Part shown: piece by piece, positions 1 through 34,839 of the stretch | Position numbering within the stretch: the stretch's first letter is position 1 | How the letters are laid out: each line of letters starts with the position of its first letter | Sequence record: SRR16203515_3127 | Strand: one strand, 5' to 3' | DNA length: 34,839 nt | Program-made: the position numbers and the translations under genes | The notes under the pieces: model-generated | Told to the model about the DNA's origin: nothing | The model's input: the letters and a program-made list of their open reading frames with translations, nothing else | Database searches by the model: none

Positions 1-2
1 TT

Positions 3-953
3 TTGACTATTATTGTTGGAATGGGTGTTGCTTATTTTGTTTCAAGTAAAGGTTTAAATAATTTATCATCTAATGGGGTTGTCTTTAAAAATTTATCTAA
101 TTCTTATGAAAGTATAGAATCAAGCTATGATTCAGTTCTACTACACAAAGAAAAGGACGTTGAACCAAAAGTGCCAGTAGAAGTTGATTATACAGGAAAG
201 CATAATGTTTTTGTCATAGATTATAAAGGTAGTTTAATGGCAAGTGAGGTTGTTTATCTAAAACAAAAAATTGATGCAATTATATTAAAATCAAATGAAG
301 ATGATGAAGTTGTTATTAAGATTACATCTCCTGGAGGTGCAGTTTCTGGATATGGATTAGTTTCCTCTCAAATAAATCGTTTGAAAACTCATGGAATAAA
401 AGTAACAGCAGTTGTAGATACGGTAGCAGCTTCTGGTGGTTATATGGCAGCAGTTGTTGCTGATGAGATTGTTTCTGCACCTTTTGCAATGGTTGGTTCT
501 ATTGGTGTTGTTGCAAATGTAATGATTTATGAAGAACTTTTATCTAACTTAGGTGTAGAAAGTAGAGTTTATACAGCAGGTGAATCTAAAAGAAGTGTCG
601 TTCCAATGAGAGTACCAACAGAAGAAGAAGAAGCTAAGTTAAAATCTCAATTGGAAAACATCCATAATAGATTTAAAGATCATGTTTTAAGTTATAGACC
701 TGATATTGCTGTGGATAAAGTTTTTACTGGTGAGGCTTTCTTAGCTGTTGATGCTTTAAAGTATGGTTTAGTTGATAAGATTGGGACAAGTGATGAAGTT
801 CTTCTTAATCTTTATAAAGATGGACATAGATTAATAAATGTTGAGTATCATATTAATGATGATTTTTCAACTTCGATGACAAAACAAGTAACACAAGGTG
901 TTATTGAAGCTATTAAAACTGAATTAATGAGTAATGAAGTTATTTATCAATAA
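3..953 (+). CDS. sohB: S49 family peptidase, SohB-like (5' end may lie outside window)
   Basis: N-terminal hydrophobic stretch. Motifs ITSPGGAVSGYGL, VDTVAASGGYM, APFAMVGSIGVVA, TAGESKR and VFTGE typical of SohB/SppA. Confidence 0.88.
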   Translation: MTIIVGMGVAYFVSSKGLNNLSSNGVVFKNLSNSYESIESSYDSVLLHKEKDVEPKVPVEVDYTGKHNVFVIDYKGSLMASEVVYLKQKIDAIILKSNEDDEVVIKITSPGGAVSGYGLVSSQINRLKTHGIKVTAVVDTVAASGGYMAAVVADEIVSAPFAMVGSIGVVANVMIYEELLSNLGVESRVYTAGESKRSVVPMRVPTEEEEAKLKSQLENIHNRFKDHVLSYRPDIAVDKVFTGEAFLAVDALKYGLVDKIGTSDEVLLNLYKDGHRLINVEYHINDDFSTSMTKQVTQGVIEAIKTELMSNEVIYQ

Positions 954-958
954 TATTA

Positions 959-988
959 AAAAAAGCTTTGTTAATTCAAAGCTTTTTT
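959..988. terminator. intrinsic terminator downstream of sohB
   Basis: AAAAAAGCTTTG-TTAATT-CAAAGCTTTTTT. Confidence 0.75.
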
Positions 989-995
989 ATACAAT

Positions 996-1028
996 AAAAA
1001 AAGAGATTCAAATGAATCTCTTTTTTTT
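996..1028. terminator. intrinsic terminator downstream of rnr (convergent pair)
   Basis: AAAAAAAGAGATTCA-AA-TGAATCTCTTTTTTTT. Confidence 0.8.
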
Positions 1029-1032
1029 GTTA

Positions 1033-2961
1033 TTATAAATCTAATGTTAAATAAACTTTATTTGTTTCATTATTTACTTTTAATATTTTAAATGAAACTT
1101 TATCACCTAACTTAAATTCTTTTTTAGTTCGTCTACCTCTAATTTTCCCTTTCTCTTCTAAATAAATAAAATAATCAGGCAAATCAAAATAACTTACTAT
1201 ACCTTCTAATATAAATTGATCAAATTCAACAAATAACATTTTTGGTCGAACATGTGTTATTTTTCCTGTAAAACTTTGTCCTACTTTATCCGCTAAGAAA
1301 TGACATTTTAAAGCATCAAATACTTCATTACTTGCAGAATCTGCTCTACGCTCTGACATTGATATATGAGTTGCTATTTTTGTTAATTTTTCAACATCAT
1401 AGTCATAATAATCATGTTGATAGCCTTTTCCGCTTGATATTCTTTGAACATATTTATCACCTTGATTTGACTTTATCAATGCTTTTATTGCACGATGAAT
1501 AAGTAAATCAGAATAACGTCTTATTGGTGATGTGAAATGAGTATATTCAGAATAAGCTAAACCAAAGTGACCACCATTTTCTACTTTATAACTTGCTCTT
1601 GGCATACTCTTTAACAATGTTGAAGATATAAATTCTTTATCGTCTCGACCTTCTGCAATTTCCAACATCTTTTTAAAGTGATGTGTTTTTGTTTTTTCAC
1701 CACCTCTAATTGTCAATCCTATATTTTGAAGAATTTTTCTTACAGAATCTAATTTTGATTCTTCTGGTTTTTCATGGACTCTATAAACTGCTTTAATATC
1801 CATTTTAGTTAACAATTTAGCAGCAGATATATTCGCGCATAACATTGCTTCTTCAATCATTTTATGAGAGCGTTTTCTTTCATAAAACTGAACATCTTCT
1901 ATTTTATGATTATTATCATCAAATGTTATTTTATTTTCTCTTTTTTCAAACTCTAATGCACCACGTTGAGCTTTTGTTTCTTTTAATATTTCATATAACT
2001 TTTCAAATCTTTTCAAATCTTTATAAACATGAGCAAATTGTTCTATTACAGTTTCATTTTTATCATCTAACATTGCTGAAACTTGATTATAAGTAAGACG
2101 AGCTTTTGAATTAATTACAGCATTCATAAATTTAAATGTTTTTATTGAACCTGTTTTTGATATGTTCATTTTTGCTACTAATGCATATCTATCTTTATTT
2201 GGATTAAGAGAGCATAAACCATTTGAAAGATATTCTGGTAACATTGGAACTACTTCATTAGGAAAATAAACAGAGTTACCTCTTTTCAATGCTTCATTAT
2301 TTAATTCAGTTCCTTCTTTTACGTAATGTGCAACATCGGCTATTGCAACATAAAGAGTCCAACCATAATTTGTAGACTCACATAAAACAGCATCATCAAA
2401 ATCTCTTGAGTCTTCACCATCTATTGTGACAAAATTTAAATCTCTTAGATCAAATCTATCTTCCATAGATATTTCTTCTGTTATTTCATTAATTTCTTTT
2501 TCTATTTCAGTATTGAAAATATGAGGGATTTCATGTTTAAATATTGCAATTTTATTTTCGATTTTTGGAGAGTTTTCTCTTCCTAATATTTCTATAACTG
2601 ATGCTTCTGCTAATTCTTTTTGTTTTGGATATTTTGTGATCTTAAATCTTATAATGTCAGCACCTTTACCATTATAATCTGTTATAATTATCTTCTTATC
2701 ATTTGAAAGTTGAACATAGTTATAAAATCTTCCTTGTAAAACTTTACCTACAAAATCAGATTTTCTTTCTAAAACTTCTAATATAACACCTTCTTTTTTA
2801 TTTTGCTTTTCATGGACTTCAACTTTAACTAACTCTCCATCAAAAACTTTTGATATTTGTAATTTTGATAAGTAAATATCACTTTCTTCTTGTGATATTA
2901 AAAATCCAAAACCTGCTTCTGCTATTGTAACTCTTCCTGTTACCATTTTTTTATTACTCAT
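1033..2961 (-). CDS. rnr: ribonuclease R (short form, 642 aa)
   Basis: Cold-shock-type N-terminus (GFGFL). RNB catalytic motif VTIDGEDSRDFDDA, plus PMLPEYLSNGLCSLNP and YTHFTSPIRRYSDL. C-terminal S1 domain. Confidence 0.92.
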   Translation of the reverse strand: MSNKKMVTGRVTIAEAGFGFLISQEESDIYLSKLQISKVFDGELVKVEVHEKQNKKEGVILEVLERKSDFVGKVLQGRFYNYVQLSNDKKIIITDYNGKGADIIRFKITKYPKQKELAEASVIEILGRENSPKIENKIAIFKHEIPHIFNTEIEKEINEITEEISMEDRFDLRDLNFVTIDGEDSRDFDDAVLCESTNYGWTLYVAIADVAHYVKEGTELNNEALKRGNSVYFPNEVVPMLPEYLSNGLCSLNPNKDRYALVAKMNISKTGSIKTFKFMNAVINSKARLTYNQVSAMLDDKNETVIEQFAHVYKDLKRFEKLYEILKETKAQRGALEFEKRENKITFDDNNHKIEDVQFYERKRSHKMIEEAMLCANISAAKLLTKMDIKAVYRVHEKPEESKLDSVRKILQNIGLTIRGGEKTKTHHFKKMLEIAEGRDDKEFISSTLLKSMPRASYKVENGGHFGLAYSEYTHFTSPIRRYSDLLIHRAIKALIKSNQGDKYVQRISSGKGYQHDYYDYDVEKLTKIATHISMSERRADSASNEVFDALKCHFLADKVGQSFTGKITHVRPKMLFVEFDQFILEGIVSYFDLPDYFIYLEEKGKIRGRRTKKEFKLGDKVSFKILKVNNETNKVYLTLDL

Positions 2962-3791
2962 TCTCTTTCCTCTTTAAAGTAAACGGAATTAACAAGAATA
3001 TTTTTATAATTTTCTATTGCATCAATGTTCTTTTCATTAAATGATTTAAAATTAATTATAAAAAATTCACTGTCAGACCTTAAAATGTAATCTCTATTGT
3101 AATCTGTATTTGTAAAATATTCAACAGCTACAGCTACTTTATTTTTATATTTAGTATTTTTTGTTTTTAATTCTCTTAAATTATAAGAATATCTCTTTTT
3201 TAGTAATGTTGAATATTGATTTTCATCTTCAATATTTACTTTGAATATTTTAATATGGCTGTTTTTATCTTTAAAATTAACAGATTTATTAGGATTATCA
3301 ATTATAAAACCAAATTCAAAAGCATTTTTTAGTATTATTGAATTATTTATTTCATAATTATCTCCATTTTCTTGAACATCTATTTCCATTATTTTATTAT
3401 TTAAAATAGTTTGTCTTTGATATTCACTATAATTGTTAGATGCAGAAAACATTAAGATTCCAGAAAATATAAAAATAAATATTCCTAAAGTCTTTTTAGT
3501 TTTGATAACAGAATCAGAATCATCAGGATTAAAAGCTCTAAAAAAAAGAGCTATTATAAAAAAAAGAATAAAAAATGTAAAATTGAAATAAAATCCTTTT
3601 TTTAATTCTATTAATTCTATATTATTAAACTCATAATATGGAATTTGGAAAGGTTTTTCTAAAATAAATTGAAGAACGAAGAAAATGAATTCAATTATAT
3701 AATTGAATCCAAATGTAAAATATTCATTACCAAAAATAAATAATAATATAAAATAAATTAAAAAAGATGCACCTGATAAAATATAAGCCAT
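2958..3791 (-). CDS. hypothetical membrane protein (about 3 N-terminal TM segments plus soluble domain)
   Basis: Phe/Ile-rich hydrophobic segments. The TGA stop overlaps the rnr ATG (ATGA overlap). Confidence 0.7.
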   Translation of the reverse strand: MAYILSGASFLIYFILLFIFGNEYFTFGFNYIIEFIFFVLQFILEKPFQIPYYEFNNIELIELKKGFYFNFTFFILFFIIALFFRAFNPDDSDSVIKTKKTLGIFIFIFSGILMFSASNNYSEYQRQTILNNKIMEIDVQENGDNYEINNSIILKNAFEFGFIIDNPNKSVNFKDKNSHIKIFKVNIEDENQYSTLLKKRYSYNLRELKTKNTKYKNKVAVAVEYFTNTDYNRDYILRSDSEFFIINFKSFNEKNIDAIENYKNILVNSVYFKEERE

Positions 3792-3795
3792 TTAT

Positions 3796-4122
3796 TTATT
3801 CCTTTATATGAGGTTTTATTTTTAATATTTTTCTTGATGATATTTCAACTGTTTTACCTCTAATTGAAACAGAAAAAAAATCACTTGTATTTGGTTTCTT
3901 TACATACTCTAAGAAATCTAAATAAGCTTTTTTATAATCATCTATTTTAGCGATTCTTAATTCTTCACCCATTATTCTTCGATCAACTAAAGCTTTAAAT
4001 TTTTTATATTTAATAGGATCTGTCATGACAACAGATCCATCTACTAAATATATCTCCAATATAATTTCTTTAAATGGTTTTTTCTTAAACATTAAAAAAA
4101 AATCTTTGAAAATTTTAAGCAT
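3796..4122 (-). CDS. hypothetical protein (start re-assigned to ATG 4122, MLKIFKDFF)
   Basis: AAAGG Shine-Dalgarno (SD) upstream of 4122. Start overlaps the dsbB stop. Confidence 0.65.
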   Translation of the reverse strand: MLKIFKDFFLMFKKKPFKEIILEIYLVDGSVVMTDPIKYKKFKALVDRRIMGEELRIAKIDDYKKAYLDFLEYVKKPNTSDFFSVSIRGKTVEISSRKILKIKPHIKE

Positions 4123-4663
4123 TTTTATTACCTTTAAATGTTTGAAAAAGAGACACTGAACCATAAAACAAACCTGTAATTAGAAAACATGTGAAAAATA
4201 ATGTATTCCAGTGATGCATTTCAAGACCCAAAAACATCCAATCAATCTCTGTACAAATACCTTTTGCAACAAATAATTTTGTTAATAATTCTGATTCTAA
4301 TATAAATGGAAATGTTGCTTCAAGTCCTTGTCCACATTGCGATAGATAAAATGGATTTATTCTTGATTGATAAGTTTCATACCATTGAAAAGCACTTGCC
4401 CATAATCCATATGAGGCACTTATAATCCACAATAAATAAGCAAATGTTTTTGCAATTTTATTATGTAATTTAAATATTAATGGTATTATTGCGGCAAAAA
4501 ATATACCAATTGTTCCAATTCTTTGATAAATGCATAAAACACAAGGTTCAATTTTTAAACCATGTTGGAAAAACAATGCTGAACACATTAAAAACACTGG
4601 TATCATTGCTAAAATAATCCAAGCCCATTTACTATCTTTAAAATCTATAAGTTTTTTAAACAT
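4115..4663 (-). CDS. dsbB: disulfide bond formation protein B
   Basis: EPCVLCIYQR motif, four TM segments, second Cys pair (SQC...GIC) in the large periplasmic loop. AAGGAG SD. Confidence 0.93.
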   Translation of the reverse strand: MFKKLIDFKDSKWAWIILAMIPVFLMCSALFFQHGLKIEPCVLCIYQRIGTIGIFFAAIIPLIFKLHNKIAKTFAYLLWIISASYGLWASAFQWYETYQSRINPFYLSQCGQGLEATFPFILESELLTKLFVAKGICTEIDWMFLGLEMHHWNTLFFTCFLITGLFYGSVSLFQTFKGNKNA

Positions 4664-4722
4664 TAAATACTCCTTTTTTGTTATTTAAATAATAACAAAT
4701 AAAAATATTTAATCAATAAAAT

Positions 4723-4755
4723 AAAAAAAAGAAGATTATGAAATCTTCTTTTTTT
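4723..4755 (-). terminator. intrinsic terminator after pilin gene
   Basis: AAAAAAAGAAGATT-ATGA-AATCTTCTTTTTTT. Confidence 0.75.
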
Positions 4756-4776
4756 GTTTTAATAAAAATCAATCTA

Positions 4777-5343
4777 TTAATTAGTTGCACAACATACAAC
4801 AGAGCTTGGCATAACTTCATTACACTGAGGTATGAAATCTGCTGTTATATCTTGAAGTTCATCTGCATCTTGTTCAGCAGAAACATCAGCTTTAGATAAA
4901 TCAGGGTTACTACCATTGTTTGAATTGTAATCTGTTACACCTGTAAAGTTCATGTTGATGTTTGCAGTTTCACATTCTAACAAAGGAACTGTTTTAACTA
5001 ATGCTTCTACATCACCTGTTCCACCATTGTCAACGATAATTGCGATTGCCCATTTCTCATTACCTGATGAAGCAGGAGCAGCAGATAGATAATCAAAATC
5101 AATTAACTCTTGTAAAGGTTCATCACAACTTGCGTCAGCTTGATCACAAATTGTTGGCGGTCTACCTTCTTCAATATTAAATGCAAGAATTGCACCTTCT
5201 ATTTGTTCTGACTCATTTATGATTTGAGCAGCACCCGCTTCTATTTTTTGGTCTTGGTACGCATCTGTACCATAATAAATTGTTGCTATTGCTAATACGC
5301 CTACCAGAGCGATAGCAATTATTGAAATTACTAAACTAAACAT
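4777..5343 (-). CDS. type IV pilin-like protein, probable major pilin (start re-assigned to ATG 5343, MFSLVISIIAIAL; 188 aa)
   Basis: AAGGA SD upstream of 5343. Hydrophobic alpha1-N followed by an amphipathic helix (AAQIINESEQIEGAILAFNIEEGRPP) and C-terminal cysteines. Divergent from the secretin/ATPase operon with its own terminator. Confidence 0.72.
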   Translation of the reverse strand: MFSLVISIIAIALVGVLAIATIYYGTDAYQDQKIEAGAAQIINESEQIEGAILAFNIEEGRPPTICDQADASCDEPLQELIDFDYLSAAPASSGNEKWAIAIIVDNGGTGDVEALVKTVPLLECETANINMNFTGVTDYNSNNGSNPDLSKADVSAEQDADELQDITADFIPQCNEVMPSSVVCCATN

Positions 5344-5594
5344 ATAAATATCCTTTTTTTCTTGTCCATTATTATTAAAAAATGCAATTATAGTGATGAA
5401 CATTTGATCAATACTATAATGCTATAATAATTTATATCATGCTTTTTTCATAATGCAAATAGTTGTAACCCTTTTTTATTCCTAAAAAACAAATGAAGCC
5501 TTTAAATCATAATTAAATATAATTGTTTTATTCTTTACATTTAAAAAAAATAGATTAATCTATAAAAAAGATAAACGAATAAAAGGATTTTAAT

Positions 5595-6191
5595 ATGAAT
5601 AAAATTAATTTTTTGTGTATTTGCATAGGCTTTTCAAGTCTTAATGCATATGCAGGAAATGACTTATTTCAGCCAAAGAAAGAGGGTGTTTCAGAAAAAG
5701 AGTTGGATTTAATTGTTCAGAAAAAGTTGGGAGAACAGAAAGTCGAGTTAGAAAATAGATTTCAAAGTCAAATTGATAACATTAGACAAAATATGAGCAG
5801 TAACCAAAGCCAACAGATACAGGATATATTAACAAGATTAGATTCATTACAAGCAGAAAATGACGCATTAAAGAATACAGTTAGCAATTCAAGTAATTCT
5901 TATTCAGGTGGAGCTAATGATAGTGTTATAACAGTTCCTTCTGGATATACTAAAACAGAATTAGAAGAAGAATTAGGTAATATTTTAGTTGAAGCACCAG
6001 TAGAAGAGGATACTTTTATATTGGCTGAAGACATTATAAGATTAAATAAAGAATTTGGTGAAAGTTCATTAACCTTTGTTGGAATTATAGATAATCACAA
6101 AATGTATAAAAATGGAAGTGGTGAATATATAGTTAAAGGAATTGATTTTGAATATGATGGAAGTCAACAAATTATTGAAGATGATGAATAA
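5595..6191 (+). CDS. exported coiled-coil protein, first gene of pilus operon (possibly PilP-like)
   Basis: Signal peptide ending NAYA, Q/N-rich coiled coil, small C-terminal beta-rich domain. AAGGA SD. PilP-like call is from position only. Confidence 0.6.
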   Translation: MNKINFLCICIGFSSLNAYAGNDLFQPKKEGVSEKELDLIVQKKLGEQKVELENRFQSQIDNIRQNMSSNQSQQIQDILTRLDSLQAENDALKNTVSNSSNSYSGGANDSVITVPSGYTKTELEEELGNILVEAPVEEDTFILAEDIIRLNKEFGESSLTFVGIIDNHKMYKNGSGEYIVKGIDFEYDGSQQIIEDDE

Positions 6192-6207
6192 TAGGGAGTT
6201 AGTTTAA

Positions 6208-7662
6208 ATGAATTTTAAAAAGTCAATGTTGACTATAAGTATATTAGGGTCAATGATTCTTACAGGATGTACAGGTGTATCAATACCAGATGCAGAACAA
6301 TACAATGAAAAACAAATAATACAACCTGCTATGGATAAAGCTGAAAAATCAGAACCTGCTTTAACTAAAATCAGATCGCAAAATTTCACTATATATAGAC
6401 CAGAAAATTTACCTGATATTTTAAGGGATAGAGAAGTAAAATTAAATTTATCAAAAAATGCAACCGTTGCTGATTTAGCAATGGCTTTAAATTTATTAGG
6501 TCTTAGTACAGTAGTAGCAGATACAGAAGACGGAAACATTTCAGATAAATCAATATCTGTTCGTAACTATAATGGTAAATTAGGTAGTTTACTTGATGTA
6601 CTAAGCTCTGTTTATGACATTTCATTTAATTATGAAAAAGGTGGAATATTAACAATTGAAGATCAGTCTGTTTATATTATTAATATTATTCAAAATGAAG
6701 ATATTATCGAAGATGTTTCATCAACTCTTGGTAGATTAGGTGCAAATGAAATTGAGTATTCATTAGTTGGTGGTAACTTAATTTATAAAGCATCTCCAAA
6801 AGCTCATGAAAAAGTTAAAAGATATATCGAATTCTATTCAAAAAATGCTGCAGTTATTGGCTTACAAGTTTCAGTTGTAACTGTTCAATTAGATAAGAAA
6901 AGTAATAAAGGTTTTGATTGGTCTACTTTAAATGTAGTAGCAGGAGACCCTGGTGTATGGGATGAAGCAGTAGCTCCAGGAGATGGAGATAATCCTGTAA
7001 CGGCTGCAACATCTGCAATAGCAGAAGGTTTAGGTTTAAAAGCAGGTGGTACAGGTCTTGGTTTAAAATATGTTAATGGTAACTTTAATTTTGAAGGTGT
7101 TATTAATTATTTAAGTACATACGGAAAAACAGAAGCAAATCAATCAACATTAATGAAAATTATTTCAGGTAAAGAGGTTTCTCTTATCTCAACTCAATCA
7201 ATTCCTTATGTAGAAGAAGTTGAGTTAACATTAGATGACGATGATGATTCAGAAGGAATTACTACATCAAGTGTTGATGTTGGTCTTGATTTGACAATTA
7301 CTCCATATTTTGACTCTAAAACAAATATGGTTACAGTTGATTTAAATCTTGATTTAAGTTCTCTTCTTGCAATGACAGAAGTTTCAAGTGGTAATACTAA
7401 AATAACACAACCACAAACTCAAAATCAAACATTCACAAATTTAATGAAATTAAAAGCAGGTGAATCAAGTGTTATCGGTGGTATCATGTATGATACACTT
7501 TCTGATAATAGAACTGGTATTTCTTACTTAGAAGAAATGGATATAGCGAGCCAAAGTAAACAGTTAACTAAAAATGCGGTATTTATTATACTTCGTCCAA
7601 CTGTAACATTATTTGGTGATTTTGAAAAAGAAAAAGAAGTTATTCAAAAAATTGTAGATTAA
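6208..7662 (+). CDS. lipoprotein secretin, PilN/BfpB-like type IVb pilus outer-membrane channel
   Basis: Lipobox ILTG-C. Secretin-domain motifs GFDWS, YLSTYGKT, VDVGLDLTITPY, LKAGESSVIGG and FIILRPTV. Confidence 0.85.
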   Translation: MNFKKSMLTISILGSMILTGCTGVSIPDAEQYNEKQIIQPAMDKAEKSEPALTKIRSQNFTIYRPENLPDILRDREVKLNLSKNATVADLAMALNLLGLSTVVADTEDGNISDKSISVRNYNGKLGSLLDVLSSVYDISFNYEKGGILTIEDQSVYIINIIQNEDIIEDVSSTLGRLGANEIEYSLVGGNLIYKASPKAHEKVKRYIEFYSKNAAVIGLQVSVVTVQLDKKSNKGFDWSTLNVVAGDPGVWDEAVAPGDGDNPVTAATSAIAEGLGLKAGGTGLGLKYVNGNFNFEGVINYLSTYGKTEANQSTLMKIISGKEVSLISTQSIPYVEEVELTLDDDDDSEGITTSSVDVGLDLTITPYFDSKTNMVTVDLNLDLSSLLAMTEVSSGNTKITQPQTQNQTFTNLMKLKAGESSVIGGIMYDTLSDNRTGISYLEEMDIASQSKQLTKNAVFIILRPTVTLFGDFEKEKEVIQKIVD

Positions 7663-7675
7663 TAAGGTTGGTAAA

Positions 7676-8905
7676 ATGAGTTTATTTAATAAAGATAAAA
7701 AGCCGACTTTAAAAAAGAAATCGGCAAAAAATTCAAAAACAAGTGCAAATGCGATGTTATCTAAGTATTTGCCAACTTCTTTATTTATAGGTATTAAGGA
7801 TGACGTAAATAAAAAGACATTGGAAAGTTATATAACTTCATTGTCTCAAAGTTTATTTGCAAATTCAAAAGAAGGTAAATACTCAATAAAGAAATTAAGT
7901 AAAGATAAATATATTTATGAAATACATAATGGTTCAAATGATTTAACATATTTACCATTAGTTATTTCTAAATTAATTGATGGCAATGAAAAAGAAATTA
8001 TTTTAAAAACGAGTGGGCAGAACGTTCGAGTTGTTAAGAAAACGGCAACCAAAATCGAAACCAACACTTTAATTGAAAGTAATAATAGAGATGATGATGC
8101 TATAATCGATTATGATACAAAAGGTAAAATGGTTGATTTGGTAAAACCTGGAACTGAGTTCTTTTTGGCAGCAAGTCTATTTGCAGGATTTACTGGTTTA
8201 GTTGCTTCTTTCTCATTTTTAACTAAATATTATATGTTAAATGCAGATTATAGTTATAATCCAGAAATTCCATCTCATTTAACTGCCATAGAATTTTTAA
8301 ATAGCATAAACAAAGAAGAACATACACAAACATCTTTTTTGAAACATGTTAAATTTGAAAAAGGAAAATGGGAATATGAGTTTGAAACAATTGAAGCTCC
8401 TAATAAAATATTAACAGAAGAAGAGTTATCTTCTGGTATGGTAAATCTACCAGAAAGCGATAAGCAATATGATGTTGTAAATGCACATTCTAATTTTGAT
8501 AATATGGTTAAAAATAATCAATCAAGTAATAATAATATTGAAAATAATATAGATGAATCAAATATTTCTCATTCTAATATAATTCAAGGTAATATATCAG
8601 AATTTGATGACATTCAGAATACTTTAAATATTTCAAATGATGAATTGTTGAACAATGAAAATGTTGTAAATGAAGTGTCAGTTATTGAAAGTGTTGTATC
8701 AAAAGATTCTAACATGAATGATGAGAATCTAAATATAGATAATGAAGTTAATTCGACTATACAAGAGACTAAACAAGTTAATGATGTTAATCATGTTAAT
8801 GAAGTTAATGATGTTAGTGAAGTTGATGAGTTTGAAATATTAAGTGTAGAAGATGTAAATGGATTAGACATTTCAAATTTACCAGATAATGTCGTTGTAG
8901 AATAA
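7676..8905 (+). CDS. bitopic membrane protein, PilO-like position, with low-complexity acidic C-terminus
   Basis: Cytoplasmic N-domain, one TM (FFLAASLFAGFTGLVASFSFL), N/E/V/D-rich tail. Directly follows the secretin. Confidence 0.55.
   Translation: MSLFNKDKKPTLKKKSAKNSKTSANAMLSKYLPTSLFIGIKDDVNKKTLESYITSLSQSLFANSKEGKYSIKKLSKDKYIYEIHNGSNDLTYLPLVISKLIDGNEKEIILKTSGQNVRVVKKTATKIETNTLIESNNRDDDAIIDYDTKGKMVDLVKPGTEFFLAASLFAGFTGLVASFSFLTKYYMLNADYSYNPEIPSHLTAIEFLNSINKEEHTQTSFLKHVKFEKGKWEYEFETIEAPNKILTEEELSSGMVNLPESDKQYDVVNAHSNFDNMVKNNQSSNNNIENNIDESNISHSNIIQGNISEFDDIQNTLNISNDELLNNENVVNEVSVIESVVSKDSNMNDENLNIDNEVNSTIQETKQVNDVNHVNEVNDVSEVDEFEILSVEDVNGLDISNLPDNVVVE
8777..8830 (+). repeat. six imperfect 9-bp tandem repeats (GTTAATGAW) encoding VND-VNH-VNE-VND-VSE-VDE
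   Basis: gttaatgat gttaatcat gttaatgaa gttaatgat gttagtgaa gttgatgag. Confidence 0.8.
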
Positions 8906-8917
8906 GGAAAATAGATA

Positions 8918-9295
8918 ATGTTAAGATTGTTAAATAAAAAAATAATGATGGCTGTAAGTACATTACTTTTAATTTTAGGTGGATTCTTTTGTATTGTTAT
9001 ATTCTACAATTTATTTAATGCACCAGAAGATTTAGTTGAAAGTTCAAATATTTATAACGAAATATTAGATGATTGTAAGGATAAAGCGGAATCATTAGGT
9101 TTTAAAAATGTTGTTGCACGAAATTCAATTTTAAAAATCACAGAAGATGTTGTAGATGAACCAATGGAACTTGCAACAAAAACATCAATGTTACAAAATT
9201 ATTGTAAAAAAATAGAATTGTATAAATATTGTTTAGGTGATGATTGTGGAAGTGGCAAACAATTTAGAATGACATTCAAAATAATGGATGAATAA
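8918..9295 (+). CDS. small membrane-anchored Cys-containing pilus-cluster protein
   Basis: N-terminal TM and four Cys in the exported part. AAGGA SD. Confidence 0.65.
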   Translation: MLRLLNKKIMMAVSTLLLILGGFFCIVIFYNLFNAPEDLVESSNIYNEILDDCKDKAESLGFKNVVARNSILKITEDVVDEPMELATKTSMLQNYCKKIELYKYCLGDDCGSGKQFRMTFKIMDE

Positions 9296-9300
9296 AAAGA

Positions 9301-9329
9301 AAAATAAGAGCTGTTGCTCTTATTTTTTT
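9301..9329 (+). terminator. intrinsic terminator inside pilus cluster
   Basis: AAAATAAGAGC-TGTT-GCTCTTATTTTTTT. Confidence 0.7.
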
Positions 9330-9355
9330 GACTAAAACAAAAAAGTCGGTAGACT
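9328..9355 (+). promoter_or_regulatory. putative sigma70 promoter for second half of pilus cluster
   Basis: TTGACT-16 bp-TAGACT immediately after the terminator. Confidence 0.5.
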
Positions 9356-9393
9356 TATAATAAAGGTTTTAATAATAAAAAAGGAGATTTAGT

Positions 9394-9606
9394 ATGATAA
9401 ATACTATTAATAAATTAACAAAATTTGTTAATTCAAAAACAATGGTTGTTTTAGATTTTTTAGGAGCATTTGCCGTATTAGGATATGCAGCTTATTTATA
9501 TTCAAATGGGGATGATTATAAATTGTGGGCTGGAATAGGATGTGTTGCATTAATAATGGCAATTCTTAAACCTGCCAAACATCTTACAAAAAAGATAAAC
9601 AAATAA
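9394..9606 (+). CDS. small two-TM membrane protein
   Basis: Two hydrophobic segments. Strong AAGGAG SD. Confidence 0.7.
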   Translation: MINTINKLTKFVNSKTMVVLDFLGAFAVLGYAAYLYSNGDDYKLWAGIGCVALIMAILKPAKHLTKKINK

Positions 9607-9632
9607 ACGAATAAAGATAAAAAGGATTTTAA

Positions 9633-10091
9633 ATGCATTCGCTAATAATTACAGCAGTTTCAATAGCATTAATGGCATCTGTTTTATATTACAATATAAA
9701 CTATGTTAATAGTGATAGATATGACCAAATGGTTTTTGAAAGTGTTTTAACAACTGATTTTTACAATTATGAAACATCTATAAACTCATATAAGAAAACA
9801 TTTAATGTTTATCCTGATAATTTAGATTGGGAAAATGAACTTAAAAAAACAAAATTGTTGTTGCCACAGAATAGTGATAATAAATATTTATATGAATACA
9901 ATAAAACAAATAGAACTGTTGCCATTTGTTTCAAAGATATCATTCAAAAAAGTGATTATGAATATATAGAATCTTTTCATTCAAAAGGATTGACAGTGCT
10001 TGCAAATGATTGCTTTAAAGCTGTTGATGAAGTTATAGACACAACACCAAATAGTTTTACAGTTGCTTTAACTATTTGGATAAAAGATTAA
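9633..10091 (+). CDS. minor pilin-like protein
   Basis: N-terminus MHSLIITAVSIALMASVLYY parallels the major pilin MFSLVISIIAIAL...IYY. Also INSYKKTFNVYP helix end and a Cys pair. Confidence 0.6.
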   Translation: MHSLIITAVSIALMASVLYYNINYVNSDRYDQMVFESVLTTDFYNYETSINSYKKTFNVYPDNLDWENELKKTKLLLPQNSDNKYLYEYNKTNRTVAICFKDIIQKSDYEYIESFHSKGLTVLANDCFKAVDEVIDTTPNSFTVALTIWIKD

Positions 10092-10101
10092 GGAAAATTG
10101 A

Positions 10102-11790
10102 ATGATTGCAATTATTATAATGATTATGTTATTTTTAGGATTTGCTATTATAGTATCTTATAATATCATGTCAGTAAATCATAACATATCAGTTTCAAGT
10201 CAAATAGATGCCATTGATAATGAATTAAAAACAGTAAAAACAAAACTTATACAATCTGCAAAGCCTATTCTTAGTGCTAATGATTATGCTTTACCATATG
10301 GTGAAGATTTTTCTGCAACAAAAGAACACCGTTTACCAAGTAATTTTGGAATTTCTTTAAAAAATATAAAAGGACATTATTATCAATATTGTCCATATGG
10401 AATTGATGACGGAACAACTACAACTGAAATAGTTACACAGAATGATGGAACTTCTTATGGTGTTTTTAATACTATAATTGATGGAGTTAAATATACAACT
10501 CATTCGCCAACAAGTGCATATGCAAAACCAGTTGGTGCTCCCGATGTTCAAGCTTTTATTATATCAAAATTTGAAAATGTAGATGTTAAATGTGGAGATA
10601 TAGAATACGATGAAGATTCAGCAACTTATTTTTTAAGAACTGCAAAAGTTTCATATATTACAAAAGACGAAATTTCGAATTATTATCAACTTCAAGATTT
10701 ATCAGGTGTTGTTGAAGAATATAACCTTGATTCTTCTAATATTGATGATATATTTTCTGTTATTGGAAATGATTCTTCAAATAAATCATATGAACTTTCA
10801 TTAGATGAAGATGTTTCATTATCCTCTCAAATAAATATAGAGAGAGATAAAACAAAAACAACAGATCTGACTATTAATTTAAAAGGTTCAGAGTTAAAAG
10901 GTCAAAATTTAATTTTAAAAAATGTAAATGCTTTAATTAAAGGAAACAATGGAACAACAACAAGTTTAGATTTAACTGGTCTTTCATTAATAGACTCTGA
11001 TTTATATTTAGATAATGCAAGTATTGGAGGAATAAGTTCTCTTAATTCTAATATTACCTTTGATAATTCAAGTTTATATTCAAGTGCAGATAATTTAAAT
11101 ACTTTTAAATTAATTAACTCGGATGTTAATTTTAGAAATCAGAATCATATTAAAATGAATTTCCCAAGTGCTGAAAATTCTTTTATAGATCTTTATAACT
11201 CTAATTTTTCAATTGTTAATAATGGTTCTCTTGAACTTTTTAAAAATTCAAATAATGCTATAAATCATGTTTTTAATTTGGCTAAATCAAATGTTTATAT
11301 TGATGGTGTGTTAAATGAATCTACAAGTAGTAAATCAAGAGCAGGTACAAATGTTATAAATATAGGTTCAGGGAGTTTACTTTATTTAAATGGTGGTGAG
11401 TTAAGACTTGCATCTAAATTTAATTCTGGAAGAGATTATATGCATGTTAAAGGTGATTTAATTACAGAAGGTGATAATAATATTATTAATGCCAGTAATC
11501 AATATGTATTACATGATTTCATTGTTATAAAAGGTGGTAGCTTATCCTTAGAAAATGTAAAAATTGGTAACAATGGTATTTTAGGCGGTGGTTCAACAAT
11601 TAAAGATGAAGGTGCTGCAACAAATATAAACGGAGCTAAATCTGTTTTTGGGGATGGAACAGCAGATGTATATAGAAGTTCTGATGGTTGTTTTGAAGGT
11701 AACATATTTAAAAATGTAGACGGAACAAACAACAGTAGTGATAGTAAATCGGATAAACATAATAATATGTCGGATTTCGATTGTATTTAA
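10102..11790 (+). CDS. large minor pilin / tip adhesin candidate (PilV-like) with beta-helix-like C-terminal region
   Basis: N-terminal hydrophobic helix, then a pilin-like segment. Repetitive L-x-N-S-x-(I/V/F)-x-F strands follow, with a terminal Cys pair. Confidence 0.55.
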   Translation: MIAIIIMIMLFLGFAIIVSYNIMSVNHNISVSSQIDAIDNELKTVKTKLIQSAKPILSANDYALPYGEDFSATKEHRLPSNFGISLKNIKGHYYQYCPYGIDDGTTTTEIVTQNDGTSYGVFNTIIDGVKYTTHSPTSAYAKPVGAPDVQAFIISKFENVDVKCGDIEYDEDSATYFLRTAKVSYITKDEISNYYQLQDLSGVVEEYNLDSSNIDDIFSVIGNDSSNKSYELSLDEDVSLSSQINIERDKTKTTDLTINLKGSELKGQNLILKNVNALIKGNNGTTTSLDLTGLSLIDSDLYLDNASIGGISSLNSNITFDNSSLYSSADNLNTFKLINSDVNFRNQNHIKMNFPSAENSFIDLYNSNFSIVNNGSLELFKNSNNAINHVFNLAKSNVYIDGVLNESTSSKSRAGTNVINIGSGSLLYLNGGELRLASKFNSGRDYMHVKGDLITEGDNNIINASNQYVLHDFIVIKGGSLSLENVKIGNNGILGGGSTIKDEGAATNINGAKSVFGDGTADVYRSSDGCFEGNIFKNVDGTNNSSDSKSDKHNNMSDFDCI

Positions 11791-11812
11791 ATGATAATAA
11801 TAAGGATAAAAA

Positions 11813-13468
11813 ATGAGTGAAAACTTTGATGTAAAAAATAGTGATGTTCATACATTAAATGAAAAGATTGAATTTGCACTATTAGAACAGAGAATAATTC
11901 CAGAAGAAGCTTTAAAAACAGCAAAAATGGAAAGTGAAATCACTGGAGAAGATCTGACAAAAATACTTGTTAGAAATGGATTTGTATCACAAGATAAAGT
12001 TTTAGATATTATTATAGATTTAGATACAGAAACTTTAATCAATGAAGAAATTATTATACCAACAATAAAACCAGAAATTTTAGAGAAACATAAAACAATT
12101 ATTAATGCAATTACAGATAAAGTTGTTTTCTTTGGTACAAATAATAATAATGGAGAGGATATTGCTTATATGTTAAAGCAAAATTATTTTCCAAAACATA
12201 CAATAAAACAAATCCCTGCAAATCCAGAAAAAATCAGTGATTATTTAGAAAAAATTAAAAGTATTTATGATGATGACGGTTCAATGGTTGAGCGTATTAT
12301 TCGTAAAGCTATAAAAGAAGATGTTTCAGATATTCATATTGTACCTCATTATGATACTTATACTGTATTATTTAGATATTTAGGTGTAAGACACCCTGAT
12401 TACATGGGTACAAAAGATGAGTATCAATCATTAGGTGCTCGTATAAAAGATTTATCGAAAATGGATATGTCAGAAAGACGTAAACCACAGGATGGTGGTT
12501 TTCAAATTGATTATAATGGACGTTTTGTTGATTTACGTGTTGCAACAGTTCCTACAAATGATGGTGAAATTATAGTTATACGTATTCTTGATCCTGAAAA
12601 GGCGCAATTAAGTTTAGAAAGTTTAGGTATTTCTGGAATGGATGAATGGAGAATGGGTGCATCTCGTTCTGATGGATTATGTTTAATATGTGGTCCGACT
12701 GGTTCTGGTAAAACAACTACATTAAACTCAACATTAAGAGAACAAGATAGATTTGGTAAAGCAATTTTTACAATAGAAGATCCAGTAGAATATAGAATTC
12801 CATACATTGGACAAGTAAATATAAATACTAATGTAGGCTTAGATTTTGCTCGTGCTATCAAGGCATTTATGAGAAGCGATCCTGATGTTATAGTCGTGGG
12901 TGAAGTGAGGGACGACGAAACAGCGAGAAATGCAATAAAAGCTGCTGAAACTGGACACCTTGTTTTTGCTACATTACATACAGGTTCAATTCCAGGAGCT
13001 GTATCTCGACTAAGAGATTTAGGCGTTGAAGGTCACGAGTTAAAATATGTTTTAAGAGCTGTTTTAGCACAAAGACTTATGCGTGTTGTTTGTAAAGGTT
13101 GTAATGGTACTGGTGTTAAATCTATTGATGATGATGGAAGATTTGATTATTTAAGTGAAGATGAAAATGAATTTTGTCCTACTTGTCAAGGTAAAGGATA
13201 TAGTGGACGTACAATTGTATCAGAAGTTAAATATTTTTCAGAAATGCAAGAAGTTCTTGGTATTATGTCAAGTAGTGAAAAAGATGCTGAAATTACTTGG
13301 ACTACAATGTTAGAAGATGGATACAATAAATTTATAAAAGGTGTCACATCACCTGGCGAATTTATTCGTTTATTTGGTCCAGAAGCTGAAAGAATGTTAA
13401 TCGCTGATGGTTATGATATTGAGTTGATAAATGATAAAGGTTTCTTTGTTGAGAATAAAGGAGACTAA
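11813..13468 (+). CDS. GspE/PilB/PilQ-family pilus assembly ATPase
   Basis: SDIH, RKPQDG, Walker A GPTGSGKTT, TIEDPVEY, Walker B VIVVGEVRD, His box AETGHLVFATLH, CxxC...CxxC. Confidence 0.95.
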   Translation: MSENFDVKNSDVHTLNEKIEFALLEQRIIPEEALKTAKMESEITGEDLTKILVRNGFVSQDKVLDIIIDLDTETLINEEIIIPTIKPEILEKHKTIINAITDKVVFFGTNNNNGEDIAYMLKQNYFPKHTIKQIPANPEKISDYLEKIKSIYDDDGSMVERIIRKAIKEDVSDIHIVPHYDTYTVLFRYLGVRHPDYMGTKDEYQSLGARIKDLSKMDMSERRKPQDGGFQIDYNGRFVDLRVATVPTNDGEIIVIRILDPEKAQLSLESLGISGMDEWRMGASRSDGLCLICGPTGSGKTTTLNSTLREQDRFGKAIFTIEDPVEYRIPYIGQVNINTNVGLDFARAIKAFMRSDPDVIVVGEVRDDETARNAIKAAETGHLVFATLHTGSIPGAVSRLRDLGVEGHELKYVLRAVLAQRLMRVVCKGCNGTGVKSIDDDGRFDYLSEDENEFCPTCQGKGYSGRTIVSEVKYFSEMQEVLGIMSSSEKDAEITWTTMLEDGYNKFIKGVTSPGEFIRLFGPEAERMLIADGYDIELINDKGFFVENKGD

Positions 13469-13470
13469 TT

Positions 13471-14649
13471 ATGTCATCAAATTATAGAGTAACAATAAAA
13501 CATCGAAATGGTAAAATTGAAGTTCTTAATGTTCAAGCTCCAAGTGAAGCGAATGCAAAAAGTATAGCACGAAGAAAAGGTGCTGTTATTACTATTAAAA
13601 AGGGTTCTGGAAAAGGATTTTTTGAAATTCCATTGCTTGCAGAAGAAAGACAGATGTTGTTACATCGTCTTGCTTCTATGTTAGCATCTAAGTTAGGTAC
13701 TTCAGAAGCATTAGATGTTATAAGAACATCTTTTGGTGGTTCAATTAGAAAAATAGCAAACCAAATTCTTACTCATATGGAATCTGGTTCAGATATTGTT
13801 GAAGCTATTGAAAAAATAGGACCTCCTCATTTTCCAACAACAACAATTGCATTAATAAAAGCAGGTTCGAAAGGTGGAGAAACATGGAAAGCATTACGTG
13901 ATGCGGCTGAATTTGAAGTAGAAATGCAGAGAGTTAAAAAAGGCGGTGGACAAGGTGTATGGGGTGGAGTTGCAGGATTTATTATAGCAGCTATTGTTAC
14001 ATTTGTAGCAAAATTTTATGTTGCAGATAAAGTAATGGATACAGACTTCTTTAAAATGGCAGGAGATAGTGTTGATTTAAGTTTTATTAATCTCATGTCT
14101 AACCTCGTTGGTTATTCAATGTTAATATTCTTTTCAATCTTTATGTTTTTATTTTTACTTGGTTCTGTTGGTCGATGGGCATTTCCAACACATGCTGATA
14201 ATTTAATTTTAAGAATACCATTTTATAAAGATCTTGTTTTAGCAAGAAGTAACTATATTGTTCTATATGGATTAGCCGTAATGATTAAATCAGGAGTATC
14301 TATGGAACAATCACTTGGACTTGCTGCTACAAATACTCGGAAAGGTTCTTTAAAAGATGATTTAGAAAGAGCAATTGATGCAATTAAAAAAGGTAAGCCT
14401 TGGGCGCAAATGATGCATACTTTCCATGCAACAGATAGAGCTGCACTTTCTGTTTCGGCTGATAAAGAACAAATTGCAAATACATTGGATGCTTTATCAT
14501 ATCAATATAGAGAAGATTATAAAAGGGTTATTGGATCATTCGGACCTTCTATGCAATTATTAGCTGCTCTTTATTTGGTATTAGCATCAGGTATATTATT
14601 TGGATATACAATGTTACCTATGTTACAAGCGGCAGCAAAAGGATTCTAA
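13471..14649 (+). CDS. GspF/PilC/PilR-family inner-membrane platform protein
   Basis: Two T2SSF-like repeats (LASMLASKL..EAL and LAVMIKSGVSMEQSL), LRIPF motif, three TM segments. Follows the ATPase. Confidence 0.88.
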   Translation: MSSNYRVTIKHRNGKIEVLNVQAPSEANAKSIARRKGAVITIKKGSGKGFFEIPLLAEERQMLLHRLASMLASKLGTSEALDVIRTSFGGSIRKIANQILTHMESGSDIVEAIEKIGPPHFPTTTIALIKAGSKGGETWKALRDAAEFEVEMQRVKKGGGQGVWGGVAGFIIAAIVTFVAKFYVADKVMDTDFFKMAGDSVDLSFINLMSNLVGYSMLIFFSIFMFLFLLGSVGRWAFPTHADNLILRIPFYKDLVLARSNYIVLYGLAVMIKSGVSMEQSLGLAATNTRKGSLKDDLERAIDAIKKGKPWAQMMHTFHATDRAALSVSADKEQIANTLDALSYQYREDYKRVIGSFGPSMQLLAALYLVLASGILFGYTMLPMLQAAAKGF

Positions 14650-14655
14650 TTAAAT

Positions 14656-14687
14656 AAAAAAACCTTAGTTATCAACTAAGGTTTTTT
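14656..14687. terminator. bidirectional intrinsic terminator
   Basis: AAAAAACCTTAGTT-ATC-AACTAAGGTTTTTT between convergent genes. Confidence 0.8.
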
Positions 14688-14700
14688 ATTTTAAAATCTA

Positions 14701-14889
14701 TTAAAACAACATTTCACTATCTGCCATTACTTTTAATAAAAAGTCTTTTTCAAGTGAATCATTAGAAAAATCAATATTTGATCTATCTATTATATTATTA
14801 ATTCTGTCTACTTCCCTTTCATTTACTAAAAAATCAATGTTTTCTTGTTCTTTATCTAATATTATAATATCTGTTTCTAAACTCATCAT
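14701..14889 (-). CDS. small acidic hypothetical protein (62 aa from ATG 14889)
   Basis: GAGGTG SD just upstream of ATG ATG. Ends at the terminator. Confidence 0.55.
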   Translation of the reverse strand: MMSLETDIIILDKEQENIDFLVNEREVDRINNIIDRSNIDFSNDSLEKDFLLKVMADSEMLF

Positions 14890-15012
14890 ACACCTCACAA
14901 CTCTCGTTTTATTTTTTTCATTATTTTATTATTTTTAATTCACTTATTATAGAGATTATATTTCTATATTATATTTCATTTTTTTATTTATATAAATAAT
15001 ATAAAAAAATAC

Positions 15013-15040
15013 TTGATTTATTTTTTGATTTAAATATAAT
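15013..15040 (+). promoter_or_regulatory. putative sigma70 promoter of recN
   Basis: TTGATT-16 bp-TATAAT, followed by an AAGGAG SD. Confidence 0.55.
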
Positions 15041-15071
15041 CATAAAATATTTATTTAAGGAGCTTTTTAAT

Positions 15072-16751
15072 ATGTTAAAATCATTAAGTATAAGAGATTT
15101 TGCATTGGTTGAAAAACTTGATTTGGAATTTGAAAAAGGAATGATTTCATTAACAGGTGAAACAGGTGCAGGTAAATCTATATTATTAGGTGCTATTGGT
15201 GTTATAATTGGTGAGAAGTCTAAGAAAACGTCCGTAAGAAATGGTAGCGATAAAGCTATAATTAGTGGCGTTTTTGACGTTAGTTATTTACCAAAAGTAA
15301 AAAAATTATTGGAAATTAAAGATTTAGTAGATGAAGATGAACCAGAACAATGTATAATTCGAAGAGTTATTAGAAAAGATGGTCGTAGTAGTACATTTAT
15401 TAATGAAAATAATTCTAATTTATCAACATTAAAAGAACTTGGTGAAATGTTAATTGAAATACATGGACAACATCAACATCAAAATCTATCAAAAACCAAA
15501 AAACAATTAGATGTTATAGATTCATATAGTAGTTTAAAAGAACAACGATTAATTGTTACAGATCTTTATCGAAAATGGAAAGACAGAGAAAAAGAAACTA
15601 ATCAAATTATAAATAGTTTTAATGACAATAAAGATAAATTTCAACTTTTGATGTATAAGAAAAAAGAATTAGAAGATTTAAATATCCAAAAAGGTGAATA
15701 TCAAAATTTAGAAGAAGAGTCTGCTCATTTATCATCAGCAGAATATGTTATTTCAGCTTGTGAAGAATCCGAATTTATTTTAAAAGATGATAATGGTTGT
15801 TTAGACATGATTAATAAGGTTATTTCAAATATAACATCTTTAAATGATCAAAAAAAGAATAATGAATTAATTGAAATGTTAGAGAGTGCAAAAATTAATA
15901 TTGAAGAAGCTATTCCACAAATATCATCTTATAAAGATTCATTTGAAATAAATCCAGAAAGATTAATTGAGATAAATTCACGTATTAAAGAGTTTGATAA
16001 AGCTTCAGAGAATTTCCTTTGTTTACCAGAAGAATTACATAATGTTCTACCAAGTATTGAGAATGAATTAAACAGTTTAAATTATTCAGAAGATGCAGTA
16101 GCCGAAGCTAAGTTAAAAGAAAAAGAATCTTTTGAAGAATACTTAATGATTGCAAGAGAATTAAGTGAAAAAAGAATAAAATCTTCAATATTATTATCAA
16201 AAGAAATTAACAATGAAACTATAAGATTAAATTTAGCAGAAGATATTCTTAAAATAGATTTTATTAATAATAAAGATTATTATTCACCATATGGTATTGA
16301 TGATGTTAATTTCTTAATTAGACCAAACTTAGGACAAGAATATCAGAAGATTTCCGAAATTGCTTCTGGTGGTGAATTATCACGATTATCATTAGCCGTT
16401 CAAGTTGTTTCCTTTAAAAATGAAAAGAAACCTACTATGATTTTTGATGAAGTCGATACTGGATTGAGTGGTGAAACTGGTAATGTTGTTGGTGATATGT
16501 TGAGACGAGTTGGTGATTTAGGGCAAGTTATGACTGTAACCCATTTACCACAAGTTGCAGCACAAGGGCATTCACATTTCTTTGTTTCAAAAAATAATGT
16601 TGAGAAAGATGATTCCATTATAACATTATCAAATATTAAAGAGTTAGATAAAGATGAAAGGGTTAAAGAAGTCGCACGAATGATTGGTGGTAATGTAAAT
16701 TCAAAAGAGTCATTAGATACTGCTAAAAAAATGTTAAACTTAGATTTTTAA
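15072..16751 (+). CDS. recN: DNA repair protein RecN
   Basis: Walker A TGETGAGKS, EIHGQHQHQ, signature ASGGELSR, Walker B IFDEVDTG, VTHLPQVAA. 559 aa. Confidence 0.96.
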   Translation: MLKSLSIRDFALVEKLDLEFEKGMISLTGETGAGKSILLGAIGVIIGEKSKKTSVRNGSDKAIISGVFDVSYLPKVKKLLEIKDLVDEDEPEQCIIRRVIRKDGRSSTFINENNSNLSTLKELGEMLIEIHGQHQHQNLSKTKKQLDVIDSYSSLKEQRLIVTDLYRKWKDREKETNQIINSFNDNKDKFQLLMYKKKELEDLNIQKGEYQNLEEESAHLSSAEYVISACEESEFILKDDNGCLDMINKVISNITSLNDQKKNNELIEMLESAKINIEEAIPQISSYKDSFEINPERLIEINSRIKEFDKASENFLCLPEELHNVLPSIENELNSLNYSEDAVAEAKLKEKESFEEYLMIARELSEKRIKSSILLSKEINNETIRLNLAEDILKIDFINNKDYYSPYGIDDVNFLIRPNLGQEYQKISEIASGGELSRLSLAVQVVSFKNEKKPTMIFDEVDTGLSGETGNVVGDMLRRVGDLGQVMTVTHLPQVAAQGHSHFFVSKNNVEKDDSIITLSNIKELDKDERVKEVARMIGGNVNSKESLDTAKKMLNLDF

Positions 16752-16782
16752 TTTTGAATTTATAGACGAAAAAAAAGATTGT

Positions 16783-16811
16783 TTGAAAACTTTCTTTTTT
16801 TTTGTTACAAT
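16783..16811 (+). promoter_or_regulatory. putative sigma70 promoter (extended -10)
   Basis: TTGAAA-17 bp-TACAAT with TG at the extended position. Implies the true CDS start is ATG 16839. Confidence 0.55.
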
Positions 16812-16838
16812 AAAATCTATATAATAGTGAGAAATTTT

Positions 16839-17942
16839 ATGAGTAATATATTTAAAACCTTATTTAAAAAATCAAAAGGTTATTTAGATGATAGAAAAAG
16901 GTTAAAAAAGCTTTTATCAAAAGCAACCGATAAAAGTTTAACATTAAAAAATGAAGATAAAAGAAATGAATTTAAAGATGATGTTAGTTCTTCTATAATG
17001 CTTCTTAAAGATTGGAGTAATAATAAGTATACTGAAATTCCTAAGAAAAGTATTCTTTCGATTATTGCTGCAATGTTATATTTCGTAATACCAACTGATT
17101 TAATACCTGATTTTATATTTGGAACAGGTTTTTTAGATGATGCGGCTGTGTTATCATTCTTGTTTGCTTCTATCAAAGGTGATATTGATGATTATAAACT
17201 TTATAAATTAAATGAAAACAATCAAAAAACATATTTAGAAAAAGCATTTATAGGATATGAATCTGTATCATTAGTTTGTAATAACAATGATTTATATTTA
17301 CTTAAATCATTGCTATATTATTTTTCAAAGTTCGAATATACAAAAGACTCTCTTAATGACTATTTAAATAAAAGAGCTAAAGATTTTTATATTAGAGATT
17401 TTTTTGCAATGAAAAGAAAAGAATCCAATATTCATTTACCATTATTTATTCTTTGCTATAGTTTATTTAATACAAAAGATAAAGATGCTTTTAAAATTGA
17501 TATTAATGAAATTGTAGATGTTTTAATGCAAAATGAAGAGAATATCAAAACAAAAGATCTTCTTTTTATTTTTCATTCAATAATTAATAAAATTAATGAC
17601 AAAGAAGAGAATAAAGATAAAATATTTTTTGATCATGACTTTGATAATATATCATTTGATGAAGACCATAATTTAGAATTAGGATCTGGTAGATTTTTTA
17701 AAATGGATGAAAAGGAAATCTTTGATTTAGAGTTAAATGATTTAATGTCTATGTTAAAGCAGATTTGTTATATCATTTATAATTCAAAATCTTATTTAGA
17801 GATTCAGGAAACAATTAAAGATTATAATCAATTACATATTGACGTAAAAATAATAAGTTTATTTTTAGGAAGTATTTATTATGACAATAAAGTTCAAATA
17901 AAAAACACTGATATTTATAATGTTTTAAATATCAAATTATAA
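16839..17942 (+). CDS. YkvA/DUF1232-domain protein fused to a degenerate ADP-ribosylglycohydrolase-like domain
   Basis: DUF1232 motif AAMLYFVIPTDLIPDFIFGTGFLDDAAV. The C-terminal ~230 aa are collinear with the next gene's product (see findings). Confidence 0.75.
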   Translation: MSNIFKTLFKKSKGYLDDRKRLKKLLSKATDKSLTLKNEDKRNEFKDDVSSSIMLLKDWSNNKYTEIPKKSILSIIAAMLYFVIPTDLIPDFIFGTGFLDDAAVLSFLFASIKGDIDDYKLYKLNENNQKTYLEKAFIGYESVSLVCNNNDLYLLKSLLYYFSKFEYTKDSLNDYLNKRAKDFYIRDFFAMKRKESNIHLPLFILCYSLFNTKDKDAFKIDINEIVDVLMQNEENIKTKDLLFIFHSIINKINDKEENKDKIFFDHDFDNISFDEDHNLELGSGRFFKMDEKEIFDLELNDLMSMLKQICYIIYNSKSYLEIQETIKDYNQLHIDVKIISLFLGSIYYDNKVQIKNTDIYNVLNIKL

Positions 17943-17957
17943 GGACATATTAAATTT

Positions 17958-18893
17958 ATGTTATTAGATAAAAACAAAGCTAAAGGAATGTTATATGGCT
18001 TATATTCAGGAGATATTTTAGGTGGTCCATTAGAATTTCAAACATTAGATGGTGTTGATACTATTACTGAATATATTAGTGGAGGCATTCATCAATTAAA
18101 AAAAGGTCAATTTACTGATGATACTTCTATGACATTAGCGTTAATGCATTCCTTAATTGAAAAAGGATTTGATAAGAAAGACCAATTAGATAAATATTTA
18201 AAATGGATGTTAAGTGGTGAGTATTCATCAAAAGGATTTTGTTTTGATATAGGATTATCAACTGTTAATGCATTAAATCATTATAAAATAACAGGTATTG
18301 AAAATGCAGGTAAAACTGATTTATACAGTGCAGGAAATGGATCTTTAATGCGATTAGCTCCAGTTTCTTTATGGGGATATAATCAAGGTGGCTTAAAAAG
18401 CATGGTTGAACATTCAAAAGAAAGTTCAAAAACAACTCATGGTTCATTAACTGTTTTAGATTCATTATCTTATTTTTCTTCTATTATTTTTAAAATATTT
18501 GAAGGAGAAACAGATAAAAATGAATTATTAAAATTTGATATTGATGAATTAGGCATAACAAGTGAAATTGTTATAGAGGATTTAATAAATGGAGACTTTT
18601 TAAATAAAGAAAAATATGATTTAAACCCTACTGGTTTTATTGTTAATTCTTTGATATGTTCTGTATGGGCTTTTTATAATACTGATTCTTTTGAAGATGC
18701 TTTAATAAAAGCTGTTAATATTGGTGGAACAACACAAGCTGATGCTGATACTATTGGAGCAATTACAGGACAAATTGCAGGTGCTTATTATGGATATGAC
18801 AATATACCAAGTCATTTTATAGATAATATGGCAAGCAAGGATATGTTAGATGGGTTTACAGCATCTTTTTTAGAAATATTAAAATTTAAATAA
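17958..18893 (+). CDS. ADP-ribosylglycohydrolase (DraG/ARH family)
   Basis: GDILGGPLEF, FTDDTSM, AGNGSLMRLAP, TTH, DADTIGAITGQIAGAYYG. Confidence 0.94.
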   Translation: MLLDKNKAKGMLYGLYSGDILGGPLEFQTLDGVDTITEYISGGIHQLKKGQFTDDTSMTLALMHSLIEKGFDKKDQLDKYLKWMLSGEYSSKGFCFDIGLSTVNALNHYKITGIENAGKTDLYSAGNGSLMRLAPVSLWGYNQGGLKSMVEHSKESSKTTHGSLTVLDSLSYFSSIIFKIFEGETDKNELLKFDIDELGITSEIVIEDLINGDFLNKEKYDLNPTGFIVNSLICSVWAFYNTDSFEDALIKAVNIGGTTQADADTIGAITGQIAGAYYGYDNIPSHFIDNMASKDMLDGFTASFLEILKFK

Positions 18894-18918
18894 CATTACT
18901 GTCTAAATAATTAAAATT

Positions 18919-18946
18919 AAAAAAGAGATTGATTCTCTTTTTTTTT
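18919..18946 (+). terminator. intrinsic terminator
   Basis: AAAAAAGAGA-TTGAT-TCTCTTTTTTTTT. Confidence 0.6.
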
Positions 18947-18977
18947 ATTTTGTTTTGTTTTCTATGCTCAATTTTTC

Positions 18978-19006
18978 TTGTTTTTTATTTTTATTTGTTG
19001 TATAAT
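18978..19006 (+). promoter_or_regulatory. putative sigma70 promoter of prfB
   Basis: TTGTTT-17 bp-TATAAT. AAGGAG SD at about 19030-19035. Confidence 0.65.
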
Positions 19007-19041
19007 GATTTTGTTCAACTTAATAAAATAAGGAGTGAGTT

Positions 19042-20151
19042 ATGAACATACTTTATTCATATGAAAAACAAAACGATATCGCTACTGCGAAAGACCTATT
19101 TAAATCTATTTCAAAACAATTCCATTTCTGAAATTCTCTTCTTAAAATCGAAGACCTTTCAGAACGAGAAGAGGAAATCGATTTAATTCTTGCTGTTGCA
19201 GACTATAAAAAAAACTTGTCAGCACTGTTCAAAGAAAAAAAATACATTAATAATACAATAACTTTCAACAATGAAATATCTTCTCTTATTTCTGATAATT
19301 CTTCGATCTTATCTGATTTAGATGATGAAGAGTTTTATGAGTTATTTCAAGATAACTTGATTATTATAAGCAATTTAATGGATGAAATTTATTTAAGTAA
19401 TCTTTCTAAGTTAAAATATGCGAAACATGATTGTTACATGCAGTTTAAAGCTTCAACTGGAGGTATGGAATCAGAAAACCTTGCTTTTATTATGTTTAAA
19501 AATTATCTAAAAATGTTTGAAGATCAAAATATTAGCTGTGAGGTAATTGATTATGAATCTTCTGGATCTCAATTATTAAAAAATGGAATCATAAAAATAG
19601 AATCAGATTATGCTTTTGGGCGGTTTGAAACGGAAAAAGGAATTCATCGATTTACAAGAGTATCACCTTACGGAAATGGCAAATTACATACTTCTTTTGT
19701 TTTTATTGATGTGTATCCACATATAGAGTTTGATAAACAATTTAATATCAATAAATCTGATCTAAGAATTGATACATTTAGAGGAAGTGGAGCAGGTGGT
19801 CAACATAAAAATGTCACAGATAGTGCTGTTAGAATAACACATAAACCAAGTGGTATTGTTGTTAAAATTGAGAATGAAAGAAGTCAACACCACAACAAAA
19901 AAGAGGCAATGGATATATTAGCATCAAAATTATATGAATTGGAAACTTCTTTATATGAAAAAGAAAGCAATGATAAAAAAGGAAAAGGTGTCAGTCAAGA
20001 TTGGGGTCAACAAATTAGAAGTTATTCTATTGAACAAAATCGAATAAAAGATCATAGAACAAACTTAGAATTAAATTGTAATATAAATTATTATTTACAA
20101 AACATGTTTGATTTTATAACTAAAAATAACATTAATATATCGATTAAATAA
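19042..20151 (+). CDS. prfB: peptide chain release factor 2 with in-frame TGA at codon 30 (19129-19131); 369 aa if read through
   Basis: GGMES, ETEKGIHRFTRVSPY..KLHTSF, GSGAGGQHKN, ERSQHHNK, WGQQIRSY. The ORF-track ORF (TTG 19216) continues upstream in the same frame to SD-preceded ATG 19042 across one TGA. Confidence 0.85.
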
Positions 20152-20158
20152 TAAAAAT

Positions 20159-20190
20159 AAAGCCATGTTTCTGATTCATGGCTTTTTTTT
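20159..20190 (+). terminator. intrinsic terminator after prfB
   Basis: AAAGCCATG-TTTCTGATT-CATGGCTTTTTTTT. Confidence 0.75.
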
Positions 20191-20236
20191 ATAAAATAAT
20201 ATGATAAAATAATATTAAAATAAGGAGTAATTTATT

Positions 20237-20596
20237 ATGGCTGATAATGAAAATGAAAACAAATCTATTATGGATACATTAGAAAGGTTAAGAGGAATAA
20301 GCAAAAAGAAAAAAGAAGAAAAAAATAAAAAAACACATCATCAATTTAATCTTCAATTAGATGAAGATACACCTGAAACAACCGTTAAAATGGAAAGAAA
20401 TGGAAAAAGAAGAAGTGTTACAGAAACTTATCAAAAGGATTCTTTAAATATAACACCAACAGCAGAAGAAAGCATTAGTGATATAAAAAATAAATTAAAA
20501 GAGTCAAGTGAGAAAAGAATTAAAGAAGATTCTTTAAAAAAAGAAGAAGAGTTTAAAAAAAAGAAAGAAAGAATAAATAAAAGATTAAAAAGATAA
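20237..20596 (+). CDS. highly charged Lys/Glu-rich hypothetical protein
   Basis: TGATAAAAT extended -10 and AAGGAG SD upstream, terminator downstream. Confidence 0.7.
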   Translation: MADNENENKSIMDTLERLRGISKKKKEEKNKKTHHQFNLQLDEDTPETTVKMERNGKRRSVTETYQKDSLNITPTAEESISDIKNKLKESSEKRIKEDSLKKEEEFKKKKERINKRLKR

Positions 20597-20621
20597 AAAA
20601 GAGCCAATTGGCTCTTTTTTT
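20595..20621. terminator. bidirectional terminator (26-bp perfect palindrome)
   Basis: AAAAAAGAGCCAATTGGCTCTTTTTT between convergent genes. Confidence 0.8.
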
Positions 20622-20632
20622 ATTTGTTAAAT

Positions 20633-22189
20633 TTAAGATAAATTTAATTTTGCTTTTAATTCTGCTCCATATTGAATCAAGTCTTGAATAACTTGTTCTT
20701 TAACAGGATCACCTTTATATTTTTCTTTCATTTCCATAATGGATTCTTTATATTGTGCCAAGGTCATTGAATATACACCATCTTCAATTCTCTTTTTACA
20801 TAATTCCAACCATTTATCTAATGCTTTTTGGTCAAGATCTTCTTCATAATTTCTTGCCACAAATCTAAATATCATTTCTGGCACTCTTTTTTTATCTTCA
20901 AAACCTTTTGCTTTCATTGTATTACGTAAGTAATCTAATAAGTCAGCAGAATTTGTTTTCTTTATTGTTTCAAAATGTTTTTTATCAGTATCCGAGAAAA
21001 ATCCACCAGTGTAAATTTGAGTATCAACATCAACATCTGGTTCACCAAAATTATTAGATGATTCAAAAACCTCTCTTATTTTTTGATCTATGCTTGTAAA
21101 GTTATCTTTAATCGTCTTAATGTTTTGACGTAATTTATCACCTGAAAAAGATAATGTTTCTGCTGTCTCAGGAGTTAAGTAACTTAAAGGTAAAACAACT
21201 GGACATTTATTTACAGCAATTGTATGTAAAGGAATTCTTTCTTCACCTAAATCAAGATATTTAAATTCAGAATTCATTTCTGCCTCATCTTCTGGACGAG
21301 TTTTTCTAAATAAACGATCTTTAATAGTTTCAGCATCCATTTCTAATATTTTTGAAATATCTTTTGTTAATTTAATACAAAAAATGTTATTTCCTTTTGA
21401 ATAAATAGGAAAAAGGACTTCAACAAAATCTTGTTCACCGCCAAAATAAGAATCAGCCATTAAAAACGGTTTCATGTTTAAAATGCTTTCTCCATATTTA
21501 GGATTTGAATTAAATTGTTTGAATAAAAATGAAGCAACTCCACCTTTTGTTCTTTGTTTGAATAATAAATCAAATAATTCTGGTTGAGAATCTTTTAACA
21601 TTTTTGCTAATTTGATTGTAGCTCTAACATCTGACAATGCTTCGTGAGCGTTTTCATGTTCAATTCCATTAGCAGGGCTTAATTGATCAAGTTTAAATAC
21701 TTTTTTACCTGTTTCATCATTAATAGGTACATTTATAATACCTGGATAAATTGCGTGCATCATTCTAACTACATTTAACAAATCCCAACGAGAACAGTTG
21801 TTTCTCCACTCTCTGCTATATGGATCAATAAAGTTTCTATAAAAACCGTTTCTTGTTACTTCATCATCAAAATTAATGCTATTATAACCAACACCACAAG
21901 TTCCTGCTGTTGCAAGTTCTTTTTCAATTTGATGAAAGAAACTTGTTTCATTAAAGCCTCTGCCTTCCTTTTCATGTCTATATGGTGAGATACCTGTAAT
22001 TAAACATGCCTCTGGACTTGGAAGACGATCAGGAATAGGTTTACTAAAAATATCCAAGGGTTCACCGATTTCATTAAAATCTAAATCAGTTCTAATCCCT
22101 GCAAATTGAGATACACCATCCAATTGTGGGTTTATTCCAAATGTTTCATAATCATGCCAATACAATGTTTCTTCTTTGTTTTTACTCAT
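20633..22189 (-). CDS. sbcB: exodeoxyribonuclease I
   Basis: WHDYETFG, QFAGIRTD, GYNSINFDDEVTR, SRWDLL, AHEALSDVRATI, NKCPVV, VDTQIYTGGFF. Confidence 0.95.
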   Translation of the reverse strand: MSKNKEETLYWHDYETFGINPQLDGVSQFAGIRTDLDFNEIGEPLDIFSKPIPDRLPSPEACLITGISPYRHEKEGRGFNETSFFHQIEKELATAGTCGVGYNSINFDDEVTRNGFYRNFIDPYSREWRNNCSRWDLLNVVRMMHAIYPGIINVPINDETGKKVFKLDQLSPANGIEHENAHEALSDVRATIKLAKMLKDSQPELFDLLFKQRTKGGVASFLFKQFNSNPKYGESILNMKPFLMADSYFGGEQDFVEVLFPIYSKGNNIFCIKLTKDISKILEMDAETIKDRLFRKTRPEDEAEMNSEFKYLDLGEERIPLHTIAVNKCPVVLPLSYLTPETAETLSFSGDKLRQNIKTIKDNFTSIDQKIREVFESSNNFGEPDVDVDTQIYTGGFFSDTDKKHFETIKKTNSADLLDYLRNTMKAKGFEDKKRVPEMIFRFVARNYEEDLDQKALDKWLELCKKRIEDGVYSMTLAQYKESIMEMKEKYKGDPVKEQVIQDLIQYGAELKAKLNLS

Positions 22190-22281
22190 TTAAAAGTATC
22201 CTCTTTGTTTAATATTTCTATAATAACATAAATAAAAGCCAAAATAAAGTTTTATTTTAGCTTTTTCGTCTTCTTTTTTAC

Positions 22282-22932
22282 TTATTTTCTTGCTATAAAA
22301 CCACAAAATCCATAACTTTTCCAGAACATTTCAACCATTGAAAATTCTGATAATTCTTTTTCAATCTCTGAAACTGTCTTTAACTTCATTACACTTGTAA
22401 GTTCTTGCTGTTTTTGAAGTATTTCTTCATCAGAAAAATGATTTCTTTTATATTTAAAATAAACAGAATTTGTTATACTTTCTAAACAAGGATCTAATGA
22501 ATGTGTTTTTTCACATATTATGAAATAACTACCTTCATTTAAACTGTCGTAAGCTTTTTTTATTACATCTTTTCTTTTGTGTCTTGGTAAGAATTGTAAT
22601 GTAAATATTGAAGATATTACACTGCAGTTTTTTGGTAAATTTGCCAATAATAAATCTTCTTTTGAAAAATTTATTCCATCTAAATTTTCATTTGGTATTA
22701 AATTACTTATATCATAGCCAAAATATTCACAAGTTTTATTTTTATCTAAACTTAATAATAGAGAACCTGTTGAACAACCTAAATCAAGTATGTTTGTATT
22801 TTGTTCGGTTAAGGCTTCTATAAAAAATTTAACTTGGTTTTTTAAAAAATCATAATTTGGTATTGATAAATTTATGTGTTTATCAAAATCATCTATTTTA
22901 TTAAAATCAAAGTTCTTCATTTTATAATCCAT
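22282..22932 (-). CDS. CmoA-like class I SAM-dependent protein
   Basis: FDKHINLSIPNY, ILDLGCSTG, IFTLQFL, ICEK and LTSVM resemble carboxy-SAM synthase CmoA. Confidence 0.75.
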   Translation of the reverse strand: MDYKMKNFDFNKIDDFDKHINLSIPNYDFLKNQVKFFIEALTEQNTNILDLGCSTGSLLLSLDKNKTCEYFGYDISNLIPNENLDGINFSKEDLLLANLPKNCSVISSIFTLQFLPRHKRKDVIKKAYDSLNEGSYFIICEKTHSLDPCLESITNSVYFKYKRNHFSDEEILQKQQELTSVMKLKTVSEIEKELSEFSMVEMFWKSYGFCGFIARK

Positions 22933-23004
22933 TTTAATGTTGTTATTCTTTTATTCTATCACATAATAAATAAATATAAAAGTAATATGCACTGAAAATA
23001 TAAC

Positions 23005-23033
23005 TTGAAAAAAATGGAAAAGTATATTATAAT
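23005..23033 (+). promoter_or_regulatory. putative sigma70 promoter
   Basis: TTGAAA-17 bp-TATAAT. Confidence 0.65.
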
Positions 23034-23062
23034 TTGGTAATTATTAACAAAAGGGAAAACTT

Positions 23063-24988
23063 ATGAAAACTGAAAAAAGTGAACTTTGCATTGATGAGGA
23101 TGTCAATTCAAGTTCAAAAAGATTTAAAGGAGTTGTTCGAGGAACAAGACAGAGATTTGGATTTTTAAATGTAAGTGGACATGAAGATATTTTTATAAAA
23201 CCACAAGAAATGGATAAAGTTTTTGCAGGAGATACAATTAGTATACTTGTTGAAAATTATGGTGATAAAGACCAAAATGTAATTGTTGAAGAAATTATAA
23301 GCACTAAGTTTGAACAATGTATGGGTGTTTATGTGGAAAATGAAACAGGTTCTTATGTGTTTCCTGATGATTACGGATTCAATCGAGGTATAAGAATTCC
23401 AAAATCACATAGAAAACGTGCAAAAAATGGTGACTATGTAAAAGCAGAGGTTATAGAACATCCATTTGAAAGTAAAAAACCAAAAGCTCGTGTTTTAGAC
23501 GTTATTGGTTCTACTAATAATGTTGGAGTTGAAGTAGATTATTTTTTATCAAAAAACAATATATCAACAAGGTTAACACCTGAAATAAAAGTTGAATGTG
23601 ATAAGTTAATGAGTGAATATGATGTTAATTCAATTTCTCATAAACGAAAAAATTTATCCAAATTAAATTTTTTCACAATTGATGGTGATAACACCATAGA
23701 TATTGATGATGCTATATATGTTCAGAAGCTTAAGAATAAATGGAAAATATTAGTTGCTATATCTGATGTATCAGAGTTTATTGAAGAAAACTCTGCTATT
23801 GATGAAGAAGCGTATAAAAGAATTTCAACTGTTTATTTAATTGGTAAAACAATTCCGATGCTTCCTGCTGAATTTGCTCATGAATATTTGTCATTAAAAC
23901 CAAATGAAAAAAAACCAGTGTTGATTGCTGACATGACTTTAGACTTTGATGGGAAAATGATTAAATCTGATTTTTATGAAGCTATTATTGAGTCAAAAGC
24001 AAAACTAACATATTCAGAAGTTGAACAGTTTATTGAGACAGGTAGTTTAAATGAAGATCATTTGCATGTTCAAAATGAAGTTGGATTGTTATATGAACTT
24101 CATAAAACATTAAGAGATAGAAGATCGGAACAATATCTAATTCCTGCTAAACGATTTGATTATAAATATTTGTTAAATGAAAGTAGACATATTGAAAATA
24201 TTGAACTTATAACTCAACAATATTCATATAGAATGGTTGAAGAAGCAATGCTTTTAGCTAATAGATGTGCAGCTCGATTTATTAAAAATGATGAAAATGC
24301 AATTTTTAAAACTCAAAATGGGGTATTAGAGGGAAAGAAGAAATACCTTGCAGAATATTTAAGAAAGCATGTTTTTTTTGAAAACTCAATGTTTGAGAAT
24401 ATTGAAGATTTTAAACATTTGTATTCATTAATTGAAGAAAACGAGAATTCAGAAGATATTAAGCAGTTTTTAAACCTTAATTTTAAAAAGAGTGAGTTTT
24501 CTAATATAGCTAATCAACATTTTATAATGGGTTTTGATGAGTATACTTATTTTACTTCTCCTATTCGTAGATATATTGATATTGAAACACATAGGATTAT
24601 AAAAGCTAAAATAAATAAGAAAAAGTATAAAAGCAATAGGTTGAATAGAATTGAACATTTTACTAACAAAGAAAAAAATATTCAATCTTGTTATTCAGGT
24701 GTTGAACATTGGTTGAAGTCAATTTATATACAAAAACATAAAGATATTTCATTTAATGCAGTTGTTACAAATGTAAGTATTTTTGGAGTTAATGTTAAAA
24801 TTGGAATTAATGGAATTGAAGGTTTTATACCTGTTTCTAATATAACAGAACATAAAACTCGTGTTATAAAAAGGAATGAGTTTGAAATTGATGTTGCAGG
24901 TCATATATTTAAATTAAATGATTCTGTTGTTGTTAATCTCAAGGAGATTCAAGAGGGATATTCTATTATATTTAATCTTGAAAAATAA
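23063..24988 (+). CDS. rnb: RNB-family exoribonuclease, RNase II-like
   Basis: KGVVRGTRQRFGFL (cf. RNase II EGVVKATEKGFGFL), FTIDGDNTIDIDDA, MVEEAMLLAN, YTYFTSPIRRY, C-terminal S1. 641 aa. Confidence 0.8.
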   Translation: MKTEKSELCIDEDVNSSSKRFKGVVRGTRQRFGFLNVSGHEDIFIKPQEMDKVFAGDTISILVENYGDKDQNVIVEEIISTKFEQCMGVYVENETGSYVFPDDYGFNRGIRIPKSHRKRAKNGDYVKAEVIEHPFESKKPKARVLDVIGSTNNVGVEVDYFLSKNNISTRLTPEIKVECDKLMSEYDVNSISHKRKNLSKLNFFTIDGDNTIDIDDAIYVQKLKNKWKILVAISDVSEFIEENSAIDEEAYKRISTVYLIGKTIPMLPAEFAHEYLSLKPNEKKPVLIADMTLDFDGKMIKSDFYEAIIESKAKLTYSEVEQFIETGSLNEDHLHVQNEVGLLYELHKTLRDRRSEQYLIPAKRFDYKYLLNESRHIENIELITQQYSYRMVEEAMLLANRCAARFIKNDENAIFKTQNGVLEGKKKYLAEYLRKHVFFENSMFENIEDFKHLYSLIEENENSEDIKQFLNLNFKKSEFSNIANQHFIMGFDEYTYFTSPIRRYIDIETHRIIKAKINKKKYKSNRLNRIEHFTNKEKNIQSCYSGVEHWLKSIYIQKHKDISFNAVVTNVSIFGVNVKIGINGIEGFIPVSNITEHKTRVIKRNEFEIDVAGHIFKLNDSVVVNLKEIQEGYSIIFNLEK

Positions 24989-24992
24989 AAAT

Positions 24993-25022
24993 AAAAAAGC
25001 CAGTATAGACTGGCTTTTTTTT
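24993..25022. terminator. bidirectional terminator
   Basis: AAAAAAGCCAGT-ATAG-ACTGGCTTTTTT. Confidence 0.8.
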
Positions 25023-25692
25023 ATTTCTCCATTTTCTTTTTCTTTTGGTTTATTAAATTTTCTTTAATATCTTTTTGTGTTGGATTATCTTTAAATAATG
25101 GTATGTATATTATTTGACCAGGATAAATGTGATTCATTTTAATTAAGTTTTTATTAATATTTAATAATGTTTCTATTCTTTTTGATATTTCATTCCAAGT
25201 CGGTTTATAATTTTCTGGATATGTATGTAATAAAATCTTTTTTAAAGTATCATTTTTTTTAACTTTATATTTTATTAAAGGAAGATGTTTACCATTTGAA
25301 AGTTTTATTTTTACAATTTTAGAATCATCATTTAAAGAACTTTTTATCGCAATAAGAGTGTTTCTTATTTCTTCTTTAATATTGCCATTTTCATCAAATT
25401 CTAAAATATACAAATCTTTAGTTTCTTTTAGGTCAACATATAGTTCTTTTATTAAATCCTTTCTTACTTCGATTACTTCTTTTGAGGCTTCTAATGACAT
25501 TAATTCATTTTCTAAATCTGAAATAATTACATCTAATTTTTGAATTTCTTCTTTGCCTTTTGCAAGTTCTTCCATATAAAATGCAGTTATGTTATCTATT
25601 TTTTCAATAGCTAATTCTTTTTCTGTTTTTTCATTTGCAATAGATAGCATTGAAGTTGCTGAAAGTATTATTGCTAAAATTGTTTTTTTCAT
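25021..25692 (-). CDS. exported coiled-coil protein with C-terminal LysM-like domain
   Basis: Signal peptide MKKTILAII...SIA. YKVKKNDTLKKIL...NKNLIKMNHIYPGQIIYIP. Confidence 0.8.
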   Translation of the reverse strand: MKKTILAIILSATSMLSIANEKTEKELAIEKIDNITAFYMEELAKGKEEIQKLDVIISDLENELMSLEASKEVIEVRKDLIKELYVDLKETKDLYILEFDENGNIKEEIRNTLIAIKSSLNDDSKIVKIKLSNGKHLPLIKYKVKKNDTLKKILLHTYPENYKPTWNEISKRIETLLNINKNLIKMNHIYPGQIIYIPLFKDNPTQKDIKENLINQKKKKMEK

Positions 25693-25721
25693 TTTTTATT
25701 CCTTTAATAAAATCTATTTAA

Positions 25722-26183
25722 TTATTCTTTAACTTCAAATTTCTCAAATAGTTCTGATAAAAATTTTTCGATTTCTTTATCAGCGAAAACTTTTATACCT
25801 TTATTTGTGATTTTTGAAAATCCAAAATCTACGCTACCTTCAATTTTTATTGCAACAGTTGTTTCATTATTTGTAGATATTGCTCTCACTTTACAATCTA
25901 ATTTTAGATTATTATTTTCTATATCATCAATTGAAAAAATATGCAACATTCCTTTTTCTTTGTTTACTATATATTTCAATCTTGTTTTTAAAAAAAGTTT
26001 TTTCATTACTACTTTTTTTTCTTTTGTTTTTATATCAAAACAATCTTCTTCAATTTTTTCAAAAGAATCAATAAATCGAGACTCTTTTGCTAATAACTCA
26101 AAATCTTGATCGAAAACTGATGCTATTTTATCAAATGAATAATTAAATTTTCTTTTTTCTGTTAAGTTAAACGGTATAGACAT
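25722..26183 (-). CDS. SRPBCC/CoxG-like protein (tentative)
   Basis: 153 aa with beta-alpha-alpha-beta-rich layout and a long C-terminal helix. GAGGA SD. Confidence 0.5.
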   Translation of the reverse strand: MSIPFNLTEKRKFNYSFDKIASVFDQDFELLAKESRFIDSFEKIEEDCFDIKTKEKKVVMKKLFLKTRLKYIVNKEKGMLHIFSIDDIENNNLKLDCKVRAISTNNETTVAIKIEGSVDFGFSKITNKGIKVFADKEIEKFLSELFEKFEVKE

Positions 26184-26263
26184 TTAAAATCCTCTTATTT
26201 TTTGTTTATTATAACGCTATTTTAATTAAAATTCAAGCAAAATAAAAAGCAAACTAATGCTTT

Positions 26264-27031
26264 TTATTTTTTTTCTATACAATTATTGAATTCATCTATT
26301 GTTTTAGATGAGGAACAAATAAAAGATCTTAAGTCAACTTTTAACAATTCTTCTTTTGAATTTTTTAACTTTCCATCAACGCAATTATAAACATTTATTC
26401 CACTGTAAGTATTTTTACAATCTTTATAAACATTTTGAAATATAATTGATATATTTGTTTTATATTTTAATTTAAAACTATCAAAAGAAGAAATTAAGTT
26501 TGATATTAAATTAACTAAATTATTTTCTGACTTAGCTTCTCTTTTTATTTTCAACATACATTCATTAACTTCTTTCATGTTATTGCTATGAGTTACACAA
26601 TAATTTTCCATCCAATTTTTTTTATCTTTTGCTTTTTCAAATGTTAAATAATTATTTTCAAAACAATCTCCAACAGAACTTCTTGATGATGAACATTGAC
26701 TTGAAATATCTTTTTTAAATTTAATTTCTTGCAATGAACTAACTGTTCTATTTTTTTGATATTTTAAGAACACTAATGGATTGTATTCATATTTTAAACA
26801 ATTTGAAAATAAATCTAATGAATTGTAATTTGAAAAACAATAATTAATTATGCTATTTGGTTGATTCATTTTTAGTAATGTGTTAACATCACCAATACAT
26901 TTTTTTGAATCAGGGGCAAAATGTTCACATAATATCAATAATTTTTTTCCATTGAAATCTGATGCTTCTACTTTGCTACCAGAAAAAAAGAATATTAATA
27001 ACGCTATAGTTATAATATTTTTTATTATCAT
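26264..27031 (-). CDS. secreted protein with six Cys-pair repeats
   Basis: Signal peptide ending VEA. 12 Cys arranged as six C-x9-12-C units. Confidence 0.75.
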   Translation of the reverse strand: MIIKNIITIALLIFFFSGSKVEASDFNGKKLLILCEHFAPDSKKCIGDVNTLLKMNQPNSIINYCFSNYNSLDLFSNCLKYEYNPLVFLKYQKNRTVSSLQEIKFKKDISSQCSSSRSSVGDCFENNYLTFEKAKDKKNWMENYCVTHSNNMKEVNECMLKIKREAKSENNLVNLISNLISSFDSFKLKYKTNISIIFQNVYKDCKNTYSGINVYNCVDGKLKNSKEELLKVDLRSFICSSSKTIDEFNNCIEKK

Positions 27032-27231
27032 AAATCATTTCCTCTATACTTTATTTCATTTTAATAAAAAAATCATAATTGACAAGTTTTTATTTAAAAA
27101 AAAACAAAAAATCTATAAAATAAAGAGAATAATGACTTTATTAAAAAAAAATAGATTATAAAGTTGAAAAAAAAATCTTTTAAATTATAATAACAATTAT
27201 TGTATTAAAAAGAAATTTAAGGAAAAAGAAT

Positions 27232-27675
27232 ATGAGTAATAATCCAACACAAAAAGGCATTGTTAAATGGTTCAATGAAGAAAAAGGTTATGGATATATA
27301 ACAAACAATGAAAATAAAGATCTTTATTTTGGTGTAAAGGATATTATAGGTGCAGAATTACCAGAAAGAGGTGATATTGTTTCATTTAATGTTCACATAG
27401 GAAAAGAACAAACAGAAGCAGCAACAAAAGTTAGGATTACATTTAAAGAAACTCCTAAATTGAAAAAAGTTAAATGTCAAAGATGTGAAAGAGAAGTTAT
27501 TCCAAAAGTATGGTATTATGGTGGATCTGATTATACTACTGTTAATATTGACTTATTATGTCCGTTTTGTGGAAATCAAATTTCTAAAAATGGTGGCGGT
27601 TTTAATAAATTAGCAAAAACAATACTTGGATTATTTATTGTAGCTATGGCTTTTGTATTTATTAAAATTATGTAA
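27232..27675 (+). CDS. cold-shock domain + zinc ribbon + C-terminal TM protein
   Basis: KGIVKWFNEEKGYGYI..DLYF, CQRC...CPFC, terminal hydrophobic helix. TTGAAA-16-TATAAT promoter at 27164-27191. Confidence 0.85.
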   Translation: MSNNPTQKGIVKWFNEEKGYGYITNNENKDLYFGVKDIIGAELPERGDIVSFNVHIGKEQTEAATKVRITFKETPKLKKVKCQRCEREVIPKVWYYGGSDYTTVNIDLLCPFCGNQISKNGGGFNKLAKTILGLFIVAMAFVFIKIM

Positions 27676-27702
27676 ATTTTAATTATTTTATTGAGAGGTT
27701 TT

Positions 27703-28425
27703 ATGAATATTATTAAAGTTCAAGAGCAAGTTGATTTTTTTAAGAATAAAGCCAATGAATTATTTAAGGCTTTTTCAAATGATAAAGAGCCTTTTTTTTA
27801 TTTTAATTCTTTTATTGATAATGAATGTTTTTCATGGGTTTTAGAGGATAAAAATAAATATGTTGCTGTCTGTAATGTTTTATATTTAAAAAATGAAAAA
27901 ACTTGGTTTATAAAAGATTTATATAGTTTAAATTCTGATAATGATGAAATATATTTTAAAAAATTATTAAATCATATTATTTTATTTAATATTAAAACTA
28001 AAAGAGAATTAAATACTATTTGTTATCAATCAAATAAAATTAATGCGTTTCATTATTTACCTTTTCCATTAAAATATGATGTTGTTAAAATTAATCATTA
28101 TTCAATTCCTTATTTTTTATACAATGAATTAAAACTTAAAATTGATGAATTATTGACTTTTAAAATTATTAACAATCCGATTTGTGAAAAAAAAGATAAT
28201 AATTATTATTTAAAAATGATTAATTACAATCAAGATGTAGAAAATTTTATTAATTTATATATAGAAAATAACGATTCTCTTATTCATTTTTCAACCGAAG
28301 AGTATTCATTGTTAAATAAACAGCTTGAATACTATAATATAAAGCCTGTTGAGTTTTTTTCTTTAAATATCTTTGGTGATTTTAAAAATACAAACTCTAT
28401 TACAATAGATTACTTTATTAAATGA
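27703..28425 (+). CDS. hypothetical protein, possibly degenerate GNAT-fold (start ATG 27703)
   Basis: GAGAGG SD. VAVCNVL...WFIKDLYS...YFKKLLNHI loosely resembles GNAT beta4-alpha3 but lacks the R/QxxGxG motif. Confidence 0.5.
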   Translation: MNIIKVQEQVDFFKNKANELFKAFSNDKEPFFYFNSFIDNECFSWVLEDKNKYVAVCNVLYLKNEKTWFIKDLYSLNSDNDEIYFKKLLNHIILFNIKTKRELNTICYQSNKINAFHYLPFPLKYDVVKINHYSIPYFLYNELKLKIDELLTFKIINNPICEKKDNNYYLKMINYNQDVENFINLYIENNDSLIHFSTEEYSLLNKQLEYYNIKPVEFFSLNIFGDFKNTNSITIDYFIK

Positions 28426-28461
28426 CTGACTTTTTGTTGGTCATTTTTTATAAAAAAAGAC

Positions 28462-28490
28462 TTGCGAATAGAGTATTAAAATGATAAAAT
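28462..28490 (+). promoter_or_regulatory. putative sigma70 promoter (extended -10) of helicase gene
   Basis: TTGCGA-17 bp-TAAAAT with TG. Confidence 0.6.
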
Positions 28491-28518
28491 AAACAAAATA
28501 ATCAAATAAGAGGCAACG

Positions 28519-29997
28519 ATGATAAATAAGAAAATTGATGATGTTAAAGTTTCGTTAAAAAATACTGATTTTTTAGATTTATATAACTCAAAAAATCCAA
28601 AACCCTTAATGCTTGATCATAAAATTAATAAAATTCCACGTTATTACCAAATTAATGGAATTCATAAGCTTAATCATTATTTGCAAGAGGGCTATAAAAG
28701 AATTCTTTTTATTATGCCAACAGGTACAGGTAAAACTTTGCAATCAAAATTGGCTGCATTATCAACTGACATTAGAAAAACATTAGGTCTTAGCGAAAAG
28801 AAAAAAGTTCGAATTCTTTTTATTGTACATAAGAAAAGATTACTTAGACAAGCAGCGCAAGAATTTGCTGATTGTGCTGATATTGAACTTATTACTCAGA
28901 GTGCTTTCAAACCAGTTCCAAAAGAAGTTATTGATGAAGGTTGGGATATGACTTTTGTTGATGAAGCTCACCATGAAGCAATGATGTCTATCCAAAAATT
29001 ATTAGATGATCTTTCTGATATTCCTATTATTGGATTTACTGCTAATCCAGATCGTGGCGATTCACTTATGGTTAAATTTGAACGATTTATAATGCCAATC
29101 TCAAAAGCTGATGCGATAGAAGAGGGTTATATTTCAGAGCCAGGAATTAATACAGTCGTAGATACAGGAACATCTGATAAATCTAAGTTAGCAATTGAAT
29201 TAGTTAAAAATTATAGAAAAAGCATGGGTAATACCATTGTATTTTTCAAGACAAATAAAGAATGTGAAGCCTTTTTTTATTGGTGTGAACAAGAGGGCGT
29301 TTCTGCTCAAATATTGCACACAAATTCTACTGAAAAAGATCTTGATGATGCCTTAGATAATTTATCAAAAGGTCATATACAATTTTTAATAAATTGTAAA
29401 AAAGTAGATGAAGGCATTGATGTTCTTAATTGTACCGATGTTATTTTGGCAAGACAATTTAAAACAAAATCTGAAAAAGAGCAATTGATTGGTCGTGCTA
29501 TTCGTCCTGACACTCCTTGTACTGTATGGGAATTTCAAAATCCATATCGTGATAGTGTTGATGCAACACAAGTTATTGGTTCTCATAGATTTAGAAGATT
29601 ACTTAACATATATAAAGGTGAATGGGAAGAAACACTATTTGAAGGCTTTGATGCAGATTGGGGTAAAGCTTCAGAGAAACGTTTTGAATATATAGAACGT
29701 AACTTAGGATATGATCCAAGAAAAGAAACAGAAGAAGAAGCCTTAGCTCGTAAATTAGAATCTGGTAAAAAAGAATTAATTAATGAAGTAGTTCCAAAAG
29801 GTGGCTTTATTGTGTCTCATTTAGATTCTAATGAAACTTCTGGTAGTGTAGCTGATGTTGTTAAACCAAAGCAAAAAATAACAAAGAGAATGTTGTTTAA
29901 TGCATCTGACATTGAAACTCAAAAGGTTTTTAAAGAATTATCAAAAGACGAACTAATCTTATTAGCGAAAAGACTCAGAAATGAGGGTAAAATTTAA
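28519..29997 (+). CDS. superfamily II DEAD/DEAH-box helicase (ResIII + Helicase_C type)
   Basis: PRYYQ, MPTGTGKT, VDEAHH, GFTANPDR, VDEGID, QLIGRAIR. Confidence 0.9.
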   Translation: MINKKIDDVKVSLKNTDFLDLYNSKNPKPLMLDHKINKIPRYYQINGIHKLNHYLQEGYKRILFIMPTGTGKTLQSKLAALSTDIRKTLGLSEKKKVRILFIVHKKRLLRQAAQEFADCADIELITQSAFKPVPKEVIDEGWDMTFVDEAHHEAMMSIQKLLDDLSDIPIIGFTANPDRGDSLMVKFERFIMPISKADAIEEGYISEPGINTVVDTGTSDKSKLAIELVKNYRKSMGNTIVFFKTNKECEAFFYWCEQEGVSAQILHTNSTEKDLDDALDNLSKGHIQFLINCKKVDEGIDVLNCTDVILARQFKTKSEKEQLIGRAIRPDTPCTVWEFQNPYRDSVDATQVIGSHRFRRLLNIYKGEWEETLFEGFDADWGKASEKRFEYIERNLGYDPRKETEEEALARKLESGKKELINEVVPKGGFIVSHLDSNETSGSVADVVKPKQKITKRMLFNASDIETQKVFKELSKDELILLAKRLRNEGKI

Positions 29998-30078
29998 TAT
30001 TTAAAGTATATAAATACTTGTAAAATAATAATGGCTGTGTTAAAATACAGCCATTATTTACTTAAGAGGAAAACTATT

Positions 30079-31320
30079 TTGATTAAATTTGATCCAACAT
30101 TATTTAGATGTGATTATGTTAAGATAAAAAAGATTACATCAGGATATTTATACATTACGGAAAGTAATGATGGAAAAGCGTATAAAACAAATATGTCTGT
30201 AAAAGGAACATATCGTGGTCGTGATATTTCAAAAATTAAAATTCATGAAAGTGTTGCAAGACAATATTTTAAACATCATAGCATGAGAGAGTTTAAAGGC
30301 TTAGGTAAGTTTGCCTGTATTGCTTATTATGGTGATATTGTTGTTGCTGTTGAAGTGCAAAACCAATTAATAAAAAGAGAAGAGGGAAAAGATTGGGTTG
30401 CTACAATTGAAAAAGTAATGAGTAATATTACGCTTATTATTCCACCACAAAAAGATGTTTTCATTAATGGTAAAGATATCTTTTGGGAATCTGAGCATCC
30501 TGCAAATGAAACAAAACAACTTAGAATAAGTGAGGATGAATCTTTTTATTTAAAATATGTTAATTATTTATCATTATCTAAGATTGGTGCAGAAGTAAAC
30601 AATCAAAATAAAGATAAGCTTGAAAATGGAAATGATGATGTTGATGATGATGTTGTTGAAGATATTATCGCAATAAAAACTATTGGTTCTTCTCGAAATA
30701 TATCAAAAGACAGTATTAAATATTTAAAATTTGATGAAAATTATGCTGTTTATGAAGCTAACTCTACAAAAATTGTAGCACTTCTAAATGAATCTCTTGT
30801 ATTAAGTTATTCTCCAAATAGATTTCAAGAAAATCAGATTGAGTGCTATTCACCAATCTTGTCTTTTGATGAAAATTTAAGTGTAGAAAAAAATGAACAA
30901 GAAACGGCAAAAACAATTGAATTTTTACGAAGTATAGAAAGTAAAACAGATCCTATATTTTTAAATTTAAACTTTGCTTTATATTCTGGTAGAGTTATTG
31001 GCGAATTATATGGTTATCAAGAAACCGATATATTAAGAATTTCTGATATTATAAATAAAACAAAAACAATATCATTAGAAAAAATTTATCCTGAATCTCG
31101 AAGTGGTTATCCAATAGAACTTCCTGTTAAAGATGGGTTGGCATGGTTGTTCCGATATATCTATAAAGAAAATGATATTAACTCAATGAGAGAGTTATCT
31201 ATGTTGTTTAGAAAAATATTTAAAAATGGTTTTATTTGGCAGTCAAAAGTTGAATCTATCTTTAGAGAGGGGAAAACAGAAGATGATATTCAGTTATTAA
31301 AATATAATCCTAAATATTAA
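30079..31320 (+). CDS. hypothetical protein (start re-assigned to TTG 30079)
   Basis: GAGGA SD before an in-frame TTG. ATG 30031 lies inside a predicted promoter/inverted repeat. Confidence 0.65.
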   Translation: MIKFDPTLFRCDYVKIKKITSGYLYITESNDGKAYKTNMSVKGTYRGRDISKIKIHESVARQYFKHHSMREFKGLGKFACIAYYGDIVVAVEVQNQLIKREEGKDWVATIEKVMSNITLIIPPQKDVFINGKDIFWESEHPANETKQLRISEDESFYLKYVNYLSLSKIGAEVNNQNKDKLENGNDDVDDDVVEDIIAIKTIGSSRNISKDSIKYLKFDENYAVYEANSTKIVALLNESLVLSYSPNRFQENQIECYSPILSFDENLSVEKNEQETAKTIEFLRSIESKTDPIFLNLNFALYSGRVIGELYGYQETDILRISDIINKTKTISLEKIYPESRSGYPIELPVKDGLAWLFRYIYKENDINSMRELSMLFRKIFKNGFIWQSKVESIFREGKTEDDIQLLKYNPKY

Positions 31321-31418
31321 ACAAAAAAATACATTATTTATAGAAGAAAATACTTGTTTTTTTCTTCTATAATGGTAAAATATTATATATTAACACACAA
31401 CAAAAAAAAGAGGTTTAA

Positions 31419-32522
31419 ATGTTTAAAGTATTTAAAAATGCAAAAGTTGAAGTTACTGTTTCTACTCTAAAAAGTGACGATATTAGACTTGTTATTCAAG
31501 TCGAAAATGAAATGCCACATGTTTTTGAAAAAAGTGCAAAAGAAAATGCATATCTTCAAGAAATGGATCTGGTAACAATACAAGAACGATTTAATGGTGG
31601 TACATTTATATTTAATAATGGTGAATTGATTCAATATAGAGATTCTGCTTTCAGAGGGTTTATTCGTAGTGCTGACGATATGAATAAATTAAGTGAACTT
31701 GTAGGTGCAGAAAAAGTTCAAACAAAAAATGGTGTAAGTGGAATGTTTGATTCTTTCAGAGCAAATTCTATTAATAAAGATTATTTTTTAGGTGGTGTTG
31801 GACAATCTTTTAATTTGGATATTGAAGAATTAAAAGAGGGTGGACAATTTGAAAATAGACTTGTTCATAAATGGTCTCCTTTTGATCAAAATCTTATTAT
31901 TAGCTTAGAAACAGAACGTTTGATTTGTACAAATGGTATGGTAGGTATGTCAAGCTTTGTTACAAAAGGTGTTCCATTTGTTAACCGTTATGAAGAACAT
32001 TTAGAATTAATTAATGTTCAGTTACAACCTGAATATAATAATTTATTAAAAAATAGATTTAAAGATATGTCAGAGCAACATGCTTCATTGTCTTCAATGA
32101 TGAATGCTCATAATATTCTTGAAAAAAGATTGAAGCAAAACAATGTAACTCATATGGGTTCACAATCAGAAGAATCTATTAAAAGTCGAGCTAAATTAAG
32201 AAGTTTTACTAATCATTTAAATGTTAAACAAAATCTTGGTAACGTTTATAAGCCTGATGCATTTTCAAATAAAGAGCAATCTCGCCATGCATTAGGAAAT
32301 CTTACTAAATATGATGTATTCAATATCTTAACAGAAGCTTCTTCTCATACAAAGGGTGCAGACGAAAATACAAGAGCTATTCAAAAAGAAATTAATTTCT
32401 TAGTTTTTGATGAATTAAGTGATAAGAAAAATGTAAAAGGTAGCGTTCCAAAATTATCAAGTGATTCTGATCATAAAAGAGCCTTTTTTGGTAGTAATAA
32501 CAATGATGATAATGAAGAATAA
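31419..32522 (+). CDS. DUF932-like protein
   Basis: ERLICTNGMVG and LTKYDVFNILTEASSH resemble the DUF932 RLVCxNG and (W/Y)DxxNxxTE motifs. Confidence 0.6.
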   Translation: MFKVFKNAKVEVTVSTLKSDDIRLVIQVENEMPHVFEKSAKENAYLQEMDLVTIQERFNGGTFIFNNGELIQYRDSAFRGFIRSADDMNKLSELVGAEKVQTKNGVSGMFDSFRANSINKDYFLGGVGQSFNLDIEELKEGGQFENRLVHKWSPFDQNLIISLETERLICTNGMVGMSSFVTKGVPFVNRYEEHLELINVQLQPEYNNLLKNRFKDMSEQHASLSSMMNAHNILEKRLKQNNVTHMGSQSEESIKSRAKLRSFTNHLNVKQNLGNVYKPDAFSNKEQSRHALGNLTKYDVFNILTEASSHTKGADENTRAIQKEINFLVFDELSDKKNVKGSVPKLSSDSDHKRAFFGSNNNDDNEE

Positions 32523-32541
32523 TCATTTTAAAATTTAAAAT

Positions 32542-32568
32542 AAAAAGCCTTGTTTTTTAGCAAGGCTT
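32542..32568 (+). terminator. putative intrinsic terminator
   Basis: AAGCCTTG-TTTTTTAG-CAAGGCTT. Weak T-tail. Confidence 0.45.
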
Positions 32569-32593
32569 AATTATCAATTTTTTTGAGGTTTAT

Positions 32594-33640
32594 ATGTTAG
32601 AAAAAATAAAAAAAATAAAAGAAGTACAATCAAAACTAAGTAATTGCATACTTTGTTTGATACAGCCAAGTGATGATGAACGATATAATTTTGGATATAT
32701 AACAAAAAATAATTATGTGAATAATTTTGTTCTTGGATATCATACTGATGCTACAGTTGATATTTTAAAAAAGGATTATTTAAAAAATGATTATTCTAAA
32801 GAATTTGCAGGTTTTTATGGCGAGGTCTACAAGATAGCTTCTGTTTCTCAACCTAATTATGGTAAATATTTAAATGAATTAAATTTTGAAAAAGTTATTT
32901 TAAATGTACAGGAAGATTTATATTCTGTTGTTCATAATTTTGAAGAACTTTATGTACAAGATGTGTTAGAAGACGAAGATGAATTTTGTTATAAAGTTAA
33001 AAATTCTGATGGTGAATTGTTTTTTGTAAATGAATTTGGTAGGGATAATAAAAATAATTGGATTGTTTCAAATTATGACAAAAAAACAATTAAAAGTTTG
33101 TTTAAAGAGCAAAATGGTTATTTATACCTAACAAGAGAAGAAGGTCCAATTTTTATTTCAGAAGAATTATATAATGGATTTGAGAAAAAAGAAGATGTTT
33201 TAAACTATTTAAATATTACTAATGATGAATATTCTATTTTTAATGTCTTTAATATTCTTTTTGATGAAAAAGTCATTGATACAATTTTATTAAATAACAA
33301 CACTGAAACTCATAAGAAAGATGAAAGTATTAAAACTAATTTAAACAAAAATATGTTTGATAAATATTCTGATGATTTTGAAGAAGATCATGGTGTTACC
33401 GAAATCTTTGAAGATCAAAACAATGTTGATGATATTGATTGGGAGCATGAAGTTAAAATCAATGAAATTAATGAAATTAATGAAGATAATGATTTTGATT
33501 GGGATGATGAAGTCGAAATTAATGAAGATAATGATATTGATTTGGAACATGAAGTTAAAATTAATGAAATTAATGAAATTAATGAAGATGATGATTTTGG
33601 TTGGGATGATGAAATTGAAATTAAAGATGAGGATAAATAA
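32594..33640 (+). CDS. hypothetical protein with acidic repeat tail
   Basis: GAGG SD. C-terminal ~90 aa are D/E/N/I-rich. Confidence 0.75.
   Translation: MLEKIKKIKEVQSKLSNCILCLIQPSDDERYNFGYITKNNYVNNFVLGYHTDATVDILKKDYLKNDYSKEFAGFYGEVYKIASVSQPNYGKYLNELNFEKVILNVQEDLYSVVHNFEELYVQDVLEDEDEFCYKVKNSDGELFFVNEFGRDNKNNWIVSNYDKKTIKSLFKEQNGYLYLTREEGPIFISEELYNGFEKKEDVLNYLNITNDEYSIFNVFNILFDEKVIDTILLNNNTETHKKDESIKTNLNKNMFDKYSDDFEEDHGVTEIFEDQNNVDDIDWEHEVKINEINEINEDNDFDWDDEVEINEDNDIDLEHEVKINEINEINEDDDFGWDDEIEIKDEDK
33431..33632 (+). repeat. imperfect 102-bp tandem duplication with nested 9-bp AATGAAATT repeats
   Basis: Units start at 33431 and 33533. They encode DIDWEHEVKINEINEINEDNDFDWDDEVEINEDN and DIDLEHEVKINEINEINEDDDFGWDDEIEI. 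Confidence 0.88.
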
Positions 33641-34180
33641 ATGGCTGTTTTAAGTTTTTATATTAATCAAGATAAAAAAAGTGAAGTGTCAGTTAAACTT
33701 GAAAAACATAAAGGTGAGACTGAAAATGATTTAAGTTATAAATGGGGTAAATATGCATTATCTCTGGCAATACAATTAAATTATAATGATATTAAAGTAA
33801 ATCCATTTTCAGAAGATCAAGGTGGACAGATTCATTTTATAAGTTCAAAAATTAGAGAAGAAAATGATTTAAATGAATATGGATATGAAAATAATTTAGA
33901 TGAGTTTGATGAGTTTGATGAATATTATGAAGATGAAGATGATTATAGTTTTGAAGTAGGTCAAGGATATGAACATAAAGATTTTAATAATAATTCATGG
34001 AATGCAGCAGCAAACATAAAGAATGATCCTGATGCTGTTCAAGTTATATTAGACCTTCATGATGCAAGTAAAATTGTAGGTGGATTGTTAACACCAACAG
34101 CTATATCCACAAATGCTGTTTATGAAGGAACAAAACAACATTCAAAAGAACTTTACGAGAGTAAAATTAATAATATTTAA
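33641..34180 (+). CDS. acidic hypothetical protein
   Basis: Abuts the upstream stop (TAA ATG). GAGGA SD. Central D/E/Y-rich tract. Confidence 0.7.
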   Translation: MAVLSFYINQDKKSEVSVKLEKHKGETENDLSYKWGKYALSLAIQLNYNDIKVNPFSEDQGGQIHFISSKIREENDLNEYGYENNLDEFDEFDEYYEDEDDYSFEVGQGYEHKDFNNNSWNAAANIKNDPDAVQVILDLHDASKIVGGLLTPTAISTNAVYEGTKQHSKELYESKINNI

Positions 34181-34193
34181 TTTTAAATAAATG

Positions 34194-34226
34194 AAAAAAG
34201 AAAAGCAGTTGCTTTTCTTTTTTTTT
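34194..34226 (+). terminator. intrinsic terminator
   Basis: AAAAAAGAAAAGCA-GT-TGCTTTTCTTTTTT. Confidence 0.75.
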
Positions 34227-34269
34227 ATATGTGATATTATAATACTGTAAACATTTTAAAGGATTAAAA

Positions 34270-34806
34270 ATGATAAAAAGAATTGAAGAAAAATTAATAT
34301 TGGATAATGGATTTCTAAGAGTTTATAATGATAAAGTAGAATTTGAGAGTGGAGTTAAAGGACACTACTTTAGACAAAGTTTATCTAACAAGTTACCAAA
34401 TTATGGTGTGATTACTATTTGTGAATATGAAGACAAAATAATGCTTTTAGAAAATTTTAGATATGCTCATCAAAAATATCAATTAGAAGTTGTTAAAGGG
34501 ATGGGAATGAAAGGAAAAACTCCTATGGAAACAGCAACTATTGAAATAGAAGAAGAAATAGGTGGTGTTTTAGAAAATATTGATTTTATGGGTGAAATAA
34601 AGGCTGACTTATCAGATACTGAACTATTTTTATTTAGAGCTACAATTAAAGAATTTAAAAATGTAAATCATGAAGATACAGAGTCTATTCAAAATATAAA
34701 AGCATATAGCATGGACGAAATTAGAGATTTAATAAAAATGAATAAGATAGAAGACACAGTAACATTAGCAGCAATCATTCAATATATGGTTTCATATCAA
34801 AAATAA
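34270..34806 (+). CDS. Nudix hydrolase, ADP-ribose pyrophosphatase-like, with degenerate Nudix box
   Basis: LLENFRY...LEVVKG, box G-MGMKG-K-TPMETAT-IEIEEEIG, C-terminal KIEDTVTLAAI. Confidence 0.8.
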   Translation: MIKRIEEKLILDNGFLRVYNDKVEFESGVKGHYFRQSLSNKLPNYGVITICEYEDKIMLLENFRYAHQKYQLEVVKGMGMKGKTPMETATIEIEEEIGGVLENIDFMGEIKADLSDTELFLFRATIKEFKNVNHEDTESIQNIKAYSMDEIRDLIKMNKIEDTVTLAAIIQYMVSYQK

Positions 34807-34809
34807 AAT

Positions 34810-34839
34810 AAAAAACCTTAGTTTAAACTAAGGTTTTTT
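34810..34839. terminator. terminator (30-bp perfect palindrome)
   Basis: AAAAAACCTTAGTTTAAACTAAGGTTTTTT. Confidence 0.8.

Follow-up and report, generated by a model that had tools for sequence, protein, structure and literature searches.

The prfB locus and its expression signals

The window analysed here is a stretch of 34,839 nucleotides (sequence record SRR16203515_3127). On its plus strand, a reading frame for release factor 2 (RF2; gene prfB) runs from ATG 19042 to TAA 20149–20151 and comprises 369 codons, with a single internal TGA at codon 30. The N-terminal sequence from ATG 19042 is MNILYSYEKQNDIATAKDLFKSISKQFHF, after which the gene reads TTC TGA AAT, with the TGA at 19129–19131. 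Codons 1–29 (19042–19128) encode the N-terminal part of RF2 helix 1 and are in frame with the remainder of the gene. Codons 31–369 and the TAA (19132–20151) encode the PCRF and RF-1 domains, including an SPY motif at 19663–19671 and the GGQ motif at 19795–19803 (residues 252–254). An earlier sequence-only reading had described this in-frame TGA, with the same frame continuing through SPY and GGQ to the TAA, and inspection of the sequence and its translation confirmed this description. The UGA and the A that follows it (19129–19132) were read in the sequence as the putative recoding site and are shared with three further loci described below (L001, L033, and L034).

Upstream of the gene, a promoter-like site was read by eye at 18978–19006 on the plus strand, consisting of TTGTTT (18978–18983), a 17-nt spacer and TATAAT (19001–19006). 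TATAAT is a perfect −10 hexamer, and together with its flank (TATAATGATT) it is identical in the window, L001, L033, and L034. The site is nevertheless weaker than first described: TTGTTT matches the −35 consensus at only three of six positions, and the scanned region has no excess of promoter-like sites (10, with 12.1 expected by chance). The scan does not report the TTGTTT–TATAAT site because of this 3/6 match. The AAGGAG Shine–Dalgarno (SD) sequence noted before was found at 19030–19035, 6 nt ahead of ATG 19042. L001 carries GGAGG at the corresponding place ahead of its own ATG; a strong SD thus sits at the upstream ATG in both species. Downstream of the TAA, a terminator-like hairpin (GCCATG...CATGGC with a T run; 20162–20190, plus strand) was read by eye; the terminator scan omits it, and the likely reason is the loop of 9 nt, as the scan allows at most 8.

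The window is a segment of the chromosome of an uncultured, low-GC, marine gammaproteobacterium-like lineage. The sequence had initially been called an 'element', which is incorrect, as the gene content is that of a bacterial chromosome. A phage origin was rejected: megablast of 24.8 kb against phages gave no match, tblastn matches were all below 60% identity, and a viral contig scan returned no relative. A search for the TGA-type RF2 in the genome bin of the relative (G001) and 40 GTDB relatives located it on a single contig of that bin (C1). This restricted occurrence arises because G001 is a two-organism bin that was classified by its other member. The bin also holds a canonical prfB with CTT TGA C, on contig C26, which by its tetranucleotide signature belongs to the other organism and therefore gives no evidence for a paralogue.

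A divergent RF2 with a displaced UGA

The part of the protein after the TGA matches Pfam PCRF (2.6e-23; 83.3 bits, cut-off 24) and RF-1 (6.2e-36; 123.3 bits, cut-off 35). The NCBIfam prfB model TIGR00020 scores 268 bits, compared with 211.6 and 206.1 bits for the RF1 models, and E. coli RF2 in the PDB scores 203 bits compared with 160 for RF1. The score of 268 bits lies below the curated NCBIfam prfB cut-off of 370, and by these sequence comparisons the protein is a member of a divergent RF2 clade. The tripeptide 'anticodon' SPF is a signature of RF2; here and throughout the clade, SPY stands in its place. SPY also occurs in P0016, an ordinary RF2-like match outside the clade, and the idea that it marks an altered codon specificity was dropped for this reason.

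In E. coli, prfB is expressed by a +1 programmed frameshift at CUU UGA C, with the UGA at codon 26, preceded by an SD-like AGGGGG. The UGA of the window had been placed at the position equivalent to this stop. Two independent alignments instead put it five codons further upstream. In the MAFFT alignment (A3), L34 forms an invariant column and is aligned to the Leu of the canonical GYL/D, and in a phmmer comparison with E. coli RF2 the query L34 pairs with the L of LDYDAKKERLEEV. The sequence that aligns with the canonical CTT/TGA frameshift site is CTT AAA (Leu34–Lys35; 19141–19146, plus strand), now an ordinary in-frame pair of sense codons. At the position of the UGA itself, canonical RF2 has a Leu and no conserved Trp.

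Conservation of the in-frame UGA

Besides the window, the TGA occurs in L001, a syntenic orthologue of 60% identity, and in two metagenome loci, L033 (a diverged strain) and L034, which is identical to L001 in prfB and may not be an independent observation. None of these homologues has a sense codon at the site. Coding-type conservation was found on both sides of it. Between L001 and L033, codons 1–29 differ by four synonymous and no nonsynonymous changes, codons 31–360 by 40 synonymous and five nonsynonymous changes (dN 0.006, dS 0.252; dN/dS about 0.02), and the TGA is unchanged. This pattern indicates strongly purifying selection on both sides of the stop. Because L001 and L033 both retain the TGA, a sequencing error and a recent mutation can be discounted as its source. 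Contig pieces from four sequencing runs, none of them RNA runs and all with small shares (0.07–0.19), cover other parts of the locus, some with no differences (e.g. 19003–19120); none spans 19129–19131.

Of 7999 candidates scored in a protein search, 7973 met the 1e-30 threshold, and the clade was drawn from the best 120 of these 7973. Within the best 120, the top 15 clusters are 53–77% identical and the next matches are at most 44% identical. Here, 13 of the 15 clade representatives are truncated at the 5' end (238–335 aa). By cluster, still within the best 120 of 7973, eight contain both truncated proteins and full-length forms with a W at the site, one contains the W form only, and six contain truncated forms only. 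One W form, P0136, is the translation of L033, whose DNA reads TGA, so that the W there represents TGA translated under code 4. In another case, a 29-residue protein ending in FHF (P0145) and the truncated P0002 are given the same longest-contig figure, 4762. DNA scans of genome and metagenome contigs returned only the L001 species as further clade DNA. The clade is therefore represented at the DNA level by two species, and for its other members the TGA is deduced from the lengths of the gene calls and from W forms under code 4; TGG could be present in some of them. Across the clade, which has diverged to 49–67% identity, the same single stop appears to be kept, with no further stops or frameshifts.

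The A after the UGA, pointed out in the sequence-only reading, is also conserved: the following codon begins with A (Asn, Thr, or Lys) in 10/10 lineages, although amino-acid conservation and shared ancestry may account for part of this. In E. coli, tRNA-Trp reads through UGA more readily when an A follows, according to the available portions of one report (PMC10540940).

UGA remains a stop codon in this lineage

The genomes of the window and of its relative use the standard code. Among 128 ORFs (33 in the window and 95 on C1), the RF2 gene is the only one in which an internal TGA joins two coding parts, compared with 283 in-frame TGG codons (55 in the window and 228 on C1). TGA terminates 10 of the 128 ORFs, or 6–8% per sequence (31 TAA, 2 TGA, and 0 TAG in the window; 81 TAA, 8 TGA, and 6 TAG on C1), and one of these TGA stops is part of an ATGA stop/start overlap preserved in the two genomes.

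The tRNA complement was taken from the bin of the relative, which is incomplete and mixes two organisms; these results thus describe the relative and not the window's own genome. At the ARAGORN-scanned places of all 134 tRNA hits in this bin, there was neither a tRNA(UCA) nor a tRNA-Trp(CCA) with a 4-bp anticodon stem. Two tRNA-Trp(CCA) genes of ordinary type lie on a contig of the bin that shares the tetranucleotide signature of C1, and both have anticodon stems of five pairs. One of the two has a G–U top pair in this stem, and both have U11–A24, which we take to be the Hirsh-suppressor state.

These data bear on the possibility that the lineage gives UGA two meanings. In such an early or arrested UGA-to-Trp reassignment, the prfB TGA would be a tolerated Trp codon, derived from UGG under AT pressure and without a sensing role, and an altered tRNA or ribosome would decode UGA efficiently as Trp, as has been suggested for Providencia siddallii PSAC, a symbiont of leeches. 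The very low GC content (26–28%), the rarity of TGA stops and the G–U and U11–A24 pairs of the tRNA-Trp genes are in keeping with this idea. So is PSAC itself. In the available portions of the PSAC report, prfB likewise has an in-frame UGA with an A-rich 3' context in a genome of very low GC, beside a retained tRNA-Trp(CCA), and readthrough is proposed to give some functional RF2 (PMC10540940). The PSAC codon, however, is described there as a strain-specific UGG-to-UGA change in a gene called a pseudogene under code 11, within a genome in which 125 of 610 genes have an in-frame UGA and code 4 is emerging (PMC10540940). The UGA studied here, in contrast, is conserved over a 15-cluster clade (from the best 120 of 7973 matches), is the only one in 128 ORFs, and belongs to a genome in which UGA still serves as a stop.

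A similar comparison applies to XS4, a Fastidiosibacteraceae endosymbiont and low-GC gammaproteobacterium. The accessible text of two papers reports that XS4 retains RF2 alongside UGA decoding by tRNA-Trp(CCA), but that UGA means Trp genome-wide and that this tRNA-Trp(CCA) has a 4-bp anticodon stem (PMC12213064, PMC13092985). The genes of the present lineage use TGG, and the two tRNA-Trp of the relative have five-pair stems. A Leu in canonical RF2 at the aligned position, rather than a conserved Trp, also argues against a tolerated Trp codon, and we judge a dual meaning of UGA to be unlikely.

Possible routes past the UGA

A second possibility is that the 29-codon frame is a leader ORF that ends at the UGA, with a shortened RF2 produced from a downstream start by reinitiation or independent initiation. 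Gene callers do place the start downstream, at TTG 19216 in the window and at codon 39 in L001-like sequences (P0004), and RF2 would still be sensed through termination at a leader UGA. The sequences share no downstream start, however. At codon 39, the window has CTT, L001 has CTG, and L033 has TTG. The TTG at 19216, already noted as having no SD, is TTA in L001 and has no counterpart there, and no SD-like run precedes any of the candidate starts; the strong SD is the one at the upstream ATG in both species. The stretch upstream of the stop is 29 or 30 codons long and in frame with the body of the gene in 10/10 full-length sequences of A3, and an island of conservation, KQFHF-stop-NSLL, spans the stop. 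The AlphaFold2 model likewise predicts one continuous helix (residues 13–34) across residue 30, with a mean pLDDT of 83.4 and a block pLDDT of 88–89. We therefore regard a separate leader as improbable.

Still less probable is that the lineage barely needs RF2 and that its prfB is decaying or dead. Rare TGA stops and a protein score below the NCBIfam cut-off would fit such a gene. The within-species dN/dS of about 0.02 downstream and the absence of nonsynonymous changes upstream do not, and neither do the intact GGQ and SPx motifs, the retention of one and the same stop at 49–67% identity without other lesions, and the continued use of TGA as a stop.

The canonical frameshift can be compared with the locus point by point. 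An RF2-specific stop early in the ORF is present, at codon 30 here and codon 26 in E. coli, as in a frameshift cassette. The coding frame, by contrast, is identical upstream and downstream of the TGA, whereas a +1-frameshift cassette joins two frames. The context reads TTC TGA A and not the slippery/stop heptamer CUU UGA C, so that the slippery CUU-U is missing and A rather than C follows the stop. Of the 22 occurrences of CTTTGA in the window, none is on the plus strand within prfB; the single match within the prfB span lies on the minus strand at 19229–19234. No SD-like purine run precedes the TGA, the sequence there being AAACAATTCCATTTC, without a GGAGG-like run. The sequence-only reading had noted the lack of both a CTT-TGA slippery site and an internal SD, and both statements were borne out, as was its prediction that a +1 shift would enter a frame closing near 19184: this frame ends at TAA 19184–19186, within 18 codons. 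The −1 frame closes after five codons.

Ribosomal hopping was rejected, as no matched take-off and landing codons that give an open frame were seen when the sequence was read by eye. No conserved downstream stimulatory RNA structure was found near the stop (z = −1.18 for the window, +0.36 for L001); a hairpin burying the UGA can form in the window and is missing in L001. Although UGA is the selenocysteine codon and the window folds a hairpin around the site, the insertion of selenocysteine, or a bypass by hopping or a pair of frameshifts, is so improbable as to be negligible, given that the hairpin is not kept, that no tRNA-Sec (RF01852) scores above cut-off in the bin of the relative (the top-scoring candidate, with 46.6 bits where 47 are required, is a tRNA-Ser(UGA)), and that the alternative frames offer no way past the stop.

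A proposed readthrough switch for RF2 synthesis

Taken with the conserved UGA lying within the gene's own frame, these results suggest that RF2 is probably made only when ribosomes read through the stop. We consider programmed UGA readthrough, probably inserting Trp and providing negative feedback on RF2, to be a likely explanation of the locus. Readthrough as the decoding event, Trp as the inserted residue, and a yield that tracks the RF2 level are what we infer from the sequence. The original proposal of autoregulation by readthrough thus stands in part: the TGA, the coding constraint, the lack of a frameshift, and the A context support it, whereas the equivalent position and the 'element' on which it was set out do not hold.

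RF2 is the sole factor that terminates translation at UGA. In the proposed mechanism, translation would start at ATG 19042 behind the strong SD and meet UGA-A after 29 codons. With RF2 plentiful, the ribosome would release a 29-residue peptide. With RF2 scarce, it would wait, and a near-cognate tRNA, most likely the ordinary tRNA-Trp(CCA), would read the UGA; translation would then proceed without a change of frame and yield RF2 of 369 residues. The yield of RF2 would therefore fall as RF2 activity rises. Full-length RF2 would thus depend on failed termination at a UGA, with the built-in negative feedback of the canonical frameshift. The lineage would have lost the frameshift site, now CTT AAA, and would carry the sensing UGA five codons further upstream.

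As no downstream RNA structure was found to be conserved, sequence context by itself would have to set the efficiency of readthrough, and in the bacteria known so far such context yields no more than a few percent. A low demand for RF2, with 6–8% TGA stops, is compatible with such a low-yield gate. A similar low-demand argument appears in the available portions of a study of F. johnsoniae, with 7% RF2-specific stops (PMC12421855), and the canonical prfB frameshift, like the present gene, is reported there and elsewhere from a genome in which few genes end with TGA (PMC12421855; bioRxiv 10.1101/2024.09.24.614795).

With somewhat less confidence, we lean towards a broader statement, that the whole uncultured marine gammaproteobacterial lineage has exchanged the prfB +1 frameshift for programmed UGA readthrough as its sensor of RF2.

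Implications

Programmed frameshifting has its textbook example in prfB, and to our knowledge few cellular genes of bacteria show conserved readthrough with a regulatory role. Apart from PSAC, no conserved readthrough of prfB is described in the available portions of the literature consulted (PMC12421855, PMC13245932, PMC10540940, PMC13092985, PMC12213064, bioRxiv 10.1101/2024.09.24.614795), whose supplementary tables may list such genes. As far as their available text goes, surveys of 12,751 and 818 genomes class prfB only as 'frameshift' or 'no premature stop' (PMC12421855, bioRxiv 10.1101/2024.09.24.614795), and the survey of 12,751 genomes equates a premature prfB stop with a frameshift. 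Gene callers split or truncate the prfB genes of the present lineage or apply code 4, and its RF2 is consequently mis-annotated in public data.

If the proposed switch is correct, prfB would have a third state, in which the same sensor codon is solved by readthrough. This would imply that the feedback logic is what is selected and that the recoding mechanism is interchangeable. It would also represent a conserved, chromosomal example of an essential bacterial translation factor regulated by stop-codon readthrough, and a natural UGA-A cassette whose efficiency could be measured directly. In this lineage UGA would stably act as a stop in every gene but that of its own reader, an intermediate of the kind postulated on the way to UGA-to-Trp capture. 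The finding would thereby bear on how Trp captures UGA in AT-rich genomes, as one essential protein would already need readthrough.

A conserved in-frame TGA in a divergent RF2 gene

The RF2 gene (prfB, 19042–20151) is read in a single frame on both sides of an internal stop codon. Behind a Shine–Dalgarno (SD) sequence (AAGGAG, 19030–19035), 29 codons run from ATG 19042 to an in-frame TGA at 19129–19131, and the same frame continues for 339 more codons to TAA 20149–20151. The part after the TGA matches the Pfam domains PCRF (2.6e-23) and RF-1 (6.2e-36) and contains both the SPY motif and GGQ. The gene scores as RF2, with 268 bits for the NCBIfam prfB model vs 206–212 for RF1 models, and 203 bits for PDB RF2 vs 160 for RF1. 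Since 268 bits lie below the NCBIfam prfB cut-off of 370, this is a divergent RF2.

The sequence-only reading had described an in-frame TGA within an RF2 gene, no slippery site or internal SD, and an unproductive +1 frame, all of which were borne out: CTTTGA is absent from the + strand of the gene, no purine-rich SD-like run was seen upstream of the TGA on reading the sequence, and the +1 frame closes with TAA at 19184–19186. The −1 frame closes after 5 codons. The proposed promoter stands in part, with a perfect and conserved TATAAT, but the TTGTTT −35 element matches only three of six consensus positions and is weaker than claimed. This site was not listed in a promoter scan, and promoter-like sites in the region were not above chance.

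A genome-contig search identified a syntenic locus (L001) on a 122-kb contig, C1, of the metagenome-assembled genome G001. Its RF2 is 60–62% identical to that of the window, shares the gene order DUF1232 protein, ADP-ribosylglycohydrolase, RF2, small ORF and exonuclease I, and carries the identical TGA (KKQFHF*NSLLQ). Two metagenome loci of the same species, L033 and L034, have the TGA at the same codon; the L034 gene is identical to L001 and may be the same data, and L033 is a diverged strain. L001 and L033 differ by 4 synonymous and 0 nonsynonymous substitutions in codons 1–29, and by 40 and 5, respectively, in codons 31–360 (dN 0.006, dS 0.252), with the TGA kept. Both flanks are therefore translated in one frame and strongly constrained. 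At the level of sequence, constraint on both sides of a retained TGA rules out sequencing error, a recent nonsense mutation or a pseudogene. Fragments of the window occur in four public runs, none of which spans 19129–19131.

Of 7999 candidates scored in a protein search, 7973 passed the 1e-30 threshold, and the best 120 were listed. Among the matches listed, 15 clusters stand apart at 53–77% identity to the window RF2, the next matches reaching 44% at most; 13 of the 15 representatives are 5′-truncated (238–335 aa), and the other two are full-length proteins that have W where the stop lies. Within the 90% clusters of these listed matches, truncated and full-length W forms occur together in 8/15, the W form alone in one and truncated forms alone in six. 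One W form, P0136, is the letter-for-letter translation of L033, whose DNA has TGA; the W forms are therefore products of gene calling under code 4, with TGA read as Trp. The 29-residue ORF P0145, which ends in FHF, and the truncated body P0002, both from another species, share the longest-contig figure 4762. The stop position is invariant amid varying neighbours (FHF-W-N, FHS-W-T, FES-W-K, FEI-W-N), and the following residue is Asn, Thr or Lys, and its codon thus begins with A, in 10/10 lineages. Clade members known from protein alone would likewise have TGA; some could carry TGG.

Position of the stop relative to the classical frameshift site

The UGA had been placed at the position equivalent to the classical one; it lies near, but five codons upstream. 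This register was obtained from MAFFT with six full-length canonical RF2s and from phmmer against E. coli RF2 structures, and both agree. Leu34-Lys35 (CTT AAA, 19141–19146) align with the Leu-Asp pair flanking the canonical frameshift stop, and codon 30 with the first Leu of LRGYL. By this alignment, the classical site appears as ordinary sense codons, CTT AAA, and the hydrophobic residue aligned with codon 30 would suit Trp. AlphaFold2 (mean pLDDT 83.4, pTM 0.78) predicted a continuous helix 13–34 through residue 30 (block pLDDT 88–89).

Organism and genetic code

The window (26% GC) encodes a SohB-type peptidase, two RNase II/R proteins, DsbB, RecN, exonuclease I and a secretin/PilB/PilC-like cluster, to which C1 adds MutS, ClpB, FtsH and FadE. 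Named relatives of exonuclease I and PilB are Pseudomonadota and Gammaproteobacteria (50–54% identity), and phage and viral contig comparisons gave no phage signal. The window, earlier called an element, comes from the chromosome of an uncultured gammaproteobacterium-like lineage and is not a mobile element. The RNase II/R paralogues (RNB, CSD2, OB_RNB and S1 domains) are separated by no more than 22 kb, at 1033–2961 (−) and 23063–24988 (+). At 6208–14649 (+), a PilQ-like secretin, a PilB-like T2SSE ATPase and a PilC-like T2SSF stand among five ORFs without Pfam match. About 35 metagenomic proteins are related to the ATPase at ≥56% identity; three share longest-contig figures with clade RF2s (83209, 86446 and 30423 bp), which suggests that they are on the same contigs.

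G001, a public bin labelled Chloroflexota, combines sequences from two organisms, judging by tetranucleotide signature: C1, C11, C15, C19 and C22 correlate mutually at r 0.87–0.96, C9, C17 and C26 at r 0.78–0.88, and the two groups with each other at r 0.14–0.50. Its two MutS genes are only 37% identical. An RF1-like gene on C9 and the second MutS, on C17, are the other organism's. A canonical CTT TGA C prfB on C26 was rejected as a second RF2, as it too belongs to that organism and is therefore uninformative on a second RF2 in this lineage.

An early UGA-to-Trp reassignment is a less likely reading, as proposed for the leech symbiont Providencia siddallii PSAC, whose prfB is the only other case of an in-frame UGA found in the available portions of the literature; large surveys, in the parts accessible, class prfB as frameshifted or without premature stop, and one of 12,751 genomes equates a premature stop with a frameshift. 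In the available text of PMC10540940, the PSAC stop is read as a pseudogene-like trigger of code change, and 125 of 610 PSAC genes have an in-frame UGA, vs 1 of 128 ORFs here. Forty window ORFs were reduced to 33 by removing 7 nested in larger ORFs, the automatic non-overlapping set being the same 33; they end in 31 TAA, 2 TGA and 0 TAG, and the 95 C1 ORFs in 81 TAA, 8 TGA and 6 TAG. The codon TGG is used in frame 55 times in the window and 228 times on C1. Across both sets, reading TGA as sense joins coding parts in RF2 only, and elsewhere gives merely short C-terminal or spurious upstream extensions. An ATGA stop/start overlap is kept in both genomes (window 2958–2961; C1 about 26149), one of few sites where TGA clearly acts as stop in this lineage. 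Stop counts, TGG use and this overlap indicate that UGA serves as a true stop, though a rare one, and that the lineage needs RF2.

None of the bin's 134 tRNA hit sites, when scanned with ARAGORN, gave a UCA anticodon; C15 carries two tRNA-Trp(CCA) genes, both with 5-pair anticodon stems. The relative has long tandem tRNA arrays, unusual for a bacterium (C1, C11, C15, C19, C22; loci L003–L032, L035–L041), with 39 tRNA genes on C1 alone, including 10 tRNA-Glu(UUC) and 7 tRNA-Asp(GUC); copies inside one array are diverged, not identical. Two array tRNAs have CUA anticodons (ARAGORN label 'Pyl'), one well-formed (77 nt, L032:1590–1666 (−)) and one odd (69 nt, L015:1628–1696 (+)). They resemble amber suppressors, yet TAG ends 6/95 C1 ORFs and 0/33 window ORFs.

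Routes past the stop and a proposed mechanism

A leader ORF with a separate downstream RF2 start is unlikely, as no such start is conserved: codon 39 is CTT, CTG or TTG across three sequences, and the window's TTG 19216 is TTA in L001. The common frame, the length and an island of conservation that spans the stop favour a fusion. Selenocysteine insertion or bypass has no support, with no tRNA-Sec match above cut-off in G001 and no hop past the UGA found on reading the sequence. Decay of prfB is excluded by dN/dS.

A stem at 19126–19165 of the window (UUCUGAAA paired with UUUCAGAA) could enclose the UGA, and the surrounding 141 nt fold with z −2.66. L001 lacks this pairing, so the hairpin is probably incidental.

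With no frameshift, hop, Sec machinery or conserved downstream start, the anatomy leaves UGA-A readthrough as the probable way in which full-length RF2 is made. The reader would most likely be tRNA-Trp(CCA); in E. coli, tRNA-Trp readthrough is favoured when an A directly follows the UGA, as quoted in the accessible part of PMC10540940. Of the proposed readthrough autoregulation, a conserved gate requiring readthrough is well supported, whereas we infer the regulatory response: because RF2 alone terminates at UGA, its yield must fall as its activity rises. More RF2 activity would thus mean less RF2 made, the feedback logic of classical prfB, here without a frameshift and from a UGA further upstream. 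No conserved RNA structure was found near the stop (z −1.18 in the window, +0.36 in L001), so the gate may be inefficient. This would be tolerable for a genome with only 6–8% TGA stops, and a similar low-demand argument is made for F. johnsoniae in the available part of PMC12421855.
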